A stretch of DNA of 64,000 nucleotides from a virus. How positions within the stretch are numbered: position 1 is the stretch's first letter; the number at the start of each line of letters is the position of its first letter. The notes beneath the pieces were generated by a model. The model had not been told where the DNA came from, made no database searches, and saw only the letters and a list, made by a program, of their open reading frames with translations. A program made the translations under genes and the position numbers. Of the stretch, positions 1-64,000 are shown piece after piece. The DNA lies in IMG/VR virus record IMGVR_UViG_3300027782_004428, positions 1-64,000 of that record. The stretch is one strand, 5' to 3'.

Positions 1-1
1 A

Positions 2-136
2 GCAGATACAGAACATCCAGGGCAAGAAGGCTGGGTCATGGCCACCCCCGTGGGCTATGCAAAAGCGGTAAATAGATTTGATCCCAATGCATTTGCGGCT
101 CAAAATAGACAGAGAAATAATCCGCAACAGGCGTGA
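2..136 (+). CDS. 3' end of phage protein running in from the left edge (DUF6267-like C-terminus)
   Basis: Frame 2 reads ...GQEGWVMATPVGYAKAVNRFDPNAFAAQN..., stop TGA 134-136; EGxV..K.V.R..F...N pattern recalled from a phage family. Confidence 0.45.
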   Translation, partial: ADTEHPGQEGWVMATPVGYAKAVNRFDPNAFAAQNRQRNNPQQA

Positions 137-200
137 TTTTCCCAAACTGACTAAATAAAAGCAGAGACTAAATGTCTCACTAACTTAAAGGAAATTTATC

Positions 201-608
201 ATGGCAGTATTTACAAAAACAAACGGTACGACCCAACCGTCATTCGCACTGGACGTAGCAAACGGTTCCATCGCTGGCACAGCCAACGTAGCAGCTCAAG
301 GCCCAGTTCAGATCCAAGGTCCAAAACTTGACTTCTTCACTTTGACAGCTAACGCAGCGTTGACCAACGCTGGTAACGTTAACGGTTACTTGAACAATGT
401 GTTGACTTCGATCCAACAACTTGGTACAATCGCAATTTACCAAGCCGGTGCTACAGCTGGTACAATCAGCTTGGCTATCTATCCAAGCGGTGCGTACACC
501 ACAGCAACATTGGTTACAGCGGCTCAAACAGCCAACGCAACTGGTGGCTTGAACATTGGTATCCCAACTGCCAACGTGACCACCACAGCCAGCTTCACTA
601 GCCTGTAA
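201..608 (+). CDS. putative virion structural protein (Ala/Thr/Gly-rich)
   Basis: AAGGA RBS, TAAATA at 152-157, followed by terminator; composition typical of virion proteins. Confidence 0.55.
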   Translation: MAVFTKTNGTTQPSFALDVANGSIAGTANVAAQGPVQIQGPKLDFFTLTANAALTNAGNVNGYLNNVLTSIQQLGTIAIYQAGATAGTISLAIYPSGAYTTATLVTAAQTANATGGLNIGIPTANVTTTASFTSL

Positions 609-626
609 TCAGTTTAGACCCACAGC

Positions 627-660
627 AACCCTGGAAGTAAAAACTCCAGGGTTTCTTTTT
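627..660 (+). terminator. intrinsic terminator
   Basis: AACCCTGGA-loop-TCCAGGGTT followed by TCTTTTT. Confidence 0.8.
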
Positions 661-679
661 GGCATTAAATACTCACAGA

Positions 680-1111
680 ATGAAGATCATGTGCCGTACC
701 CTTTTTGATTGTAGCCTTACTGGTGTGACTGGACACTACAGATCAAGCGAGATTCCTTTTGTGGATCGTGCCGGACAAACCATACACAATCAACCCGCCT
801 GGAATCATTCGCGTAACCAACAACGCAATTGGGAAACACTCTTGCAAATTATAAGTTTGCGAACACAACCCATTGATCTCTCTGTACCTGTTAAAAAAGA
901 CTCAGTATGGGAGTTTGAATTTAGATCTGAATCGGAGGGTGTGTTTGAAATGCATGGCAATGCAGATCCCTTGGCCGGCCTCAAACAAGATTGTGAAGGG
1001 GTTCCAATGATGTTGAATCTTACCGAACAACCCAGCATGACTCCTACCATTGCCACATCAGGAGATAATCAAAACATTTGGTTCATTACGGTAAATAATG
1101 CATTGGAGTAA
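680..1111 (+). CDS. hypothetical phage protein
   Basis: ORF; ATG 680 lies 8 nt after TAAATA 666-671. Confidence 0.7.
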   Translation: MKIMCRTLFDCSLTGVTGHYRSSEIPFVDRAGQTIHNQPAWNHSRNQQRNWETLLQIISLRTQPIDLSVPVKKDSVWEFEFRSESEGVFEMHGNADPLAGLKQDCEGVPMMLNLTEQPSMTPTIATSGDNQNIWFITVNNALE

Positions 1112-1119
1112 CTATAACT

Positions 1120-1383
1120 ATGGTTGACACAACTGATATTGAAAAGAAAAGTCTTGAAGCACACGTTGAATTATGCGCAGAACGTTACCGAGCACTGGAA
1201 CTACAATTAGATTCCATGATTGTGTGCATTGATGAGATCAAAGCAGACGTCAAGGTAGTACATGGCATGGTGCATCAAATGAGCGAACAACGTAACAGTC
1301 AGCTGATCGGCTGGGGTATTGGTGTAATTGGATTTTTAACAGCCACAGTAGGCTGGTTACTTACTCACTACGTATTTAAATGA
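1120..1383 (+). CDS. small coiled-coil protein with C-terminal transmembrane helix
   Basis: GGAG RBS; hydrophobic LIGWGIGVIGFLTATVGWLL. Confidence 0.7.
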   Translation: MVDTTDIEKKSLEAHVELCAERYRALELQLDSMIVCIDEIKADVKVVHGMVHQMSEQRNSQLIGWGIGVIGFLTATVGWLLTHYVFK

Positions 1384-1865
1384 GCCAAGAACAAAAACTA
1401 GATGCCTGGGCCGAACGCGAGCTCAAACGCAATATCGATAGTATTATTATAGATGACGGCACTGGGTCTCTTGTGGTTTTTGGAAGATATCGTATACAGC
1501 CGCAGGGTACCAGATTTCAAGTCAGCACCTGGGACAAAACTATTCATTCGTTCAGCACAAAAAAAACAGCCATGAGTTGGTGTACAACAGATCATCAACA
1601 ACAGTACAATCTATCCAATCAGATATTGGTACTAGATCGTAAAAAACAGTCATTAGCGGCGGACATATACTGCCGACAAATTGCTGGCGAGCGCGGTAAA
1701 ACAGAATCATTTTATGAAATCATAAACATGAAACTGCAACCCAAAATAGACCAATATAACTCAGTCACAGCCGAACTAGAGAAATGTGTAAATCAGGCTA
1801 AATATATGCAAATTAAGGGATTTAATAATGAAACTGCAAGAACTATCGGCTCCAACGCCAAGTAA
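1380..1865 (+). CDS. hypothetical phage protein
   Basis: ORF coupled (ATGA overlap) to upstream gene. Confidence 0.7.
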   Translation: MSQEQKLDAWAERELKRNIDSIIIDDGTGSLVVFGRYRIQPQGTRFQVSTWDKTIHSFSTKKTAMSWCTTDHQQQYNLSNQILVLDRKKQSLAADIYCRQIAGERGKTESFYEIINMKLQPKIDQYNSVTAELEKCVNQAKYMQIKGFNNETARTIGSNAK

Positions 1866-2760
1866 GCAAATTGCCAAAGTATTCGAAAGTTACTTTGGTA
1901 GCCGCATTCGCTTTGACCAATTAACACGTGGTCAAACTCAATCAATGCTGGGTAAAGTACGTGGTATCTTGGGCGAGCATCGCAAAACTGCGCAACGTCA
2001 TAACAGTGAGCAAGATCCACGTTATCTGCAATTGGTAATGATGGAACAGGCACTGTCTAGTCGCTTGCAAGAAAATGTCATTCCTCCTGCACCTGGTACT
2101 GCACCTGCAACTCCACAAGCCGCTGTGGCAGGTGGTACGCCTGCTGTGGCTGGAGCAGTGGCTAAAGATCCTAAATTGGCTGCTGCACTTAAAAAGAGTT
2201 CAGCTGGTCAAACATTAAATCCTGAAGAACAAAAGCTAGTGGCCGGCGCCGCAATGATGCAAGCCGAAAGCCGCTTCCGTAGAATGGCACGCCGACTGAA
2301 CGAAAGCGAAATTCAACAAGCACAAGTTGTGTTGGCCGCTCAAGACATGGTTGACAAAATGCAAAGCATGTTGGAAGATGTGAGTGAATTGCAGTTCAAA
2401 GAATTGCCAGCTCTGGTTGACTCAATCAAGAATCAAGTTGGTGTTGATCAAGCCGCACAATTCAATGCAGATTCCACAGCCGCTCTCACAGGCTTGCTAC
2501 AAAACATTCAAGGTGCCAAGCAACAACTTGACGCCGCATTAAATGTAGTAACTGGCGCCGCTCCTGCTGGCGCCGCAGCCGCTGGCGCTATGGGTGCTGA
2601 CATCGCCGCAGGCGCAGGCGACATGGCTGCAGCTGGTGCTGACATGGCCGCCGCAGACAACATGGGTGCCGAGATGGGCGCTGATGCAGAATTAGATGCC
2701 GCAGCCGCTGACGCTGGTGCTGAACCTCCTGCCGCCGCGCTGGGCCGCGCCAAGAGATAA
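1828..2760 (+). CDS. putative head scaffold or internal protein
   Basis: MKLQEL N-terminus, several LxE motifs, coiled coil, acidic Ala-rich tail; TAAATA 1799-1804. Confidence 0.5.
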   Translation: MKLQELSAPTPSKQIAKVFESYFGSRIRFDQLTRGQTQSMLGKVRGILGEHRKTAQRHNSEQDPRYLQLVMMEQALSSRLQENVIPPAPGTAPATPQAAVAGGTPAVAGAVAKDPKLAAALKKSSAGQTLNPEEQKLVAGAAMMQAESRFRRMARRLNESEIQQAQVVLAAQDMVDKMQSMLEDVSELQFKELPALVDSIKNQVGVDQAAQFNADSTAALTGLLQNIQGAKQQLDAALNVVTGAAPAGAAAAGAMGADIAAGAGDMAAAGADMAAADNMGAEMGADAELDAAAADAGAEPPAAALGRAKR

Positions 2761-3122
2761 TGAAAATATTTGAAGTTGACAGTAGCATGGGAATGGCGCC
2801 TTTGCCCAACCCAGCGCAACTGTCGGGGCTGGTGCAGTTTCTTAATGGGCGTGCAAACGATACCAATGCTCGAAAAGAAATTAGTCAAGATGCATTTATC
2901 AAATTGGCTAACGATCTGGATATCAACGTTACTCCACAAAATATAGTGGATGTTGTGAGTCAAGAGCCACTCAGCAACTTGTTGGAACCAATGGATCCAA
3001 ACACAGGTGTGTTGATGTTCAAAGGTGCAGGACAACCCAATGTTGCCATGCCAGTAAACAAGGCTCAAGACATTGTGGCAAGTGCTGCCAAATCAGCCAT
3101 GAACAAAGACCGCGGCGTCTAA
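2760..3122 (+). CDS. hypothetical phage protein (MKIFEV N-terminus)
   Basis: ORF coupled by TAATG overlap. Confidence 0.7.
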   Translation: MKIFEVDSSMGMAPLPNPAQLSGLVQFLNGRANDTNARKEISQDAFIKLANDLDINVTPQNIVDVVSQEPLSNLLEPMDPNTGVLMFKGAGQPNVAMPVNKAQDIVASAAKSAMNKDRGV

Positions 3123-3131
3123 CCAGAACCA

Positions 3132-3172
3132 GTCAACTAAAGGTTGACCAAAAACGTTAAATATAGTATACT
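3132..3172 (+). promoter_or_regulatory. sigma70 promoter overlapping an ECF-like GTCAAC-N17-CGTT element
   Basis: TTGACC 3144-3149, 17 nt, TATACT 3167-3172; GTCAAC 3132-3137 and CGTT 3155-3158. Confidence 0.65.
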
Positions 3173-3190
3173 AAACTGTAGGAGGCGTAT

Positions 3191-3505
3191 ATGAAAAAAC
3201 TCATTGCATCGATTTTGATCACCCTAAGTGCCACAGCAATGGCTCAACCGGGTTTTAGGCATCACCACCACCATCATGGGTATTACTCAGGACCCAATTA
3301 CAGTTGGATAGCCCCTACCATTATTGGTGGCGTGATTGGTTATGAGATTGCACGTAACCAACCTCCTGTAGTGGTGCAACAACCTGTCATAGTGCAACAG
3401 GTTCCGGCCACAGTTTATTATGGACAAAGTCAACAATGTACTGCGTGGACAGAAGTCCAAAATTACGATGGCACAATTACTAGAACAAGGACTTGCTCAC
3501 AATGA
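3191..3505 (+). CDS. small secreted His/Pro/Val-rich protein
   Basis: GGAGG RBS; signal peptide MKKLIASILITLSATAMA; His6 run. Confidence 0.75.
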   Translation: MKKLIASILITLSATAMAQPGFRHHHHHHGYYSGPNYSWIAPTIIGGVIGYEIARNQPPVVVQQPVIVQQVPATVYYGQSQQCTAWTEVQNYDGTITRTRTCSQ

Positions 3506-3633
3506 AACTAAGTAAACTAAGACACAAATTATATAGTGCTATCTTCAAACACGATAACACAAAAGAAAAACGAATTTGGTTCAAGATCCTTAAAAAATCT
3601 ACCAAACACAAACATACTGAGGACATACGATAA
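3502..3633 (+). CDS. small basic hypothetical protein (43 aa, not in ORF track)
   Basis: MKLSKLRHKLYSAIFKH...EDIR; overlaps stop of the upstream gene and start of iscU. Confidence 0.55.
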   Translation: MKLSKLRHKLYSAIFKHDNTKEKRIWFKILKKSTKHKHTEDIR

Positions 3634-4019
3634 TGGCTTATTCAGAAAAAGTTGTTGATCACTACGAGAATCCACGTAACGTGGGTAAATTTGAAATTGA
3701 CGACACTGTTGGCACCGGCATGGTTGGTGCACCTGCTTGCGGTGACGTAATGAAGTTGCAGATAAAAGTAGATGAACATGGTATTATTAAAGATGCTCGT
3801 TTCAAAACATACGGATGCGGTTCGGCCATTGCCTCAAGCTCACTCATCACAGAGTTGGTCAAAGGCATGACTTTAGATCAAGCAGGCGCAATTAAAAACA
3901 GCGACATCGCCGAAGAACTGGCTTTACCACCTGTGAAAATACATTGCTCCATTCTTGCAGAAGACGCCATCAAAGCCGCAGTAGCAGATTATCGCAAAAA
4001 GCATGATATCGTTCAGTGA
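3633..4019 (+). CDS. iscU: Fe-S cluster scaffold IscU
   Basis: YSEKVVDHYENPRNVG, GAPACGD, GCGSAIAS, LPPVKIHC. Confidence 0.97.
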   Translation: MAYSEKVVDHYENPRNVGKFEIDDTVGTGMVGAPACGDVMKLQIKVDEHGIIKDARFKTYGCGSAIASSSLITELVKGMTLDQAGAIKNSDIAEELALPPVKIHCSILAEDAIKAAVADYRKKHDIVQ

Positions 4020-4326
4020 TACTGCCAGAAACAAAATACAAAAGCTAGTCACAGCCAAAAACTATGCTGGTATTCGCCTTGGGGTCAAGACCACAGGTTG
4101 CTCCGGGCTTGCTTATGTGTTAGAGTATGTCAAGGAATACACATCAGAACAGTATGTTATCAATTATGCACAGCCAGAGTTTGTTGTGCTAGTAAATCAA
4201 AAAGACAATGTGTATCTTCAAAACATGACAGTGGACTATGTGCGCCAGGGCCTTAACGAAGGCTTTGAATTCTCAAATCCTAATGAACGTGACCGTTGTG
4301 GATGCGGAGAAAGTTTTCGAATATAG
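4003..4326 (+). CDS. iscA: Fe-S cluster A-type carrier IscA
   Basis: TGCSG and CGCGESF motifs. Confidence 0.95.
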   Translation: MISFSDTARNKIQKLVTAKNYAGIRLGVKTTGCSGLAYVLEYVKEYTSEQYVINYAQPEFVVLVNQKDNVYLQNMTVDYVRQGLNEGFEFSNPNERDRCGCGESFRI

Positions 4327-4375
4327 TTGACAACTGGACTATAATTGTCTATAATAGACTATAATTATGTATAAT
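4327..4375 (+). promoter_or_regulatory. consensus sigma70 promoter within an array of four TATAAT hexamers
   Basis: TTGACA 4327-4332, 17 nt, TATAAT 4350; further TATAAT at 4340, 4360, 4370. Confidence 0.8.
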
Positions 4376-5083
4376 CCAAAATTTGACTACCAGCCAATTC
4401 CCAGAGTTACAATAGAAGGCAAGCGTTACTACGCCACCCCGGACGGGCAAAATCTACCAAGTGTAACCACTATCCTTGACCGTACCAAAAGCGAAGCCAG
4501 CAAAGCGGCCCTGCACAACTGGCGTCGAGCAGTAGGCGAAGCCAAAGCACAACAAATCACAACCGAAGCAGCCAATCGTGGCACACGCATGCACACGTAC
4601 CTGGAACGTTATATCAAAGAAGGTGCTGTTCCACCGCGTGGATCTAATCCTTTCTCTTGGCCCAGTCATGTGATGGCAGAAACTGTGATCAAGGACGGAC
4701 TCAAAAACGTCAATGAATTTTGGGGTATTGAAGTTCCATTGTACTTCCCCGGGGTGTACGCAGGCACAACAGACGGCGCAGGCATGCACCTAAATGAAGA
4801 ATCTATCCTGGATTACAAACAAACCAACAAACCCAAAAAGCGCGAGTGGGTCGACGACTACTTTGTGCAACTGTGTGCCTACGCAGAAGCACACAATGAA
4901 TTACATGGTACACGAATACGCAAGGGTGTGATTTTGATGTGTGTCAAACCTGACTTGGATGAGCAACACAACATCATTGGCAAGCCACAATATCAGGAAT
5001 TTGTGCTGGAAGGCGCAGAATTTGAGAAATACCGCACCCTATGGTGGAAAAAGGTCGAACAGTACTACATGCTAAATATGTGA
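4367..5083 (+). CDS. PD-(D/E)XK family exonuclease
   Basis: PSVTTIL, RGTRMH, AGTTD, ILDYK, QLCAYA motifs. Confidence 0.85.
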   Translation: MYNPKFDYQPIPRVTIEGKRYYATPDGQNLPSVTTILDRTKSEASKAALHNWRRAVGEAKAQQITTEAANRGTRMHTYLERYIKEGAVPPRGSNPFSWPSHVMAETVIKDGLKNVNEFWGIEVPLYFPGVYAGTTDGAGMHLNEESILDYKQTNKPKKREWVDDYFVQLCAYAEAHNELHGTRIRKGVILMCVKPDLDEQHNIIGKPQYQEFVLEGAEFEKYRTLWWKKVEQYYMLNM

Positions 5084-5102
5084 TATCCAAAGGACGATCA
5101 CT

Positions 5103-6869
5103 GTGGCAATTGTACAAATATCACGAATCACACAACGCAAGGGTTTATTCAACGATTTACCCGATCCATTAGCAGGCGCTGAACTAGGCTGGGCAACTGA
5201 TACTCGCCAACTTTTTATCGGGAACGGTACACTGGCCGAAGGTGCTCCTATTATTGGTAATACAGAAGTTCTTACTGAATTTTCTGACATCTTGAACTAT
5301 GCCACAGAATACACTTATAAAGGTGATGCGGCTGGCTACACTGTACAAACTGGTGCCACAGCAGGCACACCGGTCAGTCAAAGTCTACAACGCAGACTGG
5401 ACAGTTATGCTGTAATTACAGATTTTGGTGCCACTGGAGATGGTATTACAGATGTCACGGCTGACATCAACCGTGCATTAGATCAAATTTTTTGTCAAGA
5501 CATCAACCCCTTGATCCGCCGAAGCATTTTCTTCCCAGCCGGCACATACATTATCACAGACACATTGTTGATTCCGCCTTACTGTAAACTCTACGGTGAA
5601 GGATCAGACAGTACAATTATCAGTTTCAATGTTCAAACCTGGACCAGTACCATTGGCTATGCCTCGGGGGTGTTGGTAGTGGATGGCGGTGTATACTACA
5701 GAAGCATTGCTATAGTGCCAATTGGTATTGCTATTAGTGATGCCACTTATTGGGGAGTTGAAACACTGCCTGATTACATGTTTAGAACCACAGACAGTCT
5801 TCAACAGACTGGTGCAAACATTGGCACCGGCGGTGCATTGGCACCGGGTCATGTGGAAATATCCAGCATGAAGTTTGCGACCAATGTACCCACCAGCGGA
5901 GCCCTAGTACAGGGTGCAGTAGACTGTGTGTTTGACTGTGTGGCATTTGAAGGCAACGGAACGGCTGCCACACTCACCACAGCCACACTTGCCACAGCCG
6001 GTGTGAGTTTTGCCAATCAAGGCAGTTATGTTTGTACCAATATTGTCTGGAACAATTGTGTGTTTACCAAGATGGCCTGGGGAGTGAACACAGACGAAGC
6101 AGTGGAAGGAGTCACTGTCAGCAACTGTAGATTTGATACCTTGTTCCAAGGTGTGTATCTTGGCATAATCTCTCCTCCGGTAAATTATGTTGGTCCTACT
6201 GGTGTACGTATAACACAAAACATGTTTGATAATATCTATGGCGAAGGCATCACCATTGTGAATTGTAGTCTCAATGCCACGGCCTACAACACGTTCTACG
6301 AGGTTGGAAACAGTTTTAATGGCCAGACCAATCCGGTGACACCTGTAATTGATCTAGATGCAACCAACAATGTCAGCGTTGGGGATATGTTTGAACGCAA
6401 AACATCACAATCATCAGACTTGCATCCTCGCATTGCACTGAATAACAAAAACAATATTGCCCTTGGCATGAACGTGAACAATATTGAATTATATCAAAGT
6501 AATGCGATAAGTCTAACCTTGGCCAATCAGTTGAGTGTGGGCACATACAATCGCATTGCCGGCATACAAGATGTTGTGGCCAACAATGCCACAGCCAACT
6601 TGGCCTATGTGAATGGCACCTACATCAGTAGTTTGCGAATGGACTACACCATAGTCCGTGCAGATCTTCGCCGCACTGGTCAAATGGTAGTTGTAAAAGG
6701 CCAGGCCGCAACTGGAACAGGATTTGCCTTTACAGATGACTTTGTGGAGAACGGTGCGACTGGTGTAACACTAGCTGCCGCGGCTGATGGTGCCAATGTG
6801 AGAATAACATATACTTCAACCAACACAGTGTCGGGCACAATCAACTACTCTATTACCAATCTCGGTTGA
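5103..6869 (+). CDS. tail/baseplate protein with pectate-lyase-like beta-helix
   Basis: GTG start; ELGWATDTRQLFIGNG N-terminal module; DFGATGDGITD...FFPAGTY beta-helix entry motif. Confidence 0.75.
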   Translation: MAIVQISRITQRKGLFNDLPDPLAGAELGWATDTRQLFIGNGTLAEGAPIIGNTEVLTEFSDILNYATEYTYKGDAAGYTVQTGATAGTPVSQSLQRRLDSYAVITDFGATGDGITDVTADINRALDQIFCQDINPLIRRSIFFPAGTYIITDTLLIPPYCKLYGEGSDSTIISFNVQTWTSTIGYASGVLVVDGGVYYRSIAIVPIGIAISDATYWGVETLPDYMFRTTDSLQQTGANIGTGGALAPGHVEISSMKFATNVPTSGALVQGAVDCVFDCVAFEGNGTAATLTTATLATAGVSFANQGSYVCTNIVWNNCVFTKMAWGVNTDEAVEGVTVSNCRFDTLFQGVYLGIISPPVNYVGPTGVRITQNMFDNIYGEGITIVNCSLNATAYNTFYEVGNSFNGQTNPVTPVIDLDATNNVSVGDMFERKTSQSSDLHPRIALNNKNNIALGMNVNNIELYQSNAISLTLANQLSVGTYNRIAGIQDVVANNATANLAYVNGTYISSLRMDYTIVRADLRRTGQMVVVKGQAATGTGFAFTDDFVENGATGVTLAAAADGANVRITYTSTNTVSGTINYSITNLG

Positions 6870-7294
6870 TGTGGCCTAAAACTTTTGCCGAAAGGCTTGA
6901 GAGTTGGACTCAACTCCGTAAACACACCTCCACCGCCGACGAGGAAACAGCACTCCGTGCCATCAACTCATGGTGGTTTCAAACTCCTTGGAGAGCATAC
7001 CATTTGCACTGGGACGACCGAGCCGTTTGGCCCGATCCCTGGCAATTATTGAGCGATGATCTCTATTGTCCTCTTGCTCGCGGACTAGGAATCCTGTATA
7101 CTATAACTATGCTAGATCGACCAGATCTGCAGGATGCAGTGTTAACAGAGATAGATAGCGACAATTTAGTCCTAGTGAACAAAAAGAAATATATACTGAA
7201 TTGGGATCCAGAGCAGATGTTAAATATCACTCTAGGACGTTCCAAACCCCACCACAGCATTACGCAAGAGCAAATAAAACAACAAATCGGATAA
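6869..7294 (+). CDS. hypothetical protein, possible transglutaminase-like fold
   Basis: WPDPWQLL...YC pattern; coupled to tail gene. Confidence 0.55.
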   Translation: MWPKTFAERLESWTQLRKHTSTADEETALRAINSWWFQTPWRAYHLHWDDRAVWPDPWQLLSDDLYCPLARGLGILYTITMLDRPDLQDAVLTEIDSDNLVLVNKKKYILNWDPEQMLNITLGRSKPHHSITQEQIKQQIG

Positions 7295-7296
7295 CA

Positions 7297-9615
7297 ATGA
7301 AGCAAATTATAGTACAAAAACGCAGTGGACGTCGCGAGCCACTAGCGTTAGAAAAATGGCAAGCACAAATAGCCAAGATTTGTGCAGGCACAGCAGATGT
7401 AAGCCAGAGCATGATAGAGATCAAAGCCCAGTTACACTTTTACGATGGTATCACAACTCACGAAATTGACGGTATTACTTTAAGAGCCATTGTAGATTTA
7501 ATCGACGTTGAATCAAATCCTGACGTTGGTCACACCAACTACCAGTACGTGGCAGGTAAACAACGACTATCAATGTTGCGTAAAGACGTATACGGTTCAT
7601 ACGATCCTCCTCACCTGTTGGAGATTGTAAAGCGGAATGTGGCCACTGGCTTGTACACGCCTGAACTCCTGGAATGGTACTCGGAAGAAGACTGGAATCG
7701 GATGGAAGACATGATTGATCATGTGAAAGACGAACAGTATTCATATGCGGCAGTGGAACAACTGATTGAAAAATATCTTGTGCGTAACCGTTCAACAAAA
7801 GAGATTTATGAAACGCCACAAGTGCGTTACATGATTGCGGCTGCCACGGTGTTCCATAAAGAAGAACCCAATTTACACCGTATGCGTTACATAAAGGAAT
7901 ACTACAATGCTGCAAGTGATGGATTATTTACCCTTGCTACTCCCGTCCTTGCTGGTCTCGGTACCCCTACTAAGCAATTCAGTTCGTGCGTACTCATTCG
8001 CAGTGATGATGACTTGGATAGTATTTTTGCTAGTGGTGAAATGATGGCCAAGTATGCCAGCAAACGTGCTGGCATTGGTTTGGAGATTGGACGCCTGCGT
8101 CCCTTGGGCTCGCCCATACGTGGCGGCGAAATCATGCACACCGGCATGATACCATTTTTAAAGAAATGGTTTGGCGACTTACGCTCATGCTCACAAGGAG
8201 GTATCCGCAATGCAAGTGCTACAGTATTTTATCCTATTTGGCATCTTCAGTTTGATGATCTTATTGTACTTAAAAACAATCAAGGAACCGAAGAAACCCG
8301 AGTCCGTCATATGGATTATGGGGTTGTGCTTAGTGCTTTCTTCTGGAGACGATTTAAAAACAAAGAAAACATAACATTCTTTGATCCCAACGAAGTACCC
8401 GAACTGTACGAAGCGTTCTATGCCAATACTGAACGTTTTGAAAAACTCTATACAGAATACGAAAAGCGTAAAGACCTGCGTACCAAGACAATGAGTGCGG
8501 AAGAAGTGTTCAAGTCAGGCATACTCAAAGAGCGCACTGATACAGGTCGTATCTATTTGGTGTTCATTGACAATGTCATGAACCAAGGCCCGTTTGACAC
8601 TGAATATCATACCATTTACCAGAGTAACCTTTGCTGTGAAATCCTATTACCAACTAAACCGTTTAAGCGCCTGGATGATGATGCAGGGCGAATCGCGCTG
8701 TGTACGCTGGGAAGTATTAACTGGGGTGCATTCCGGAATCCTGAAGACATGCGCCGAGCTTGTAGAATTCTGCAGAGATCCTTGTGTAATATCCTTGACT
8801 ACCAAGACTTCCTGTCAATCCAGAGTCAGTTATCAAATGACGAAATTCAGCCGCTTGGTATCGGTATTACTAACTTGGCTTACTGGCATGCCAAGCGAGG
8901 ACTCCAATATGGTAACAAGGACTCTTTGGCCGAAGTCAAGTCGTGGATGGAACATCAGGCTTTCTACCTTACCGAAGCAACAGTTGAACTTGCTAAGGAG
9001 CGGGGCCGTTGCAAAGATAGTGACCGCACATACTACGGTCGTGGTATATTTCCCTGGGAGAGACGTGCCAAGGGCGTAAATGAACTCGCAGACTTCACTC
9101 CTGAACTGAACTGGGAAAGCCTACGTGCTGACATGCGGGCATACGGTGTGCGTAACGCTACACTAATGGCCATTGCTCCAGTGGAGTCAAGCTCAGTTGT
9201 AATTAACTCTACCAATGGTATTGAAATGCCAATGAGTCTAATCTCAGTGAAAGAATCCAAAGCAGGATCATTAACACAAGTAGTTCCAGAGTATCACAAG
9301 TTAAAAAACAAATATCAAATGATGTGGGCGCAGAAAGACTGTGACGGCTATTTAAAAACAGCGGCTGTGTTAGCGGCCTATGTTGATCAGTCTATCTCAA
9401 CAAACACATTCTATAACCCAGCACACTTTGCAGACCGCAAAGTGCCCACAACATTGATTGCCCGGAACTTGATGCAGGCCCACTACTGGGGGTTGAAAAC
9501 ATTCTACTACAGCCTGATCAACAAAGCAGGATCAAAACAAACTGCCGAAGAAGTAGCACCACTTGAGGCCATTGACTTTGATCTTGAGGAAGATTGCGAG
9601 GCCTGCAAGTTATGA
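7297..9615 (+). CDS. nrdA: class Ia ribonucleotide reductase alpha subunit with ATP cone
   Basis: VQKRSG cone, QFSSC, SNLCCEI, LKTFYY, C-terminal CEAC; start at ATG 7297. Confidence 0.97.
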   Translation: MKQIIVQKRSGRREPLALEKWQAQIAKICAGTADVSQSMIEIKAQLHFYDGITTHEIDGITLRAIVDLIDVESNPDVGHTNYQYVAGKQRLSMLRKDVYGSYDPPHLLEIVKRNVATGLYTPELLEWYSEEDWNRMEDMIDHVKDEQYSYAAVEQLIEKYLVRNRSTKEIYETPQVRYMIAAATVFHKEEPNLHRMRYIKEYYNAASDGLFTLATPVLAGLGTPTKQFSSCVLIRSDDDLDSIFASGEMMAKYASKRAGIGLEIGRLRPLGSPIRGGEIMHTGMIPFLKKWFGDLRSCSQGGIRNASATVFYPIWHLQFDDLIVLKNNQGTEETRVRHMDYGVVLSAFFWRRFKNKENITFFDPNEVPELYEAFYANTERFEKLYTEYEKRKDLRTKTMSAEEVFKSGILKERTDTGRIYLVFIDNVMNQGPFDTEYHTIYQSNLCCEILLPTKPFKRLDDDAGRIALCTLGSINWGAFRNPEDMRRACRILQRSLCNILDYQDFLSIQSQLSNDEIQPLGIGITNLAYWHAKRGLQYGNKDSLAEVKSWMEHQAFYLTEATVELAKERGRCKDSDRTYYGRGIFPWERRAKGVNELADFTPELNWESLRADMRAYGVRNATLMAIAPVESSSVVINSTNGIEMPMSLISVKESKAGSLTQVVPEYHKLKNKYQMMWAQKDCDGYLKTAAVLAAYVDQSISTNTFYNPAHFADRKVPTTLIARNLMQAHYWGLKTFYYSLINKAGSKQTAEEVAPLEAIDFDLEEDCEACKL

Positions 9616-9803
9616 ACAGCATAGAAAAAGTCTGGGCACGAGCCACAGGCCACCTGATGGGCGAGTCAGATCATGATCGTCCGAATGTGCCTATATTGAC
9701 TCTTCGAGAAGCCCGATTGGCCTTGTTCTTCAAGACCTTTTGGGTTGTGATACATGTTGTGACCTGTGGGTTCATCATAGCCAACACAATTAGACATTGG
9801 TAA
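9612..9803 (+). CDS. small membrane protein between nrdA and nrdB
   Basis: ATGA overlap with nrdA; hydrophobic C-terminal half. Confidence 0.6.
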   Translation: MNSIEKVWARATGHLMGESDHDRPNVPILTLREARLALFFKTFWVVIHVVTCGFIIANTIRHW

Positions 9804-9808
9804 AAATT

Positions 9809-10909
9809 ATGTCAAAACAACAATACAATTTAAAAACAAAAACAGACTATCTCAACAGAAAGATGTTCTTGGACCCAGCAGGTCCAGTAACAGTACAACG
9901 ATTTGAAGAAGTCAAGTACAACAAACTGGTCAAGTACGAGCAAGAAGCACGTGGCTTCTTTTGGGTGCCAGAAGAGATCAGTTTGACCAAAGATGCACAA
10001 GACTTCAAAGATGCCTCAGATACTGTCAAACATATCTTTACATCAAACTTGTTACGTCAAACCGCCTTGGACAGTTTGCAAGGACGTGGGCCAAGCCAAA
10101 TCTTCACACCTGTTGTTTCAATTCCAGAACTAGAAGCCTTGGTCTACAACTGGACCTTCTTTGAAACCAACATTCACTCACGTAGTTATAGCCACATCAT
10201 TCGCAACATCTACAACGTGCCCAAGGATGTGTTCAACACAATTCACGACACACAAGAAATTGCAGACATGGCATCCAGTGTGGGCAACTACTATGATCGA
10301 CTGCACATGATCAACTGTCGCAAAGAATTACTAGAAGAGTTTCCAGAACATGAACACATCAAGGCCATCTGGTTGGCACTCAATGCCAGTTACGCCTTAG
10401 AAGCATTCCGCTTCATGGTAAGTTTTGCCACAAGTTTGGCCATGGTAGAGAATCGTATCTTCATTGGCAATGGCAATATTATTCAATTGATCTTGCAAGA
10501 TGAAGTGCTACACAAAGAGTGGACTGGTTGGTTGATTAATCAAGTGGTCAAAGAAGATGCTCGCTTTGCCGAGGTTAAGGTCGAATGCGAAGGCGAAGTG
10601 TATCAGATGTACCTGGATGTGATCCGTGAAGAAAAAGCCTGGGCTGACTACTTGTTCAACAAAGGTCCTGTGATTGGTCTCAATGCAAACATTCTCAAAG
10701 ACTTTGTGGACTTTACTGCGTTCAATGCACTCAAAGAAATTGGTATCAAGTATAGCGAGCCAGCACCACGTTCAACACCCATACCTTGGTTTACCAAACA
10801 CGTGGATACCAGCAAGAAACAAACTGCACTCCAAGAGAACGAATCAACTAACTATGTTATTGGAGTTATGAGTGACAGCATTGACTACGACGAGTTACCT
10901 GAACTATGA
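9809..10909 (+). CDS. nrdB: ribonucleotide reductase beta subunit
   Basis: FFWVPEE, LDSLQ, ETNIHSRSY, LEAFRFMVSF, DEVLH. Confidence 0.97.
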   Translation: MSKQQYNLKTKTDYLNRKMFLDPAGPVTVQRFEEVKYNKLVKYEQEARGFFWVPEEISLTKDAQDFKDASDTVKHIFTSNLLRQTALDSLQGRGPSQIFTPVVSIPELEALVYNWTFFETNIHSRSYSHIIRNIYNVPKDVFNTIHDTQEIADMASSVGNYYDRLHMINCRKELLEEFPEHEHIKAIWLALNASYALEAFRFMVSFATSLAMVENRIFIGNGNIIQLILQDEVLHKEWTGWLINQVVKEDARFAEVKVECEGEVYQMYLDVIREEKAWADYLFNKGPVIGLNANILKDFVDFTAFNALKEIGIKYSEPAPRSTPIPWFTKHVDTSKKQTALQENESTNYVIGVMSDSIDYDELPEL

Positions 10910-11358
10910 GAAACTTAATTAATTTAATGGAAGACCAAGGCGTTACAGATGCATGGTTCCGTGACGGCGGATTTGAAACTTTTAAAAAGCCTATTCCTGT
11001 TCCATATACTATTGCAAAGCAGGACGGTGTTACTAAAACTTTAGAAGGTCCTGTTCCTCATAAGAGGGGTCATTACATTATGGGCCCGGGTGCCAAAGGA
11101 GAATTTTGGCCCATGGATCCAGATAACTTTCACAGCAAGTATGATGATAACGGGGATGGTACTGGCACACCAAAAGGCGGCGTTACCAAACTGGCCAAAC
11201 TGGCAGACCATGACGGTATAATTAAAGCCACTTGGGGCAACTTAGAATACACTCGTGGCAACGACTACATTGTGCGCCATGGCCCGGGTGATTACGGCCC
11301 GGTTAAGAAAGATATCTTTTTCAAAACGTACGACACATCACAACTACAAGGAAAATAA
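10906..11358 (+). CDS. PGDYG-domain protein
   Basis: TLEG and HGPGDYGPV...IFFKTY motifs, internal two-fold repeat. Confidence 0.75.
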   Translation: MRNLINLMEDQGVTDAWFRDGGFETFKKPIPVPYTIAKQDGVTKTLEGPVPHKRGHYIMGPGAKGEFWPMDPDNFHSKYDDNGDGTGTPKGGVTKLAKLADHDGIIKATWGNLEYTRGNDYIVRHGPGDYGPVKKDIFFKTYDTSQLQGK

Positions 11359-11359
11359 A

Positions 11360-11581
11360 ATGAAAGCAATTGTATGGTCAAAAGACCAGTGCCCTTATTG
11401 CGATCAAGCTAAAAACTTGCTCAAGATGAAAGGTATTGAATTTGAAGAACGAAACGTTTCCAAGGATTGGACCCGTGAACAACTATTAGAAGCAGTCCCA
11501 AATGCTCGCACCGTGCCACAAATATTTCTTGGTGAAGAGCTAGTGGGAGGCTTTAATGAGCTTAGACAACGTCTCGCTTGA
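11360..11581 (+). CDS. glutaredoxin
   Basis: CPYC, TVPQIF, GGF; AAGGA RBS. Confidence 0.95.
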   Translation: MKAIVWSKDQCPYCDQAKNLLKMKGIEFEERNVSKDWTREQLLEAVPNARTVPQIFLGEELVGGFNELRQRLA

Positions 11582-12221
11582 TGGTATCACAATAGACTGG
11601 TTTCGACAAAACATTCCAGACTTTGAGACCAAGCCATTTTTTACTGCTGATTGGTTTTCCAACGGCTTGGTAAATTTTAACTTTGTTAAAGAACATGCTG
11701 AACAAAAGTTATCTAGTATCTTGGAGATTGGGTCGCACGAAGGTCGTGCCACTTGTTGGATGCTGGAAAATTTGTTGGCTGAAGATGGTACAGTAACTTG
11801 TGTTGATCCGTTTGGTAATACACCAATGAATGCATACAAGAATGATGAGTTGCCTGAACAACGTGTCATTCAAGACATACACAAGCACAATACAGATTTA
11901 ATAAAGTTACCTACACAAACAGTCGAAGTCTTGCCCGTCATGAGTTATCATGGTCTGGCACAATTAATTGTTGATCGTCGAGAGTTTGATTTGATATATG
12001 TAGACGGCAGTCATTGTTCAGATGCTGTGTTAGCAGATGCTACCATGGCATTTGGTTTACTCAAACACGACGGCTACATGATATTCGACGATTATTTGTG
12101 GAACGAGTCCCCGGATGTGTTGGACCATCCTAAAATGTCCATTGATGCTTTTGTGAACATGTTTCAAAAACATATTCGCATTGGCATGATCAATTATCAA
12201 TACGTTATACAGAAAGTTTAA
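11556..12221 (+). CDS. class I SAM-dependent methyltransferase (Methyltransf_24-like)
   Basis: LEIGSHEG, DLIYVDGSH, IFDDY. Confidence 0.85.
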   Translation: MSLDNVSLDGITIDWFRQNIPDFETKPFFTADWFSNGLVNFNFVKEHAEQKLSSILEIGSHEGRATCWMLENLLAEDGTVTCVDPFGNTPMNAYKNDELPEQRVIQDIHKHNTDLIKLPTQTVEVLPVMSYHGLAQLIVDRREFDLIYVDGSHCSDAVLADATMAFGLLKHDGYMIFDDYLWNESPDVLDHPKMSIDAFVNMFQKHIRIGMINYQYVIQKV

Positions 12222-12222
12222 A

Positions 12223-12528
12223 ATGCAATTAGTAGCAGAAACAGGTAAAGTTTACACCTTTAAGTTAAACTCAGGTGAAGAGCTCATTGCTAAAGTCAGA
12301 GCAATCGATGGTGAATGCTTGACCATTGAAAATCCTGTGAGCGTTGCACCGGGACCGCAAGGGCTTGGTCTAGTGCCGTCGATGTTTACCGCAGATCCTG
12401 ACGCAGAAATCAAGCTAAATAGCAATAGTGTGTCGATTTATGCACTAACTGATGATTCAGTTAAAATGAAATATATTGAAGCCACAACTGGTATCAAAGT
12501 GCCAGAGAAAAAACTAATACTAGGATGA
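12223..12528 (+). CDS. conserved phage protein, probable Sm-like fold
   Basis: FKLNSGEELIAKV N-terminus. Confidence 0.55.
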   Translation: MQLVAETGKVYTFKLNSGEELIAKVRAIDGECLTIENPVSVAPGPQGLGLVPSMFTADPDAEIKLNSNSVSIYALTDDSVKMKYIEATTGIKVPEKKLILG

Positions 12529-12529
12529 T

Positions 12530-12823
12530 ATGCCAGCAGTACAGCGAGTAGGTGATGCAAACGGAGCCGGTGGGGTAGCCCAAGGTGGCGTTGCCTCTGT
12601 GCGTGTGAATGGGCAGTCTATAATTGTTGATGGCAACCCAGTAACCGCTCATGCACCCTGGCCACAAAGACGGAATAATCCACACCCTCCACATGCGGCA
12701 GCTACTACCACTGGCGGCAACGGCACAGTCAAAGCTGGTGGCATACCTGTAGTCACAACTGGATGCGCTGACACCTGCGGACATGCCCGTGCTGGCGGTT
12801 CGGGTGATGTAAGGGCAGGATAA
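12530..12823 (+). CDS. PAAR-domain tail spike tip protein
   Basis: PAVQRVGD, SVRVNG, H-rich loop, CGH..GSGDV. Confidence 0.85.
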   Translation: MPAVQRVGDANGAGGVAQGGVASVRVNGQSIIVDGNPVTAHAPWPQRRNNPHPPHAAATTTGGNGTVKAGGIPVVTTGCADTCGHARAGGSGDVRAG

Positions 12824-14892
12824 TGCCCAGCATACTAACACCACTACAATTGACTGCGGCGGCATCCATGTTGAGCAACAGTGGATTAAAAGGATTTCCC
12901 ACAGCGTTGCAAACGGCCATTGCCACATTCAATGCCACCACAGTGATTGCTAATTTCATTGCCGCGGTGAACTTTTATAAATCTCAGTCATTTGCAACAT
13001 CAAGCACGTTGACTAGTTTGTTGAGCATTGGCAGTACAGTGTGTCCAGCCTTGGGCAACAGCATACCAGCCAGCCCAGTGGGAACCTACACTTATCTCAA
13101 TAGCGAATACCTGATCAACTATCTTGACCCGGTTGACGGATCAACCATTGATCCCAGTGGATTTTCTAACTTGATTGAACAAACCTGCGCGGCCTACCTG
13201 GGCGATGGTGACTATGGTCGATTCAGTCAAGGATTTGTTGCTGTGCAAGGTTATATTGCCAGCACCAACCAGTATATCAATTCGGCAGCAAATGCCAATC
13301 AATTTCTTGGCCCAACCTTTACCAACATGGATTCATTGACCACCGCAGGAATCAGTGGGGTAAACAGCGACCTTGAAAAGTTAGGTGTGGACTTGGCCAA
13401 GCAAGGTAATCTTGTGAATCTTCAGAAACTTGATCTTTACGGCACTCCTGCTGGTTTAATACAACAGACGTCTCGCCTGGCCGGGGTCAGTAGACAAGCT
13501 GTGCCTGCTGTGCAATCAGTCATGAATGCAGCAGGCCTCACAGACAGCGACATTGAAAATATTGTGACAGACAATCGTGTGGGCCTCAATAGACCCAATG
13601 GTCTCAGTCAAAACGAGTTTGATCGCATACAAAAAACTGCCTATTCAGCGTTGTCAACAGTGACAGGTGATGATCTTGCTCAAATCTTGTCAATCCTGGA
13701 TGTGACTACTCCTAACATAACCAATCTGGCACAGTTGTTGGATCCTGTCAAGGTGTTTCCGTTAAGTTATCCAACCATGCTGACTCCCACGCCCACAGGA
13801 GCAGTACCTATATTTGGCACAGGTGGTAGTGTGAATTCCAGCATCACGCCCATTGTCAATTCATATCTGCCCACAGCATCGGGCTGTGATGAACTGGGCA
13901 AAATTATTCCGCCTGCTGATGCAGTGGCCAACAAGGCCATTGAAGTGGCGCTGAAACAAATCAACAACATTGTCACAACCACACTGCCCGAACTAGCGGA
14001 AACAATACTGGGCACAGTAGATCGCGACTGGGATCCAGAACAAGAATATCTTGCCAATGATGTGGTCAAGGTGGACTCAGATGTAGCACCCACATTCTAT
14101 CGAGCCAAATCGCCAGGTTGTACACCGGGTAATTTTGAAGTACCAGCCGGGGTGGACATTACAGACACCAACTACTGGGCAGAAACCACACTGGGTGGAC
14201 TTAGCACTATGAAAGATTTGCCGCTGATACAGGCACAAACCACACCAGTGCCAGCTAGTGTGGCTGAGTTTTTTGCAACTGAAGTGGCCACAGGCACAGG
14301 ACCATGCGGAGTGCTGACCACATACGATGTGCTGGGTCTAGCACTAGACAGCAATGACTTTGCCGCAAGACTAAACACCGCCACCACAGCAATCAATGTG
14401 TTGCAAGCCGCAGGTAGTCTTGCCGCACTGAATACTGCATACTCTAACATTTTGTTGGCTGCAAACAATGCCGCAGTGATAACATTAATTGGTAATGCCA
14501 ACACTGCTATTGCCGCACTCAGTGCCAATCCCAATGTGACCACCTTGAACACAGCATGGACCTACATAGCCAACTTGATGAACATCAGCGCCAAGTACAC
14601 AACACAAGCCGGGGTTGATTATTTCTTATTGCAAGCAAACGATACAAATAGTACCAAGAGTTTTGTGCAAAATTTACCACAATATGGTCGACTCTCTGCC
14701 AACGGCGATGCTGCACAGTTTCTAGAAAATCTAGCAGACACCGCAACGCTGGGTGGCCAGGCAATTGTTGGTACCATGAGAGAAGGCCGCAATCAGGAAC
14801 GGTTGAATGCCAGCGGCTTGTATAACAACACTCAGACACCCAGCGATGCTGTGGTAGCACCAATTCCGGTAATACTCCCAGTTAATACATAA
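12823..14892 (+). CDS. large virion (tail/baseplate-associated) protein
   Basis: coupled to PAAR gene; Ala/Thr-rich; WDPEQEY..NDVV..YRAK carbohydrate-binding-like insert. Confidence 0.55.
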   Translation: MPSILTPLQLTAAASMLSNSGLKGFPTALQTAIATFNATTVIANFIAAVNFYKSQSFATSSTLTSLLSIGSTVCPALGNSIPASPVGTYTYLNSEYLINYLDPVDGSTIDPSGFSNLIEQTCAAYLGDGDYGRFSQGFVAVQGYIASTNQYINSAANANQFLGPTFTNMDSLTTAGISGVNSDLEKLGVDLAKQGNLVNLQKLDLYGTPAGLIQQTSRLAGVSRQAVPAVQSVMNAAGLTDSDIENIVTDNRVGLNRPNGLSQNEFDRIQKTAYSALSTVTGDDLAQILSILDVTTPNITNLAQLLDPVKVFPLSYPTMLTPTPTGAVPIFGTGGSVNSSITPIVNSYLPTASGCDELGKIIPPADAVANKAIEVALKQINNIVTTTLPELAETILGTVDRDWDPEQEYLANDVVKVDSDVAPTFYRAKSPGCTPGNFEVPAGVDITDTNYWAETTLGGLSTMKDLPLIQAQTTPVPASVAEFFATEVATGTGPCGVLTTYDVLGLALDSNDFAARLNTATTAINVLQAAGSLAALNTAYSNILLAANNAAVITLIGNANTAIAALSANPNVTTLNTAWTYIANLMNISAKYTTQAGVDYFLLQANDTNSTKSFVQNLPQYGRLSANGDAAQFLENLADTATLGGQAIVGTMREGRNQERLNASGLYNNTQTPSDAVVAPIPVILPVNT

Positions 14893-14896
14893 AACG

Positions 14897-14948
14897 GTTA
14901 CTTTGAGGTTGATTTTGTGTTGACTTTGTACACATACTGCTATATAAT
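14897..14948 (+). promoter_or_regulatory. sigma70 promoter with three 11-bp-period direct repeats
   Basis: TTGACT 14920-14925, 17 nt, TATAAT 14943-14948; repeats start 14897, 14908, 14919. Confidence 0.7.
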
Positions 14949-14990
14949 ACAGATTGACTTATGTCATTCTATTTTAAAAGGAAAAACTAA

Positions 14991-15536
14991 ATGAAGAAAA
15001 TCTTCGCAATCTTGGCCGTGGCCATTTCCGGTACTGCTTTTGCAGCCGACAGTTTCACAGTTGAAGGTCAACATGTGAACAACGCAGGTGCCGCGGCACA
15101 ACAAACTTATGTTTTAGGTGTAAAGAAAGAGTTCAGCGGCTTTGCCGGCGACTTGGCATTCTCTAACACACAAACAGAAGGTACTGGCGTATTGACCACA
15201 CGCCTGGAAGCAGGTTTAACCGCCGCCGGTCCAATGGGTTTGTATGTTCGTGCCGCAACAGGACAAAAATATTCTAACACAACTGATTTTGCATACTACT
15301 CTGTAGAGCCAGGCATTGCTGCCGCAGTTCCAGGTGTTGCAGGGTTGACTGCCAAAGTTGGCTACCGCTGGCGTTCGGCGTTTGATTCCAGCGCAAGCGG
15401 AGATCAAACACACACAGCCCGTTACTCATTGGCTTATGCTTTGAGCAAGAACGATACTGTTGCTGTCAAGTATGACCGTGTCAACGGAGACAACAACCAA
15501 AAAATTATTGCAGTAGCATACACACGTGGTTTCTAA
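14991..15536 (+). CDS. outer-membrane beta-barrel (porin-like) protein
   Basis: signal peptide, alternating beta-strand pattern, C-terminal AYTRGF BAM signal. Confidence 0.75.
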   Translation: MKKIFAILAVAISGTAFAADSFTVEGQHVNNAGAAAQQTYVLGVKKEFSGFAGDLAFSNTQTEGTGVLTTRLEAGLTAAGPMGLYVRAATGQKYSNTTDFAYYSVEPGIAAAVPGVAGLTAKVGYRWRSAFDSSASGDQTHTARYSLAYALSKNDTVAVKYDRVNGDNNQKIIAVAYTRGF

Positions 15537-15539
15537 AAA

Positions 15540-15557
15540 GTAATACTTTAGTACTAC
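15540..15557. repeat. 18-bp imperfect palindrome GTAATACT-NN-AGTACTAC (copy 1)
   Basis: recurs at 36561-36578 and 59330-59347. Confidence 0.8.
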
Positions 15558-15587
15558 AAAAGCCCTACTGCATGTAGGGCTTTTTTT
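15558..15587 (+). terminator. intrinsic terminator
   Basis: AAAAGCCCTAC-TGCAT-GTAGGGC-T7. Confidence 0.9.
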
Positions 15588-15591
15588 ATGG

Positions 15592-15620
15592 TTGACCAAT
15601 AATTCCCATTTTGCTATAAT
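15592..15620 (+). promoter_or_regulatory. early sigma70 promoter (cassette family)
   Basis: TTGACC-17-TATAAT with TGn extended -10. Confidence 0.9.
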
Positions 15621-15652
15621 ATAGACATAGAGTAACAAAACAGGAGCCCAGC

Positions 15653-15964
15653 ATGGAAAAACTCACATCAATTCAGCAACTTAACAGGTCTATCATGTTT
15701 GGCACGTGGACCGACGTTGAACTTCGAAGCATGGCCGATGCCATTCGTTTCAATCAGATCAGTCTCCGCAAGCAGGTCAAACGTAGTCTGGACGTGGGCG
15801 TTCGGGTGCGTTGGGTCAGTTCCAAGAACCCCGCAGGTGCCACAGGCACAGTGAAAAAGATTGCCATCAAGTATGTCACAGTTCGTAACGACAGAGACGG
15901 CGGCTTGTGGAAGATCCCGGCCAATATGTTGGAGATCGTTGAAGGTCAGATGGTGACAGCATGA
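15653..15964 (+). CDS. hypothetical early protein (SH3/KOW-like C-terminus)
   Basis: AGGAG RBS; LDVGVRVRW..GTVKKI..W.IP..L pattern. Confidence 0.7.
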   Translation: MEKLTSIQQLNRSIMFGTWTDVELRSMADAIRFNQISLRKQVKRSLDVGVRVRWVSSKNPAGATGTVKKIAIKYVTVRNDRDGGLWKIPANMLEIVEGQMVTA

Positions 15965-16191
15965 AATTATACACACCACGAAGTTTTACATTTGATGTCA
16001 TAGTTAGAGAAACTGCCGATGGCTGTATCACTAGAACCTCCAAGGGCGGACCATGGTTGCGATTGGCTATGAAAATGGCCAAGTCTGGCAAGGCCCAGTT
16101 GACCTGTGAGGGCAAAGGATTTTACGGATACGGTCGCTCTTACGATGTTGGTTATACCTGTGTAAGTTATACCGTGACGGAGATTGTATGA
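15961..16191 (+). CDS. hypothetical protein
   Basis: ATGA overlap coupling. Confidence 0.6.
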   Translation: MKLYTPRSFTFDVIVRETADGCITRTSKGGPWLRLAMKMAKSGKAQLTCEGKGFYGYGRSYDVGYTCVSYTVTEIV

Positions 16192-16343
16192 ACTTTCGTT
16201 CTTGGTGCAGAGAAAAGTGGTACGAGCATATGGACGAACTGATCAGTTACGGGCTCAAACCACAGTTAACCGCACAAGAATATTTCAACAGATATAAATT
16301 TTGGCTCAAACGTGAATATAGACATCAACAAGGAGTGAAATAA
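16188..16343 (+). CDS. small hypothetical protein (51 aa, not in ORF track)
   Basis: MNFRSWCREKWYEH...YKFWLKREY; GGAG RBS, fills gap with overlaps at both ends. Confidence 0.65.
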   Translation: MNFRSWCREKWYEHMDELISYGLKPQLTAQEYFNRYKFWLKREYRHQQGVK

Positions 16344-16699
16344 TGGGTCTCGACATGTATGCATACACTGCCGCCAAAGAACAGGCAGATTCGGAAACTG
16401 GTCAGCGTGAAATTGCCTACTGGCGTAAACACCCTAATCTGCACGGTTGGATGGAACGACTTGCGGAATCTAAAAATGTGGAGTACAGCACATTCAACGG
16501 GGTTGAACTAGGACTCACCTGGGAGGATCTAGATGAACTAGAACGTGCAGTAACGCATAATCAATTACCCTCTACCCAAGGCTTCTTTTTTGGCAACGAG
16601 TCAGATGACTTTTACAAAGAACAAGATCTTGAATTTATCAAGAAAGCCCGAGCAGAATTGTTCATGGGACTTAAAGTGTTTTATAACTCTTCATGGTAA
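16343..16699 (+). CDS. conserved phage hypothetical protein
   Basis: MGLDMY..AYWRKH..LHGW..GFFFG..YNSSW; AGGAG RBS. Confidence 0.75.
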   Translation: MGLDMYAYTAAKEQADSETGQREIAYWRKHPNLHGWMERLAESKNVEYSTFNGVELGLTWEDLDELERAVTHNQLPSTQGFFFGNESDDFYKEQDLEFIKKARAELFMGLKVFYNSSW

Positions 16700-16711
16700 C
16701 CACTTAAATAT

Positions 16712-18085
16712 ATGAATGAAACCAACTTCTCAAACGAAAGGTTTGACAGCATAGTGGCGGCAGGATGGATCCGTGATCTAGAAAGTTCAGACAGTCGCAT
16801 ACACAAAGAAAAAACAATTGAAAAAGCATTGATGGCCGCCAAACTGGGCAGTGCCGATGCACAATGTTTCCTCTTTAATTGCTACCAGGCTTACAATCCT
16901 TTCTACACTTTTAACATCCGTCAGGTGCCCGAGACAGAGGGGCTGACTGATAGGCCCAATCCTTGGACAAAATTTTGGGGGTTGTTGGAGGCCTTGCGTA
17001 CAAGGTCTACTACAGGTAATCGTGCTAGAGAAGCTATTGAACAAATGAGCCAACAGTTTGACTCAGACGAGTGGAACAACTTGGCTCGCCGTGTGATGAT
17101 CAAGGATCTGCGTTGTGGCATTTCAGAGAAAACACTAAACAAAGTACTGGGCAAGACTGAGTACAAGATTCCTGTGTTTACTTGCCAACTGGCACAAGAT
17201 TCTACAGACCAACCCAAGAAGTTGAAAGGCGTCAAACGCCTGGAAGTCAAACTGGATGGTGTGCGAGTACTGGCAGTGGTTGACGGTAGCAATGTCACCT
17301 TGTTCAGTCGCAATGGCAAAGAGTTTGAGAACTTTCCACAGATTGTAGATGCAATCGAAGATGCTCGCAAGCACTTTCAATGGGGTCGTGGCACAGGCGG
17401 ACGTTTTGTATTGGATGGCGAGATTGTGGGCGAGAGTTTCCAGAAACTCATGAAGCAGGCACATCGTAAGAGTGATGCTCGAACTGATGGCATGGTATAT
17501 CACATTTTTGATATTCTTCCATTAGATTCACTGCAAGAAGGTCATTGTAACATACAGCAGTACAAACGCATTGAATGGATTGAAAGTGCTCGAGATCGTC
17601 TTTTGGAAACACCTTGCTTGAGAATCATGAACGGCCTGGATGTGGATTTGGACACAGCGGAAGGGCATGACATCATGAACCGTTTTGCCCAAGACGCTGT
17701 GGCTGAAGGGTTTGAAGGCATCATGATCAAGAGTCTGGATGCACCTTATGAGTGCAAACGTTCAGACTTTTGGATGAAATGGAAACCTACTATCAGTGTT
17801 GATCTCAATATAGTGGGTTTTGAAGAAGGAACTGGTCGCAATGCGGGCCGGTTGGGTGCTATAATATGTGAAGGAGAAGACAATGACCGTAGAATTTGTG
17901 TTAATGTTGGTACTGGCTTTAGCGATACTGTTCGTGATGAGTATTGGGCCTCAAGGGATCAGTTACTTGGTCACTTGGTTGAAGTCCAAGCGGACGCAGT
18001 CACCCAAAATCAAGACGGAACCTACAGTCTCCGATTCCCGAGATTCTTGAGATTTCGAGACTTTGACGCCGGAGAAAAAGTTTGA
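16712..18085 (+). CDS. ATP-dependent DNA ligase
   Basis: KLDGVR, LDGEI, EGIMIK, WMKWK, SLRFPRF. Confidence 0.95.
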   Translation: MNETNFSNERFDSIVAAGWIRDLESSDSRIHKEKTIEKALMAAKLGSADAQCFLFNCYQAYNPFYTFNIRQVPETEGLTDRPNPWTKFWGLLEALRTRSTTGNRAREAIEQMSQQFDSDEWNNLARRVMIKDLRCGISEKTLNKVLGKTEYKIPVFTCQLAQDSTDQPKKLKGVKRLEVKLDGVRVLAVVDGSNVTLFSRNGKEFENFPQIVDAIEDARKHFQWGRGTGGRFVLDGEIVGESFQKLMKQAHRKSDARTDGMVYHIFDILPLDSLQEGHCNIQQYKRIEWIESARDRLLETPCLRIMNGLDVDLDTAEGHDIMNRFAQDAVAEGFEGIMIKSLDAPYECKRSDFWMKWKPTISVDLNIVGFEEGTGRNAGRLGAIICEGEDNDRRICVNVGTGFSDTVRDEYWASRDQLLGHLVEVQADAVTQNQDGTYSLRFPRFLRFRDFDAGEKV

Positions 18086-18288
18086 TGACACCATTGTACG
18101 AAATAGTGCTAGTGGCAGTCATGGTAACTCAGAGTTCAACAGGTGGACCTCTAACCTTGGATTATCAACCTCTAGACTACTACACGTCATGGAGCACTTG
18201 TCTTAAAGAAGAACGTAGACTGCAAGCACGACTCAAAGAACGAGAAAGAATCAAAGCCTATATTTGTTTGAAAGTTGACAGAGACTAA
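18085..18288 (+). CDS. small exported hypothetical protein
   Basis: GGAG upstream, hydrophobic N-terminus, two Cys. Confidence 0.55.
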   Translation: MTPLYEIVLVAVMVTQSSTGGPLTLDYQPLDYYTSWSTCLKEERRLQARLKERERIKAYICLKVDRD

Positions 18289-18297
18289 AGGAACAGT

Positions 18298-18729
18298 ATG
18301 AAAATTGGATTAAGTTACAGCCGTTGTATTCGTGACATTGTGGATGGTAAAGTTGACATCAACGATGTGTTGGTGCTGATCACTCGTACGGATTTTGATC
18401 CGCATGATGATGAACAATGGGCGGGTATATGGACTGGATACGGCGGCGGCCACGTATTTGGCAATCCGTTTAGTAATCCAGAATGGATGAACTATTCTGC
18501 TGAGTATGAAGATACGTTTAGAAGCATTAGCAAACAACTTTGGGATCAAGGCAAATTTCATCAACCACGCAAATTTGGTGCTCGTCCTCACCGACTACCT
18601 TACTACTGGCTTGAAACAATCGTGGCCAATGACGAGTTAGAAAACTCGCCTACAGTTAAAGACGCATGGGACAAATTCCAAATGGTATCAGGCCTCAAAG
18701 GCACCCCATTGAAAGCACACAATGAATAA
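18298..18729 (+). CDS. hypothetical protein
   Basis: AAGGA RBS, ORF. Confidence 0.7.
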   Translation: MKIGLSYSRCIRDIVDGKVDINDVLVLITRTDFDPHDDEQWAGIWTGYGGGHVFGNPFSNPEWMNYSAEYEDTFRSISKQLWDQGKFHQPRKFGARPHRLPYYWLETIVANDELENSPTVKDAWDKFQMVSGLKGTPLKAHNE

Positions 18730-18952
18730 ACGAGTTGGACCTATTACCCTGGACAGCGAAGCCGCTGACCGCATCACTATGCTCACTCTCAAAGAGCAAA
18801 GAGCTTACCTCAAGAAAGAACTCACAGAGTGGAAAAAGGATCCGCGCACAGATACCAATCCTGGCGGCAAGTGGATGCATCCTGAGGATGTGGAAATCAA
18901 CACTCGCATGATTGAAGCATTGAATACAGTTATCAAGTACTTTGGCGAATGA
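18722..18952 (+). CDS. hypothetical protein
   Basis: overlapping operon ORF. Confidence 0.65.
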   Translation: MNKRVGPITLDSEAADRITMLTLKEQRAYLKKELTEWKKDPRTDTNPGGKWMHPEDVEINTRMIEALNTVIKYFGE

Positions 18953-19176
18953 CACATAAATCAGCAAATGGTGTTTGCGGGCACCTATTAAATTTAATTG
19001 ATGGCACTGTGGTGTTTCGGGTGTATGATTCTGAACACAACTTTGTAGACTATGATTTACATCACAGTGACTTGTGTGTTACAATCGATGATACAGATGC
19101 ATACTTTTATCGAGATAACAATCGAGATATACTAGACCATGCACCTATGACATTGGGGTTAACAGATGATAATTGA
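18949..19176 (+). CDS. hypothetical protein
   Basis: ATGA overlap. Confidence 0.6.
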   Translation: MTHKSANGVCGHLLNLIDGTVVFRVYDSEHNFVDYDLHHSDLCVTIDDTDAYFYRDNNRDILDHAPMTLGLTDDN

Positions 19177-19285
19177 AATATTTTTGTACGGTTTTATCAC
19201 AGCATTTGGTTGGTGGAGTGCCACACACTATGTGATTGAGCCACACTTTCCTCCACCTATTGAAAAGAAAGCGGAACAAAAGTGA
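19166..19285 (+). CDS. small membrane protein (39 aa, not in ORF track)
   Basis: MIIEIFLYGFITAFGWWSA...; fills gap, GTGA overlap with next gene. Confidence 0.55.
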   Translation: MIIEIFLYGFITAFGWWSATHYVIEPHFPPPIEKKAEQK

Positions 19286-19740
19286 AAAAAATCTACTACG
19301 AAAAACGTGGACGCAGATATATTCCCGTGGCTGAAAACGACTATGACATGTTTGACGCTTTTCCTAAAGGATCACATCTTGTGATGTGTTACCCAGGCGG
19401 GCAAAGCAAACGCTACAACATCAATCCCAACCATGCGGCCTTGCTTGCGGCCAGTCGTGTGGCTGAGTTTGCCATGTGCGATGCTCTGCGCAAGGCCAGC
19501 GAAGTACAGCCAAGTCGTATACCTCTTACACCTGAACAAATGGCAGCTTGGAATCACTTGATCGAAGTGTTTGGTGAAGATGCCAGATCACTATCTCGGG
19601 CCAGTGCTCACGACATTGCCGAAGCAGGATTGAAAGCATTGCAGGCAGAAGCAGATCAATTAATGAAACATGCAAGTGTAAAAAGTGCATACGAACAATT
19701 CCTGTTGGTATGTGAACTGACCAGGAAGGAGAACACATGA
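19282..19740 (+). CDS. hypothetical protein
   Basis: GTG start; YEKRGRRYIPV N-terminus. Confidence 0.7.
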   Translation: MKKIYYEKRGRRYIPVAENDYDMFDAFPKGSHLVMCYPGGQSKRYNINPNHAALLAASRVAEFAMCDALRKASEVQPSRIPLTPEQMAAWNHLIEVFGEDARSLSRASAHDIAEAGLKALQAEADQLMKHASVKSAYEQFLLVCELTRKENT

Positions 19741-19850
19741 GGTGTATCTCATCCAGGAATCTTGAAATACAGTTACCATGGGAACCAGGCCTACTGGAAT
19801 GGTTACAACAACACTATCCTGCTTCGGGATATTTTTTAATAGAGGATTAA
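19737..19850 (+). CDS. small hypothetical protein (37 aa, not in ORF track)
   Basis: AGGAG RBS, ATGA overlap, stop 1 nt before next ATG. Confidence 0.5.
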   Translation: MRCISSRNLEIQLPWEPGLLEWLQQHYPASGYFLIED

Positions 19851-19851
19851 C

Positions 19852-21060
19852 ATGGCCACCATTGAAGAACAACAAAAACTCATTGAAGTTTTGAAATTTA
19901 CTCCAAGAACTTACAAAGTCAGTATGTGGGGCTATGGTGGCGAAAAAGTCATGGGCACAGTAGAACGCGATGTATGGGACTACTGCATGGAGAACCAAGT
20001 TGATCTTTCTGAAATTGCCTGGAGCGATGAAGAAACTGTGCAAGATGACATGAACCTTGATGTGGACCGGTTGCCATTCCCTCCAGGCTCCTGGTATGAA
20101 TGTGATGACATGGCACATGTCAATGGCGTTAGCCGCAGTGCCGGTACGCTACAGATCGAGGACGAGAACGGTACAGTCGTATTTGAAAAGAGATTAGAAG
20201 ATATGGATGGAGGCAGTGACGATGTTCCTGAATGGTCTTGCAATGACGAAGCATGGATTGGCAGTAAGCCCGAGGGTACCGTGGTGTTTATTGGTAGCAG
20301 TAACGAAAAAGGCACATTCTTCGAAGGCAATATTGAACTTACACAACCCTTTGACATTACCAAACTAACTCTGGGTTACGATGACATTGACGGTGAGGAA
20401 CTGGTCAACAGCGTGACCTATGATGATGAAGACATTGATAACTTCGGCGGTAGCACAGACGGTAAGAGTTCAGACTTTGGAATGTATCTTGTAATGGATA
20501 ACAATACCTGGGAAACCTATGCACCCGAAGAGAAAGACTGGGGCCATCCTCCGCATGGATCAAGTCCCAGCACCTGGGAAAAGTCTAAAACATTTAAGTT
20601 CAATAAAGTCCAACCCACACTGCCTGGCTATTACAGTTGTACATGGAAGCACTTCGGCACAACATATGGCACAGCATACTGGGATGGCACACAGTTTGGC
20701 GAATGGGAATACGGCAAGTTCAATCCTATCACAGGAGAGATTGTGACTTGGTCAGGATACAACTGGGACACCGGTTCGTGGGTTAACCAACCACCAGAAC
20801 CTGTAGATATTGCGTGTGACAATAAAAAATGTGGTTGGGTAGGCAAGAGTGAGGATCGTCGCACTGACGATGACTACAACGATCACTGCCCTGAATGCGA
20901 CGGCACAGAGTTTACTTGGATTGACTATGACCCGGACTCAGCAGTTGGCCGAAAGAATCGTGCTAAGTACTGCGAAGAGTGGGATCCTGCGATTGCAATG
21001 GATCGAATCGTGGCATCAGCAGATGAAGAACCGGCCAAGTGGCCAGCAACAAGACCTTAA
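19852..21060 (+). CDS. acidic hypothetical protein with C-terminal zinc ribbon
   Basis: CDNKKC...CPEC; GAGGA RBS. Confidence 0.7.
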   Translation: MATIEEQQKLIEVLKFTPRTYKVSMWGYGGEKVMGTVERDVWDYCMENQVDLSEIAWSDEETVQDDMNLDVDRLPFPPGSWYECDDMAHVNGVSRSAGTLQIEDENGTVVFEKRLEDMDGGSDDVPEWSCNDEAWIGSKPEGTVVFIGSSNEKGTFFEGNIELTQPFDITKLTLGYDDIDGEELVNSVTYDDEDIDNFGGSTDGKSSDFGMYLVMDNNTWETYAPEEKDWGHPPHGSSPSTWEKSKTFKFNKVQPTLPGYYSCTWKHFGTTYGTAYWDGTQFGEWEYGKFNPITGEIVTWSGYNWDTGSWVNQPPEPVDIACDNKKCGWVGKSEDRRTDDDYNDHCPECDGTEFTWIDYDPDSAVGRKNRAKYCEEWDPAIAMDRIVASADEEPAKWPATRP

Positions 21061-21071
21061 AGGAGAAAACT

Positions 21072-21761
21072 ATGAATGATACACTTGTATTTAATGATGA
21101 ACAATACCGTTCAGCAGAACAAATCAACTCGGCCATGGGCCGTGTTTACGGACACATGAGCCTAGCAGTTGTTGTGTCAATGCTGATCAGTTACTGGGTA
21201 GGCACCACACCCGAGTTGCTACAGTTCTTTTTTACCGGCATAATGAAATGGATTGTGATCTTTGCACCCTTGGCAGCCATATTTGGTGTGAGCATGGTAC
21301 TGGGTAATAACCCAAGTAAACCCATGGCACAGTTATGCCTACATGGCTTTGCAGCCTTGATGGGCTTGAGTTTCTCAATGATCTTTGCTGTGTTTGCCAT
21401 GGGATCAATTGTGAGTGCCTTTATGGGTGCGGCCATCTTGTTTGGTGTAATGAGTGGATATGGCTACTTTACCAAACGCAGTCTTGACAGCATGGGCAAG
21501 TTCATGATTGTAGGTTTGATCGCCATCTGTATTGCCAGTATTGTGAACATCTTTATTGGCAGCACCGTGATGCAGATGGTGATCTCTGCACTGGCTATCA
21601 TAATCTTCCTTGGTCTCACTGCATATGACACACAACAGATCCGTGAAGAACTCAGTGTAGAAACTACTGATGCCGCAGAAGTGCGTGGTGCGTTGACCTT
21701 GTACATGGACTTTATCAACTTGTTCTTGAATTTGTTACAACTGTTTGGCGATAGAAAATAA
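21072..21761 (+). CDS. yccA: Bax inhibitor-1/YccA family membrane protein
   Basis: multiple TM helices, TAYDTQQI and ALTLYMDFINLF; AGGAG RBS. Confidence 0.9.
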   Translation: MNDTLVFNDEQYRSAEQINSAMGRVYGHMSLAVVVSMLISYWVGTTPELLQFFFTGIMKWIVIFAPLAAIFGVSMVLGNNPSKPMAQLCLHGFAALMGLSFSMIFAVFAMGSIVSAFMGAAILFGVMSGYGYFTKRSLDSMGKFMIVGLIAICIASIVNIFIGSTVMQMVISALAIIIFLGLTAYDTQQIREELSVETTDAAEVRGALTLYMDFINLFLNLLQLFGDRK

Positions 21762-21789
21762 ACATTACTGATTTTAGAACAACAATAAG

Positions 21790-21818
21790 TTGACACGCCA
21801 CCACTTTCTTTGTATAAT
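21790..21818 (+). promoter_or_regulatory. consensus sigma70 promoter
   Basis: TTGACA-17-TATAAT. Confidence 0.9.
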
Positions 21819-21824
21819 GTACAT

Positions 21825-21990
21825 GTGCATGAGCAAGGAGATTGGTGGCGATCTAATGGTATGAGCGGGGTGATCGATTCGCCCGGGCCCGACATAACCG
21901 TGGCAGGTAGATATAAGATCCACTAGGTTGAGACACTGTCCAAGATCTAGCAATAGGTCAAAACCGGCTGGTACCCGGTGTATGCTTCAG
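21825..21990 (+). ncRNA. candidate structured RNA (multi-stem; ncRNA or long 5' leader), family unknown
   Basis: 200-nt gap after strong promoter; five consecutive arms closed by 5'/3' pairing, GCAA tetraloop, T-loop-like heptaloop. Confidence 0.55.
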
Positions 21991-22018
21991 TTGGAAATCA
22001 CAGTGAAAGGAAGTTTAA

Positions 22019-22336
22019 ATGTCTGTTAAAATAGAAGCCTCTGATTCCATGCTTCCGTCCCTTGACTCTCTTAAAACAACGGCTTTGCCCATGCACAAAT
22101 TATATTTCGAATTGTCAAGTGTGGACACATGGTACACTATCATGCGAGAAGCACGAGCACAGTTTGGTAAAAACTGGCGTAGTCAAGCACATGTCAAACG
22201 ACGACTAGAACATGCCGGCCTTTGGCGACTAGGCAACCCTGCAGAACGGGTGTGGTTTGAAGTGCCTGATCCCAAGTTTGGAACCTGGATAGCAATTAAA
22301 CATGCTGTTAGACAGGTTGACCCCACCGGTAAATAA
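22019..22336 (+). CDS. hypothetical protein
   Basis: AAGGAAG RBS. Confidence 0.7.
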   Translation: MSVKIEASDSMLPSLDSLKTTALPMHKLYFELSSVDTWYTIMREARAQFGKNWRSQAHVKRRLEHAGLWRLGNPAERVWFEVPDPKFGTWIAIKHAVRQVDPTGK

Positions 22337-22342
22337 TACTCT

Positions 22343-23896
22343 ATGATATTTGGTTTCAGCATCCTGTTCACTGCAATCTTGTTGAGTGCAGTGGCCGCTT
22401 ACTACTCAGTAGCAGGCCTTACTGCCATCTTCAGTGCGGCAACTATTCCTGTGATTATCATGGGCGGTAGCCTGGAACTGGGCAAGATTGTGGCCACTGT
22501 TTGGTTGCACAACAACTGGAAACGTGCTGGATTTTTGTTCAAAGCATATCTAGTGCCAGCGGTAATGTTCTTGATGCTGTTGACCTCAATGGGTATCTTT
22601 GGATACCTTTCCAAAGCACACTCAGATCAAAGTCTAGTATCAGGCGACAGCGTTGCAAAGGTGGCAATCTATGATGAAAAGATCAAAATATCTCGTGACA
22701 ATATTGATGCCAACCGCAAAGCACTTAAACAGATGGATGAGGCAGTGGACCAAGTTATGGGCCGAAGCCAAGATGAAAAAGGTGCCGACAAAGCAGTTGC
22801 AATACGAAGAGGCCAGCAAAAAGAACGGGCTAGGATACTTGTTGACATTGAAACCGAACAGAAAAAAATTACTAGCCTTAATGAAGAGCGGGCACCACTA
22901 GCGGCCGAGTTTCGTAAGGTTGAGTCGGAAGTTGGTCCAATCAAATACATTGCGGCCTTGATCTATGGAGATAACCCTGACTCAAATGTACTAGAACGTG
23001 CGGTACGTCTTGTTATTATCATGATTGTGCTGGTGTTCGATCCACTGGCACTTACATTGATTCTGGCCGCCAACAAACAATTCCAATGGGCTAGAGAAGG
23101 CACAGGTGGCTTCATACATGACGAGCCCCGGTACGAGCCCGACGATGGTCCACTAACTCAAGACCAAATTGATCAACTTGATAAATCGGTACAAGCATTC
23201 CGAACAAAGCCGCCCGATGATCCTATACCTTGCCACAAGTGTGGCACTTCTTTAGTTGATGCACCGGGCATTGGTTTGTTCTGTCCCAACCGAGAATGTG
23301 ATGTTTTTGACAATGTCAAAGGTGAAGAACCCATTACCTTTACAACACCAATTAAGTACCAGTTCTTGGATGAACATCACGAACCTGATATTCATGTGTA
23401 TGACAATGAACGTCTGGTATCAAAGTTTGATAAAATGCAGGAAGTTGAGCCGCCAGACGAAGAACTCAACGATGATGATGCACTCAGAGCCGCTGTCAGA
23501 CAATGGAAAGCCGCCAATCCCGAAGATACGTTGAAGAATCAGCGTTTCAAATTGATCAGAGGAGAAATTTCCGAATTACCTTGGATGGGGCTATTGGCTG
23601 ATAATGAATCGAGAAAAGAAATAAACAGTGGCTTTGGCACACAGTTTCCACTACATGCTGAACGAGGAGATACCTTTGTAAGAGTTGACCGTCTACCCAG
23701 TGTGGTCTATAAGTACAATGGTAACGACTGGATGGAAGTTAACAAAAATCTAACAGACAGTTATACTTACGATATTGCTTATATTGATCACCTGATAGAA
23801 CGCATTACATCTGGCGAATATGATGTTGAACTATTGAGTGAGACTGAGCGTGAGCAAGTAACACAACGTTTACAACAACAAAATACAAACACATGA
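22343..23896 (+). CDS. conserved phage membrane protein with coiled coil and zinc ribbon
   Basis: N-terminal TM helices, coiled coil, VFDPLA TM, CHKC..CPNREC. Confidence 0.75.
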   Translation: MIFGFSILFTAILLSAVAAYYSVAGLTAIFSAATIPVIIMGGSLELGKIVATVWLHNNWKRAGFLFKAYLVPAVMFLMLLTSMGIFGYLSKAHSDQSLVSGDSVAKVAIYDEKIKISRDNIDANRKALKQMDEAVDQVMGRSQDEKGADKAVAIRRGQQKERARILVDIETEQKKITSLNEERAPLAAEFRKVESEVGPIKYIAALIYGDNPDSNVLERAVRLVIIMIVLVFDPLALTLILAANKQFQWAREGTGGFIHDEPRYEPDDGPLTQDQIDQLDKSVQAFRTKPPDDPIPCHKCGTSLVDAPGIGLFCPNRECDVFDNVKGEEPITFTTPIKYQFLDEHHEPDIHVYDNERLVSKFDKMQEVEPPDEELNDDDALRAAVRQWKAANPEDTLKNQRFKLIRGEISELPWMGLLADNESRKEINSGFGTQFPLHAERGDTFVRVDRLPSVVYKYNGNDWMEVNKNLTDSYTYDIAYIDHLIERITSGEYDVELLSETEREQVTQRLQQQNTNT

Positions 23897-25107
23897 AATC
23901 AACAGACCCAATCACAACTTGTAGTTTTTGTGCAAAACACAAAGACGCCGTGGCTAAATTAATAGTAGGAGAAGATGTTTCCATTTGCAATGAGTGTGTG
24001 GAATTATGCGAGACATTACTCAGAGATGAAAACATAATTAAACCCGTTGAGATGACTACATTGGATCCCGAAGATATTAAAAATCATCTGGATCAATATG
24101 TTATTGGACAAGATCGAGCCAAACAAGTACTGAGTGTGGCAGTGGTCAACCACTACAAACGCATTACCAATCCTAACCCTGATATAGAAATTGAAAAGTG
24201 CAACATACTCATGCTTGGCCCAACAGGATCAGGCAAAACACTACTGGCCAAGACAGTGGCACGTTATTTAGATGTGCCGTTTGTGATTGCAGATGCCACA
24301 AGTCTTACCGAAGCTGGTTATGTGGGAGACGATGTTGAGAGCTTGATCAGTCGTTTGTTTGCAGCCGCAGGCGGCGACATTGCTAAAACTCAGCGTGGCA
24401 TTGTATTCATTGACGAAATTGACAAGATCAGCCGTCGTAGTGAAAGTGCCAGTATAACTCGAGATGTGTCTGGCGAAGGTGTACAGCAGGCCTTGCTTAA
24501 ACTGGTAGAAGGTACCAAGTGCAGAGTCACTCCCACAGGCAATCGCAAGCATCCTTCAGGTGACATGATTGAGATTGACACCACCAACATCTTGTTTATC
24601 GCTGGCGGTGCATTTGTGGGACTTGATAACGTGGTCAAGAATCGTGTGCAAGGAACTAGCATTGGGTTCAGTGCCAAAATCAAAGATGACACAGAAACAC
24701 ACTTAGATCAAGTCACACCAGAAGATCTGATCAAGTTTGGTATGATTCCAGAGTTTGTGGGTCGTTTCCCCAGCTGGGTAGCACTCAATGAACTCAGCAA
24801 AGAAGATTTAATTCGTATTTTGCTAGATGTCAAGCACAGTTATATTGCACAATACTCTTGGTTGTTTGAGCAGGACAAAGTAGAACTAGAATTCTCACCT
24901 GAGGCTTTAGAAATGATCGCAGATCGCACTATTTTAAACAAAACTGGGGCCAGAGGATTGCACAGTGAATTAGAGCGTGTGCTATTGCCACACATGTTCT
25001 ATTTGGCCAGTTATCGCAAGCAAGGAATAAACCGTGTATATATTGACACAGATCAGGTAAATACTCCTACCGAACTAAAGGAAGCGAATGGAAAAGCTAA
25101 GAGGTAG
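23893..25107 (+). CDS. clpX: ATP-dependent Clp protease ATPase ClpX
   Basis: CSFC..CNEC zinc domain, [21 protein letters not shown] and IGF loops. Confidence 0.97.
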
Positions 25108-25312
25108 ATCAGTACTAGTCACAGACGGCAACGTAGACAAAGCTCTACGTAAATTTAAAAAGAAAATTCAAACATCGGGCATTTTAGACGATGTGCGAGC
25201 CAAAGAATTCTACGAAAAACCCACAACCGAACGCAAACGCAAAAAGTCAGCGGCTGCAAATCGCTGGCGCAAAAAACTAGCCGAACAGGCTTTGCCAAAG
25301 AAACTTTACTAA
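25088..25312 (+). CDS. rpsU: 30S ribosomal protein bS21
   Basis: [12 protein letters not shown]....[13 protein letters not shown]. Confidence 0.92.
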
Positions 25313-25340
25313 GTCAATTTTTTTCTGTATAATAAATAAC

Positions 25341-25402
25341 AATGTAGTGCCCATGGTGGGGCTACATTACAAGTCATCTTGCTTATATAAAGGAGAAAAC
25401 AA
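25341..25402 (+). promoter_or_regulatory. ROSE-like RNA thermometer in hsp20 leader
   Basis: 5' hairpin AATGTAG/CTACATT, then TCTTGCTT pairing with AAGGAGA with bulged G. Confidence 0.65.
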
Positions 25403-25855
25403 ATGACAAAAACTCTCACCCTTCGCTCTTTCGATATTCCCGCGCTTCACAAATTTGGTATCGGTTTCGATAACATGTTTGATGATCTCATGCGTGTGAG
25501 TACTCAACAATCCACTTCAAACTATCCACCTTACAACATTGTGCAAATAAATGAAGATGAGTACATGATCAGTCTTGCTGTGGCTGGATTTGGACTCGAT
25601 AATCTTTCAGTTACCAAGGACAAAAAGTTCTTGATTATTGAAGGCAAAGAGTATCAACCCGATAGCGAAAACATCGTGCCAAACTATTTGCACAAAGGTA
25701 TTAGCAATAGAGATTTCCGTAGAGAATTTCAACTTGCGGACCATGTGGAAATCAGCAATGCTCACCTTGAACTTGGTATTCTAAGTGTTCACTTGCGACG
25801 TGAAGTGCCAGAAGATGCCAAGCCAAAGACTATTGCTATCACATACACTTCGTAA
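25403..25855 (+). CDS. small heat shock protein (Hsp20/IbpA-like)
   Basis: NYPPYNI, LAVAGF, YLHKGIS.R.F.R.F.LA. Confidence 0.95.
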   Translation: MTKTLTLRSFDIPALHKFGIGFDNMFDDLMRVSTQQSTSNYPPYNIVQINEDEYMISLAVAGFGLDNLSVTKDKKFLIIEGKEYQPDSENIVPNYLHKGISNRDFRREFQLADHVEISNAHLELGILSVHLRREVPEDAKPKTIAITYTS

Positions 25856-25912
25856 TATAATAGTGTAAATACAGTAGGGGCACAATGTCCCTACTGCTAA
25901 TAAGGAACTGAA

Positions 25913-26224
25913 ATGGCACAAAGCGACACAAAAACACGTATCAAACCACTAGAGGCCATCAAAGAGCCGCCTTTGTATCGTGTGGTATATCTCAATGACA
26001 ACCAAACCACATATGAATTTGTAGTCGAAACCTTGATTGAATACTTTGATTACACCGCGGAAACCGCAGAACAAATCACAATAGACATTCACGATGCAGG
26101 TTCGGCTGTGGTGGCAGTGTTGCCATACGAAATTGCCGAACAAAAAGGTGTAGAAGTAACCATGCTGGCACGAGCACAAAGTTATCCACTGCAAATCAAA
26201 CTTGAACCAGAGATTGTGGGCTAA
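25913..26224 (+). CDS. clpS: N-degron adaptor ClpS
   Basis: PPLYRVVYLNDNQTTYEFVV, IH..G.AVV, YEIAEQK, YPL. Confidence 0.92.
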   Translation: MAQSDTKTRIKPLEAIKEPPLYRVVYLNDNQTTYEFVVETLIEYFDYTAETAEQITIDIHDAGSAVVAVLPYEIAEQKGVEVTMLARAQSYPLQIKLEPEIVG

Positions 26225-27009
26225 AAGTCAACCACAATACGTTGTGGGTGGTACACATGTTTTGAATACATGGTGCCACTTCTACCGCGACAGTTGTTGA
26301 CAAACCGTATGCCTGACCGAGTTTGATCTATTGAGCCGTGATAGTGACCAAAACACCAGGTATGAATCTTGTTTTCAGTGTCAGCGGCCATGGCCTGCAT
26401 CATGAGTCTGTTGCCCATGGTATTAAATTTCATGTGACCTTCTAGATCAATATCATGTGCAATCAAGGCAGGATCAGGCACAGTATGAGTAACCATCACA
26501 ATCTTTTGCACATCTGTATGCAGTTGCAGTTTCTGTACACTAGCAATCATGTAGCTGGCATCCGTGTTGCTCATCCTTGCTATGCTTTTGGTAGCACCGG
26601 CACTCATATGATATTTTTCCTGACACCATTGATCCACTTGTTCAGGATCAATGCCAAGGTCAAAATCAAAGCCAAACCAACCGTTGGTGCCTAAAATAGC
26701 AACGCCGTCGACAATTACCACGTTATCTTGTAAATACACTACATTGGGTATGCGCCTAATGCGCCGCACAAGATCACTGTAGCTGGAACCAAGATCTTCA
26801 AGGTAACTATAATGCTCATCATTTCCGTCAATATAAAACACAGCCTGATAACATCTACCAAGATGTCTAAGAGTACGTGTGACTGTGTCGCGGTCTCGGG
26901 CAATATCTCCGGCCAAAACACACACAGGACTGGTAGCCCGATGATCCCAATCAAATTGGCCCCAGGTTTCTACGTGTAGGTCGGAAATTAAATCAAATGC
27001 AAAACTCAT
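26221..27009 (-). CDS. calcineurin-like metallophosphoesterase
   Basis: SDLH, AGD, GNDE, THTVP, FGHYH, NNCRG. Confidence 0.85.
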   Translation of the reverse strand: MSFAFDLISDLHVETWGQFDWDHRATSPVCVLAGDIARDRDTVTRTLRHLGRCYQAVFYIDGNDEHYSYLEDLGSSYSDLVRRIRRIPNVVYLQDNVVIVDGVAILGTNGWFGFDFDLGIDPEQVDQWCQEKYHMSAGATKSIARMSNTDASYMIASVQKLQLHTDVQKIVMVTHTVPDPALIAHDIDLEGHMKFNTMGNRLMMQAMAADTENKIHTWCFGHYHGSIDQTRSGIRFVNNCRGRSGTMYSKHVYHPQRIVVDF

Positions 27010-27033
27010 GATACATATTTAAAAGGAAACAAC

Positions 27034-27384
27034 ATGAACATAATATTTGGCGATGCCATTAAAGAAATCCCGGACAGTTTTACAATATTAGAACTAGACA
27101 CGTTTCGTACTCCCAATCAAGAGATTCGAACCGCGTACTGTGTGGTAGAAACCATACCACTGTCTGAATTTGCCACACTAGATGACTATAAAAAAATACA
27201 TGCAGATCTTGTGAAATTCTATCGGGAACGGCAATGGAACTATTGTGAGAATGCAATAGAAGGACTCATGGGCCGTTGGAACGGTGAGATTGACACATTC
27301 TACACCAATCTATTGAGTCGTGTGATGCATTTCAAAGAAAACCCGCCATCTGATGACTGGGATGGATTTACTGGAGTCATGTGA
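27034..27384 (+). CDS. hypothetical protein resembling the C-terminal helical domain of class III cyclases
   Basis: YRERQW....R......PPSDDWDG ending; AAGGA RBS. Confidence 0.55.
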   Translation: MNIIFGDAIKEIPDSFTILELDTFRTPNQEIRTAYCVVETIPLSEFATLDDYKKIHADLVKFYRERQWNYCENAIEGLMGRWNGEIDTFYTNLLSRVMHFKENPPSDDWDGFTGVM

Positions 27385-28612
27385 CAGAATTGGGCAAAGC
27401 AAGTAGACTTTGCATGCGTTGATTGTAGTCGGTTATAGCACTATCAAAATTCTGTTTGAATTCACCAATCAATTGGTCGTGCCATTCTGCTGAGAAAAAT
27501 CTTTGTTGATTATACTCAGCAATTGATCTTAGTGCAGCATAAACTTGTTGTTTAGCATCATGCGGCAATGTTGTAATGCGTTTCATCTCGATCAAAATGG
27601 CTTGCAGCCTTTGTGCAGGGTCGGCAATGGTGTCGTAGGTTTCATCGATTATGTTATGAAATGTTTTGAACCCGTAACCGCGAAGATATTCCAGACTGCC
27701 CTGTGTGGCTGCCAGCATAAACGGATGTCCACAAGCAATTGGTCTAAGTATTTTTTCTGTGAGCTGTAATCTATCATCATCGAACAAGGTTTCTAGCACA
27801 ACTTCTATATTGGTAGTTTGATAATCATGCGCACAGTAATCAGCACTTGAGTTACTATCACTTGTGTTGTGGAAAAAATACTGCTCAAGATCTTCTCGTT
27901 GGATTTGGAATTTTTTATTTTGAAATTGATGTTGACGATAATCAACGGAATCTTCACTGTTGAATCCCATGTTGCAATATGGATGCAGTTCATGCTGAAC
28001 CACTAGTTCAGCAAATTTTAATCTATATTCTCTAGTGCCTGACCAAGCACGGTTGTATATCAAAAAGTCTTTGTGTGGATTTCGTTTTGATAATAACAAA
28101 TCATGTTGTGCATATCTAAACCAATCTCTAGCAATCACGCCGTGACACCACCAGTATACTGACACAAAATCTATGTCTTGATACTTTTTCAAATTATTTG
28201 ATCGTTGTTCAGAATGTATTAACAAAACTGGAACTTTATAAAGTGAAAAAGCGTGAATCATCTTGAGATTTAGGTATTGTGTAATTTTTCCTGATAAGTC
28301 TTTAACCATGTTTGTAACAAAATCATCTTGATCTGGCATGAGTTGGAAATCGGGATACAACGATTCAAATACGTCTTGCGACGAATAGAGATCGAAATTC
28401 AATGGCTCTTGATCATGAATGAATATGTTTTTTCTATTTGTTACATTTTGATGTTGTTCTAGGTATGTCTTACTAAGATCATTTGATTTTCCTAGCTTGG
28501 TGATATCGGTGATTTTTCTTGAGCCATGTGGAAAAAAGCCATAAATTACTAGATCGTGATGGTTGCAAACATCATGTAAAAAGTTGTATAATCTATGTAA
28601 AGGAACACTCAT
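27377..28612 (-). CDS. putative glycosyltransferase-like phage protein
   Basis: VVLET....LTEKILRPI...PF......LR.YGFKTF...DETYD pattern. Confidence 0.55.
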   Translation of the reverse strand: MSVPLHRLYNFLHDVCNHHDLVIYGFFPHGSRKITDITKLGKSNDLSKTYLEQHQNVTNRKNIFIHDQEPLNFDLYSSQDVFESLYPDFQLMPDQDDFVTNMVKDLSGKITQYLNLKMIHAFSLYKVPVLLIHSEQRSNNLKKYQDIDFVSVYWWCHGVIARDWFRYAQHDLLLSKRNPHKDFLIYNRAWSGTREYRLKFAELVVQHELHPYCNMGFNSEDSVDYRQHQFQNKKFQIQREDLEQYFFHNTSDSNSSADYCAHDYQTTNIEVVLETLFDDDRLQLTEKILRPIACGHPFMLAATQGSLEYLRGYGFKTFHNIIDETYDTIADPAQRLQAILIEMKRITTLPHDAKQQVYAALRSIAEYNQQRFFSAEWHDQLIGEFKQNFDSAITDYNQRMQSLLALPNSVT

Positions 28613-29851
28613 ATGAAAAAAATTGGATTTATTGGTATCGGCAAACTAGGACTTGACTGCGCGGAAGTTATGGCAGAGAAGCACGAAGTCAGAGGCTACG
28701 ATATTTACCCGCGCACTAGCGACTCAGTAAAAGTTTGCGATATTGATGAATTGGTCAATGAAAGCGAATGGATTTTTATTGCTGTGCCTACCCCACATGC
28801 TGAAGGTTATGATGGGTCTGTGCCCAGCTCACATATGGAGCCCAGAGACTTTGGTCATGATGCTGTGATCAGTGCTATCAACAGTGTCAACAAGTACGCA
28901 AAATCACCAAAGAAGGTTGTGTTAATCTCTACAGTATTACCTGGCACAACACGTCGCAAGTTTTATCCACTGTTAGACAAACAACATCAGTTCTTGTACA
29001 ATCCTTATTTGATTGCCATGGGATCAGTCAAGTGGGACATGGTCAATCCTGAGATGGTCATGATTGGTACCGAAGATGGCAACCCCAATGCACTAGCCGG
29101 CGAGTTAATTGACCTGTACAAGACCATGATGGTAAATGATCCTCGCTATGAAATTGGCACCTGGGACGAATGCGAAGCTATCAAGATCTTCTACAACACA
29201 TTCATTTCTGCCAAAGTTGGCCTGGTCAACATGATTCAAGACTTTGCACTACGTATTGGTCATATCAACGTTGACGTTGTGACAGATGCTTTGGCACGCT
29301 CAACCATGCGTATCATGGGACCTAAGTACATGACAGCAGGCATGGGCGATGCAGGCGCTTGCCACCCACGTGACAACATTGCACTGCGTTGGTTGGCCAA
29401 AGAATATGACATTGGTTATGACTTGTTTGACACAGTGATGCATGCTCGTGAAATCCAAGCCAAGAACCTTGCCATGTTCCTGGTTGAACAGGCCAAACAA
29501 CACAGCATGAGCATTGTGATTCACGGCAAGGCCTACAAACCTGATGTTGAATATTGTATTGGATCATACTCTACGCTGGTAGGACACTATGTTAAACAAG
29601 CAGGACATGATGTGAGATATCTTGACCCATTGGCAGATGATCCTGCTGACGTTATTTCAGAATTGGCTGGTCCTGTGGTCATCCTGTGGGCACACAATCG
29701 CAAGATCACTTATGAGTACACCGGTGATCAACTTGACACATTGCCGTATTGCCCAATTCCACATGGTAGTGTGGTGGTTGATCCATGGCGTAAACTGCCA
29801 CAGATTGAGAACTTGACCGTGGTACATTATGGTAACACACGCAATTCTTAA
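28613..29851 (+). CDS. ugd: UDP-glucose/GDP-mannose dehydrogenase family protein
   Basis: GIGKLG Rossmann, IAVPTP, STVLPGT, E.IK...N, GACHPRD catalytic Cys. Confidence 0.88.
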   Translation: MKKIGFIGIGKLGLDCAEVMAEKHEVRGYDIYPRTSDSVKVCDIDELVNESEWIFIAVPTPHAEGYDGSVPSSHMEPRDFGHDAVISAINSVNKYAKSPKKVVLISTVLPGTTRRKFYPLLDKQHQFLYNPYLIAMGSVKWDMVNPEMVMIGTEDGNPNALAGELIDLYKTMMVNDPRYEIGTWDECEAIKIFYNTFISAKVGLVNMIQDFALRIGHINVDVVTDALARSTMRIMGPKYMTAGMGDAGACHPRDNIALRWLAKEYDIGYDLFDTVMHAREIQAKNLAMFLVEQAKQHSMSIVIHGKAYKPDVEYCIGSYSTLVGHYVKQAGHDVRYLDPLADDPADVISELAGPVVILWAHNRKITYEYTGDQLDTLPYCPIPHGSVVVDPWRKLPQIENLTVVHYGNTRNS

Positions 29852-30347
29852 ATATCATATTCCCAAGTTTTGGGATGATGAGTTTAAAGAACTGCTCTAC
29901 ATCAACGAACAATTCAATGATGCGGAAAGCCTCGAACGTTGGACCGCTCAGGGCTATGCCAACCGATTCACTGGAGACATGTGTGACATGCGCAGTACTC
30001 AACCTAGTTGGAATGATCGTTTTGTCAACATCTATCGTGAACTAGGTTGGAAAGATATTGGCACCAGTTACTATAGAATGGGCACAGGTACGATTCTTCC
30101 AACTCACGGTGACTTGTATTTGCGTTATGTTGACTTGTTTAATCTTCAGGGCAAAGAGCAACGCATACGCAGAGCCATTGTGTTCTTGGAAGACTGGAAA
30201 CCTGGGCATTATGCAGAATACAATAGCACGGCCAAGGTTGATTGGCGAGCAGGAGATGTAGTCGAGTGGTGTTACGATGCGCCACACATGGCTGCCAACC
30301 TTGGGCTAGAACCGAGGTACACATTACAAATCACAGGATGGGTATGA
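29829..30347 (+). CDS. 2OG-Fe(II) oxygenase-like protein
   Basis: LPTHGD (HxD), distal H in PHMAAN, R in PRYTLQIT. Confidence 0.7.
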   Translation: MVTHAILKYHIPKFWDDEFKELLYINEQFNDAESLERWTAQGYANRFTGDMCDMRSTQPSWNDRFVNIYRELGWKDIGTSYYRMGTGTILPTHGDLYLRYVDLFNLQGKEQRIRRAIVFLEDWKPGHYAEYNSTAKVDWRAGDVVEWCYDAPHMAANLGLEPRYTLQITGWV

Positions 30348-31261
30348 TTAACAGTCACGACGAGTGGAGTCCACTAAAACGCATAGTAGTAGGTTCGGCC
30401 ACCGACGCTAACTGGCCTGTAAATGATCCTGTGTTTGCCAAAGAATCAGAAAAGACAACCTGGAAAGAAACACCTGTTCCGCGTGGACCTGTGCCCCAGT
30501 GGATAATTGACGAAGCCAACGAAGACCTGGATATTCTAGCAACGACCCTGATCGGTCTAGGCGTAGAAGTAGTGCGTCCGGATCCACTCAACTTTCAGAC
30601 CCACGATGGCATGTACAATTATTGCCCACGCGACAGGCTTCTTGTACACGGCTCAACTATTATTGATCCTGCCATGATGTATCCTTGCAGGGACATGGAA
30701 TTACAATGCTATCATGACATTGCGGATGAAGCAGAAAATTATTTGTTCATGCCTCGAAACGAAGGTATGGTGTTGGATGCTGCCAACATACTGCGTCTTG
30801 GTCCCGACAAACTGTTGTATCTAGAAAGTGCCAGCGGTAACAAAGCCGCTTATTATTGGTTGCTGGCCAATTTACCAACCAACACCAGCATTGAACTATG
30901 TAATTTTTATGCCGGTGTGCATATTGATTCAACTATTGTGCCTTTGCGTGAAGGTTTGGTCATGCTCAATGCTAGTCGTGTAACATTTGATAATGTACCT
31001 AGAGTGTTTGATGGGTGGCACAAAATTTGGGTAAACGATGTGGTAGCACAAGGATTCCACGAATATCCTTATGCATCAAAATGGATTGCCATGAACATGT
31101 TGGTGGTAGATCCAAACACAGTCATATGCGACCGAAACCAAACCGAATTGATTAAAACGCTCAAAAGTTATCGATTCGAAGTGATACCTTTAGAACTACG
31201 CCATAGTCGTACACTGGGTGGTGGCTTTCATTGTGTAACACTGGATTTAGAACGCGGTTGA
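30344..31261 (+). CDS. amidinotransferase (glycine/inosamine-phosphate amidinotransferase family)
   Basis: NSHDEWSPL, YCPRD, DAAN, HIDST, GGGFHC. Confidence 0.9.
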   Translation: MINSHDEWSPLKRIVVGSATDANWPVNDPVFAKESEKTTWKETPVPRGPVPQWIIDEANEDLDILATTLIGLGVEVVRPDPLNFQTHDGMYNYCPRDRLLVHGSTIIDPAMMYPCRDMELQCYHDIADEAENYLFMPRNEGMVLDAANILRLGPDKLLYLESASGNKAAYYWLLANLPTNTSIELCNFYAGVHIDSTIVPLREGLVMLNASRVTFDNVPRVFDGWHKIWVNDVVAQGFHEYPYASKWIAMNMLVVDPNTVICDRNQTELIKTLKSYRFEVIPLELRHSRTLGGGFHCVTLDLERG

Positions 31262-31286
31262 CCATTAATTTCAAATGCTGTATAAT
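31258..31286 (+). promoter_or_regulatory. sigma70 promoter, probably leaderless transcript
   Basis: TTGACC-17-TATAAT, ATG 6 nt downstream. Confidence 0.85.
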
Positions 31287-31292
31287 TATAGC

Positions 31293-32324
31293 ATGACTAC
31301 ACCTAAAATTGGCTTTTGTTGCAAGTGGCTCAATGATCCCACAGAATGTGGGGGCATGAAAGTCAATGCAAAGGACCGTGACTTAAACGGCAGATCAACT
31401 ACCATGCGGTGGCTTCGCGAACACAAAGACGAAGCAGAACAACGCCAATGGGACATCATGAATCACAATGCATCGGCGGCTGTGAAGATGATTGAGCGTG
31501 TGGCCACATTGCCAGAAGGCAGACGCATGGTGCGACTGGGCAGTGAAATGCTACAAGGCTACACTGAACCATCGTGGATTGACTGGTGGCAACGTACTGA
31601 AATTCAAGATCACTGTACAAAGATATTTGCTCCTGTGGGCGAGACAGCAAAACGTCTTGGTGTTAGACTAAGTTTCCATCCTGGGCAGTTTTGTGTGCTG
31701 GCTAGTGAGAGTGATGAAATTGTAGAACGCAGTATCTTAGAGTTTGAGTATCATGCAGACATGGCTCGTTGGATGGGCTATGGTCGTGAATGGCATGATC
31801 ATGGATTTAAAATTAATGTGCATTTATCGGGTAAAGGTGGTCCCGCTAAATTCCTGAAGACCTTGGGTCGTCTCACTCCAGAGGCCAGGAACTTGATAAC
31901 CATCGAGAATGACGAGATGACAAATGGATTGGACACTACTTTGGCTGTGGCTCAGCATGTGGCTCTTGTGTTGGATGTACACCACCACTGGATCAACAGC
32001 GGCGAATACATCGAACCGCAGGACGTTCGTACAAGTAGGGTTATTGACAGCTGGCGCGGTGTTCGTCCTGCAATGCATTTTAGTACTAGTCGCGAGGACG
32101 TTTTGGTCGACCATGATCGAAGCGTTCGACCAGACCTTGCTGAACTTCTTGCTAGAGGTCATAAGAAGCAGAAGCTCCGAGCACACAGTGACTTCTGTTG
32201 GAATTCAGCTGTGAACGACTGGGTCTTAGGCTTTCGTGATCAGTTTGATATACAAGTAGAAGCCAAGGGCAAAAACTTGGCAAGTGAACAACTGTATGAA
32301 CAATATATTTCTCAACATCTTTGA
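31293..32324 (+). CDS. uvsE: UV damage endonuclease UvsE/UVDE
   Basis: RLSFHPGQF.VL.S, INVH, IENDE, LDVHHH, RAHSD, VEAKGK. Confidence 0.92.
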   Translation: MTTPKIGFCCKWLNDPTECGGMKVNAKDRDLNGRSTTMRWLREHKDEAEQRQWDIMNHNASAAVKMIERVATLPEGRRMVRLGSEMLQGYTEPSWIDWWQRTEIQDHCTKIFAPVGETAKRLGVRLSFHPGQFCVLASESDEIVERSILEFEYHADMARWMGYGREWHDHGFKINVHLSGKGGPAKFLKTLGRLTPEARNLITIENDEMTNGLDTTLAVAQHVALVLDVHHHWINSGEYIEPQDVRTSRVIDSWRGVRPAMHFSTSREDVLVDHDRSVRPDLAELLARGHKKQKLRAHSDFCWNSAVNDWVLGFRDQFDIQVEAKGKNLASEQLYEQYISQHL

Positions 32325-32583
32325 TTGGATTCGAAGTGACTACAAAACTAACCCACTTAGGTTTTTCGTGGAAGTACTGGCTTGGGCTGTGTCTATTGGG
32401 TGCAGTATTACGATGGCTGCCACTGTACCTAATCCCCCTCTCGTGGTACTTTACCCTATATGGATTAGTGGTTGTGCTATGTATGCTTGGGCTAGTTGGA
32501 CTCGTCAATCGTTTGGTATGTTGGCCAACTACATCCTCTTAGTCAGTATTGACACAGTGGGCCTAATTAGAATGCTATCTTAG
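32296..32583 (+). CDS. small membrane protein
   Basis: three hydrophobic segments. Confidence 0.65.
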   Translation: MNNIFLNIFDWIRSDYKTNPLRFFVEVLAWAVSIGCSITMAATVPNPPLVVLYPIWISGCAMYAWASWTRQSFGMLANYILLVSIDTVGLIRMLS

Positions 32584-32615
32584 TAATATCATTGTAATAT
32601 ATACGCCTATAAATA
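32581..32615 (+). promoter_or_regulatory. Pho-box-like direct repeat plus TATAAATA
   Basis: GTAAT at 32583 and 32594 (11-bp period), TAAATA 32610-32615. Confidence 0.5.
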
Positions 32616-32616
32616 A

Positions 32617-32691
32617 ATGCAACCGACCACAATGATAGAGTGGCACTGGAACTCGTAACCAGTAGATACCCCAAAATTTGGGGTATTTTTT
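32617..32691 (+). ncRNA. candidate small RNA or 13-aa peptide transcript with its own terminator
   Basis: hairpins CCAC/GTGG and ACTGG/CCAGT, then terminator; also reads MQPTTMIEWHWNS*. Confidence 0.5.
32666..32691 (+). terminator. intrinsic terminator
   Basis: ATACCCCAAA/TTTGGGGTAT stem followed by T run. Confidence 0.85.
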
Positions 32692-32729
32692 GTGTCATAA
32701 AACTGTCAAAAAATCACGGTCACTAAATA
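32692..32729 (+). promoter_or_regulatory. Pho box plus TAAATA
   Basis: GTGTCATAAAACTGTCAA 32692-32709, 16/18 match to CTGTCATAAAACTGTCAT; TAAATA 32724-32729. Confidence 0.75.
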
Positions 32730-32733
32730 CTGA

Positions 32734-33396
32734 ATGAAACCCACCATAGCCCTTTTCCTGCACGACCCTAAGTGCAGTGTACAAAGCGGCAATGGGCTCA
32801 TGCGAGCCCTAGGCGATCATTACAAGTTCAAAATATTTGGTAAAAACAAATTAGAAGACGTGTTCTTTGACGACGTAGACATGATTGCTGTGCCTGGCGG
32901 CTTTGGTGATGCTGATTCATTTGAATCACTTTTTAAACACAATGCCGACCGTGTGCGACAATTTCTTGCTCGTGGCGGCCGATATCTGGGCATCTGCATG
33001 GGCGCATACTGGGCCGGCAGCGAGTATCTTGATATCTTAGATGGTGTGGATGCAGTACAGTATATCCGACGTCCCGGCACAGATACACATAGACCACATG
33101 CCAAGAACTTGCCTGTACTGTGGCGAGATCGGTATGGAAACATTGAACCTTGGAGCATGTTTTTTTATGACGGCTGTGCCTTGGTGGGCGACAAAACCAA
33201 GTTTAAGACTATGGCCACATACATCAACGGTGATGCTATGGCCATTATACAAAACAACATTGGATTAATTGGTTGTCATCCTGAAAGTGAACAATTCTGG
33301 TACGACAGTTACTCCTGGATGCGTGGTCGATATCATAGGGGTCAACATCACACACTGTTGTTGGATTTTGTGGACCAAATGTTTGTAACAAAATAG
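32734..33396 (+). CDS. class I glutamine amidotransferase-like (BPL_N-type) protein
   Basis: VPGG, GGRYLGICMGAYWAG nucleophile elbow, GCHPE. Confidence 0.8.
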   Translation: MKPTIALFLHDPKCSVQSGNGLMRALGDHYKFKIFGKNKLEDVFFDDVDMIAVPGGFGDADSFESLFKHNADRVRQFLARGGRYLGICMGAYWAGSEYLDILDGVDAVQYIRRPGTDTHRPHAKNLPVLWRDRYGNIEPWSMFFYDGCALVGDKTKFKTMATYINGDAMAIIQNNIGLIGCHPESEQFWYDSYSWMRGRYHRGQHHTLLLDFVDQMFVTK

Positions 33397-33417
33397 TAAC
33401 ACAAATATGCCTAAATA
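33383..33417 (+). promoter_or_regulatory. Pho-box-like direct repeat plus TAAATA
   Basis: GTAAC at 33385 and 33396 (11-bp period), TAAATA 33412-33417. Confidence 0.55.
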
Positions 33418-33421
33418 CTAG

Positions 33422-34216
33422 ATGCCAAAAATATACCGCAGTATTTTTATCAGTGATGTGCATCTTGGCACAAGAGACTGCAAGGCAGAAGAACTAAACA
33501 ATTTTTTAAAGCACAACTCGTGCGATACCCTGTACCTAGTGGGTGACATCATTGACGCCTGGAAGATACAACAAAACCGGTGGCGATGGAAACAAAGCCA
33601 CACCAATGTGGTACGTCGTATACTGGGTCATGCCAAACGCGGCACTCGCGTGGTATTCATAGCAGGCAATCATGATGAATTCCTGCGTCCCATGATACCA
33701 TATGGTTTTAGTTTTGGACTAATAGAGATTCAAAATCAAACTGAACACATTGGTGCAGACGGCCGACATTATCTTGTGGTGCATGGAGACCTGTTTGATG
33801 GTATCACAAGACTGGCACCGTGGATAGCATTTTTAGGAGACCGAGCATATGACTTTATTCTTGCGCTTAATAGCCGATTTAATTGGCTACTGCATCGTTT
33901 TGGTATTGGGTACTTTAGTCTTAGCCAGTACCTTAAAAAGCGAGTAAAGAAGGCTGTAGACTTTATTTTTCACTTTGAAAAAAATCTAGCCAATTACTGT
34001 CGAAAGCGCGGCTACGACGGTGTCATATGCGGACACATACATCACGCAGAAATAAAAGAGATCAACGGCGTGATTTACATGAATGACGGCGATTGGGTTG
34101 AGTCATGCACAGCACTGGTAGAACATCATGACGGTGCTTGGGAGATTGTAACATGGACACGAAAAAATGACCAAGAAGATACTGATAATAACAGACAACT
34201 TACCGGATCAGATTAA
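33422..34216 (+). CDS. plcP: PlcP-type phospholipase C (LpxH-like metallophosphoesterase)
   Basis: FISDVHLG, YLVGDIID.W, GNHDEFLR, HGD.FD, LGD.AYD, VK.AV.FI, DGVICGHIHHA, GDWVESCTAL.EH. Confidence 0.82.
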   Translation: MPKIYRSIFISDVHLGTRDCKAEELNNFLKHNSCDTLYLVGDIIDAWKIQQNRWRWKQSHTNVVRRILGHAKRGTRVVFIAGNHDEFLRPMIPYGFSFGLIEIQNQTEHIGADGRHYLVVHGDLFDGITRLAPWIAFLGDRAYDFILALNSRFNWLLHRFGIGYFSLSQYLKKRVKKAVDFIFHFEKNLANYCRKRGYDGVICGHIHHAEIKEINGVIYMNDGDWVESCTALVEHHDGAWEIVTWTRKNDQEDTDNNRQLTGSD

Positions 34217-35177
34217 TGGTGTGGTCACCACTTACAAGAACATTGAGGCTTGTGCGGTACTGGATGGTTATACTGTGGATTATATTGACCCCGGGCGGTT
34301 CCGCTATGTTGATTGTCCTGGCTACAACGAAGTCAAACTTGCCATTCCGCGGGCAATGGGCAAGAAGATCGAAGAGATTGATCCGGATCATATCCACATC
34401 GCCACAGAAGGTCCTCTTGGTCTGTGGGCTAGAAAGTATCTTTCAATATGCGATTATAGGTATAACACCGCTTATCATACTAAGTTTCCTGAAGGTCTAA
34501 AAAAGTTATTTGGTATTCCCGAAGCAGTGACTTGGCCGCTGGTGCGTTGGTTCCACAAGCATTCGGGAAAAGTTCTAACCACAACCGAAACCATGGTACG
34601 TGAATTACAATCACACGGGTTTCGGGGCGAAATTGTTCCGTGGACTCGTGGTGTAGACCGTACAATCTTTAATCCCACTCACAGACAAAAAACTATCAGT
34701 CGCTACATCTTGTGTGTTAGTCGTGTAAGTAAAGAAAAGAATCTTGAAAAGTTTCTTGAGATGGACTATCCAGGTTTCTTAAAAATCATGGTAGGTGATG
34801 GACCCATGCTGGAAACCTATCGTCGGCAGTATCCTGCGGTTCACTTTACAGGATTCAAAACAGGAGTAGATCTAGCCAAATACTATGCCAATGCCGAAGT
34901 ATTTGTGTTTCCTAGCCAGTGGGAAACATTTGGCATTGTAATGATCGAAGCCATGGCTTGCGGCACACCTGTCGCTGCATATCCATGTCAAGGCCCAGAA
35001 GATGTTATTGACGAAGGTGTCACTGGCTGTATGAATGCGGACTTAAAGCAGGCCGTCACTGATTGTTTGTTTTTGAATAGAAATCAAGTATGGTCGGGTA
35101 GTCAACGTTGGTCATGGGATCGTGCCTGGGCGATATTCAGAGACAATCTAATTCCGGCGAAGCCGAGCAAGTCCTAG
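34167..35177 (+). CDS. agt: GT4 glycosyltransferase, Agt-type diacylglycerol glycosyltransferase
   Basis: TD..P.QINGVV.T, HIATEGPLG, YHTKFPE, W.RGVD, RVSKEKNL, ETFGIV..EAMACG.PVAA; follows plcP. Confidence 0.75.
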   Translation: MTKKILIITDNLPDQINGVVTTYKNIEACAVLDGYTVDYIDPGRFRYVDCPGYNEVKLAIPRAMGKKIEEIDPDHIHIATEGPLGLWARKYLSICDYRYNTAYHTKFPEGLKKLFGIPEAVTWPLVRWFHKHSGKVLTTTETMVRELQSHGFRGEIVPWTRGVDRTIFNPTHRQKTISRYILCVSRVSKEKNLEKFLEMDYPGFLKIMVGDGPMLETYRRQYPAVHFTGFKTGVDLAKYYANAEVFVFPSQWETFGIVMIEAMACGTPVAAYPCQGPEDVIDEGVTGCMNADLKQAVTDCLFLNRNQVWSGSQRWSWDRAWAIFRDNLIPAKPSKS

Positions 35178-35855
35178 TGTTCTGAACAGGCTGAGCCACA
35201 TCCAGCCTATATCAAATTCATACCAGTTCTTAGAGAGGCGGGCACTCGCTGGGTCCAAGTGGTGGTTGTTGTGCAACTCTTCACCGCCAATAACAATACC
35301 CCAAGGCACAATATTACGACTATGATCTTTAGTTTTGCCATTTCTATATCCAATCCAATGTCCAACGCCGTTTATGACTCCGGCTGCCCAGAAAGGTATC
35401 CATATCATCTGGATGCCCCAGATTACCGGACCCCACCATCCAAACACCAAGACGTCTAGCACAAAGAGAATGCCAATGCCAAGTCTAGAGTAAGGCTGGT
35501 ATACGTGAAGCTCCATCCAATCAGCAGGAGTACCACGACCGTATGTATCAACCATAGTTTTATCTTTTGATGCCGCATGATATAGTACTGCCCCTTTAAA
35601 TAATACCTGCCATATACCGTACACATGAGGGGTATGCGGATCACCTTCCACATCACTGTATCTGTGATGCTTGCGATGTATGGCCACCCATTGCTTGGTT
35701 ACCATGCCTGTGGTCAGCCATAACCAAAATCTCATGAAATGTTCAAGTGCAGGATGAAACTCTATGCCCTTGTGGGCCTGGCCACGATGCAAATACAAAG
35801 TGACACAGACGATGGTAATGTGTGTCATTACCAATGTTGCTATTAATTCTATCAT
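35148..35855 (-). CDS. desA: membrane fatty acid (delta-9-type) desaturase
   Basis: His boxes HRGQAH, HRKHH, HNNHH; GEELHNNHH..EFDIGW. Confidence 0.9.
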   Translation of the reverse strand: MIELIATLVMTHITIVCVTLYLHRGQAHKGIEFHPALEHFMRFWLWLTTGMVTKQWVAIHRKHHRYSDVEGDPHTPHVYGIWQVLFKGAVLYHAASKDKTMVDTYGRGTPADWMELHVYQPYSRLGIGILFVLDVLVFGWWGPVIWGIQMIWIPFWAAGVINGVGHWIGYRNGKTKDHSRNIVPWGIVIGGEELHNNHHLDPASARLSKNWYEFDIGWMWLSLFRTLGLARLRRN

Positions 35856-35868
35856 TGTGTATTTAACG

Positions 35869-35888
35869 AAAAAGCCCCTCTCGGGGCT
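35869..35888 (-). terminator. intrinsic terminator
   Basis: minus strand AGCCCC-GAGA-GGGGCT-TTTT. Confidence 0.75.
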
Positions 35889-35891
35889 GAT

Positions 35892-36143
35892 TTATTTTGC
35901 AGGGGGTTTCCGTACTCGGGGCTTCTTGGCCGCCACTGCTGGTTTCGCAACAGGTGCTGCTTTGGGACGAGCCGGTGCTCTTGGCTTTTTGGCAGGAGCA
36001 GTTGTGGCCACTGGAACGGGTTCCGGAGCAATTTCACTTGCCTTGGGAAACGGCCAATCAGTGCTGGGTGCCTCAACTTTGTACGGTGCTGAAGTATCTG
36101 GGTGTTTTGGTTTGGCAAAAAAGCCTTTTAAAAATCGTAGCAT
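35892..36143 (-). CDS. small Lys/Ala/Pro-rich protein
   Basis: AGGAG RBS, TAAATA upstream, terminator downstream. Confidence 0.7.
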   Translation of the reverse strand: MLRFLKGFFAKPKHPDTSAPYKVEAPSTDWPFPKASEIAPEPVPVATTAPAKKPRAPARPKAAPVAKPAVAAKKPRVRKPPAK

Positions 36144-36192
36144 AATGTTCTCCTGTATAGTTATTTATTAGTGATAGCTCACTAGAGAAATG

Positions 36193-36285
36193 TGTTGCAT
36201 TGCAACATCATTGTCATATATAATAGTACATAGGACGCTGGATAGGCCGGGTCCTATGGCAACTTGCTTAATTAAGGAGAACATT
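36193..36285 (+). promoter_or_regulatory. PhaR-like operator over a sigma70 promoter, then hairpin and ROSE-like leader
   Basis: palindrome TGTTGCATTGCAACA 36193-36207, TATAAT 36219-36224, CATAGGAC/GTCCTATG, CTTGCTTA..TAAGGAG. Confidence 0.6.
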
Positions 36286-36564
36286 ATGTTTACAGCAGAC
36301 GCATTCATCGACACCGTTCAAACCGGTAAAAAAACTTTCGTTAACACATTCGTCACAAACGAAACCGCCAAAGAAGCAATGATCAAGTTCATTGATTCAC
36401 AAGCAGAGTACACCAAAAAGGCCGCCAAGGTTGGCATGGATGCATTCACCACAGTCACAAGCGAAGCTGTTAAGGCCGCTCAAGAAGCTACCAAATTTGA
36501 CTATGTGAAATTTGGCGAAGGCATCATGAAGGCTTACACAGCCCAAACAGCCAAAGCAAAGTAA
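36286..36564 (+). CDS. phasin-like amphipathic protein
   Basis: Ala/Lys/Thr-rich helical 92 aa, AAGGAG RBS, PhaR-like operator upstream. Confidence 0.5.
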   Translation: MFTADAFIDTVQTGKKTFVNTFVTNETAKEAMIKFIDSQAEYTKKAAKVGMDAFTTVTSEAVKAAQEATKFDYVKFGEGIMKAYTAQTAKAK

Positions 36565-36578
36565 TACTCAAGTACTAC
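36561..36578. repeat. 18-bp imperfect palindrome (copy 2)
   Basis: GTAATACT-CA-AGTACTAC. Confidence 0.8.
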
Positions 36579-36579
36579 C

Positions 36580-36608
36580 AAAAAAGCCCCAAAATCTGGG
36601 GTTTTTTT
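36580..36608 (+). terminator. intrinsic terminator
   Basis: AAAAAAGCCCCA-AAATC-TGGGG-T7. Confidence 0.85.
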
Positions 36609-36612
36609 ATGG

Positions 36613-36641
36613 TTGACCAATAAATGCCCAAATGCTATAAT
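36613..36641 (+). promoter_or_regulatory. early sigma70 promoter (cassette family)
   Basis: TTGACC-17-TATAAT. Confidence 0.9.
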
Positions 36642-36671
36642 ATACACATAAACAGCAAAAAGGAGCCAGAT

Positions 36672-36935
36672 ATGAAAGCACTACAAGCCTACATTGATCG
36701 TCAAAATAAGTGGAATGTAATTTTTAAAGGTCGTCAATATGAGATTGATACTTTTGAAGGTCGCAAGCAAGTGGCTCAAATGATTGATGCCGCACTGAGT
36801 CCTGAAAATTTGACCTGCGATGGTGAACTACCCCGTAGTCAGGTGCAAGCCCGTTATCGTGAATTGACTGCCGCGGCAAAGGATCTGATTAAGATGGATC
36901 CAAGGGTTGCCCAGTATATGTACGAGTTTGGTTGA
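36672..36935 (+). CDS. conserved phage hypothetical protein
   Basis: AGGAG RBS; LSPENLTCDGEL motif. Confidence 0.75.
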   Translation: MKALQAYIDRQNKWNVIFKGRQYEIDTFEGRKQVAQMIDAALSPENLTCDGELPRSQVQARYRELTAAAKDLIKMDPRVAQYMYEFG

Positions 36936-36960
36936 CCAATAAATCCCAATTTGCTATAAT
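36932..36960 (+). promoter_or_regulatory. early sigma70 promoter (cassette family)
   Basis: TTGACC-17-TATAAT; contains stop codon of upstream gene. Confidence 0.9.
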
Positions 36961-36969
36961 TACACTATT

Positions 36970-37119
36970 ATGAAGCCCATACATTTCACACTAGCACCCG
37001 TAAAGGAACGTCGTCATCGAGCTCTGTTCGATTCGGCTCTGCCGTTCCGCGGTCGTGTGGAACGTCCCAAGACTGAGTACCGGCGCAAGCCCAAGCACAA
37101 AAATCAAGGTGAAGAATGA
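36970..37119 (+). CDS. ArfA-like ribosome rescue peptide (49 aa, not in ORF track)
   Basis: MKPIHFTLAPVKERRHRALFDSALPFRGRVERPKTEYRRKPKHKNQGEE; AL..D..FR.RVE..K..Y.RK.KH.N pattern. Confidence 0.6.
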   Translation: MKPIHFTLAPVKERRHRALFDSALPFRGRVERPKTEYRRKPKHKNQGEE

Positions 37120-37361
37120 AACTGGTTATACCTCTGTTGCTGTCACTGTTGGTAGGCTGTGCTTCACAATCTAGTACACCACCAGCGTCAGTTGCGGCCA
37201 TGCCCAATGACTGTGCCAATCGACAAGCAATTATCAATTGGCTAGAAACTCAATCCGCAATTCCTCGACAGGCCTTTGAAAGTGAAAAACACTATGAACA
37301 AACACGCTCGCAGATTCGTCACCGCTTGTGGCATGTGCGTTATAACTGTCAGCCTGTCTAG
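37116..37361 (+). CDS. lipoprotein
   Basis: lipobox LVGC. Confidence 0.75.
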   Translation: MKLVIPLLLSLLVGCASQSSTPPASVAAMPNDCANRQAIINWLETQSAIPRQAFESEKHYEQTRSQIRHRLWHVRYNCQPV

Positions 37362-37617
37362 TGGTTGTGCCACTCACCCAGATGCCACCCGCATACCCAT
37401 GGCCACAATAGATCTTAACCACTTTCAAGTTGACTGTAGGGTCAAAGATCAGCAGGTGGCCATGTTGCAAGCCATGCGTCAAACACCCAACGAACAATTT
37501 GGCAGTCGCATGCGAGCCATGAATCCTTTTGTTTGGACCAGCGACCATGATGTGGCATTTAACAATCCCAACAAATACATCAACTATCATCTCAACAATT
37601 TGAGGTATTGCCCATGA
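37294..37617 (+). CDS. putative lipoprotein
   Basis: LSSGC lipobox-like; start uncertain. Confidence 0.55.
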   Translation: MNKHARRFVTACGMCVITVSLSSGCATHPDATRIPMATIDLNHFQVDCRVKDQQVAMLQAMRQTPNEQFGSRMRAMNPFVWTSDHDVAFNNPNKYINYHLNNLRYCP

Positions 37618-38174
37618 AACGACTTCTACTTGCCGCACTGATACCTGCCAGTGTCATGGCAACTGAGTGTGTGCTGAATGATCGAACTGTGACAGCCAGT
37701 GCCGCGCAAATTGAAGAACGATCTGGTCTACGTCAAGAGGTCGTAACAGCACCAGATGGTGCTCGTAGATGCATTGCAAGTTTCAAAGCCAGAATTGGCG
37801 CCTCGTGGTATTGGACACAAGGACAATATGACTGGACAGATGGTCGTCCCCGGGCAGAAGCCTGTGCAGTGGCAGTGGCCCGAGCAGAAGATGCAGTCAA
37901 AACACAAGTTGAACCCACTCATGTTCGCAGTGAAAAGGTTATGATTTGTACAGACCAAAAAGATTTAGAGTTGCTTCGCAGTACCAATCCAGGTAGTGTG
38001 GGACGACTACACCAATTCCGACCTCATCCAGATTTTCCAAAGAGATTCTGGCATAATGGTGCCCAGTGCAAATTCTTTTTGGATAGTGCATTTCGGAATC
38101 AAGACGTTTATACCTATCAGGGTGTGATATGTCTGGTCCAAAAGGATCAATGGGTAGTGGTTGACAAGTTTTGA
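37614..38174 (+). CDS. secreted Cys-containing protein
   Basis: signal peptide MKRLLLAALIPASVMA. Confidence 0.7.
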   Translation: MKRLLLAALIPASVMATECVLNDRTVTASAAQIEERSGLRQEVVTAPDGARRCIASFKARIGASWYWTQGQYDWTDGRPRAEACAVAVARAEDAVKTQVEPTHVRSEKVMICTDQKDLELLRSTNPGSVGRLHQFRPHPDFPKRFWHNGAQCKFFLDSAFRNQDVYTYQGVICLVQKDQWVVVDKF

Positions 38175-38189
38175 CCATTTGTGTATAAT
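38161..38189 (+). promoter_or_regulatory. sigma70 promoter
   Basis: TTGACA-17-TATAAT. Confidence 0.85.
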
Positions 38190-38223
38190 AGAAGTATCGT
38201 GTAACTAACCTGAAAGGTTTTGT

Positions 38224-39039
38224 ATGTTAATCAAACGTTTATCCGTGTTAGCAGTAGCCACAAGTCTTGTGGCATGTGCAAGCACCACGGCACCAAAAGC
38301 CGAAACTGCGACTCCCACTCCGGTGGCTCGTGTGGTTGAAATAGCGCCGCAAGTGGTCCCTGTGCATGCTTATGCAATGCCGGCTCGCCAGGCTCGTGTG
38401 GTGCCACAAGCACCTGAGTGGTATGTCCGCATGCCAGAAGACACCGCAGACATGACATTTGCTGTGGGTACTGCAACATCAACAGATGAGCAGATGGCGT
38501 ACGACAAAGCACGTATGGCCGCAGAGCGCAAACTAGTTGAACAAATGTATGCTAGAATCACCACACAGACCAACAGCTTCAAGGCTGATCGTGGTAGTGC
38601 TACAATTGAAAACTACCAGCAAGTCACACGCAAAAATGCACGTGGCGAACTGAGTGGCGCCCAACGTGTGGATAGTCAAGTCACACATGATGGACAATCC
38701 TACAAGGTCTATGTACTATTGCGACTGCCAGTAGGTGCCAGCAACACAATGCAAACACGTCGTGATCAACAACGTATGCAACGTGAAGGGGAAACCCGTG
38801 GTCGTGCCGCAGAGCGTGACATGGACACAAACGAAGCACGTGACGCACGAATTGAACAAGAAAATACTCGTTCACTTGAACGCAGTCTTGAACCCCAGAG
38901 CCGAGTTACCCCTGTAACTGTACCTACCACTTCGGGAGAACTTAAACTACTGGATGTTGACAACGCTGAATATCGGCAAAAACGAGCAGAAGCACTACAA
39001 AAACCAGGTGCTGTAGTAGGACAGACAGTAGTTAGATAA
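38224..39039 (+). CDS. LPP20-like lipoprotein
   Basis: lipobox LVAC; PEWY, AVG.A.S, A..KA...A...L. Confidence 0.7.
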   Translation: MLIKRLSVLAVATSLVACASTTAPKAETATPTPVARVVEIAPQVVPVHAYAMPARQARVVPQAPEWYVRMPEDTADMTFAVGTATSTDEQMAYDKARMAAERKLVEQMYARITTQTNSFKADRGSATIENYQQVTRKNARGELSGAQRVDSQVTHDGQSYKVYVLLRLPVGASNTMQTRRDQQRMQREGETRGRAAERDMDTNEARDARIEQENTRSLERSLEPQSRVTPVTVPTTSGELKLLDVDNAEYRQKRAEALQKPGAVVGQTVVR

Positions 39040-39097
39040 GTCCAAAAACGGCGTATAAATACAAGCGGTGTTACCACACCGCTTTCTTCACTTTAAA

Positions 39098-39673
39098 ATG
39101 ACCACCGAAACCACACAAACAATTGAGCAGACCCACACCCAAGCCTTGGCCGATGCAGGAATGTATGTTTTTATGGGGGAAGTTGATCGCGACAACATCA
39201 AACCCATAATTGAATGGATCCTGCACGAGAACTTTGTGGCCAAGAGAAAACGCAAAGAACTCTTGTTGATGATTTGCTCCGAAGGCGGAGACATGAGTTC
39301 TGCATTTGCCTTGATTGATGTCATGCGCAGTTCTGTCATTCCTATCAAAGCTGTGGGACTGGGGCAAATTGCCAGTGCCGGATTGTTGATCTTTTTGGCA
39401 GGAACACCGGGTCGTAGAACGCTTACTCCAAACACAAGTATTATGAGTCACCAATATGCCTGGGGCAGTGATGGCAAGCATCACGAGCTGTTGGCCACAA
39501 TCAAAGAGTTTGAGCTAACACAAACCCGTATGGTACAGCACTACATAGATTGTACAGGTCTAAACGAAGAACAAATCAAACAACACCTGTTGCCACCGCA
39601 TGATGTTTATTTGGGTGCGGATGATGCCTTGCGGTTGGGCATCTGCGACCATATCAGCCAACTGTCTCGTTAG
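39098..39673 (+). CDS. clpP: divergent ClpP-like protease subunit
   Basis: ICSEGG, IASAG (Ser), MSHQ (His), DVYLGADDAL.LG.CD (Asp); TATAAATA 39054-39061. Confidence 0.85.
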   Translation: MTTETTQTIEQTHTQALADAGMYVFMGEVDRDNIKPIIEWILHENFVAKRKRKELLLMICSEGGDMSSAFALIDVMRSSVIPIKAVGLGQIASAGLLIFLAGTPGRRTLTPNTSIMSHQYAWGSDGKHHELLATIKEFELTQTRMVQHYIDCTGLNEEQIKQHLLPPHDVYLGADDALRLGICDHISQLSR

Positions 39674-41238
39674 CCCTTTTTCTTACGTCCCAGCGTCTTT
39701 TCGTCAAAGTCGGGCTCTTGACTTTGTCTGGATGCTCGAGCACCCGGACCAGACAGTCTAGGTTCCTGACCTACCTGATCAAGTTTTGCATTTTCAGCAT
39801 CAGTATCGCCTACCGCAGTAACGTCCACATCAGTATCTTTGTCACCACCGCCATTGTAACTAAAACTCACACGACCAATAATACCTGTGGCTGAATAACA
39901 CTTGGTAGCATCCAGTCCCACAGTGCCCTTAAAGTCTGGTGGGTATTTGCTGGTAAACCCAGTGACAGTATAATTGCCGGCTTTTTCTGACCCGTTTAGA
40001 TGTAACTGAATAATAGGACTAGAGTTCAAAAACTTCAAACATGCTTTGCCAAACTTTGGGTCCTGGTTGATGTTTTTAGATACTCGTCGAGCCAAAGCAG
40101 CCAATGCATGGTACCCTGTGTTGTAACGGGGATTATCTGTTTTGGCATTGATGTCGCCCATGAGATCTAGGATAGCCGGATTGGTAGGTGTGGCATTGGT
40201 TTTAACCAATTGCTTGATTTCTGCTCCGGTTTCCTGATCAATGATGCCTTGCTCTACGCCATACACAATGGGAAAATCTAGTGAGCTTAACTGACCAACA
40301 CGTTCAATAACTTCTACCTGGTCTGCGTATTCTGTTAGCAATTCTGTCATGTCTTTTTGTCTTGCAGTTTTGACACCGTCTGAAATGTTCTTAACTGAGG
40401 CACTGGCACCTTTTTCGCCTTTGCTAGAGATACCAATCTCAACACCGCCTGGATGCAACAAGTAACTATCAACCAGGAGATTGTTTTTACCAGCTGGGAA
40501 ATTAATTGCGCTTCCATCATAGGTACCGTCTTCGCCAAGTATATCTTTACGTGCGGCCTCGGCACCCACGCCCATGTTCATACCTTGTATCAAAGCAATA
40601 GGCCCAATAGTTTCACCGAGATCATCACGCACAGCAGTGACCATGTCGCCCATGTTTTCAAACCTGGGCAATTGACCAGCCAGCAACTGATCCATACCTG
40701 GGCGTACTTTGTCAATGCTGGACATTTGATCGGGTGTTATTCCTGGTCGAGTGCCCATAGCGGCCACAGTATCTGCTGGTGTAGCAAAGATTGAATTTTC
40801 GGGAAATAAATCTGCTGGTTTGAGTTTGTAGTAGGAACCTTTTAAACTTACCGCTTTGTTTAACTGCCAGCCGCCAGGCAACTCAGAGTTTTTCCAGAAA
40901 CCTGCCATGTCAGGTTTGATCTCGCTGAAAAATCTACCAAAATATGTTTTTTGGCCTGCCGCAGGACCGTTAAATGTTAAAATAGCAAAGGCCTTGCTGG
41001 CTTGTGTAGGTTTGTTACTCCAGGTAATACTGGGATATTGGTTGAACAAATCTGCACCTGTTTGCGACATTTCATCATAGTTGGCATAGGCACCTGGCAT
41101 GCCAGGAAAGTAATCAACCTTGTCAAATACAATTTCGGCGGTGGGATTATCTTTGGATCCTTGAAAAAACGAGTCGCCCTGATCACGATACAACAATCCG
41201 CGACTTTTTTCCATGATAATATTGATAAGATCTCTCAT
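39670..41238 (-). CDS. large hypothetical protein, possible PD-(D/E)XK nuclease or internal head protein
   Basis: [10 protein letters not shown] start; LVDSYL....IGISSKG pattern. Confidence 0.6.
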
Positions 41239-41289
41239 TGCGTTTTCCAAATAATTATGTTATACTTATGCTTTCAACAAGGAGACCCT

Positions 41290-41883
41290 ATGCCAAATCT
41301 AGTACCAATCGTGCTTGAACAAACCTCAAAAGGTGAACGCAGTTATGACATCTACAGCCGATTGCTAAAGGATCGTGTGATCATGCTGGACACAGAAGTT
41401 TCAGAACACACTGCCAGTTTGCTGGTAGCACAAATGTTGTTTTTGGAAAGTGACAATCCAGACAAAGATATTTCCTTATACATCAACTCACCTGGAGGAT
41501 CAGTCACAGCAGGCATGGCCATCTATGATACCATGCAGTTTATTAAATGTGATGTACAGACCATTGTGATGGGACAGGCCTGCAGCATGGGAAGTCTGCT
41601 AAGTACAGCAGGAGCCGCAGGCAAACGTATGATCCTGCCCCATGCCCGACACATGATTCACCAACCATCAGGTGGTGCTCATGGACAAGCCACAGACATC
41701 CAAATCCAAGCACGTGAAATTCAAAAGATGAAAGAATATCTGACCACGATCTATGTCAAGCACAACTCAGCGGGTAAAACCTTTGAGCAGTTGAGTGCAG
41801 ACATGGAACGTGATTTCTTTATGAGTGCTCAAGAAGCCCTGGACTACGGACTAGTGGACAAGATACTTGACCGCCGTGCCTAA
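41290..41883 (+). CDS. clpP: ATP-dependent Clp protease proteolytic subunit
   Basis: [33 protein letters not shown]; AAGGAG RBS; TTGCGT-17-TATACT upstream. Confidence 0.97.
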
Positions 41884-43165
41884 CTCAAACATATTCTGCA
41901 ATACTCCGTGGTATGAGCTACACATCTATTGGGATGGTAGTTTAGGTATCTGTTGTCAAGAGTCTCACAAACTCTATGACGACAACAGTTACAACATTGC
42001 CACGACTAGTATTGCAGAATGGTTTAACTCTGACCCTGTACGACATTTTAGGCAAGGTGTCTTGGGCGATCGCCCGGTGAGTGCGTGTTCTAGATGTTAT
42101 CAAGAAGAGATCGTGGGCGGCAATAGTCGTCGCATCAAAAGCAATCAAAAAAGTGTTATCTTCCAGCAGGCGTTTGAGGACAGTTTTGAACAAAGTCCTG
42201 GCCGTAGACATTTTGATGAGTCTGGAACCACTGGTACCCATCCCATTGACATACATGTGGATCTTGGAAACTATTGCAACCTGGCCTGCAAGATGTGCGA
42301 TGCTCAGGCGTCCAGTATCATTGCTTCACAACAGGTCAAGTGGGGGATTGAGTCTAGTAGACAATACCTTGGCACAGATTGGACACAAGATCAACAGGTG
42401 TGGAACAGTTTCCTAACGCAACTGATACACATACCTAAATTAAACAACATTCACTTCATGGGCGGTGAAACACTGTTGACTCGCCGCTTTGAGGATCTTG
42501 TGGATCACTTGATTGCACATGATCGCCTGGATGTGTGTTTCTCTTTTGTGACCAACGGTACTACATTCAAGCCTGAGTTGATGACCAAACTAAAAAAATT
42601 TCGCAGAGTGGGCATAGAAGTCAGCATAGAAACTGTGGATGCACACAATGTTTACCAACGTCAGGGCACAGACAATCAGTTGGTCATGGCCAATCTTGAT
42701 CGATATCAAGATTTGTGCAACGGATCAAACATAACACTCACAGCAAGACCTGCGGTCAGTGCCCTAACCATTGGATACTTTCCGGGACTGCTGGAATACT
42801 GCTTGGATAAAAACTTAATAGTCAAGAGTTTGTTGGTTACCAATCCACAATTCTTAAACGCAGTGATCTTGCCCGACACAGTGAAACAACAATATCTCAA
42901 GCATTATCAAGTTCTACTAGACAGATTAAATAGTGTACAAGTTCCCAAGGACTACAATGCCAGTGATCCAAACAATCATGACATGATTGTGAAAGAACAG
43001 GTGCAAATGTGCATGAATATTTTGCGTCAACCGGCGCCCCCAGACGTAGAACAACAGCGCAAACTCATGGTAGAGCATTGTCGCAAATGGGATCAGGTAT
43101 ATGGGTATGATGCTAGAACATTGTATCCGGAACTGGCAGAGGTATGGACACAGTATGACTACTAA
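41867..43165 (+). CDS. radical SAM protein with N-terminal SPASM/twitch-like Cys cluster
   Basis: [25 protein letters not shown]. Confidence 0.88.
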
Positions 43166-43568
43166 AGTAAAAATGTGTGTGACGTTGGACCCAGTGGGCA
43201 AGCCCTGGATAATTGCAGAAGCCAATGGCCGAGGGCAACTTCAACAACTGTTGACCACAACTGATTTCAGTTTTGACTTTAGAGCAGATGATAGTGGGTA
43301 TTTAAAAATCACACACTTTGCCAAAGCAGATCACGATCACGATACCGCGGTGATTGTGAAAGAAATCAAATTTTTTGATATCTCGGATCCCAGATTTGTC
43401 TGGGCTGGGATATACTATCCTGAATATCCTGAACACTATCCCGATAAGACATCTCCGTTGCCAGGGCATGGATACCTTGGATGGAACGGCGTTTATAAAC
43501 TAGAGTTCTCAGTACCAGTGTTTACCTGGATGCACAAAATTAAAAATTTTGGATGGATTTACGGATGA
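43155..43568 (+). CDS. hypothetical protein
   Basis: overlaps radical SAM stop; YLGWNG..PVFTW.H. Confidence 0.65.
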   Translation: MTTKVKMCVTLDPVGKPWIIAEANGRGQLQQLLTTTDFSFDFRADDSGYLKITHFAKADHDHDTAVIVKEIKFFDISDPRFVWAGIYYPEYPEHYPDKTSPLPGHGYLGWNGVYKLEFSVPVFTWMHKIKNFGWIYG

Positions 43569-43617
43569 ACTTCCCAGCCTTCACGTGCCCAGCGACACAG
43601 CATCAATAGATCTGCAA

Positions 43618-43737
43618 TCATTTTGCGTAGATTGCTTTGGCTTCGGTTATTTTACCAGCTCTGGCCAATACTGAGGCTGCACGAGCTTCGCCCATGGCTT
43701 CAAGAAAATTCCAAATTGAGTCTAAAAATTGTTTCAT
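43618..43737 (-). CDS. small protein (39 aa, not in ORF track)
   Basis: MKQFLDSIWNFLEAMGEARAASVLARAGKITEAKAIYAK; ATGA overlap, AGGA RBS. Confidence 0.6.
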   Translation of the reverse strand: MKQFLDSIWNFLEAMGEARAASVLARAGKITEAKAIYAK

Positions 43738-43904
43738 AAGAAATTCCTATCTGATTGTTTGTGGTACTGGCGTGACCAGTACTCTACGTCTGATGCGCTG
43801 GCGATGCATTTGGTACTCAAATACTGTTCCAAGCGAGATTGGTAATTTTGCTTGGGGAACATCTCAGCAAGACGTTCTACTAATTGAATAAACATTTGTG
43901 ACAT
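43734..43904 (-). CDS. small protein, DUF3563-like (56 aa, not in ORF track)
   Basis: AAGGAG RBS; RLEQYL....ASDVEYWSRQY. Confidence 0.6.
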   Translation of the reverse strand: MSQMFIQLVERLAEMFPKQNYQSRLEQYLSTKCIASASDVEYWSRQYHKQSDRNFL

Positions 43905-43922
43905 TTATTTTCTCCTTCTCAG

Positions 43923-43954
43923 TATTTACCATGAGACAATGTTGCACCGCACAA
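43923..43954 (-). promoter_or_regulatory. TAAATA plus PhaR-like operator
   Basis: TATTTA 43923-43928; TGTTGCACCGCACAA 43940-43954. Confidence 0.5.
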
Positions 43955-43998
43955 AAACTCGTGGTTTCTACTGAGTTTAGTAACTGCTCACTAAACGG

Positions 43999-44027
43999 TT
44001 GACCAATAATTCACCTTTTGCTATAAT
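43999..44027 (+). promoter_or_regulatory. early sigma70 promoter (cassette family), leaderless
   Basis: TTGACC-17-TATAAT, ATG 6 nt downstream. Confidence 0.9.
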
Positions 44028-44033
44028 ACTTGT

Positions 44034-44450
44034 ATGCTTTACTTCGCTTATGGAATGAACACAAACCGGTCAGAAATGACCCATCGTTGCCCTGGGGCTC
44101 TGAGCCTGGGCCATGCCCGGCTGGTTGACCGTATATTTAGATTTGCAACCCACGCTGATGTGGTCAAGTGCAAAGGCTCCTATGTGGACGGAGTACTGTG
44201 GACCATTGATGATTTTCATCTAAACGCCCTGGATCGACTGGAAGGTTATCCCTACTACTACAACCGCAGAAGTCTCAGAGTGGCTCATGACAATCGTATT
44301 GTCATGGCAGAAACCTACTTCATGCAACCGGGGAATCTGGATAGCCTGCCCAGTCAGGGCTATTTTGACATGGTGGTTGAGGGCTATAATCAGCACAATA
44401 TACCCCTAGATCAGGTGTATAATAGTGTGTACGAAAGTACTACTTTTTAA
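44034..44450 (+). CDS. gamma-glutamylcyclotransferase family protein
   Basis: YFAYGMN, GVLW, LDRLEGYP.YY. Confidence 0.85.
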   Translation: MLYFAYGMNTNRSEMTHRCPGALSLGHARLVDRIFRFATHADVVKCKGSYVDGVLWTIDDFHLNALDRLEGYPYYYNRRSLRVAHDNRIVMAETYFMQPGNLDSLPSQGYFDMVVEGYNQHNIPLDQVYNSVYESTTF

Positions 44451-44465
44451 CTAGTGCTATTTTGG

Positions 44466-44494
44466 TTGACCAATAATGGCTCTTTTGCTATAAT
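44466..44494 (+). promoter_or_regulatory. early sigma70 promoter (cassette family)
   Basis: TTGACC-17-TATAAT; 44483-44520 identical to 15609-15646. Confidence 0.9.
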
Positions 44495-44526
44495 ATAGAC
44501 ATAGAGTAACAAAACAGGAGTCCCAA

Positions 44527-44778
44527 ATGCGCCACGTAGCAGGTTTTAGTAACAGCACCAAAATTCGTTTTATCGTCAACGGTTTTGGCATGTACGGTAC
44601 TATCAACGATATCTACACAAAAACAGCCACAGTCACGCATGGTGCCGCTCTGCGACTGGCCATCCAAAAATTGGCTTACGATCGCCGTCGCAGTCCCTTT
44701 ACAGGCGAAGGTCGTCCAGTGGGTGTGAACATCACCCACGAAGGACATGACGTGCAAATCACCTTGATGGCCAATTGA
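44527..44778 (+). CDS. hypothetical early protein
   Basis: AGGAG RBS after cassette promoter. Confidence 0.7.
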   Translation: MRHVAGFSNSTKIRFIVNGFGMYGTINDIYTKTATVTHGAALRLAIQKLAYDRRRSPFTGEGRPVGVNITHEGHDVQITLMAN

Positions 44779-44784
44779 TTTTGG

Positions 44785-44813
44785 TTGACCAGAATTCCCC
44801 GATTTGCTATAAT
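44785..44813 (+). promoter_or_regulatory. early sigma70 promoter (cassette family)
   Basis: TTGACC-17-TATAAT. Confidence 0.9.
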
Positions 44814-44843
44814 ATACACATAGACACACAAAAGGAGCCCCAA

Positions 44844-45122
44844 ATGTCATACGTAATTGTTGCAAAAGGTACTGGTTTAATCGTTACAGACGGTCCCAAC
44901 AAAACCCGTGCATACAAAACTTTTGGTGCCGCCAAGGCAACTCGTACCCGTCTCTGCCACAAAGCAGGTTGGAACGAAAGCCAACTGAACATTATTGCTC
45001 GCGACACTTACAAGTCTCCTAAAATAATTGTCAAGAATTTGATGAGTGGCAAGCCTGTAGAAATCGACGCAGACACCCCTTGGTGTTGCAACCCAGCCTC
45101 CGAAACTTACTGGAGCATGTGA
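44844..45122 (+). CDS. conserved phage hypothetical protein
   Basis: AGGAG RBS; VKNLMSG..TPWCCNPASETYWSM. Confidence 0.75.
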   Translation: MSYVIVAKGTGLIVTDGPNKTRAYKTFGAAKATRTRLCHKAGWNESQLNIIARDTYKSPKIIVKNLMSGKPVEIDADTPWCCNPASETYWSM

Positions 45123-45274
45123 TGAACAAAGAAAATCAAGTTTGGACTATGAGTTGGACTCAGCCGTATTCAACTTGGCCCAAGTCAAAACCAGTAGAAC
45201 TCAAAGAATCTGAGATCACAGACTTTACTGAGGCTCGTGAAGTGCTGGCTCGTATCATGCAAAAGAGGACTTGA
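45122..45274 (+). CDS. small hypothetical protein
   Basis: TGATG coupling, GGAG upstream. Confidence 0.55.
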   Translation: MNKENQVWTMSWTQPYSTWPKSKPVELKESEITDFTEAREVLARIMQKRT

Positions 45275-45276
45275 TC

Positions 45277-45477
45277 ATGTGGACTGTGATTTTGATCTTG
45301 GCCACTGGCACACAAAATGTAGGACAATATTCCACTGCCCAGGCCTGTGAGGCCGCGGCCCTAAAGTTCCAGCAACAAAAGGTTGTGGCCGCATGTGTGC
45401 CACAAGAAACACCCGAACAAGGTCTGGTTCGCATGCAAGCCATTATGAAAACTTTGGTAGAAAGCATGCCCAAATGA
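45277..45477 (+). CDS. small exported hypothetical protein
   Basis: GAGGA RBS; hydrophobic N-terminus, two Cys. Confidence 0.6.
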   Translation: MWTVILILATGTQNVGQYSTAQACEAAALKFQQQKVVAACVPQETPEQGLVRMQAIMKTLVESMPK

Positions 45478-45821
45478 AATGGTTTGCTGAAACAACTAAT
45501 TGGGAAGACTCCACCCCCAACGGCATCTACTTGCTGGATGATGGCAAGACCAAGATGTATGCGTTCCGGCCCTTTGGCACAGGTGAGATCAAAGTATTTA
45601 AAAACCCAATCCGCATTGATCTGCGTGGTCGTAAGTTTGTGATTAACTCTGTGCAATTCAAGACTGAGTTAAAAGAACCCAAACCCGAAGGTCGTGTGAT
45701 CGAAGTGCGTGGTAGCAAAGGTGACATTTATAAGGTAACTGATGTCAACGGCAATCTCTCTTGCACTTGTTCAGGTTTTCGATTCCGTGGAGACTGTAAA
45801 CACATCAAGGAGCTGGCATGA
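45474..45821 (+). CDS. SWIM zinc-finger protein
   Basis: CTCSGFRFRGDCKH. Confidence 0.8.
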   Translation: MKWFAETTNWEDSTPNGIYLLDDGKTKMYAFRPFGTGEIKVFKNPIRIDLRGRKFVINSVQFKTELKEPKPEGRVIEVRGSKGDIYKVTDVNGNLSCTCSGFRFRGDCKHIKELA

Positions 45822-46126
45822 AATATCTTGTGATTTTATTTTTAGCAGTGACCAATGTCTGGGCACAACCACAACCACAGGTGGGCAAGCATGACATGGT
45901 CTTCACAGCACAGCCCGCATATCCAGTCAAACGGGTAGAGTGGATTGTGACTGATCAGGTGGACGAAATGTGTCAAGGCTTTGCATCGCTTAGCCAGGGC
46001 CGCCGGTATGTTGCCTGCACCAAATTCAATGATGCTGTGTGTATAGTGTACACCAGACCCAATTTGACCTTGGCTGAGTTGGGACACGAAATGCGTCATT
46101 GCTTTGAAGGCCATTGGCACCGATGA
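45818..46126 (+). CDS. secreted minimal HExxH metallopeptidase-like protein
   Basis: signal peptide; LGHEMRHCFEGHWH. Confidence 0.65.
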   Translation: MKYLVILFLAVTNVWAQPQPQVGKHDMVFTAQPAYPVKRVEWIVTDQVDEMCQGFASLSQGRRYVACTKFNDAVCIVYTRPNLTLAELGHEMRHCFEGHWHR

Positions 46127-46305
46127 AATACCTTGTGATTTTATTTTTGTTTGGTACGGCTGTGGCACAGACTGTAACCACTACTACCCAGACCATTCGT
46201 GAAGAAACAACCATCGTCACAGTGACTCAAAACGGAAGCACAACCACACAATCCAGTGTTCCAATTGTGTACCGGTGCAACGGGCGAACGTGCGTCAAGC
46301 CCTAG
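46123..46305 (+). CDS. small secreted Thr-rich protein
   Basis: same MKYLVILFL signal start as upstream gene. Confidence 0.6.
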   Translation: MKYLVILFLFGTAVAQTVTTTTQTIREETTIVTVTQNGSTTTQSSVPIVYRCNGRTCVKP

Positions 46306-46311
46306 CCACAA

Positions 46312-46333
46312 GAAAGCCCCTTTCGGGGCTTTC
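46312..46333. terminator. bidirectional terminator between convergent genes
   Basis: GAAAGCCCC-TTTC-GGGGCTTTC. Confidence 0.85.
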
Positions 46334-46338
46334 ATCTT

Positions 46339-46566
46339 TTACGCAGCGTCTACAAACTTTTTAAGTTCTTCGGCCTTGACCACAATGTCCGTACTGGACG
46401 GGAAATCGGGCATGGTTGGATAAGGAAGAGTTCCGCGATTGGCATCATTCAGTTTGGAATGATATTCGTCGCTTAGACTACTGCGTTTTTCGTAGACTGG
46501 CGCTTGAAGAATTTCCTTGGCCAAGGTCAAGAGTTCGAGACGGATCTCGTAAGGTGTTTTGCTCAT
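46339..46566 (-). CDS. conserved small phage protein
   Basis: AGGAG RBS; MSKTPYEIRLELL.LAK...P....I...A..L..FV. Confidence 0.75.
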   Translation of the reverse strand: MSKTPYEIRLELLTLAKEILQAPVYEKRSSLSDEYHSKLNDANRGTLPYPTMPDFPSSTDIVVKAEELKKFVDAA

Positions 46567-46638
46567 GTTTTTCTCCTGTGTATGTGTGTGTCGTTCAAGT
46601 CCCGCCCTATGCAGGACAAGATTGCTACACGAGCACAA

Positions 46639-47070
46639 TTACTTATAGATGTAATTAACAGTGTCAGAATTTTCGCGGTAGATGCCTGCACCATTCTTCA
46701 AATGAAAACGTTTGGCCATCTCGGTCTTGGGACTGAGTGTAACGTAGGTATCAATGTCCGGAAATTCCGCTTTGATTGATTCTTGAGCTCGAACAATCAG
46801 TTCACGCCCTGCTCCAGACGCATACGACCAAATTGTGTAAAATACCGCAGTTTTGGCACTCCCGACCAACTCCACCAAGTCATCCACTGCTGCAGGAATA
46901 GCATCCAAAAACTTTACACAGGTCACTGCACGAGTTTGGTCTCCATCTTTCAGCATGTATATTCGACTGTTCGAGTTCACACGGTCAGTCACAGGTATCT
47001 CAGGGCGCACTGGGTCGTCCTTTAGGAGATTGACAATTTCGTCGGTAATACTTGTGATGGTGTGTAACAT
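46639..47070 (-). CDS. GNAT-like protein resembling malonyl-CoA decarboxylase core
   Basis: AVFYTIWS...GAGRELI......EFP.I..YVTLSP. Confidence 0.55.
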   Translation of the reverse strand: MLHTITSITDEIVNLLKDDPVRPEIPVTDRVNSNSRIYMLKDGDQTRAVTCVKFLDAIPAAVDDLVELVGSAKTAVFYTIWSYASGAGRELIVRAQESIKAEFPDIDTYVTLSPKTEMAKRFHLKNGAGIYRENSDTVNYIYK

Positions 47071-47137
47071 AATACGCTCTTTATATGCTTGTAAACCTAT
47101 TTATCAAACACACGTAGAAAAAGAAAAACAGGGCCTT

Positions 47138-47404
47138 TCAGCCCTGCACTTCTTGATACTTTTGTAAAGCCCGTACCCTGGCCACGAGTAATCTAATCTT
47201 CACATAGTCACTGAGTTCGTCGTCATCCAGTTCTGGTTGAAATGGTTGAACCCTGGGCTTACGTGCCAGACTAGAACACAGGAATTCATCATCCGGTGCA
47301 TCGTATGGGTTGGTACCCTGCAACCGGATTGATGTAAACCGGTTGGGATTACTTCTTAGTAGTTTCGGCTTTGGCGGCAGGCGTACCCGTTGTGCTTTTG
47401 GCAT
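47138..47404 (-). CDS. hypothetical protein, start uncertain
   Basis: ORF filling gap, overlaps neighbouring gene by 56 nt. Confidence 0.4.
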   Translation of the reverse strand: MPKAQRVRLPPKPKLLRSNPNRFTSIRLQGTNPYDAPDDEFLCSSLARKPRVQPFQPELDDDELSDYVKIRLLVARVRALQKYQEVQG

Positions 47405-47549
47405 CAGCCTTGGCAGGAGTACTGGCTGCTGTAGCAGGCGCAGTAACAGCAGGCTTGGCTTCTACTTTCTTTTCTTCTTTCTTGGGTGCATCTGCGGCAA
47501 ACACAGAAACGGCAAACACGGTAGCGATGAGAGCGATAAATTGTTTCAT
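47349..47549 (-). CDS. small secreted Ala/Lys/Pro-rich protein
   Basis: AAGGAG RBS; signal peptide ending VFA. Confidence 0.75.
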   Translation of the reverse strand: MKQFIALIATVFAVSVFAADAPKKEEKKVEAKPAVTAPATAASTPAKADAKSTTGTPAAKAETTKK

Positions 47550-47603
47550 AGTAATCTCCTTTGATTTGAAACTATAGCAAGAACCTTCCTGCTATACATA
47601 TAC

Positions 47604-47630
47604 AACGCCATAGCCCTGCAAAAGGTTGAC
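47604..47630 (-). promoter_or_regulatory. ECF-sigma-like promoter
   Basis: minus strand GTCAAC-N17-CGTT, same geometry as 3132-3158. Confidence 0.45.
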
Positions 47631-47636
47631 ACAGTC

Positions 47637-47686
47637 TGGCAATGTTGCCAAAACATATTGCGATTGTGTGACAACTGTCTTATAAT
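47637..47686 (+). promoter_or_regulatory. palindrome and sigma70 promoter
   Basis: TGGCAA-TG-TTGCCA 47637-47650; TTGCGA-17-TATAAT 47658-47686. Confidence 0.6.
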
Positions 47687-47732
47687 ACTTAAATGCTGTA
47701 CGCAACGGCTACTACTATGAAAGGTAAAAAAT

Positions 47733-47999
47733 ATGCGTTTTAATCCAGAAACTAAGACTTACAAAGTGTTCAATGCACTTTACAACGGCGAGACTTTGAC
47801 TCCATCAGAAGCAAAGAAGCGTTTTGGCGTGGGTAACTTGAGTGCTGAAGCCAGCCGCATCCGTGCTGCCGGTTTTGCTGTTTACTCAAACAGCCGCACC
47901 GCCGGTAACGGTGTCAAGGTTACAGAATATGTAATTGGCAAGCCAAGCCGCAAAATTGTAGCCGCTGGTTACAAAGCAATGGCCATGGGCCTGGTCTAA
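47733..47999 (+). CDS. winged helix-turn-helix DNA-binding protein
   Basis: L..G.TLT..EA..RFGV.NL.A..SRIR..G..V. Confidence 0.7.
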   Translation: MRFNPETKTYKVFNALYNGETLTPSEAKKRFGVGNLSAEASRIRAAGFAVYSNSRTAGNGVKVTEYVIGKPSRKIVAAGYKAMAMGLV

Positions 48000-48037
48000 A
48001 ATTTAGACACGCTGTCCAATTCAGACTGGACACATTG

Positions 48038-48066
48038 AAAAACCCTGCCCACGGTAGGGTTTTTTC
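48038..48066 (+). terminator. intrinsic terminator
   Basis: AAAAACCCTGCC-CAC-GGTAGGG-T6. Confidence 0.85.
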
Positions 48067-48078
48067 TTTAAATATCCC

Positions 48079-48969
48079 ATGCACATAGAACCCACCAGCA
48101 GATGCACTTTATCTTGTCCAGCCTGTCCTAGAACATGGTTTTCTGACAGATTAAATCGCGCATTTCCCAAACAAGATTTAGACTTAGATCATCTTGAACA
48201 TTTTTTGGATTGCAAAAGCGGTCATCAAATCAAATCATTCATGCTCAATGGCAATCATGGTGATCCGATTTATTATCCTGATCTTTTGCCCCTGATAGCT
48301 CGATTTAGAAATACCAAATCATTTAAAATCAGCACCAATGGCAGTTACCAAACACCAAAATTCTGGCAAGAGTTATCAAACCAGTTAACAGACAAAGACA
48401 CTGTGTTTTTTAGCATCGATGGACTTGAGCACAACAATCATTTGTATCGAAAAAACAGTGACTGGAAATCAATCATGCAAGGACTGGAAATCATGTCTCA
48501 GGGTCCGGCTCGCGTGGTTTGGAAAACTCTGATATTTTCTTATAACGCAAATGAACTAGATCAAATTCAAGATGTTGCACACAGTCGCGGGGTAGAATTC
48601 ATTGCCGAATCAACCAGCAGATTTGGCGATGATGCCTTGGTCCCGGATACCCACCTGATTGATACCAGTCGTTTGTACAAAAATATTCAAGAACAAGTAA
48701 CCATCCAACCACAGTGTAGCACACAAGAATATATTTCAGCAGATGGATACTATTGGCCGTGTTGTCTAATCACTTCAATGTTTACTTTACATAAAACAGA
48801 ATTATGGAAACAAAGGAAAAATTGGGCTATTCAAAATCAGACGTTAGATCAAACTAGGTTACATTTGAACCACTGGAAACAATCTATTTTGGACAGCCCA
48901 GAGACTGCGCATGATGTGTGTAAAATGAGTTGTAAACCAGGTCAGGAATTTGGTTGGTCCAAAATGTGA
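48079..48969 (+). CDS. radical SAM protein with C-terminal SPASM/twitch-like Cys
   Basis: CTLSCPAC, GDP, STNG, FSIDG, PCC, CKMSC. Confidence 0.88.
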   Translation: MHIEPTSRCTLSCPACPRTWFSDRLNRAFPKQDLDLDHLEHFLDCKSGHQIKSFMLNGNHGDPIYYPDLLPLIARFRNTKSFKISTNGSYQTPKFWQELSNQLTDKDTVFFSIDGLEHNNHLYRKNSDWKSIMQGLEIMSQGPARVVWKTLIFSYNANELDQIQDVAHSRGVEFIAESTSRFGDDALVPDTHLIDTSRLYKNIQEQVTIQPQCSTQEYISADGYYWPCCLITSMFTLHKTELWKQRKNWAIQNQTLDQTRLHLNHWKQSILDSPETAHDVCKMSCKPGQEFGWSKM

Positions 48970-48998
48970 TTGACCAATTATTCTAGATCCTGTATAAT
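48970..48998 (+). promoter_or_regulatory. sigma70 promoter, leaderless
   Basis: TTGACC-17-TATAAT, ATG 6 nt downstream. Confidence 0.85.
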
Positions 48999-49004
48999 AA
49001 CTAT

Positions 49005-49457
49005 ATGCTTAAAAAACTCTTTCAACGCTGGGGACGGTACCGTGTGATCATGGACCGTGTGGAAAACGAACCCTATCTGGAACGCTACTACGTGTTCCTC
49101 AAGGATAGAAATAGATTTCCATTCAATGTTTTTGTACACAAGTTTCTCAAGAGTGACCCCGATGACGTGCATGACCATCCTTGGCCGTTCCTGACCGTAA
49201 TCCTTCGGGGCGGCTACTGGGAATGGAGACCGCAATTCAACTCAAAAGGCGCCAAGGTTAGCGAAATTGCCAAATGGTGTGGTCCTGGTAGCGTCCGTTG
49301 GGCCAGTGCCAGTCAGTATCACAGAGTAGAACTAGACCCAGATGTCACATGTTGGACCTTGTTCTGCCCTGGCATCAAACAACGTGATTGGGGATTCCTG
49401 GTCCAGAACCAGTGGGTGCAGTGGGAACAATATTTAAAGCAAAGGAAAACAGTATGA
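49005..49457 (+). CDS. cupin-fold phage protein
   Basis: HDHPW.F...IL.GGY.E, YHRVEL, WTLF..G....WGF. Confidence 0.75.
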   Translation: MLKKLFQRWGRYRVIMDRVENEPYLERYYVFLKDRNRFPFNVFVHKFLKSDPDDVHDHPWPFLTVILRGGYWEWRPQFNSKGAKVSEIAKWCGPGSVRWASASQYHRVELDPDVTCWTLFCPGIKQRDWGFLVQNQWVQWEQYLKQRKTV

Positions 49458-49759
49458 ATTGGTTAAAACGTTGGTTGGCCCGAGCAGTGGTTGAAGGCCA
49501 TGAAGACTCTTCTGATCGGTCAGATCGTATATACGGAACTTTGGCCAGCACCAAAAAACGTGCCGTTGGGCAAGATGTTGAAAGCGATGAAGGACTCAAC
49601 ATCACAGTACGCAAGGCCATTGGTGGCAGGATTGTGACGTTTAGGCACTATGATGCCAAAACTGACCGCCACAATCACCGGCTGTATGTAATCCCCGAAG
49701 AGCTTGACTTTGAGCGAGAATTGGGCAAGATGATCACCCTAGAATCCATGAGAGGCTGA
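49454..49759 (+). CDS. hypothetical protein
   Basis: AAGGA RBS, ATGA overlap. Confidence 0.7.
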   Translation: MNWLKRWLARAVVEGHEDSSDRSDRIYGTLASTKKRAVGQDVESDEGLNITVRKAIGGRIVTFRHYDAKTDRHNHRLYVIPEELDFERELGKMITLESMRG

Positions 49760-49772
49760 AAGTAAATACACT

Positions 49773-50129
49773 ATGGAACTAATAAATTTTATACTTGATC
49801 TTGTGTTTTGGGGCATGGTGTCCTGGTTCGTGTTTACCTGGTTGGTGAGTCGTTATTTGGAGTCACGCCAGGTTGATTCGGTGGTACATGATCTTGATCA
49901 GGAACGGCTGATCCCACTCACAGTAGAGGTTGACCAAAATCAATATTTCTGCTACAATAGTATTACTAAGGCATTTGTGTGCCAAGGTTACAGTTTGAAG
50001 GAAATTGTAGAACGTTTTAAACAACTGTATCCAGAAAAGGCAGCCGCCATTTATGACGGCGACGAAACAGCAGTACGTATACTTAAATCACAATTGAAAG
50101 AACTAGATGAAAATCGCAATAGCATCTGA
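49773..50129 (+). CDS. membrane-anchored hypothetical protein
   Basis: N-terminal TM; TAAATA-N4-ATG. Confidence 0.7.
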   Translation: MELINFILDLVFWGMVSWFVFTWLVSRYLESRQVDSVVHDLDQERLIPLTVEVDQNQYFCYNSITKAFVCQGYSLKEIVERFKQLYPEKAAAIYDGDETAVRILKSQLKELDENRNSI

Positions 50130-51030
50130 CCTCCATCTTGAATTTGGTGACCTTGAAATCACCAATGACAATCAGGCTGATGTGTTGATCTTGAGCGGCG
50201 ACATCCTTGTTGCCAAAGACATCACACAACGTGATCCTCATGGCGTGATGGGCCCAGAATATCGTAGCAATCGTTTTCATGATTTCATGCAACGATGCTC
50301 GGCACAATTCCCACACGTTATCTACATATTGGGTAACCATGAGCACTACCATGGTGACTTTGCCAATACAGAAAAACACCTGAAGGAAGTGCTGGGCTAC
50401 TTGTCCAACGTGTACATTCTAGAACGTGAGATCAAGGCAATCGATGATGTTACTTTTATTGGTGGCACATTGTGGACCGACATGAACAACGGTGATGAAC
50501 TTACTTTGTATCACATGAAGACCATGATGAACGACTTTGTTTGTGTGCAAAACTCTAACCGGGTTGTGAACTACCGAGCAGATGTTCTTAAAGACAAGCC
50601 AGTGGGCATGACTGACGACGAATTTTTGATGTTGCCCACTTGTGATCGATTCAAAACAGTGTTCAAGACTCGTACTGCAAAATTTCAGCCCGAAGATGCG
50701 GCGGCGGAGCATGCTCAGACCAAAGGCTACATTCAGCAAATTATTGAAGGCAAACCAGATCAAAAGTTTGTGGTAGTGGGACACCATGCTCCAAGCCGCA
50801 AAAGCACACATGAAATGTATGTTAAAGATACTGTCATGAACGGTGGTTACAGTAGCAACATGGACGAGTTTATCATGGATCATCCACAGATTCGACTGTG
50901 GACACATGGACACACGCATCATGTGTTTGACTATGTGATTGGTGAAACCCGTGTGGTTTGCAATCCACGCGGTTATATTAACTATGAAGCGAGGGCAAGT
51001 GAATGGAAACTCCTGACCGTGGATATCTAG
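50107..51030 (+). CDS. calcineurin-like metallophosphoesterase
   Basis: SDLHLE, SGD, GNHEHY, HHAP, HGHTH, NPRGY. Confidence 0.9.
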   Translation: MKIAIASDLHLEFGDLEITNDNQADVLILSGDILVAKDITQRDPHGVMGPEYRSNRFHDFMQRCSAQFPHVIYILGNHEHYHGDFANTEKHLKEVLGYLSNVYILEREIKAIDDVTFIGGTLWTDMNNGDELTLYHMKTMMNDFVCVQNSNRVVNYRADVLKDKPVGMTDDEFLMLPTCDRFKTVFKTRTAKFQPEDAAAEHAQTKGYIQQIIEGKPDQKFVVVGHHAPSRKSTHEMYVKDTVMNGGYSSNMDEFIMDHPQIRLWTHGHTHHVFDYVIGETRVVCNPRGYINYEARASEWKLLTVDI

Positions 51031-51209
51031 ACTGGTTTCGATACAGTGGGATCAGTGTTATCGTTACACTGAACCCACTGCATTGGCGTTTGATTCCTGG
51101 TGCCAGACGTGAATATAACGATGGTTGGCCCAGCCCCAATGAACGCACCTGGAGCGTGAGTTGGTTGTTCTTGACCATACGTGGTTGGGTAGACAATGGT
51201 GATTGGTAA
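51003..51209 (+). CDS. hypothetical protein
   Basis: operon ORF. Confidence 0.55.
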   Translation: METPDRGYLDWFRYSGISVIVTLNPLHWRLIPGARREYNDGWPSPNERTWSVSWLFLTIRGWVDNGDW

Positions 51210-51361
51210 TGCGAGAGCATGCGGAGTGGATCATACTCTCGGTGCTGATCCTGTTGTCTTATCTCAACAACTCTGAAATGGGTCTAGATCGTGAACGTGC
51301 AGAATTGGCTAGACTACGAGACTCAAGTGGATACTTAATACGATATGAACCAACAGACTAA
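51209..51361 (+). CDS. small membrane protein (50 aa, not in ORF track)
   Basis: TAATG coupling; WIILSVLILLSYL. Confidence 0.45.
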   Translation: MREHAEWIILSVLILLSYLNNSEMGLDRERAELARLRDSSGYLIRYEPTD

Positions 51362-51617
51362 ACAACTAGCAGAACAGGCAGGCTTTGTTCTAGATGACTT
51401 ACCGGACACGGTACTACAGCCATTGGAAACATTTGCTGATCTATTGCGAGCCTCCAACACTCGTGAAGTGGTTGCATTGTGCGCCAACACAATCAACCGC
51501 AACCTCAATGAGCAAAAGCAAAAAACAAAACATCGTTGGGAAATCGTAGAAGCTGTGGTGATCGTAACAGCAATGATAGCCTGGGCCACCTGGTGGTACA
51601 CTCAGTCACACACTTAA
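51345..51617 (+). CDS. hypothetical protein with C-terminal TM helix
   Basis: MNQQTKQLAEQAG start; hydrophobic end. Confidence 0.6.
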   Translation: MNQQTKQLAEQAGFVLDDLPDTVLQPLETFADLLRASNTREVVALCANTINRNLNEQKQKTKHRWEIVEAVVIVTAMIAWATWWYTQSHT

Positions 51618-51627
51618 AGGATAAAAC

Positions 51628-52341
51628 ATGAAAGTATACATTAGCAAATATCGAGATCACTGGATCTCACCTTACACCATGTTGGACTATGCATTCTTTT
51701 GGACCGACTGGAGCAAGTGCAGTCGTGACCGGCGTATTCGCAGTCTTGAAGAAGAAAGCAAATATATAGAACATCCAGAGTGGGTAGAACGCTGGAGCGA
51801 TCGCCTGACTCCGGTTAGCCAAGTGATCCAGTGGGTATGGGACCGTGTGCATCCTCCCATCAACTATATAAAAATTGATCACTACGATACCTGGAGCATG
51901 GATTATACTTTGAGTCCCATTATACTGCCCATGCTGAAACAGCTCAAAGAAGCCAAGCACGGTGCTCCGTTTGTGGATGATGAAGATGTGCCTGATCATT
52001 TGAAATCCACAGCCGCACCTGCCAAAGAAAACGAGTGGGACACTGATGCCAATCACTTTGCTCGTTGGGATTGGGCCATGGACGAAATGATCTTTGCGTT
52101 TGAATGCAAAACAGATGACCTCTGGGAAGAGGCTTTCCGTGAAGGAGAGATTGACATGCTGTGGGTGCCTGTGGACAAGGACGGCAATGAAGTACCCAAA
52201 GGTGAGCACCGGTACTATCAAATGAAAGACGGTCCTAAAAATACCTACAAGTGCGATTACGAAGGAATGAAAGTGGTTGAAGCACGTATCCAAAACGGCT
52301 TCCGTTTGTTCGGCAAGTATTATCAAGCACTGTGGGATTGA
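51628..52341 (+). CDS. conserved myovirus hypothetical protein
   Basis: AAGGA RBS; DTWSMDYTL..IILPML, RWDW..DEMIFAF, LFGKYY..LWD. Confidence 0.8.
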   Translation: MKVYISKYRDHWISPYTMLDYAFFWTDWSKCSRDRRIRSLEEESKYIEHPEWVERWSDRLTPVSQVIQWVWDRVHPPINYIKIDHYDTWSMDYTLSPIILPMLKQLKEAKHGAPFVDDEDVPDHLKSTAAPAKENEWDTDANHFARWDWAMDEMIFAFECKTDDLWEEAFREGEIDMLWVPVDKDGNEVPKGEHRYYQMKDGPKNTYKCDYEGMKVVEARIQNGFRLFGKYYQALWD

Positions 52342-52901
52342 TGAAAATCGTTCGTGTAGAACCTGTTGTGCCCATGGTGAGCATGACCTGGATGATAGGT
52401 TCACGCTGTAACTATGCGTGTTCTTATTGTCCTCCAGAATTACACGACGATACAAGTCCGCATCCTGATCTAGATCGACTAAAATTGGTATGGCAAAACT
52501 TTTATTCAAAGACCCAACAAACCGGACTGCCTTACAAAATATCATTTACCGGCGGTGAAGTCACTGCCAACAAAAGTTTTTTGCCCTTGATAGAATATCT
52601 ACGTAGCAACTACGTCATTGGACAAATGCTTGTGACCACAAATGGTAGTGCCAGCACAGCCTACTATCTGCAACTGTCCGAACTAGTAGATGCAATTAGT
52701 TTTAGTACACATTCAGAATACTGGGATGAACACAAGTTTTTTGAAACAGTGACAGCAGTAAATAAAGTCATGATCCGTCCTGAAAAAAGTTGTCATGTGA
52801 ACATCATGGACGAATCTTGGAATAGAGAAAACTTCCCACACTATCAAGAATTGTTAACTCAACACGGTGTGAGTCACAGTATCAATCTTATCCATGATTA
52901 A
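52341..52901 (+). CDS. radical SAM core protein (short)
   Basis: CNYACSYC, FTGGE, TTNGS, FSTHSE. Confidence 0.85.
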   Translation: MKIVRVEPVVPMVSMTWMIGSRCNYACSYCPPELHDDTSPHPDLDRLKLVWQNFYSKTQQTGLPYKISFTGGEVTANKSFLPLIEYLRSNYVIGQMLVTTNGSASTAYYLQLSELVDAISFSTHSEYWDEHKFFETVTAVNKVMIRPEKSCHVNIMDESWNRENFPHYQELLTQHGVSHSINLIHD

Positions 52902-53196
52902 ACACAAAAATTACAACTGTCGAGCAACAGACGAACAAGGGCGCGAACACCTAGTGTATGCCAATTGGTTGCACAATGAAGGATTAGATACTTGGCACGG
53001 ATATCATTGCGATGCTGGCCATACTAGATTTTATATTGACAAAAATTTTGATGTCTGGAGTGGCGAATGTAAAAACAACCATCTTGGTAGTGCATTAACT
53101 GATTGGTCTCCCAAGACTGACACAGTATGCAAACGCACAACCTGTACAGGTTGCACAGATGATTTAATCACAAGAAAGTATCAAAATGACATTTAA
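52894..53196 (+). CDS. stand-alone SPASM/twitch-like Fe-S domain
   Basis: W.GY.CDAG, GEC...LG, CKRTTCTGCTDD. Confidence 0.7.
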   Translation: MIKHKNYNCRATDEQGREHLVYANWLHNEGLDTWHGYHCDAGHTRFYIDKNFDVWSGECKNNHLGSALTDWSPKTDTVCKRTTCTGCTDDLITRKYQNDI

Positions 53197-53440
53197 ACAC
53201 ATGATCAGAGACATGATGACCTACCACGCCGACTTGGGAGTAGAATTCACTCCCAACTCAATCCCCCGAAGCGATTACGAGCAGTGGCGGAAACAGTACA
53301 CCTGGGACGCTCTGCATGATCTACGCTATGGCCAAAGTTTCTGCAACTACTTTGGCGTCACAGATCAACGAATCTTCTATGAGCGAAACTGGCAAACTTG
53401 TGACACAGTGATTCAGCGAGAGTGGCTTGCAAGATCCTAA
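53186..53440 (+). CDS. hypothetical protein
   Basis: LRYGQSFCN motif. Confidence 0.65.
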   Translation: MTFKHMIRDMMTYHADLGVEFTPNSIPRSDYEQWRKQYTWDALHDLRYGQSFCNYFGVTDQRIFYERNWQTCDTVIQREWLARS

Positions 53441-53669
53441 CTTTCCACACGGTGCTCAAATATCATGGGGCAGAGAGTATGACACAATCACAGCCTGGGA
53501 CACAATTGCCACCTGGGGTGTAGAGTTTTTTGGCCTGCCCGGCGATCGTTATGTCACCGACATTCACATCAACGATATGACCTGGTGGTTTCGATCCGAA
53601 CATGATCGGTTGCTGTTTGTTTTACGCAACGGCCTGGCTCGATGCATACAGTTAGAGTCCACAACATAG
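53427..53669 (+). CDS. small hypothetical protein (paralogous family)
   Basis: W..EFFG.PGDRY...W.FRSE.D..LF.L; TTG start. Confidence 0.6.
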   Translation: MQDPNFPHGAQISWGREYDTITAWDTIATWGVEFFGLPGDRYVTDIHINDMTWWFRSEHDRLLFVLRNGLARCIQLESTT

Positions 53670-53860
53670 AAGTTTTTGATGCAATTGACCTAAAGAATCA
53701 ATTGCTCCAGGCGGGCCTGGCAATAGAGCAAGACTTTGAATGGGCCTGGATCACTGCTGAATACAACAACGTAGAAGGATGGACACGGCAGAAACATGCA
53801 GAATTTCGATTCCATGATCCAGCCTTGGCCACGTTTTATCAGTTGAAATGGGCACGATAA
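53642..53860 (+). CDS. small hypothetical protein (paralogous family)
   Basis: FRFHDP..ATFY.LKW. Confidence 0.65.
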   Translation: MHTVRVHNIEVFDAIDLKNQLLQAGLAIEQDFEWAWITAEYNNVEGWTRQKHAEFRFHDPALATFYQLKWAR

Positions 53861-53872
53861 TAAGTATTGTTG

Positions 53873-54112
53873 ATGAAGCGCACTCATGCACCCCTGTTTG
53901 AAATTCGTCCAGGCGATAGTTTTAACTATGCCCGGGAAATCAACAAACCGTTTGGTGAACTGGATCGGGTGCTGGCCTGGTGCAAAACTGAACTAACCGG
54001 CGAATGGCGTTGGCAACTGGTAGATGTCAGCACAGATCAACGTCCTGGTCGCTACATTTTCTACTTTGATTCTGAACGTGACTACTTTGCATTCACGCTG
54101 TACTGGCAGTAA
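53873..54112 (+). CDS. small hypothetical protein (paralogous family)
   Basis: WC......W.W...YIFYFDSERD..AF.L.W. Confidence 0.65.
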   Translation: MKRTHAPLFEIRPGDSFNYAREINKPFGELDRVLAWCKTELTGEWRWQLVDVSTDQRPGRYIFYFDSERDYFAFTLYWQ

Positions 54113-54133
54113 AAACTAGTACTTTTGCTGTAC

Positions 54134-54162
54134 TTGACAACAAACCCCAAATCCTGTATAAT
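54134..54162 (+). promoter_or_regulatory. sigma70 promoter
   Basis: TTGACA-17-TATAAT. Confidence 0.88.
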
Positions 54163-54193
54163 TTAGACATAGAAACTTTTAATAGGTGTCACT

Positions 54194-54430
54194 TTGTCTA
54201 TCCAAATCGAAAACTTAACTCCCGAGCAGGTTGAAATGTGCGACATCATGTGGAGTTTTGAATCTGCTGAAGAATACGTTGAATGGTATGAACTGCTGGA
54301 CGACGAAGACAAACGTCAGGCGGATGTACTGCAACGCATGATCATTCTTGAAAGCATGGAAGAAATGTTGGCCGAGGTCAACGACAACTATCGACAAGCC
54401 CGCAACTATTTGAAAAAGTTTCGTCTATGA
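54194..54430 (+). CDS. hypothetical protein
   Basis: TTG start after AGGTG. Confidence 0.65.
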   Translation: MSIQIENLTPEQVEMCDIMWSFESAEEYVEWYELLDDEDKRQADVLQRMIILESMEEMLAEVNDNYRQARNYLKKFRL

Positions 54431-54759
54431 ACCACCACTTTGTTGTTATGTGGGATAATACCGGCCTGGAGTACATAGGCGATATCACTGCGGACGAAAC
54501 CAATCGTAGTTGGTCGGCGCTGAAAGGCAAACCCGTTGGTAGTGCCTTGCCCAATCTCAACCATATGATGCTCCGTGCTAGATACAACCCACAGCGTCAC
54601 TATGAGATCTATCAGGTAGAAGCCACAGATGGTATCACGGCTGATGACATACGAAACATGTTTGCGGCCAGTCCCCAAACAGCCGCGGACACAATCCGCA
54701 GACTTGGTCACTGCTACTTTAGTGATCGAGTGCAAGAAGATCAAGTGGTAATTCGGTAA
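54427..54759 (+). CDS. hypothetical protein
   Basis: ATGA overlap; LRARYNPQRHYEIY. Confidence 0.7.
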   Translation: MNHHFVVMWDNTGLEYIGDITADETNRSWSALKGKPVGSALPNLNHMMLRARYNPQRHYEIYQVEATDGITADDIRNMFAASPQTAADTIRRLGHCYFSDRVQEDQVVIR

Positions 54760-54762
54760 CAG

Positions 54763-54851
54763 TTGACAGCATGGTGTATTTGCTATATAATACACACAAG
54801 TTAGCCAGGTATGGTACCAGGCGGCTTATTAATCTGACGTATTGCACGTCA
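54763..54851 (+). promoter_or_regulatory. sigma70 promoter and structured leader with palindrome
   Basis: TTGACA 54763, TATAAT 54786; TGACGT-N5-ACGTCA 54835-54851. Confidence 0.75.
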
Positions 54852-54866
54852 CTGAAAGGAAACTAA

Positions 54867-55919
54867 ATGGCACAAAAACGTCTCACACGCAAACTCACTG
54901 ATGTGATTGCTGAAGTTGAAAAACAACTCCGAGCACACTACAACGTGACTCAAAAAGACCTTGATGCATGGCGAGCCCGTGCAAAGGCTTTATCACACAA
55001 ATTCCCCAACAGTTCAATGATTGCCATTGAAGATCTTTGGATTGATTATGAAGTCCAGCGTGATGTGTTACACAAGCATATTATCAACATCATGCGAAAA
55101 TGGGATCCACGTATCTGTTCACCTGGGTCTGCTTGTCGGTTTGGAGGAAAACCTCCAATCTATTTGTATGATGCACAACACCGTACCATTGCGGCTGGCC
55201 TACTAGGTTATACAGAAATTCCTTGTGCTGTAGTAGAAACAAACGAACTTAATTTTGCAAGTTATGCATTTGAAATGCTCAACGACACTGGAGTCAAACG
55301 CCTCACTCCGGGGGACCTGCACCGTAATGCCTTGGTGCGTTACAAGAACGGTAGTCGAGACAAGAAGGTTGTGGATGCTCGGACGATGCAGGACCAGTTT
55401 GATACCGCAGGCATTGACTTACAGGACAAAGGTTCACGTGCCTCAGATAACTTGCGTGGCGACAACGATTACTTTATGAGTCACTTTAAATATGCACAAA
55501 AAGGCATTGAGATTGACGACAGTGGCAAAGTATTGCTGGACATATTGACAGCCGTCAAAGACACATTCCCCTTGCAGCAAGAAATTGATCAAGGTTGCTA
55601 TATTGGATTGTACGAGCTCCATCGGATCTCAAGCAACAGTGCTAATAGTAAATTACCTGCTGGATGGATGAAGGCGGTGTTAGAAGCAATTAAACCCACA
55701 TTCAAGAGTTCAGCATTGATACACGCCAAGGCCAAAGTTCAATGGGAACATGTGAATCCAGGTGCAACCTGGTCAGCCCCCAGTGCTATGGCTAACTTTT
55801 TACGTGAATTATACATCCGTGGCGGTGGCATGCTTAACTTGCCGTACCACGGTGAAGGTGCCAAGATGGGTGTGGAAGAAGGCAATGTTGCCCCGGGCTT
55901 GTTTCCTGAAGGAGCATAA
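54867..55919 (+). CDS. ParB/Srx-like (DGQHR-type) domain protein
   Basis: IDYEVQRD, YDAQHR..A, A..F..LN. Confidence 0.7.
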   Translation: MAQKRLTRKLTDVIAEVEKQLRAHYNVTQKDLDAWRARAKALSHKFPNSSMIAIEDLWIDYEVQRDVLHKHIINIMRKWDPRICSPGSACRFGGKPPIYLYDAQHRTIAAGLLGYTEIPCAVVETNELNFASYAFEMLNDTGVKRLTPGDLHRNALVRYKNGSRDKKVVDARTMQDQFDTAGIDLQDKGSRASDNLRGDNDYFMSHFKYAQKGIEIDDSGKVLLDILTAVKDTFPLQQEIDQGCYIGLYELHRISSNSANSKLPAGWMKAVLEAIKPTFKSSALIHAKAKVQWEHVNPGATWSAPSAMANFLRELYIRGGGMLNLPYHGEGAKMGVEEGNVAPGLFPEGA

Positions 55920-55920
55920 C

Positions 55921-56373
55921 ATGAGACCTGTGTGTATTAACTATGGATGTGACAGCGGTGTTTCTGTAATGACAGGAAGTATACATGATGACAACCCACG
56001 ATGGCGTGTACACTGCGGTCATTGCCAGGCCGCAAGTTATGGCAAATGGCCTCATCGCGCTGGAGTAACTCCGTACAAAACTGGTCGATGTAGTAACACT
56101 GATGGGCACCTTGGATTCGATTGTTCGATCAACTGGAAAAAAATTCCGCCCTGGGCCACTGGTATGACCGAAGTTGATCATATTGATGGAGATTTTTCAA
56201 ACAATGGTCTAAGCAACTTAGATGAATTGTGCCCAATTTGTCACAAAATTAAGGGACAACAATCAGGTGATTTTGATAACACAAGACGCCACTCACTCAA
56301 ACTACCAGTTGGATACAAAGGCAAGACCAGTGCCCGCAGCCAATTTAATACATTATTTGAGTTACAAGAATGA
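55921..56373 (+). CDS. HNH endonuclease with zinc-binding Cys
   Basis: AGGAG RBS; EVDHIDGD.SNN..SNL..LCPICH..K. Confidence 0.85.
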   Translation: MRPVCINYGCDSGVSVMTGSIHDDNPRWRVHCGHCQAASYGKWPHRAGVTPYKTGRCSNTDGHLGFDCSINWKKIPPWATGMTEVDHIDGDFSNNGLSNLDELCPICHKIKGQQSGDFDNTRRHSLKLPVGYKGKTSARSQFNTLFELQE

Positions 56374-56933
56374 ACTTAAAAGAATCTTTAGACCAATTCA
56401 CAGCGCCAGTGTATGGCAAGACACGGCGTACCACCGACACTTACAAAACTGTAGCTGACTACTGCCGACGCAACTTGGTTCGCTTGGTTGCAGAGTATCA
56501 TGCTGTTGAAAACGATCAACAACTCTTGAGAGAAATCCGCAATGATATTGACACATATCTGCGTAGATATCACGAGTACTGTATCCAACAACGTGACGGT
56601 ATGAAAGCACACTATCACGAAGTTGGCGCAGATGAAGATTGTGACTTTGAACACTTGATCCCGGCCGCACGAATTCGTAACTTACTTTTAGTCAGTGCCA
56701 TTTCTGTGGAGCAGGCTCTTAATGCACCAACTGTAAGATTAAGTCGGTCTAAACATGCCGCTCTCAAAGACGCAGGTTGGGCCAGTAACACTCCGGACAT
56801 GTGGCTTCCTTTCCGGCGTTATACTCAAGTGTTTGACTCCACGTACGAAACACATGATGGAACAGCTATTGATCCTAACACCTGGACTTTACAACAGCAT
56901 TTTGACTATTTCAAGCATCTTGTGATCAACTAA
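56370..56933 (+). CDS. hypothetical protein, possible His-Me nuclease fold
   Basis: FEHLIP motif, later H and PF.RY. Confidence 0.55.
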   Translation: MNLKESLDQFTAPVYGKTRRTTDTYKTVADYCRRNLVRLVAEYHAVENDQQLLREIRNDIDTYLRRYHEYCIQQRDGMKAHYHEVGADEDCDFEHLIPAARIRNLLLVSAISVEQALNAPTVRLSRSKHAALKDAGWASNTPDMWLPFRRYTQVFDSTYETHDGTAIDPNTWTLQQHFDYFKHLVIN

Positions 56934-56942
56934 GGAGATTCA

Positions 56943-57188
56943 ATGAGTGTATTGCATTTTAAATCTAGACCGTGGACGGTGTTTGATGCCGCCAACAAAG
57001 AACACAGACTTTGGTACAATCAGTTCGTCACACACGGTGGTTGGGGATCGTGTCCTTACCGATTCATTGTGCCCGAAGATCACGGAGACTTGATAACTAT
57101 GTGCCAACGTAGTCTTGTGCGTTACTATGTGGCACATGAGTTTAACAAAAAGCCGCGCCAGACTGTGCTTTTCCAAAAACGCCGATGA
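56943..57188 (+). CDS. conserved small phage protein
   Basis: AAGGAG RBS; FDAANKEHR..WGSCPYRF. Confidence 0.7.
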   Translation: MSVLHFKSRPWTVFDAANKEHRLWYNQFVTHGGWGSCPYRFIVPEDHGDLITMCQRSLVRYYVAHEFNKKPRQTVLFQKRR

Positions 57189-58309
57189 TTCAAAATCTTT
57201 ATAGTCAGTGGACAATCCAATCACATCATGTGCATGGTGATTGTTTCACTGGCTATGAACCCATATATGATCAACTGGAAAAATTTACCAACGGCACCTA
57301 TGCAAAAGACCCCGAGGGTACCATTGCCCAGGTCAAGGCCTTGTACCGAAGTATCAACTTGGTGCCCATTGATTACTACACTGAAACAGGCTTGATTGAT
57401 CACTTGCGACAGTTTAGAGATCAAGCAATAAATCCAGTGACCGACAATGTGCTGGGCCTGGGCAACAATCAAGGGCAGAAATTAAATCGTTTCTTGTTTC
57501 CCAACATGATGACTGCGGAGCCCAAGGGCCGTGGATCAAACAGCCTACGAGATAGATTCTATGACGATGCCAAACTGGAACGTGCCATCAGAATCTGCTT
57601 TGAATTTAGAACCGGCAATAGACTGGTTCATCCCACCGCTCTACGCCGAAGCCTGGAATTGGTCACAGGTGAAAACATACAAAACTTCAAGCCTCAAAAT
57701 GCTCGAGCCTTGGTAGAACACTTGTGCCCTGTGATGTGGGGCAGGGTGTATGATTACTCAGCTGGGTATGGTGGACGATTGCTGGGCATTACCAGCAGTC
57801 GCCGGGGGTATGATTATACTGGTGTAGATCCCAACACAGAAACATTTCAAAATTTGCAATACCTGGCTCAGTTGATTGACACCGCATTTGGCCGCGGGGC
57901 CACATTGAACTGTGATGTGAGTGAAAACTTCCAACCCTCAGACATTGATCTTGCATTTTCAAGTCCGCCGTATTTCAATTTGGAAAAATACTCAGACGAG
58001 CCCACACAATGCATGGTCCGATGTGCCACACTGGATGACTGGTTTGAACTGTATGTCGCACCTACCATGCAACGCATACATCAAGGTCTCAACGCAGATG
58101 GAGTGTTTGCTACCAACATTGCCGACTACAAAACTGGTGCCAAGCAAGAATACCAAGTGGTTGACAGATGGATCTCCTTGGCTGAGAAACTGGGATTTCG
58201 ATATCAAAAGGTCATACGCATGATGCTGAACACAAGACCCGGTGTGGGCAATCACAAAACAGCCGGCCGACAAAAGTGGGAAGGCGTGTATGTGTTTACC
58301 AAGAACTAG
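57185..58309 (+). CDS. putative DNA amino-methyltransferase
   Basis: YDYSAGYGGRLLG (motif I), GVDPN, FSSPPYF..E.Y (motif IV). Confidence 0.8.
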   Translation: MIQNLYSQWTIQSHHVHGDCFTGYEPIYDQLEKFTNGTYAKDPEGTIAQVKALYRSINLVPIDYYTETGLIDHLRQFRDQAINPVTDNVLGLGNNQGQKLNRFLFPNMMTAEPKGRGSNSLRDRFYDDAKLERAIRICFEFRTGNRLVHPTALRRSLELVTGENIQNFKPQNARALVEHLCPVMWGRVYDYSAGYGGRLLGITSSRRGYDYTGVDPNTETFQNLQYLAQLIDTAFGRGATLNCDVSENFQPSDIDLAFSSPPYFNLEKYSDEPTQCMVRCATLDDWFELYVAPTMQRIHQGLNADGVFATNIADYKTGAKQEYQVVDRWISLAEKLGFRYQKVIRMMLNTRPGVGNHKTAGRQKWEGVYVFTKN

Positions 58310-58310
58310 A

Positions 58311-59264
58311 TCATGCTGTTTTGATTTTGTTGATGAATGTTTGACCAAACATAGGAGTGTATTTGTCATAGATCATAGTGGCACGATCACGAAATTGCTT
58401 TTGAATTTCTGCATCTGGGTCATTCACTGTGATTCCGTCATCAAGGCATAACTGTCTATGCACGTGGTCATCTTCGATAGCGTCCACACGTTCGTCTTGC
58501 GCGGCCAGCAAGGCTGCCTGCTCGATCACTTGTTGCAGATCTGCGTCAAGACCGGACCAGAAATCTTGATTCACAAGTATACTGGTCAAGAATATATTGT
58601 GATTGGAATGTAGAATACTGTCAGTGTGTTCTTGAGCGTTGGCATCATACAGACGTCTGTATGTTATCTCAGCCGCATCAATTTTGTTTGAGGTCAGTGC
58701 AGCAGGGATCTCACTCAGTTCCATCATGACTGGTTCCATTCCCAGCGTCTTGAAGTAGTCTTGAATTACTGGGCTATGCGGTACGCGAACTTTCAACCCT
58801 TGCAAATCTTCAACACTGCGAATAGCACGATTGGTACTGATCACAGTGAATCCACCCGAGTAGGTAAATGACAACCCTTTGATGTTTTTGGTGCCTGGCT
58901 GGTTCTGCAATGTGCTCAGTATTTTTTGTCCGATTGGACCATCAAGCACTCGGCTGGCATGATCATCGTCGGTAAACAAAAACGGCAAATCTAATGCACG
59001 AAACCATGATGAATGACGGCCTAGCGAGTGTGTGTACATCTGTGTCATTTCTATCTTGCCTTCGTTCATGTACCGGATAAGGTCTGAGTAGGACACAGTC
59101 ACGCCATTGTTGTACTTTTCAGAGTATTCACCGAGTGATAAAATTTCCACTGCAAGTTCGCTGTTGGACATCTGATACACTTGATCAGCAAATTTTTCAG
59201 CGGCTCTTAAGAAAATGTCTAGTGGTTCGTGGGCCAATACCCAGCGAATGGTTTTTGTTGGCAT
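58311..59264 (-). CDS. dctP: TRAP DctP-family solute-binding protein lacking a signal peptide
   Basis: LDLPFLF, SVEDLQGLKVRV, E...AL....IDA.E, FW.GL..D.Q. Confidence 0.85.
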   Translation of the reverse strand: MPTKTIRWVLAHEPLDIFLRAAEKFADQVYQMSNSELAVEILSLGEYSEKYNNGVTVSYSDLIRYMNEGKIEMTQMYTHSLGRHSSWFRALDLPFLFTDDDHASRVLDGPIGQKILSTLQNQPGTKNIKGLSFTYSGGFTVISTNRAIRSVEDLQGLKVRVPHSPVIQDYFKTLGMEPVMMELSEIPAALTSNKIDAAEITYRRLYDANAQEHTDSILHSNHNIFLTSILVNQDFWSGLDADLQQVIEQAALLAAQDERVDAIEDDHVHRQLCLDDGITVNDPDAEIQKQFRDRATMIYDKYTPMFGQTFINKIKTA

Positions 59265-59303
59265 AAGGGATTCTCCAATTATTTTGAGTATTTATGTAAA
59301 AAA

Positions 59304-59347
59304 TTAATACTTTTGTACTAACTCAAAAAGTAACACTCAAGTACTAC
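59304..59347. repeat. 18-bp palindrome (copy 3, plus degenerate tandem copy)
   Basis: GTAACACT-CA-AGTACTAC 59330-59347; TTAATACT-TT-TGTACTAA 59304-59321. Confidence 0.7.
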
Positions 59348-59378
59348 TTTTGTTGCGTTTATTTATGCCAAATTCTGG

Positions 59379-59407
59379 TTGACCGAATATTCCCTTTTTG
59401 CTATAAT
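59379..59407 (+). promoter_or_regulatory. early sigma70 promoter (cassette family)
   Basis: TTGACC-17-TATAAT. Confidence 0.9.
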
Positions 59408-59437
59408 ACTTGTATAGAAACTAAAAAGGAGTCAGAG

Positions 59438-59722
59438 ATGACAAATTACGCAAACGAAGTTCTTTTTGTACTTGACCCAAACAACATTGAAGTGGTGTAT
59501 ATTACTGCTCGCGATGACTATCGAACAGAAAAAGCACTTGCTACCGAAGTTCCACGATATTTTGGGTCTGATTTTGTATTTGTGCGTAAACTAGTAGTCG
59601 AATCTGGACTGACAAAAGATCAAGCAGAATCAGGACGCCGGGCGTTGTTGGCTTACTATGAAGCAATGGGCAGAACAATCCTTAATGTCAAGGATGCTCC
59701 GATGCTTTTGGTTGACCAATAA
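59438..59722 (+). CDS. hypothetical early protein bounded by 34-bp direct repeats
   Basis: AGGAG RBS; ends VDQ* inside next promoter. Confidence 0.7.
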   Translation: MTNYANEVLFVLDPNNIEVVYITARDDYRTEKALATEVPRYFGSDFVFVRKLVVESGLTKDQAESGRRALLAYYEAMGRTILNVKDAPMLLVDQ

Positions 59723-59740
59723 TTCCCATTTTGCTATAAT
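59712..59740 (+). promoter_or_regulatory. early sigma70 promoter (cassette family)
   Basis: 59709-59741 identical to 15589-15621; 59729-59762 identical to 59396-59429. Confidence 0.9.
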
Positions 59741-59770
59741 ACTTGTATAGAAACTAAAAAGGGGTTCAAA

Positions 59771-60241
59771 ATGGGTACACGCAGTCGCATTGCAGTCATG
59801 CACGGTTCAATCGCCAAGTCAATCTATTGTCATTGGGACGGCTATCTAGAGCACAACGGTGCCATCCTGCAAGAACACTATAACTCGGCCAAAGCCAACC
59901 AACTGGTTGCCATGGGTGATATGAGTAGCCTACGTCCTGAGATTGGCGTCAAACATCCTTTTAGTTGTCTGGATCCTGAGGCTGGTAGCGACTATGAAGA
60001 ACGTTATGGCAACATGTGTACCTTTTACGATCGCGACCGCGGTGAAACAGAATGCACCTGGTCAGTAGATCACACGTTTGAAGACTTCTTGGACCGTGCT
60101 AAAGGTTGTGCCGCTGAGTTTTACTATGTGATGAAAGATGGCACATGGTATGTGGGCGACACTTATGGCTCTACTGAATTAAGTAATAAGTTAACACCAC
60201 TTGCAGAAGCCATGCAAGCCGTGGAAACGGTTGACCAATAA
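59771..60241 (+). CDS. conserved phage early protein
   Basis: MGTRSRI..SIYCHWDGY..G..L..HY motif; ends VDQ*. Confidence 0.75.
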   Translation: MGTRSRIAVMHGSIAKSIYCHWDGYLEHNGAILQEHYNSAKANQLVAMGDMSSLRPEIGVKHPFSCLDPEAGSDYEERYGNMCTFYDRDRGETECTWSVDHTFEDFLDRAKGCAAEFYYVMKDGTWYVGDTYGSTELSNKLTPLAEAMQAVETVDQ

Positions 60242-60259
60242 TCGCAGAACTGCTATAAT
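60231..60259 (+). promoter_or_regulatory. early sigma70 promoter (cassette family)
   Basis: TTGACC-17-TATAAT. Confidence 0.9.
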
Positions 60260-60288
60260 ATACACATATTAAGACACAAGGAGCCCAT

Positions 60289-61065
60289 ATGCCAGGATTT
60301 GTAGACGTATCAAACATGACAGCCCGTGAAGTTCGCATGATGGATCATGCGGCTGACGCTGATGAAACTTATCAGCCCCGTCGAACTTGGAAACCCCAAG
60401 CCAAGCTCGCAGGTGTTACTTACTCTGTGGACAATGTGTGGGGTGCGGCAGTGGCGGCACAACGCATCAACGGTTCTTATGTGAAAGAAACTCAGCACCG
60501 GTTAGATGATACCATTGGTACCATTATTGTAGACAAACGTCGCAACCGCGACATCATGCTTGACATCTTGGCCAACCCTGCTCAACTCACTGTGGAAGAT
60601 ATTGCACAGGGCCAGGAGTGCCGCAAGTTCCTGCAACAAGACATTACCTTCCGTGCCCTCAAAGGCCGGCTGACAGAGTTTGACTCTTCAACCAGCAAGG
60701 TCATTGCTGTGGAAGATGAATTTGATACGGCTAAGCACCGGTTGGAACTGGCTGTGGTAGCATGTCTGCCTGCAAGTTATGTTCGCAGTCTAGAACGTCA
60801 AGCAGTTCAAGAACGTGTACGCCAAACATCAGGAGCCTTGATTGGCACACCCGGCGACAAAGTCACTTTGGCAGTTGAGATTGTGAAATCCAACTACAGT
60901 CAGCAATGGAACACCTGGTATGCCACTGGCGTTACCCAAGACAACTCTGCTGTGTTTTTTGCATACCGCCAAGAACTGGCCAAGGGTGCCAAACACACCA
61001 TCGTGGGAACCGTTAAAGCTCACAGAGACGGCTCCACTCAACTCAACCGTGTGAGCATTACCTAA
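60289..61065 (+). CDS. hypothetical protein with C-terminal OB-fold-like domain
   Basis: AAGGAG RBS; IG..GDKV.L.V.I...GTVKAH...TQLNRV. Confidence 0.7.
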   Translation: MPGFVDVSNMTAREVRMMDHAADADETYQPRRTWKPQAKLAGVTYSVDNVWGAAVAAQRINGSYVKETQHRLDDTIGTIIVDKRRNRDIMLDILANPAQLTVEDIAQGQECRKFLQQDITFRALKGRLTEFDSSTSKVIAVEDEFDTAKHRLELAVVACLPASYVRSLERQAVQERVRQTSGALIGTPGDKVTLAVEIVKSNYSQQWNTWYATGVTQDNSAVFFAYRQELAKGAKHTIVGTVKAHRDGSTQLNRVSIT

Positions 61066-61074
61066 GGAAATTGT

Positions 61075-61203
61075 ATGCGTAACTTTGTACTTGGTATCAT
61101 TTTTGGACTGGTAATAGCCACGGTAGGCTTCTCCGGATTGGCACGTATGTTTGACAAAGGTGTCCATACCATCCAACAAACCAGCAAGGAACTGGCTCAG
61201 TAA
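61075..61203 (+). CDS. small membrane protein (42 aa, not in ORF track)
   Basis: AAGGA RBS; MRNFVLGIIFGLVIATVGFSG. Confidence 0.65.
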   Translation: MRNFVLGIIFGLVIATVGFSGLARMFDKGVHTIQQTSKELAQ

Positions 61204-61240
61204 TTTGGGCAAATTGAACCAAAAATTATTGCAAAAATGG

Positions 61241-61269
61241 TTGACCAATATCACATCTTTTGTTATAAT
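61241..61269 (+). promoter_or_regulatory. sigma70 promoter
   Basis: TTGACC-17-TATAAT. Confidence 0.88.
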
Positions 61270-61336
61270 TTAGGTATGTTGTGCAGAGATGCAAAACATT
61301 TTTTAAACTTTAGGCAACTTTGAAAGGCAACCTATT

Positions 61337-61672
61337 ATGTCAGCAGACAAACTCTTTACAGTGGCGGGCACTGCAACAAACCCAGATGGTACTACTAAGG
61401 CTCGCTTTGCGAACGACTTGGTAGCCCGCATTAAGATCCTTAACAAGGCTAAATGCACCAACATCAACTTGGTAGAATTGCCCCGTGCAATGACCAAGTT
61501 AGAGGCTCTTCAGTTCTTGACTGAGCAGGGCATTACAGACGGCGACGCCGGCTATGCTGTGGCCAACAAATTGGCTGAGAAGTCAAAGGTTGCCAAGAAA
61601 GGCGAAGTCATGGTCAAGGCTGTGAAAGCTTCTGCACCCAAGACCACTGCCAAGACTGCTGTGACAGCGTAA
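61337..61672 (+). CDS. conserved basic phage protein
   Basis: own promoter and terminator; FTVAG..KARFAND..ELP..MTK. Confidence 0.75.
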   Translation: MSADKLFTVAGTATNPDGTTKARFANDLVARIKILNKAKCTNINLVELPRAMTKLEALQFLTEQGITDGDAGYAVANKLAEKSKVAKKGEVMVKAVKASAPKTTAKTAVTA

Positions 61673-61689
61673 GCACACTGGAGTGCCAA

Positions 61690-61713
61690 AAAGGCGGCTT
61701 TCGGGCCGCTTTT
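61690..61713 (+). terminator. intrinsic terminator
   Basis: GCGGCT-TTCG-GGCCGC-TTTT. Confidence 0.8.
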
Positions 61714-61747
61714 CTATGGCTTTTTGCTCAAGACAATAATTAATACT

Positions 61748-62002
61748 ATGTTAGAACAAGACGAATTCTTACACGAGCGTATCAAAACGGTTATGCTGGA
61801 TGTTATGGCTGTGCTTTATGACAATGGTATCAAACATGTACACATGGGTGCCATGATGAGATTGTTGGGAGTTGACGATGTCAAGGCTTCTGAGCATGAC
61901 AACGAACTGATAGAACTGGACGAAAAGTTTGGCGCCATGTTATCTCAGTTAAATAAAAATGTAGCACCTGTAGAAGTTCCCAAAGACGCTACCTTCCATT
62001 AA
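61748..62002 (+). CDS. hypothetical protein
   Basis: ORF after terminator. Confidence 0.65.
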   Translation: MLEQDEFLHERIKTVMLDVMAVLYDNGIKHVHMGAMMRLLGVDDVKASEHDNELIELDEKFGAMLSQLNKNVAPVEVPKDATFH

Positions 62003-62250
62003 TGACCATATCTAATTATCGCGCAGTGGAGCCACTGTTTATTGTGTTCCTGCGCAACAGCAATCAGGCCGAACAACTGTTCCGAGCCTGGATCAAACAA
62101 AATCGAATTGAACACGCCAACGTCTCCAGCAACAGAATGATGTTGCATGACCAACGTGCGTTTGAACAATTTCGTGTGACTTGGACTCATGGCCTTGAAT
62201 CAGTCACAGTCTGGGACACCTGGTTAAAAAGACACATTTACTTTGACTAA
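62002..62250 (+). CDS. hypothetical protein
   Basis: TAATG coupling. Confidence 0.65.
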   Translation: MTISNYRAVEPLFIVFLRNSNQAEQLFRAWIKQNRIEHANVSSNRMMLHDQRAFEQFRVTWTHGLESVTVWDTWLKRHIYFD

Positions 62251-62277
62251 CAAGAGTGCCAAAAACCTGGCATTTTA

Positions 62278-62306
62278 TTGACAACCGCCTTGTATGACTG
62301 TATAAT
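62278..62306 (+). promoter_or_regulatory. sigma70 promoter
   Basis: TTGACA-17-TATAAT. Confidence 0.88.
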
Positions 62307-62333
62307 TACTATTGTCAACACAAGGAGAAACAA

Positions 62334-62519
62334 ATGACACAACACGAACAGATCGTAGCCGCTTATGAAAACTACTTGGCGGAGAATGCCAAGTTCACTG
62401 AAAAAGGTGTCAAAGCCGCTGCCGCCCGTGCTCGAAAAGCACTGCAAGAAATGAGCAAGGGCATCAAAGAGCGCCGCAAAGAAATCACTACAGAAAAAGA
62501 AGCATTGACTGTCAAGTAA
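62334..62519 (+). CDS. histone H1-like (Hc1 N-terminal domain) nucleoid protein
   Basis: KF.EKGVKAAAARARKAL.E..K..KE.RKE; AAGGAG RBS. Confidence 0.75.
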   Translation: MTQHEQIVAAYENYLAENAKFTEKGVKAAAARARKALQEMSKGIKERRKEITTEKEALTVK

Positions 62520-62716
62520 TGCCAACAGTTACAGTCCAAGTAGTTGAAGACCCAGATAATCCAGGAGAGCTACTCTTGGATTTGGGTAACGAATTGTGTG
62601 CTGAAATTGGATGGAAAGTAGGCGACACAATAGAATGGATAGACCGAAAGGATGGCTCATGGCTATTACAATCAACCTCGCAGAAGAGCAAGAAAACAAC
62701 ACAACAGACACAATAA
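62519..62716 (+). CDS. AbrB/MazE-like swapped-hairpin DNA-binding protein
   Basis: GELLL.L..E....IGWKVGDTIEW. Confidence 0.65.
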   Translation: MPTVTVQVVEDPDNPGELLLDLGNELCAEIGWKVGDTIEWIDRKDGSWLLQSTSQKSKKTTQQTQ

Positions 62717-63237
62717 ATTTTTCCAGTGGATTGACAGTGGGCGGATTTTCAGATTACAACTATGGTGCAATTCCATCGTTGGCCACTGTTGATCTTTCCA
62801 AACTGACAACATCAAGTATCACAATATCAAATACTGCACCATCATACAGTATCAGCAACAGCGGCATCAGCAACCATCGTGCTAGTTTAGGACAGTCAAA
62901 TACAGTTTGGACCACATCGGGCACAGGCAGTATAAATTGGAACCAAAGCGCCGTGGGCGGAGTTTATCATAACCCAGCCATGGAAGTTAACCAAGGTGGA
63001 CAAGTCTCTCTTAAAGGCGACAACGCTGACATTGATATCAATGGCAAGAGCCTGGTCAAATGGATGCAGGTCATGGAGGAACGCATGAACTGGATGCAAC
63101 CCAACGTGGAACTGGAAAAAGAATGGGACGATTTGAAGAAGCTGGGAGACCGCTATCGCAAGTTGGAACAGAAGTGCCGAGAAAAAGCAGACATGTGGAA
63201 GAAACTTAAATCAATGCCCAAACCGGAGATCAGATGA
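62659..63237 (+). CDS. hypothetical protein (Ser/Thr-rich N-terminus, coiled-coil C-terminus)
   Basis: ORF; DIDINGKSL..PN.ELEK.W..LK. Confidence 0.65.
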   Translation: MAITINLAEEQENNTTDTINFSSGLTVGGFSDYNYGAIPSLATVDLSKLTTSSITISNTAPSYSISNSGISNHRASLGQSNTVWTTSGTGSINWNQSAVGGVYHNPAMEVNQGGQVSLKGDNADIDINGKSLVKWMQVMEERMNWMQPNVELEKEWDDLKKLGDRYRKLEQKCREKADMWKKLKSMPKPEIR

Positions 63238-64000
63238 CCCCTAAGCAACGCATCCGACACATCACAAAGTGGATTCGACAATACGCAACAAAAAACAAGA
63301 TCTCTACGCTAGTTGTAGGTATCTCGGGCGGTATTGACAGCTCTGTGGTCAGCACACTTTGCGCAGAAACCGGACTCAAGACCATTGTGGTCCAGATGCC
63401 TATTCGTCAGAATCGCAAGCTGGACAACCGCAGTTCAATGCAGGCCGACTGGTTACTGGAACGCTACAAAAACGTCACTTATGTAAGCATGGATCTAACC
63501 CCGGTGTTCACAGCATTTGAAAAGAAACTTGAGCCCATTTGTCGGGACAGCACGGATATAACTTTGGCATTTGCCAACTCACGTGCTAGACTACGCATGA
63601 TGACCCTGTATCAAATTGCTCAAAGTTACGGCGGCATTGTTGTGGGCACAGGCAACCGCGTGGAGGACTTTGGGGTGGGGTTTTTTACCAAATACGGTGA
63701 CGGTGGCGTGGATATTTCACCCATTGGCGACTGTATGAAAACTGCTGTTTGGGCCATGGGCCGCGAGTTTGGCTTGCCACAAGAGATCATTGATGCCGCA
63801 CCCACAGACGGACTCTGGGATGATGACCGCACTGACGAAGGACAACTGGGCATGACCTATCCTGAACTGGAGAAAGCCATGGACCAAGACACATACTCAG
63901 AACTTGAGCTGTATGCCACCGGTCCTGAAAAGAAAAATCTCAAGAAATATCGAGCAATTCGAGCTAGAAACCTGCACAAAATGGAACCAATTCCTGTGTG
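63234..64000 (+). CDS. nadE: NH3-dependent NAD+ synthetase (runs off right edge, not in ORF track)
   Basis: ATG 63234; VGISGGIDS, N.RARLRM..LY, GTGN..E, FFTKYGDGG.D..PI.D. Confidence 0.92.
   Translation, partial: MTPKQRIRHITKWIRQYATKNKISTLVVGISGGIDSSVVSTLCAETGLKTIVVQMPIRQNRKLDNRSSMQADWLLERYKNVTYVSMDLTPVFTAFEKKLEPICRDSTDITLAFANSRARLRMMTLYQIAQSYGGIVVGTGNRVEDFGVGFFTKYGDGGVDISPIGDCMKTAVWAMGREFGLPQEIIDAAPTDGLWDDDRTDEGQLGMTYPELEKAMDQDTYSELELYATGPEKKNLKKYRAIRARNLHKMEPIPV

Follow-up and report, generated by a model that had tools for sequence, protein, structure and literature searches.

Positions 21825-21990 in the DNA of an uncultured lake phage are the 5' two-thirds of one conserved RNA fold, which runs on into the adjoining 105-aa gene and ends there at 22096. 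The leader RNA is real, conserved and uncatalogued. As the fold encloses the ribosome-binding site and the first 26 codons of the gene, it most likely gates translation of that gene, and on balance we favour a cis-acting translational operator, which would work through a trans-acting factor or a slow folding step. Coordinates refer to the window, i.e., the whole 64,000-nt stretch of DNA that was analysed. A sequence-only reading of this DNA had described the element as a discrete unit of about 165 nt, closed by a stem GAGCA/TGCTT; the fold instead runs over 21825-22096 and is about 100 nt longer than that range.

Promoter and transcript

The transcript and its structure are described using the following features.

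21790-21818, plus strand: sigma70-type promoter (TTGACA 21790-21795, 17-nt spacer, TATAAT 21813-21818)
21825-22096, plus strand: whole conserved fold, about 272 nt, leader and first 26 codons (58 pairs, 10 helices)
21825-21838, plus strand: 5' strand of the closing helix H0 (GUGCAUG, A, GCAAGG), pairing with 22083-22096
21851-21912, plus strand: arm P2, helices 2-4 (AUCUA/UAGAU, AUGGU/ACCGU, AUG/CAU, CGGG/CCCG, variable tip)
21898-21905, plus strand: near-invariant junction CCGUGGCA (invariant or nearly invariant alignment columns)
21930-21939, plus strand: core strand GAGA+CACUGU; GAGA pairs with codons 17-18 (22067-70) as H3, CACUGU with 22000-05 as H4
21944-21959, plus strand: hairpin P5 (GAUCUA-GCAA-UAGGUC)
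21964-21978, plus strand: hairpin P6 (CCGG-CUGGUAC-CCGG), longer in other clades
21980-21985, plus strand: invariant GUAUGC, with the 5' GCAUG (local P1) and GGCA 21902-05 as alternative possible partners
22000-22005, plus strand: 3' strand of H4 (ACAGUG), 1-3 nt before the SD
22007-22024, plus strand: translation initiation region with SD AAGGA; GGA 22009-11 pairs with codon 2, UCU 22022-24
22025-22066, plus strand: in-gene hairpin GUUAA (codons 3-4)/UUGAC (codons 15-16)
22083-22096, plus strand: 3' strand of H0 within the gene, codons 22-26 (CUUUGC, C, CAUGCAC), from pair counts

The promoter called perfect in the sequence-only reading matches the consensus at 12 of 12 positions, and the letters quoted there are present where it placed them. 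Among homologues, 48 of 52 distinct upstream sequences carry a promoter of the form TTGACN-17/18-TAnnnT, at 4-6 nt 5' of the start of the RNA model in 47 and at 16 nt in the remaining one; the spacer letters vary. The predicted transcript start, at about 21825, coincides with the start of the conserved fold. No terminator-like site occurs in the promoter-to-gene interval between 21762 and 22018, and an intrinsic-terminator attenuator was rejected, there being no G+C-rich hairpin with a U tract between promoter and gene. The absence of plus-strand open reading frames above 11 codons, also part of the earlier description, holds for ATG starts but not for TTG starts, which open frames of 38 aa (21810-21926) and 33 aa (21928-22029); both are disrupted by 1-nt indels among close relatives.

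The leader is covered by RNA-library contigs from four studies, and 17 runs registered as RNA contain parts of the stretch. One such contig begins at 21798, ahead of the predicted transcript start, and another ends at 22087, where sequencing-adapter letters follow. The word depth of leader-only contigs is 53 against 2-8 for flanking contigs in run X2 and 231-336 against about 9 in X4, and leader contigs are not deeper than the flanks in X1 and X3; because contig depth, with the contigs of relatives summed, cannot rank the parts of a gene, and the leader, as the most conserved part, recruits more of those contigs, we use the difference as a weak hint only.

Architecture of the fold

The sequence-only reading had pointed to selection at the RNA level and had named covariation in homologues and folding energy relative to shuffles as checks on it. 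Covariation supports the fold far beyond chance: in a nested model of 58 pairs and 10 helices, 93.3% of cells are paired across 53 distinct homologous phage sequences, compared with 27.6-40.8% when partners are slid, and none of 500 shuffles reaches the observed value on four of five measures. Changes on both sides affect 33 pairs and 335 cells, although, the sequences being related, fewer independent events lie behind them than the cell counts imply. A smaller model of 35 pairs, counted on 36 distinct leaders, gives 95.4% paired versus 30-43% slid, and for every measure the observed value is reached by 0 of 500 shuffles. The selection is thus borne out, on the plus strand, with many conserved G-U pairs. 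Folding energy, in contrast, is no better than that of shuffles (z = 0.04 for 21825-21990, -0.42 for 21825-22098 and 0.69 for the opposite strand). The covariation-supported pairs alone amount to -47.2 kcal/mol and the enforced fold to -67.0 kcal/mol, both weaker than the unconstrained MFE of -78.0 kcal/mol, so nearest-neighbour rules do not favour the fold that covariation supports. Within the window sequence H0 contributes about 18 kcal/mol (-47.2 with and -29.0 without it). The covariance model R1 scores 200.7 bits at 21825-22021, and neither the window nor the 89,999-nt record contains another match.

Several helices tie the leader to the gene. The 13 pairs of H0 are 93.9% paired, with six pairs changed on both sides; GCAAGG 21833-38, for instance, pairs with CTTTGC 22083-88 inside the gene, and a divergent subfamily forms GCAGU/ACUGC at this place instead. 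On the coding side of the helix, all 53 sequences have C as the third base of codon 24 (alignment column 294), and 51 of 52 encode His-26 by CAC. H3 is 100% paired (AU:30/CG:23 and AU:49/GC:4), with the subfamily variants GUGG/CCAC, GCGG/CCGC and GAGG/CCUC. For H4 the value is 91.7% on alignment A1 and 88.7% on the MAFFT alignment A3, where it is lowered by misalignment, and subfamily variants are CACCA/UGGUG, CACCU/AGGUG and CACCG/CGGUG. The divergent subfamily retains the long-range helices with other letters, and H0, H3 and H4 are again predicted when RNAalifold is run on seven divergent leaders, whose letters differ. In arm P2, ATCTA 21851-55 pairs with TAGAT 21908-12 and all five pairs change on both sides; the junction CCGUGGCA also served as the anchor of the DNA pattern used to find loci. 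Around the start codon, the three pairs of the SD/codon-2 helix are 100% paired (AU:38/UA:8/GU:6) and hold AUG 22019-21 in their loop, and the divergent subfamily keeps this GGA/UCU mini-helix at its own SD. The in-gene hairpin has five pairs, likewise 100% paired, three of them changed on both sides.

The 5' GCAUG (21827-31) can pair with either 21981-85 or 22090-94, and compensatory change is seen for 22090-94 only. A local closing stem P1 (GCAUG 21827-31/UAUGC 21981-85) was therefore rejected as the main model: it is 98.9% paired in the main family, but no pair covaries. It was further ruled out as the main closing stem by locus L094, where the gene strand, and not the local partner, compensates a U-to-C change in the 5' strand with A-to-G, and by the divergent subfamily, which lacks P1. 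Local P1 is a possible alternative conformer of the leader.

When the stems proposed in the sequence-only reading were counted on the 53 distinct homologous sequences, three held, one held in part and three failed. ATGGT/ACCGT (92.1% of cells paired), the hairpin GATCTA-GCAA-TAGGTC, our P5 (96.1%, five of six pairs changed on both sides), and the CCGG/CCGG stem of P6 (85.6%) are retained. The hairpin GGGTG/CGCCC pairs in 82.7% of cells, but its loop, described as T-loop-like, is not conserved, the whole hairpin being deleted in the L040 clade. The proposed closing stem GAGCA/TGCTT (71.2%), AGATTG/CGATCT (75.6%) and GGCAG/CTGTC (79.2%, with 43.4% at its last pair) did not survive the comparison. 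Nor is the GNRA loop of P5 conserved; it is replaced by shorter hairpins with other loops.

The view that the RNA matches no catalogued family stands. Scanning the whole window against Rfam 15 (4227 models) at gathering thresholds gave no match, ARAGORN found no tRNA or tmRNA gene in the window, and blastn of 21000-23000 against 50,697 GenBank phage records returned no match. A permissive Rfam scan of 21700-22100 gave only four matches, to three miRNA models and opuB, with E values of 0.31-9.9 and all far below threshold. The three miRNA-model alignments fall on an inverted repeat that spans the promoter (CGCCACCA/TGGTGGCG, 21797-804/21843-50); this repeat was set aside as a part of the family, as it is retained in close relatives only. 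Neither a literature search nor Rfam 15 yielded an earlier description of the leader RNA. In the available text of PMC10690425, intergenic regions of IMG/VR are said to yield 8,495 RNA candidates 29-151 nt long, and parts of the leader may be among them.

Gene linkage and distribution

The leader heads a run of genes on the same strand.

22019-22336, plus strand: 105-aa gene, first of the operon, without Pfam, PHROG or PDB match
22343-26224, plus strand: run of genes for a 517-aa protein, ClpX, S21, Hsp20 and ClpS (the last four by Pfam match)
23893-25107, plus strand: ClpX (Pfam)
25088-25312, plus strand: ribosomal protein S21 (Pfam)
25403-25855, plus strand: Hsp20 (Pfam)
25913-26224, plus strand: ClpS (Pfam)

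A partnership of the RNA with the downstream 105-aa protein had been suggested, and a tie to the gene is confirmed: in all 24 assessable loci that the DNA pattern by itself retrieved, a homologous gene starts directly at the 3' end of the RNA, and the fold includes the first 26 codons of the 105-aa gene. Conversely, the leader is present at 56 of 59 assessable loci found through the protein. The three leaderless homologues (L045, L046 and L060) also lack the first 10-26 codons, which fits a cis-acting unit. The order of the 105-aa and 517-aa genes is the same in 18 of 18 loci checked, with ClpX next in 17 of 18, and is retained while the upstream neighbour varies. The imprint of the RNA on the gene is visible in its codons: normalised synonymous codon entropy is 0.27 over codons 2-26 (n = 23) versus 0.63 over the rest (n = 68; Mann-Whitney p = 1.4e-5).

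The 105-aa protein has 860 homologues (clusters at 90% identity), for which the sole source name is 'hypothetical protein'. Profile searches against Pfam, PHROGs and PDB gave no match, and thus no recognisable nucleic-acid-binding family; no Pfam domain occurs among the 120 homologues listed of the 860, and in the ESM Atlas only unnamed viral clusters were found. By residue count the product is basic (16 K+R versus 11 D+E), a composition that is not evidence of binding.

The element is phage-borne, as the sequence-only reading had assumed. Covariance models confirm 54 of 79 viral loci found by the DNA pattern versus none of the 80 bacterial and archaeal pattern loci listed. A cellular origin was considered and rejected: the pattern occurs in at least 120 stretches of 185,579 species genomes, with no covariance-model match among the 80 listed. 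In the available part of PMC9723584, S21-encoding lake phages of Bacteroidetes carry S21 beside structural genes, with no ClpX, a context that differs from the one described here.

Possible functions of the leader

The conserved structure takes in both the SD and the start codon and is flanked by H4, H3 and H0, all of which covary. Helices around SD and AUG thus bury the ribosome-binding site in a conserved RNA structure, many of whose unpaired bases are invariant. The sigma70 promoter transcribes an mRNA leader that folds over 21825-22096, in which the initial 14 nt of the RNA pair with codons 22-26 and close the whole structure, the core strand 21930-39 pairs with the 6 nt just 5' of the SD and with codons 17-18, the SD pairs with codon 2, leaving AUG in a small loop, and codons 3-4 pair with codons 15-16. 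Such a fold would set the timing of first-gene translation in cis, and with the tight or overlapping gene junctions this timing probably extends to the downstream 517-aa, ClpX and S21 genes. It probably works by binding a trans-acting factor, for which a protein such as the gene's own basic 105-aa product is the most plausible candidate, or else through a slow folding step. The data establish the promoter, the fold with its extent and strand, and its fixed link to the gene; regulation itself, as well as its direction and its effector, we infer.

Known systems offer partial likenesses. The E. coli alpha-operon (rpsM) leader pseudoknot (Alpha_RBS, RF00140), bound by S4, and the rpsO/S15 operator are multi-helix structures that act on translation initiation, and like the phage leader they form compact folds into which the SD, the start codon and the opening codons of the gene under control are built. 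The phage leader, however, is about twice as large, reaches 26 codons into its gene, belongs to an operon in which S21 is present but is not the first gene, and has no sequence or structure match to either system in the Rfam 15 scan of the window or the permissive scan of 21700-22100. The element of T4 gene 32, an autogenous translational operator, consists of a small pseudoknot with an unstructured tract behind it, whereas about 58 pairs enclose the initiation region here, and the 105-aa protein, unlike the T4 product, is of no recognisable nucleic-acid-binding family. What the two share is a phage mRNA leader structure directly 5' of a gene; binding by the product is the feature of T4, where the available text of PMC10690425 places the pseudoknot directly 5' of the gene that it controls, bound by that gene's product and without an Rfam model.

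Many invariant unpaired bases around covarying helices are also what a riboswitch for a small molecule or ion would present. Its ligand pocket would be the core (CCGUGGCA, AAUGG, CAAAACC and GUAUGC), with the ligand choosing between local P1 and the closing helix in the gene and thereby opening or closing the ribosome-binding site. Three mutually exclusive pairings link 21827-31, 21980-85 and 22090-94, and, as other translational riboswitches show, a helix may lie directly next to the SD, which is the case here; in SAM-II and preQ1, specifically, a 3' tail pairs into the conserved core beside the SD, much as H4 does (21934-39/22000-05). We nevertheless consider a riboswitch unlikely. The leader matches no Rfam riboswitch model and occurs in a single gene context (24/24 pattern-found loci and 18/18 gene-order loci), its structure is built in part from the gene's own coding sequence (features seldom met in metabolite sensors), local P1 does not covary and is absent from the divergent subfamily, and the operon combines proteostasis with ribosomal proteins and has no metabolic theme. 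Quite unlikely, too, is a stable free RNA, i.e., a folded fragment of about 21825-22096 that would accumulate apart from the mRNA and serve in trans as, for example, a decoy or scaffold, its overlap with the gene start being secondary. Its size and complexity match those of a free structured RNA, leader-confined contigs are far deeper than the flanks in two of the four metatranscriptome runs, a pattern that such an RNA would explain just as well, and one contig ends at 22087 with adapter letters; yet contig depth cannot rank gene parts where a conserved leader recruits the contigs of relatives, no terminator follows the fold, the SD and AUG lie inside it, and the joint loss of leader and first codons fits a unit acting in cis.

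A constitutive structural element without a switch, either a 5' stabiliser against RNases or a platform presenting the SD and the AUG loop, is still harder to credit. A base-paired 5' end is a known RNA stabiliser, the fold begins within a few nucleotides of the predicted 5' end and the AUG sits in a loop; a simple 5' hairpin would suffice for that, however, and ten helices, invariant junctions and constrained codons exceed the needs of stabilisation. The least probable of these readings is a thermometer or stress sensor like the rpoH mRNA, in which heat or stress would melt the pairing between initiation region and coding sequence and so turn on a chaperone/protease operon. As in the E. coli rpoH thermosensor, the initiation region pairs with downstream coding sequence, and the genes under its presumed control have chaperone or protease functions; ClpX, Hsp20 and ClpS are in the operon and the SD helix has only three pairs. 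Against this, invariant unpaired junctions and about 58 conserved pairs are unexpected for a simple melting device, H0 by itself accounts for about 18 kcal/mol in the sequence of the window, and the covarying multi-branch core suggests a specific tertiary fold over a meltable stem.

The translational operator, which we prefer, would be a passive binding site for a protein if the 105-aa product or another protein acts on it. A bolder alternative, which we hold to be doubtful, is that the fold is an autonomous sensor of host state, responding to a small molecule or to ribosomes with or without phage S21, and switching between GCAUG/UAUGC and the closing helix to time the operon. Were this so, the first 26 codons would exist mainly to build the RNA, as suggested by the leaderless homologues that lack those codons, and an RNA would time an operon that remodels host proteolysis (ClpX, ClpS and Hsp20) and the ribosome (S21).

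To our knowledge, large and intricately folded bacterial or phage RNAs outside the catalogued families are rare. Here the RNA architecture incorporates some 26 codons of a protein gene as a covarying component, and this visibly constrains both synonymous sites and the N-terminus of the protein. The leader family is abundant (860 clusters of protein homologues at 90% identity; 17 RNA runs), and with a consensus sigma70 promoter and an ordinary SD it is amenable to E. coli-type assays. Giant freshwater phages supply ClpX, ClpS, Hsp20 and S21 of their own through the operon that the leader heads, and understanding the leader would bear on how and when a phage deploys such takeover functions.

Genomic setting and distribution of the leader

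The window derives from an 89,999-nt IMG/VR virus record with an estimated completeness of 26% (CheckV), and the region of interest comprises the following features.

21039-21761: phage-encoded gene for a Bax-inhibitor-1/YccA-family membrane protein (Pfam PF01027, E 1.9e-53), directly upstream of the gap
21762-22018: non-coding gap between the Bax-inhibitor-1-family gene and the 105-aa ORF
21790-21818: sigma70 promoter, 12/12 match
22019-22336 (+): 105-aa ORF after the gap, without Pfam or PHROG family

From the promoter match, the transcript is predicted to start near 21825. The promoter hexamers (-35, -10) are conserved among homologues while the spacer letters vary; TTGACN-17/18-TAnnnT is present in 48 of 52 distinct upstream sequences, and the RNA model starts 4-6 nt downstream of it in 47 of these (16 nt in locus L076). 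Two 8-nt segments, CGCCACCA in the promoter spacer (21797-21804) and TGGTGGCG in the transcript (21843-21850), form a perfect inverted repeat that is kept in the closest relatives only and is therefore probably not part of the RNA family. Adjacency of the Bax-inhibitor-1/YccA-family gene to the leader is not kept in other phages. Genes for a 517-aa protein, ClpX, ribosomal protein S21, Hsp20 and ClpS follow the 105-aa ORF, tightly spaced or overlapping; the last four form a single run (23893-26224) in which the last 20 nt of ClpX are also the first of S21. The record also carries a UDP-glucose/GDP-mannose dehydrogenase family gene at 28613-29851 (Pfam PF03721, PF00984).

Searching IMG/VR with the 105-aa protein yielded 60 loci (38-97% amino-acid identity), 46 of which were matched by the intergenic DNA of the window (nhmmer). 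The non-coding leader DNA is more conserved than the protein encoded after it (85.5% nucleotide vs 71% amino-acid identity at L020, 71% vs 46% at L044). A covariance model of the leader, R1, built from alignment A1 (MAFFT, 36 distinct leaders), has a single hit in the window (200.7 bits), which is also the only one in the record. A DNA pattern of three invariant blocks retrieved at least 119 IMG/VR stretches, and among the 80 listed R1 confirmed 54 of 79 new loci. Twenty-six of the 54 lie on contigs absent from the protein-search results; in 24 of these contigs an ORF for a homologue of the 105-aa protein, 91-111 aa long, begins at the RNA 3' end, and in the other two the contig end cuts the locus. 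The same pattern, applied to 185,579 species of bacteria and archaea with one genome each, returned at least 120 stretches, with R1 matching 0 of the 80 listed. The leader is present at 56 of 59 assessable protein-found loci (49 main-family, 7 variant), the 60th (L057) being without upstream DNA.

The fold reaches into the following gene

RNAalifold on A1 did not recover two of the stems drawn in the sequence-only reading and paired ATCTA 21851-55 with TAGAT 21908-12. Our 35-pair leader model, which includes the helix CACTGT 21934-39 / ACAGTG 22000-05 (H4), has 95.4% paired cells on A1 as opposed to 30.4-43.0% with slid partners; both sides vary in 19 of its 35 pairs, and none of 500 column shuffles did as well on any measure.

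We combined the leader as aligned by covariance model (A2; 65 matches, 57 distinct) with the start of the gene aligned by codon, and scanned the result blind for stacked, complementary, covarying columns. Second in rank, behind ATCTA/TAGAT, was a helix of GCAAGG 21833-38 with CUUUGC 22083-88. The scan also returned GAGA 21930-33 / UCUC 22067-70 (H3), an in-gene hairpin (GUUAA 22025-29 / UUGAC 22062-66) and pairing of Shine-Dalgarno (SD) GGA 22009-11 with codon 2 UCU 22022-24. Adding GUGCAUG 21825-31 / CAUGCAC 22090-96 gives a fully nested structure in which one helix, H0, closes everything, and stacked H3 and H4 enclose hairpins P5 (21944-59) and P6 (21964-78) on one side, with the SD and in-gene hairpins on the other. 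On alignment A3 (MAFFT, 53 distinct sequences, window 21825-22111), this model of 58 pairs and 10 helices is 93.3% paired vs 27.6-40.8% when slid, with both-side changes in 33 pairs (335 cells); for four measures no shuffle out of 500 did as well, and for 'further pair types' 20 of 500 did. The 13 pairs of H0 are 93.9% paired and six change on both sides, one of them taking five types (GC:18, UG:16, CG:12, UA:2, AU:1). H3, the SD helix and the in-gene hairpin are 100% paired, and H4 is 88.7% paired compared with 91.7% on A1, because MAFFT misaligns one clade. The many conserved G-U pairs fix the RNA strand as plus.

Counted on A3, the ATGGT/ACCGT stem, the GATCTA...TAGGTC hairpin and the CCGG/CCGG stem of the sequence-only reading hold. 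Its 'T-loop-like' hairpin is partly kept (82.7%) and is missing from one entire clade, and pair counts lend no support to the GAGCA/TGCTT closing stem (71.2% paired), AGATTG/CGATCT (75.6%) or GGCAG/CTGTC (79.2% and 43.4%).

The 5' GCAUG 21827-31 is likewise complementary to an invariant UAUGC at 21981-85 within the leader. This local pairing, P1, is 98.9% paired; no pair varies on both sides, and its three unpaired cells are uncompensated. At locus L094 the 5' strand has C in place of U, and the matching change lies in the gene strand (CG:1, columns 6/295), with none in the local partner. A longer variant leader of about 295-310 nt occurs at seven more distant loci (L039, L047, L049, L050, L054, L056, L058); it was recognised by shared blocks and is weakly detected by R1 (about 27 bits at L039 and L050). 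Their closing strands are GCAGU (5') and ACUGC (gene), H3 reads GUGG/CCAC, GCGG/CCGC or GAGG/CCUC, and H4 reads CACCA/UGGUG, CACCU/AGGUG or CACCG/CGGUG. RNAalifold on these seven alone recovered, de novo, H0, H3, H4, P5- and P6-like hairpins and the in-gene hairpin (59 pairs, compensatory change in 22), and the variant counterpart of GUAUGC is unable to pair with its own 5' end. An extra segment separates core from start codon in these leaders, and upstream of the AUG a GGAGAUCUC mini-hairpin contains the paired SD. Taken together, the compensation at L094, the absence of covariation in P1 and the variant pairing identify the gene-embracing closure as the conserved architecture, with local P1 a possible alternative conformer of the main family only. 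Another candidate partner for the GUAUGC region, entirely invariant, is GGCA 21902-05 / UGCU 21983-86. Three (U/C)AUGC elements complement the 5' GCAUG, at 21981-21985 (leader), 22048-22052 (Met-11) and 22090-22094 (Met-25); compensatory change backs the Met-25 element only, and the other two might mark folding intermediates.

Normalised synonymous codon entropy, computed among sequences with the majority amino acid, is 0.27 in codons 2-26 (23 codons) vs 0.63 in codons 27-105 (68 codons; one-sided Mann-Whitney p = 1.4e-5). The base preceding Met-25 is C in 53/53 sequences and the His-26 codon is CAC in 51/52. At the three leaderless loci (L045, L046, L060; no R1 match at E <= 1) the first 10-26 codons are absent, the proteins starting 10-26 residues later; the order 105aa-517aa(-ClpX) is kept, with no ClpX match at L060. 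L046 has its own TTGACA-17-TAGTAT promoter a few bases 5' of the ATG.

Known families, folding energy and RNA libraries

No known family was matched: Rfam 15 at gathering thresholds gave 0 matches across the window, and ARAGORN found no tRNA or tmRNA. A permissive Rfam scan of 21700-22100 gave four sub-threshold matches; the three shown aligned are miRNA models lying on the promoter-spanning inverted repeat, which accounts for them. Our full-text literature search found no account of this leader RNA. The S21 phages described in PMC9723584 differ from this one, and the 8,495 IMG/VR candidates reported in PMC10690425 may include fragments of this leader.

A folding energy no better than that of shuffles, which the earlier reading had named as refuting, is what 21825-21990 shows (MFE -48.7 vs -48.9 +/- 4.1 kcal/mol, z = 0.04; opposite strand, z = 0.69), but single-sequence energy turns out to be uninformative for this RNA. 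Taken on their own, the supported pairs amount to -47.2 kcal/mol in the window sequence (-29.0 without H0), and enforcing them gives -67.0 vs -78.0 for the unconstrained MFE. H0 is present in both MFE and centroid of 21825-22098.

The 22 listed runs that contain words of 21700-22400 come from 19 studies; 17 of the runs are RNA on record (lake, freshwater and river metatranscriptomes), and two hold at least half of the words. Contigs of four runs (X1-X4), from four studies, cover the leader. The X2 contig spans 21837-22042 (depth 53, 1 other letter), and those of X4 span 21958-22018 (depth 336) and 21989-22087 (depth 231), the latter running into sequencing-adapter letters at 22087, within the 3' strand of the closing helix, which could be a frequent fragment end. 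Flanking contigs have depths of 2-9 in X2 and X4 and are comparable to the leader in X1 and X3, contig depth being unfit for ranking gene parts and RNA libraries possibly containing DNA; one X1 contig starts at 21798. The contigs place the leader in RNA libraries and hint weakly at a stable leader fragment.

The leader and the 105-aa gene

The 105-aa product is basic by residue count (16 K+R vs 11 D+E), and profile search found no PDB relative. It has 860 homologues at E <= 0.001; among the 120 matches listed none has a Pfam domain and names, if any, are 'hypothetical protein', and the ESM Atlas returned unnamed viral clusters only. Several database homologues (e.g., P0030, P0044, P0064) are called at 158-160 aa vs about 105, and gene callers may have extended these ORFs upstream through the leader.

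The leader represents a real RNA family, strand-specific, restricted to phages and absent from Rfam. It extends over about 272 nt (21825-22096) from the +1 predicted for a conserved promoter; codons 1-26 of the following gene form part of the fold, which buries that gene's SD and AUG. Among the loci collected here, the RNA never occurs apart from that gene. Less probably, the leader may be a free RNA, a passive stabiliser, an RNA thermometer or a riboswitch; metabolite riboswitches are less alike in design than autogenous operators are. Its gene-specific, coding-sequence-embedded design resembles that of the operators of S15 and T4 gene 32 and of the S4 alpha-operon leader, with no match to any of them. 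On balance we lean towards cis control, in which the fold would govern initiation of translation of the 105-aa gene and, via coupling, probably also translation of the genes that follow.

Follow-up and report, generated by a model that had tools for sequence, protein, structure and literature searches.

The locus at positions 32581-35865 of the window, which comprises the whole 64,000-nucleotide stretch analyzed here, is part of a 90-kb fragment from an uncultured freshwater tailed phage. The phage origin of the record is backed by tail-fibre and baseplate PHROG hits, by RNR and ligase and by the IMG/VR classification. Four intact open reading frames are found here, coding for a glutamine amidotransferase-like protein (gat), a PlcP-like metallophosphoesterase, a GT4 glycosyltransferase and a desaturase, and Pfam as well as NCBIfam concur with these labels; the gene identities are shown by homology, synteny and fold. 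The initial annotation, which had listed these four genes together with a Pho box and an 11-bp repeat, was confirmed as an observation, and its interpretation as a Pho-linked membrane lipid remodelling locus found partial support. Identical short contigs covering gat, plcP, agt and des occur in four lake metatranscriptome runs; one of them spans the plcP promoter (33308-33547), and such contigs from RNA libraries might also originate from DNA.

The first gene, gat (32734-33396, plus strand), encodes a 220-aa BPL_N/class-I glutamine amidotransferase-like protein (Pfam BPL_N 37.3 bits, GATase 24.4 bits), with GICMG and HPE motifs visible in the translation. The ESM Atlas clusters nearest to it are 94-100% viral and named BPL_N, and a look at 80 bacterial loci found no gat homologue up to 4 kb away from plcP. 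The next gene (33422-34216, plus strand) encodes a 264-aa Metallophos protein of the PlcP type, a putative phospholipase C, in which the metal ligands D12, H14, D42, N83, H121, H205 and H207 are invariant across 30 homologues. GenBank and JGI label this gene LpxH. The AlphaFold model (pLDDT 87) shares the calcineurin-like core and helical cap with LpxH, which represents the nearest folds (TM ~0.55) and provides the best 24 hits listed in the fold search. However, LpxH identity was rejected, because the two NCBIfam LpxH equivalogs scored 47.8 and 36 bits versus cut-offs of 134 and 190, the identity to E. coli LpxH is only 26% over 120 residues (19-26% to LpxH overall), and the PDB LpxH matches (E 2e-5) are restricted to the N-terminal half. 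In contrast, the 80 best cellular relatives, all proteobacterial, are 49-58% identical to the phage protein, which hence groups with PlcP-type proteins as had been proposed; validated PlcPs show 46-47% mutual identity (Jones 2021). Relatives of the plcP-like gene exist at 224 IMG/VR loci, and among the 80 that were fetched the PlcP-like proteins are 80-96% identical. The viral clade is monophyletic in a quick tree (SH-aLRT 99). A 48%-identical homologue is encoded by the Pelagibacter phage Mosig, divergent from an adjoining gene for a phosphate-binding protein.

Directly connected to plcP by an overlap of 50 nt, which agrees with the overlapping genes noted initially, follows the gene for a 336-aa GT4 glycosyltransferase (34167-35177, plus strand; Pfam Glycos_transf_1 85.4 bits, Glyco_transf_4 46 bits), a putative Agt-like diacylglycerol glycosyl or glucuronosyl transferase. 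Its assignment as Agt-like is sustained by 37-45% identity to the GT4 proteins encoded immediately 3' of plcP in 53 of 80 proteobacterial loci, i.e. the order plcP then agt known as the type 2 arrangement (Sebastian 2016). Among the 80 fetched viral loci, agt lies directly 3' of plcP in 32 and within 2.2 kb in five more, giving 37 loci with both genes. The phage locus thus has the two protein families and their order in common with the bacterial PlcP-Agt operon, as represented by S. meliloti PlcP, A. tumefaciens Agt, SAR11 HTCC7211, P. aeruginosa PA3219/PA3218 and B. cenocepacia BCAL2364/2365; the identity range of the phage proteins is similar to that among the validated members, and Pho-type direct-repeat boxes are found upstream in both. 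It differs in being phage-encoded with overlapping genes, in the absence of dagK, in the additional BPL_N-like protein, desaturase and structured RNA, in a promoter that joins the boxes to a phage-type TAAATA core 4 nt from the ATG, and in viral proteins that form a clade of their own.

It might be possible that the metallophosphoesterase and the GT4 act on other envelope substrates, for instance lipid A precursors, LPS, capsular or teichoic-type polymers, and thereby alter the cell surface for superinfection exclusion or receptor masking and not for phosphorus economy. Such a role would fit the LpxH annotation by JGI and GenBank, the LpxH structures as nearest solved folds, the filing of viral lpxH under LPS biosynthesis in AMG surveys and the presence of a nucleotide-sugar dehydrogenase gene nearby. 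We regard it as improbable, because the LpxH equivalog cut-offs are missed by a wide margin, the agt-linked PlcP-type proteins of proteobacteria are much nearer to it (49-58% versus 26%), and in phage Mosig as in relatives the PlcP gene is co-regulated with pstS and lies next to it; the genes that accompany it are agt and pstS and not lipid A genes. Moreover, PADLOC defence families were unmatched except for one 17-bit hit.

The regulatory part of the locus consists of one promoter design in three copies within the window, in which two GTMAYA half-sites placed 11 bp apart are followed after a gap of 10-13 nt by TAAATA. The first copy (32583-32615) went beyond the features listed initially, as did the coupling of TAAATA to every box. 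It comprises the direct repeat GTAATA-N5-GTAATA with 11-bp period (32583-32599, plus strand), a putative activator site whose design is also present in loci L004 and L009, and, 10 nt after it, a TATAAATA box (32608-32615, plus strand, with TAAATA at 32610-32615), which matches the T4 late-promoter consensus read by gp55. The putative activator site of the second promoter is the Pho box GTGTCATAAAACTGTCAA (32692-32710, plus strand; half-sites GTCATA at 32694-32699 and GTCAAA at 32705-32710) with two mismatches to the consensus pattern; the TAAATA box of gat (32724-32729, plus strand) lies 13 nt downstream of it and 4 nt before the ATG. At the third promoter, the direct repeat GTAACA-N5-GTAACA (33385-33401, plus strand), again a putative activator site, overlies the last gat codons, with half-sites at 33385-33390 and 33396-33401, slightly shifted from the 33383-33400 given initially for this second repeat. 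The TAAATA box of plcP (33412-33417, plus strand) is separated by 10 nt from the repeat and by 4 nt from the downstream ATG, and a Shine-Dalgarno sequence is absent. Since TAAATA is found 4 nt from the start codons of gat and plcP, neither of which has a Shine-Dalgarno sequence, their messages are predicted to be leaderless.

The Pho box, placed by the initial annotation at 32692-32709, is the only match in the window with up to three mismatches, but taken alone it is within chance, because 42 of 100 shuffles yielded at least one such match and with up to two mismatches in the 14 half-site positions the expectation is about 1.2 matches in 90 kb. Its support therefore comes from conservation and not from match statistics: the box before gat is kept in L009, and GTCATA-N5-GTCAAA occurs in L002 and L012 despite differing flanks. 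In 818 kb of related loci, canonical Pho boxes show no enrichment (16 versus approximately 11 expected). The combination of repeat and TAAATA is specific to few genes. In relatives it was found before plcP in 26 of 64 distinct upstream regions, before pstS in all six, before gat in 6 of 27 and before the gene for an Ala/Val/Glu-rich protein in 4 of 7, whereas none of 86 distinct control regions from nine other gene families contained it. The identity of pstS was confirmed by NF008171 (433.6 bits, cut-off 339) and TIGR00975 (398.7 bits, cut-off 205); pstS was not found in record G000 or four other records. Counted irrespective of the repeat, TAAATA is present in 11 of the 27 distinct regions upstream of gat and absent from 32 of 64 for plcP, and in 20 of the 32 distinct plcP promoters having the box it is 4 or 5 nt away from the start. 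Repeat and TAAATA are spaced at 10, 20 or 21 nt before plcP, pstS and the gene for the Ala/Val/Glu-rich protein, so that the helical phase is maintained. Of the 136 motif sites counted in 908 kb, 41 fall within the short stretches that precede plcP, gat or the RNA (the repeat of the first promoter being one of six sites at the RNA), and the 95 sites outside these zones compare with about 82 expected. The same degenerate motif is also enriched before plcP of bacteria, with 12 of 80 cases versus 4 of 400 random windows (at most one mismatch). Hence, the claimed Pho-linked regulation stands with regard to a conserved cis design that in related phages also drives pstS, the archetype of a Pho-regulon gene, but the plcP-proximal repeat mostly reads GTAAYA and not canonical TGTCAT; in 34 of 42 first half-sites the third base is A and not C.

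How are these promoters read? The TAAATA motif is probably the phage's own gp55-type late-promoter core, and the regulation is therefore probably no plain host Pho promoter. A gp55-like late sigma factor is encoded in four of five phage records, including all three complete ones, and at 71.9-80.4 kb of G000 three large adjoining open reading frames, two of them with tail-fibre or baseplate PHROG hits, are preceded by TAAATA at a distance of 19 nt. T4 late promoters resemble the design in TAAATA or the full TATAAATA, which is seen at 32608-32615 and in L002 and L012. T4 late promoters are not known to have an upstream activator site, whereas the lake phage has a phased direct repeat 10-21 nt upstream of TAAATA and several boxes so near the ATG that a leaderless mRNA would result. 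Sigma factors of the gp55 type lack region 4; if one of them reads TAAATA, the usual contact of PhoB with sigma70 cannot apply, which speaks against PhoB control. No Trans_reg_C domain was detected in the five phage records, three of them complete; relatives that have the gp55-like sigma factor and lack an OmpR/PhoB-type regulator make control by host PhoB likely.

The GTAAYA half-sites are also similar to the boxes of CpxR and further regulators of the OmpR family. Accordingly, the enzymes could act as described here and the repeats could be read by a host OmpR-family regulator other than PhoB (for example one for envelope stress with GTAAA-type boxes) or by an unrecognised phage activator that works in the manner of MotA at the middle promoters of T4, so that the module would answer the envelope state or an infection clock and not phosphate. 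Half-sites that are mostly GTAAYA and not TGTCAT, a TAAATA partner resembling a phage late promoter and phoH genes without the promoter design or boxes (phoH is present in all five records) speak for a different regulator, as does the unreliability of Pho-box prediction in phages (PMC10976474). We nevertheless consider it rather unlikely, because the design drives pstS in six of six distinct cases, near-canonical Pho boxes are swapped into orthologous promoters (the gat copy in the window, L041, L059, L067 and L081), where GTCAYA and GTAAYA half-sites interchange, the motif is limited to a handful of gene families and does not mark a temporal class, and a winged-helix regulator was not found in three complete relatives. 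A precedent for host PhoB exists: according to PMC10976474, host PhoBR controls pstS and other genes of cyanophages, and the T4-like phages P-SSM2 and S-PM2d place host Pho boxes before auxiliary genes, thereby sensing host phosphate. Relatives of the lake phage likewise use the design on pstS. The cargo of the lake phage, however, is lipid remodelling instead of phosphate uptake, and its candidate boxes follow the proteobacterial TGTCAT/GTAAYA pattern, unlike the PyTTAAPyPy(T/A) boxes of cyanobacteria, and stand in fixed, phased coupling to TAAATA.

Between the first and second promoter lies a conserved pseudoknotted RNA core (32619-32665, plus strand; covariance model 64.3 bits) composed of hairpin 1, hairpin 2 (CTGG/CCAG) and a 5' tail pairing with loop 2. 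The small RNA is ended by an intrinsic terminator (32664-32694, plus strand), whose 11-pair stem (32664-32688) is followed by a T run, and the Pho box begins directly after the stem. A scan of 879 kb of related DNA with the covariance model yielded 24 strong copies; 93.9% of cells are paired, 7 of 11 pairs have changed on both sides and none of 500 shuffles scored as high. The MFE fold contains both hairpins (z -2.5), and no Rfam match was obtained at E up to 1. This uncatalogued RNA belongs to the same module. T4-type phages are known to carry promoter-stem-loop cassettes, and the repeat, TAAATA, RNA and terminator might likewise be chiefly mobile regulatory cassettes at recombination joints where accessory genes are shuffled, with their link to plcP, pstS and gat reflecting shared mobility and not a phosphate signal. 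Although plcP is 80-96% identical between loci with widely differing neighbours and the RNA-terminator element edges module genes in many contexts, we think this very unlikely as the main explanation: the helical phasing of repeat and TAAATA points to a protein-DNA function, the base-pair covariation to a function at the RNA level, and the motif matches Pho boxes of bacterial plcP genes. Mobility and regulation are, moreover, not mutually exclusive.

Collectively, we favour with moderate confidence the explanation that the phage copies bacterial phosphate-starvation lipid remodelling under a hybrid promoter, which is most likely activated by host PhoB. The locus would represent an auxiliary metabolic module of an uncultured freshwater T4-like jumbo phage, in which the hybrid promoter, used three times in tandem, would serve the small pseudoknotted RNA, gat and plcP-agt. 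Its GTMAYA half-sites 11 bp apart correspond to Pho boxes in geometry and sequence family, with the gat copy near-canonical, and the probable gp55-type core follows them after 10-13 nt (elsewhere 20-21 nt). In a phosphate-starved host, phosphorylated PhoB would most likely bind the repeats and boost transcription. PlcP, with its LpxH-like fold and helical cap, is then predicted to remove the phosphorylated head group from host phospholipids, and Agt, encoded in the overlapping frame, could turn the resulting diacylglycerol into glucosyl or glucuronosyl diacylglycerol, so that membrane phosphorus would be freed for the infected cell and the bilayer would stay intact. PhoB binding, both enzyme activities, the leaderless starts and the benefit for the phage are all deduced from sequence and context. 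A PlcP-Agt lipid swap behind a phosphate-starvation-type switch, which in the relatives of this phage also drives the phosphate-uptake gene pstS, would be a new viral route to host phosphorus.

Two further genes have a looser relation to this switch. The nucleotide-sugar dehydrogenase (28613-29851, plus strand; UDP-glucose 6-dehydrogenase-like, PHROG 9148, E 3e-88) scored 135 bits with the NCBIfam NDP-sugar dehydrogenase subfamily, under the cut-off of 189.8. It may supply UDP-glucuronate to Agt; its gene precedes plcP at 10 of the 80 related loci, and its five distinct upstream regions contain neither TAAATA nor the repeat, i.e. it is a loose associate outside the switch. The 235-aa DesA-family acyl-lipid desaturase (35148-35855, minus strand; Pfam FA_desaturase 49.4 bits) is convergent as initially described, overlapping the 3' end of the GT4 gene by 30 nt. 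It reached 389.4 bits with NF049918 (cut-off 400) over model positions 11-241 of 385, so that the C-terminal third of the model has no counterpart in the protein, and three His boxes are present in the translation. Its TAAATA box (35860-35865, minus strand) is 4 nt before the ATG and has no upstream repeat, and a bidirectional terminator hairpin (35873-35888) lies upstream of this promoter. The inclusion of the desaturase in the Pho-linked locus found no support: TAAATA occurs in four of eight distinct des upstream regions and the repeat in none, and no more than 8 of 80 loci have des together with plcP, hence its membership in the switch is not demonstrated. Cyanophages also encode lipid desaturases as auxiliary genes for membrane lipids, (PMC5776448); the enzyme here is of the DesA family (proteobacterial type) and sometimes shares one operon with plcP-agt, the order des-plcP-agt being found on one strand in L018 and L023. 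In G000, a second desaturase gene adjoins one for a ketoacyl-ACP synthase.

The four open reading frames that the initial annotation had interpreted as a Pho-box-linked phage plcP-agt plus desaturase locus for membrane lipid remodelling (32581-35865) are all intact and correctly placed, and the locus proved to be real with more content than the first reading saw, namely a promoter shared with pstS and a structured RNA. Judged from sequence, it is a widespread and mis-annotated phage module with a predicted role in lipid remodelling, a conserved phosphate-type hybrid promoter that is common to pstS, and a new structured RNA. The plcP-like gene (33422-34216, plus strand) encodes a metallophosphoesterase (Pfam Metallophos PF00149, 43.3 bits) with intact metal-binding motifs, because D12, H14, D42, N83, H84, H121, H205 and H207 are invariant in an alignment of 30 sequences. 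An identity as LpxH was rejected, since the protein stayed below the cut-offs of both NCBIfam equivalogs, with 47.8 bits for NF003743 (cut-off 134) and 36 bits for TIGR01854 (190.35). LpxH sequences from the PDB align to the N-terminal half of the phage protein only (E 2e-5), and the LpxH branch in a quick tree is about 10 substitutions per site long. A HMMER search run exhaustively over 1.84 billion cluster representatives returned 957 relatives at E <= 1e-30, the top full-length ones being about 54% identical. The best 80 loci in GTDB species genomes originate chiefly from Alpha-, Beta- and Gammaproteobacteria, including Limnohabitans, Acidovorax, Pseudomonas and Rhodospirillales. The separation of PlcP from LpxH on which the initial annotation depended is supported by these comparisons: the phage protein is closer to the PlcP-type proteins of those 80 loci (49-58% identity) than to E. 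coli LpxH (26% across 120 residues) and is a predicted phospholipase C. A GT4 gene follows immediately 3' of the bacterial plcP in 53 of the 80 loci, its product being 37-45% identical to the phage GT4; plcP followed by agt is given as the most frequent plcP context by Sebastian et al. (PMC4796936). Because the identities quoted for validated proteins in PMC8528852 are 46-47% among PlcPs and 35-41% among Agts, the phage proteins lie within the range of the family, in a comparison made with homologues other than the experimentally validated PlcP and Agt sequences themselves. The AlphaFold model of the phage PlcP (pLDDT 87.3, pTM 0.81) displays a metallophosphoesterase sandwich interrupted by a helical insertion (about residues 127-195), and its nearest solved folds are LpxH structures (TM ~0.55, 19-21% identity) in a library that has no PlcP structure. 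A defence function was dropped, because PADLOC gave one 17-bit match for PlcP and none for the other three proteins.

Several putative lipid genes are carried by the phage. The agt gene (34167-35177, plus strand), which overlaps plcP by 50 nt, encodes a GT4 glycosyltransferase (Glycos_transf_1 PF00534, 85.4 bits; Glyco_transf_4 PF13439, 46 bits) with the E-x7-E motif of this family (ETFGIVMIE). It reaches no NCBIfam equivalog (top score 58.4 bits vs a cut-off of 480), and as a homologue of the bacterial agt found 3' of plcP it is predicted to be Agt-like. The gat-like gene (32734-33396, plus strand) matches Pfam BPL_N (37.3 bits) and GATase (24.4 bits). The desaturase (35148-35855, minus strand) matches FA_desaturase (49.4 bits) and the NCBIfam DesA family NF049918 (389.4 bits, cut-off 400), the latter over model positions 11-241 of 385 only, and its translation contains the three His boxes HxxxxH, HxxHH and HxxHH. 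A nucleotide-sugar dehydrogenase of the UDP-glucose dehydrogenase type is encoded 3 kb 5' of the locus, without the promoter switch. This enzyme could supply UDP-glucuronate, which is named as one of the two donors of Agt in bacteria in PMC8528852. The block 28613-31261, comprising this dehydrogenase-like gene and two ORFs of 172 aa and 339 aa, the latter amidinotransferase-fold-like, is kept 5' of uvdE and the lipid module in 10/80 related loci. Moreover, a second fatty-acid desaturase is translationally coupled to a FabF-like ketoacyl-ACP synthase at 66114-68008 of the whole 90-kb record (L164:2114-4008; L-numbers denote loci or records fetched for comparison).

A pattern scan of IMG/VR identified 224 loci with a PlcP relative. 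Among 80 fetched viral loci, PlcP is 80-96% identical to that of the window, and the neighbours are more variable (gat 45-100%, agt 55-95%). In the quick tree, the 17 viral PlcPs group in one clade with an SH-aLRT of 99, which has a long stem and is placed within the proteobacterial sequences, and no close cellular donor of this clade was found in the tree or among the HMMER relatives. The agt gene is situated 3' of plcP in 37 of the 80 viral loci, directly in 32 and at most 2.2 kb away in 5, with at least 1.1 kb of sequence beyond plcP available in 69/80. The gat gene occurs in 33/80 loci, pstS in 9/80, a gene for an Ala/Val/Glu-rich protein in 8/80, and the desaturase in 8/80, each time alongside agt; in L018 and L023, des, plcP and agt follow each other on a single strand, and des abuts plcP in L023. 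The locus gave no blastn match in INPHARED. Among cultured phages, homologues of PlcP are present in Pelagibacter phage Mosig (48% identical) and Synechococcus phage S-SRM01 (37.5% identical), where the annotation reads UDP-2,3-diacylglucosamine hydrolase or diphosphatase (hydrolase in the Mosig GenBank record). In Mosig, the plcP homologue is divergent from the adjoining gene for a phosphate ABC transporter binding protein, and the intergenic region (L082:4841-4992) contains TTAACA-N5-TTAACA, 11 bp apart, and TAAATA 5 nt before the plcP ATG.

Three copies of one promoter design are found in the window, before the small RNA, gat and plcP. The Pho box at 32692-32709 (GTGTCATAAAACTGTCAA) proposed in the initial annotation is present 3' of a terminator hairpin; it agrees at 16/18 positions with the Pho consensus used here (CTGTCATNNNNCTGTCAT, as given in PMC8528852) and, taken alone, is within chance. 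It forms part of the gat promoter (32694-32729, plus strand), which reads GTCATA-N5-GTCAAA, 13 nt, TAAATA and 4 nt to the gat ATG. The repeat indicated before plcP was recovered as GTAACA at 33385-33390 and 33396-33401, followed by 10 nt, TAAATA and 4 nt to the plcP ATG (promoter 33385-33417, plus strand). The promoter of the small RNA (32583-32615, plus strand) consists of GTAATA-N5-GTAATA, 10 nt and TATAAATA; its box, like that of plcP, is a variant of the GTAAYA type. All three copies match the PhoB-type layout, i.e. direct repeats with an 11-bp period about 10 bp before the -10 element, replacing the -35 element. When 160 nt 5' of plcP were aligned over the loci, GTAAYA-N5-GTAAYA, TAAATA and an ATG 4-5 nt further on were retained in otherwise unalignable sequence, and a Shine-Dalgarno sequence is absent from this pattern.

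A strict scan for CTGTCAT-N4-CTGTCAT in 818 kb of related loci gave 16 sites vs about 11 expected, i.e. no enrichment, hence the degenerate half-site GTMAYA, which covers GTCAYA and GTAAYA, was needed. Allowing at most one mismatch per pair on both strands of 908 kb of viral DNA, with identical loci counted separately, 136 sites were found. They include 41 located 17-75 nt 5' of plcP (30 sites), the RNA (6 sites) or gat (5 sites), which leaves 95 elsewhere vs an expectation of about 82 derived from Markov-1 shuffles. When each distinct upstream region was taken once, the repeat plus TAAATA preceded plcP in 26/64 regions, gat in 6/27, pstS in 6/6 and the Ala/Val/Glu-rich gene in 4/7, and it occurred in 0/86 regions of agt, des, uvdE, ugd and five more neighbouring families. 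TAAATA without the repeat precedes des in 4/8 distinct regions. At plcP, the repeat is separated from TAAATA by 10 nt in 12 cases, by 20 nt in 11 and by 21 nt in three. The distance is 10 or 20 nt for both pstS and the Ala/Val/Glu-rich gene, and at gat it is 13 nt in five cases and 10 nt in one. The helical phase is preserved, gat excepted. Pho-type repeats were not found upstream of phoH in five records (L166-L170), and these regions share a conserved AAAGTCT-AATAC-like promoter block with a normal Shine-Dalgarno sequence. The phasin-like gene at 36286-36564 was rejected as a member of the switch, because its promoter is sigma70-like and not of the Pho-type design. The Ala/Val/Glu-rich protein (L059:7803-8450, L026:7810-8460, L064:7535-8176 and others) comprises 215 aa with coiled-coil-like ends and belongs to no Pfam or NCBIfam family; its gene has a Pho-type promoter and a conserved leader hairpin, GTGCCA-N4-TGGCAC, 5' of the Shine-Dalgarno sequence.

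Perfect motif copies away from plcP led to a signal-peptide gene with a Pfam PBP_like_2 domain. This gene is pstS, as it passes both NCBIfam PstS equivalogs with 433.6 bits (cut-off 339) and 398.7 bits (205). The pstS loci emerged via the promoter motif; pstS (PF12849) was not found in the whole 90-kb record or in four large relatives. In the pstS loci, the repeat and TAAATA are followed by a 22-25-nt leader that contains AAGGAG, then by pstS, by the RNA element and its terminator right behind the pstS stop codon, and further 3' by plcP; gat is inserted between pstS and plcP in L007 and L012. At pstS, TAAATA behaves as a promoter element and not as a translation signal. GTAAYA and the canonical GTCAYA are swapped between orthologous promoters, namely of pstS in L041, of the RNA and plcP in L067 and L081, and of the Ala/Val/Glu-rich gene in L026 and L059 (CTGTCACATCACTGTCACA), which argues for a single reader protein. 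The degenerate motif is also enriched 5' of bacterial plcP, occurring in 12/80 regions vs 4/400 random windows with at most one mismatch and in 27/80 vs 10/400 with at most two. The reader is probably a host protein, because the OmpR/PhoB winged-helix domain Trans_reg_C (PF00486) was not found in the 90-kb record and four relatives, three of them complete. In cyanophages, pstS and several S-PM2d genes are described as being under the control of the host PhoBR, including PhoB gel shifts, in PMC10976474, which also rates Pho-box prediction in phage genomes as unreliable.

TAAATA is rarer than expected in the 90-kb record (53 vs ~75 copies). The full TATAAATA, which is the T4 late-promoter consensus, is found only in some copies, at 32608-32615 and before gat in L002 and L012. 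Between 71.9 and 80.4 kb of the record, TAAATA is situated 19 nt 5' of the starts of three adjoining large ORFs (73586, minus; 73633 and 76526, plus), two of which match tail-fibre/baseplate PHROGs and the third has no match; this arrangement would fit a T4-type late promoter. A late sigma factor resembling T4 gp55 (phrog_234, E 1e-21 to 6e-61) is encoded in four large plcP-carrying relatives (190-524 kb, three rated complete), therefore the group can be called T4-like in late transcription. It was not found in the available part of the 90-kb record (26% complete), so that 4/5 records examined have phrog_234. Since relatives have the sigma factor, the simplest reading is that TAAATA represents a phage late-promoter core; the module promoters would then be hybrid, combining an activator site with a late core. 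Alternatively, the host sigma70 might take TAAATA as a weak -10 element when PhoB is bound, and early phosphate-dependent expression would then be added to late expression. Coming back to the hybrid promoter, we regard as possible, though rather doubtful, a phage "Pho regulon" in which a putative host PhoB gates the gp55-type core and which comprises leaderless plcP and gat mRNAs and the new pseudoknotted RNA. Such gating of a gp55-type core by a response regulator is undescribed for T4-like phages, and by this means the phage would couple the mining of membrane phospholipids to the phosphate status of the host and to its own late programme. TAAATA precedes the ATG by 4 nt in gat, plcP, des and three more ORFs of the record. 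Five more ORFs without Shine-Dalgarno sequence start 4-7 nt past TAAATA (window 48079, 49773, 22343, 27009 (-); 68953 of the whole record), one of them radical-SAM-like. The TAAATA-led ORFs lacking a Shine-Dalgarno sequence suggest a wider class of leaderless late messages.

The transcript from the first promoter would be about 75 nt long and end at the terminator. The interval 32619-32694 comprises a conserved pseudoknotted RNA and its terminator. The RNA core of about 47 nt (32619-32665) is shared with related loci: a covariance model was derived from 21 distinct copies, and its scan of 879 kb gave 24 strong matches with 42-70 bits, three of them outside the seed alignment, and one weak match in S-SRM01. 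The structure consists of two hairpins and a pseudoknot in which the 5' tail forms 3 bp with loop 2, and it is 93.9% paired on the model alignment. Seven of 11 pairs change on both sides, 0/500 column shuffles attained the observed covariation and slid controls pair to 28-49%, figures that are not probabilities as the sequences are kin. For example, CTGG/CCAG is replaced by CCAG/CTGG in L002 and L012, and a pseudoknot C-G by U-A in L067. The 86% pairing of the hairpin 1 helix is an underestimate, because MAFFT and the covariance model mis-registered this hairpin in five rows. By inspection, copies with their own Pho-type promoter are present in the window, L002, L004, L009, L067 and L081, and the remaining ones are situated at the 3' end of pstS, the Ala/Val/Glu-rich gene or agt, all of which are module genes. 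Rfam gave no match within 32400-33500 at E <= 1, and our best guess is a module-linked small RNA or a 3'-UTR-derived RNA. A second, different structured RNA candidate (GCCAGTGGCG...TTACTGGCG, then a terminator) was noticed at L024:7908-8020 and L037:8837-8960, preceded by the same repeat-plus-TAAATA promoter.

The bacterial PlcP-Agt pathway, phage pstS under the host PhoBR and cyanophage desaturases are already known. Microbes of lakes and oceans are often limited by phosphorus, and a large phage genome is costly in this element; known phage strategies are phosphate uptake (pstS), phosphatases and phoH. A phage PlcP-Agt pair would add the strategy to draw phosphorus from the host membrane and leave the membrane intact. 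In the literature searched, we found no paper on a phage-encoded PlcP or PlcP-Agt pair, and the supplements of PMC4796936 (Table S2, GOS scaffolds) and PMC8528852 could include viral scaffolds. The PlcP gene is presently filed as LpxH, i.e. under LPS biosynthesis, and is present in cultured pelagiphage and cyanophage genomes, hence viral AMG inventories probably misassign it. Two viral AMG surveys, one of them on Lake Baikal viral metatranscriptomes, place an "lpxH" under LPS biosynthesis, which may or may not belong to this clade. Furthermore, the shared promoter design provides a sequence-level handle to find phosphate-responsive phage genes and poses the question of a host activator working with a phage late-type promoter.

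In lake metatranscriptomes, short contigs that match gat, plcP, agt and des with 0-1 differences are present in four runs of four coded studies, and one of these RNA-library contigs (33308-33547) crosses the gat-plcP junction; such assembled contigs may include DNA carry-over, and starts, ends and levels are not readable from them. In run X17, a contig without differences (33175-33422) ends exactly on the first nucleotide of the plcP ATG, an end that proves nothing by itself. The stretch is carried in freshwater metagenomes, with at least half of its sampled words in 14 DNA runs of 13 coded studies. The complete genome should be about 350 kb in size, because the 90-kb record is rated 26% complete by CheckV. 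The window, which makes up the first 64 kb of this IMG/VR record, encodes a class Ia ribonucleotide reductase, an ATP-dependent DNA ligase and a clamp-loader-like ATPase, and the other 26 kb of the record code for tail-fibre and baseplate-like proteins. Finally, ORFs at 37116-37361 and 38224-39039 carry lipoprotein-type signal peptides with a lipobox Cys after the hydrophobic stretch, and these predicted lipobox proteins point to a Gram-negative host.
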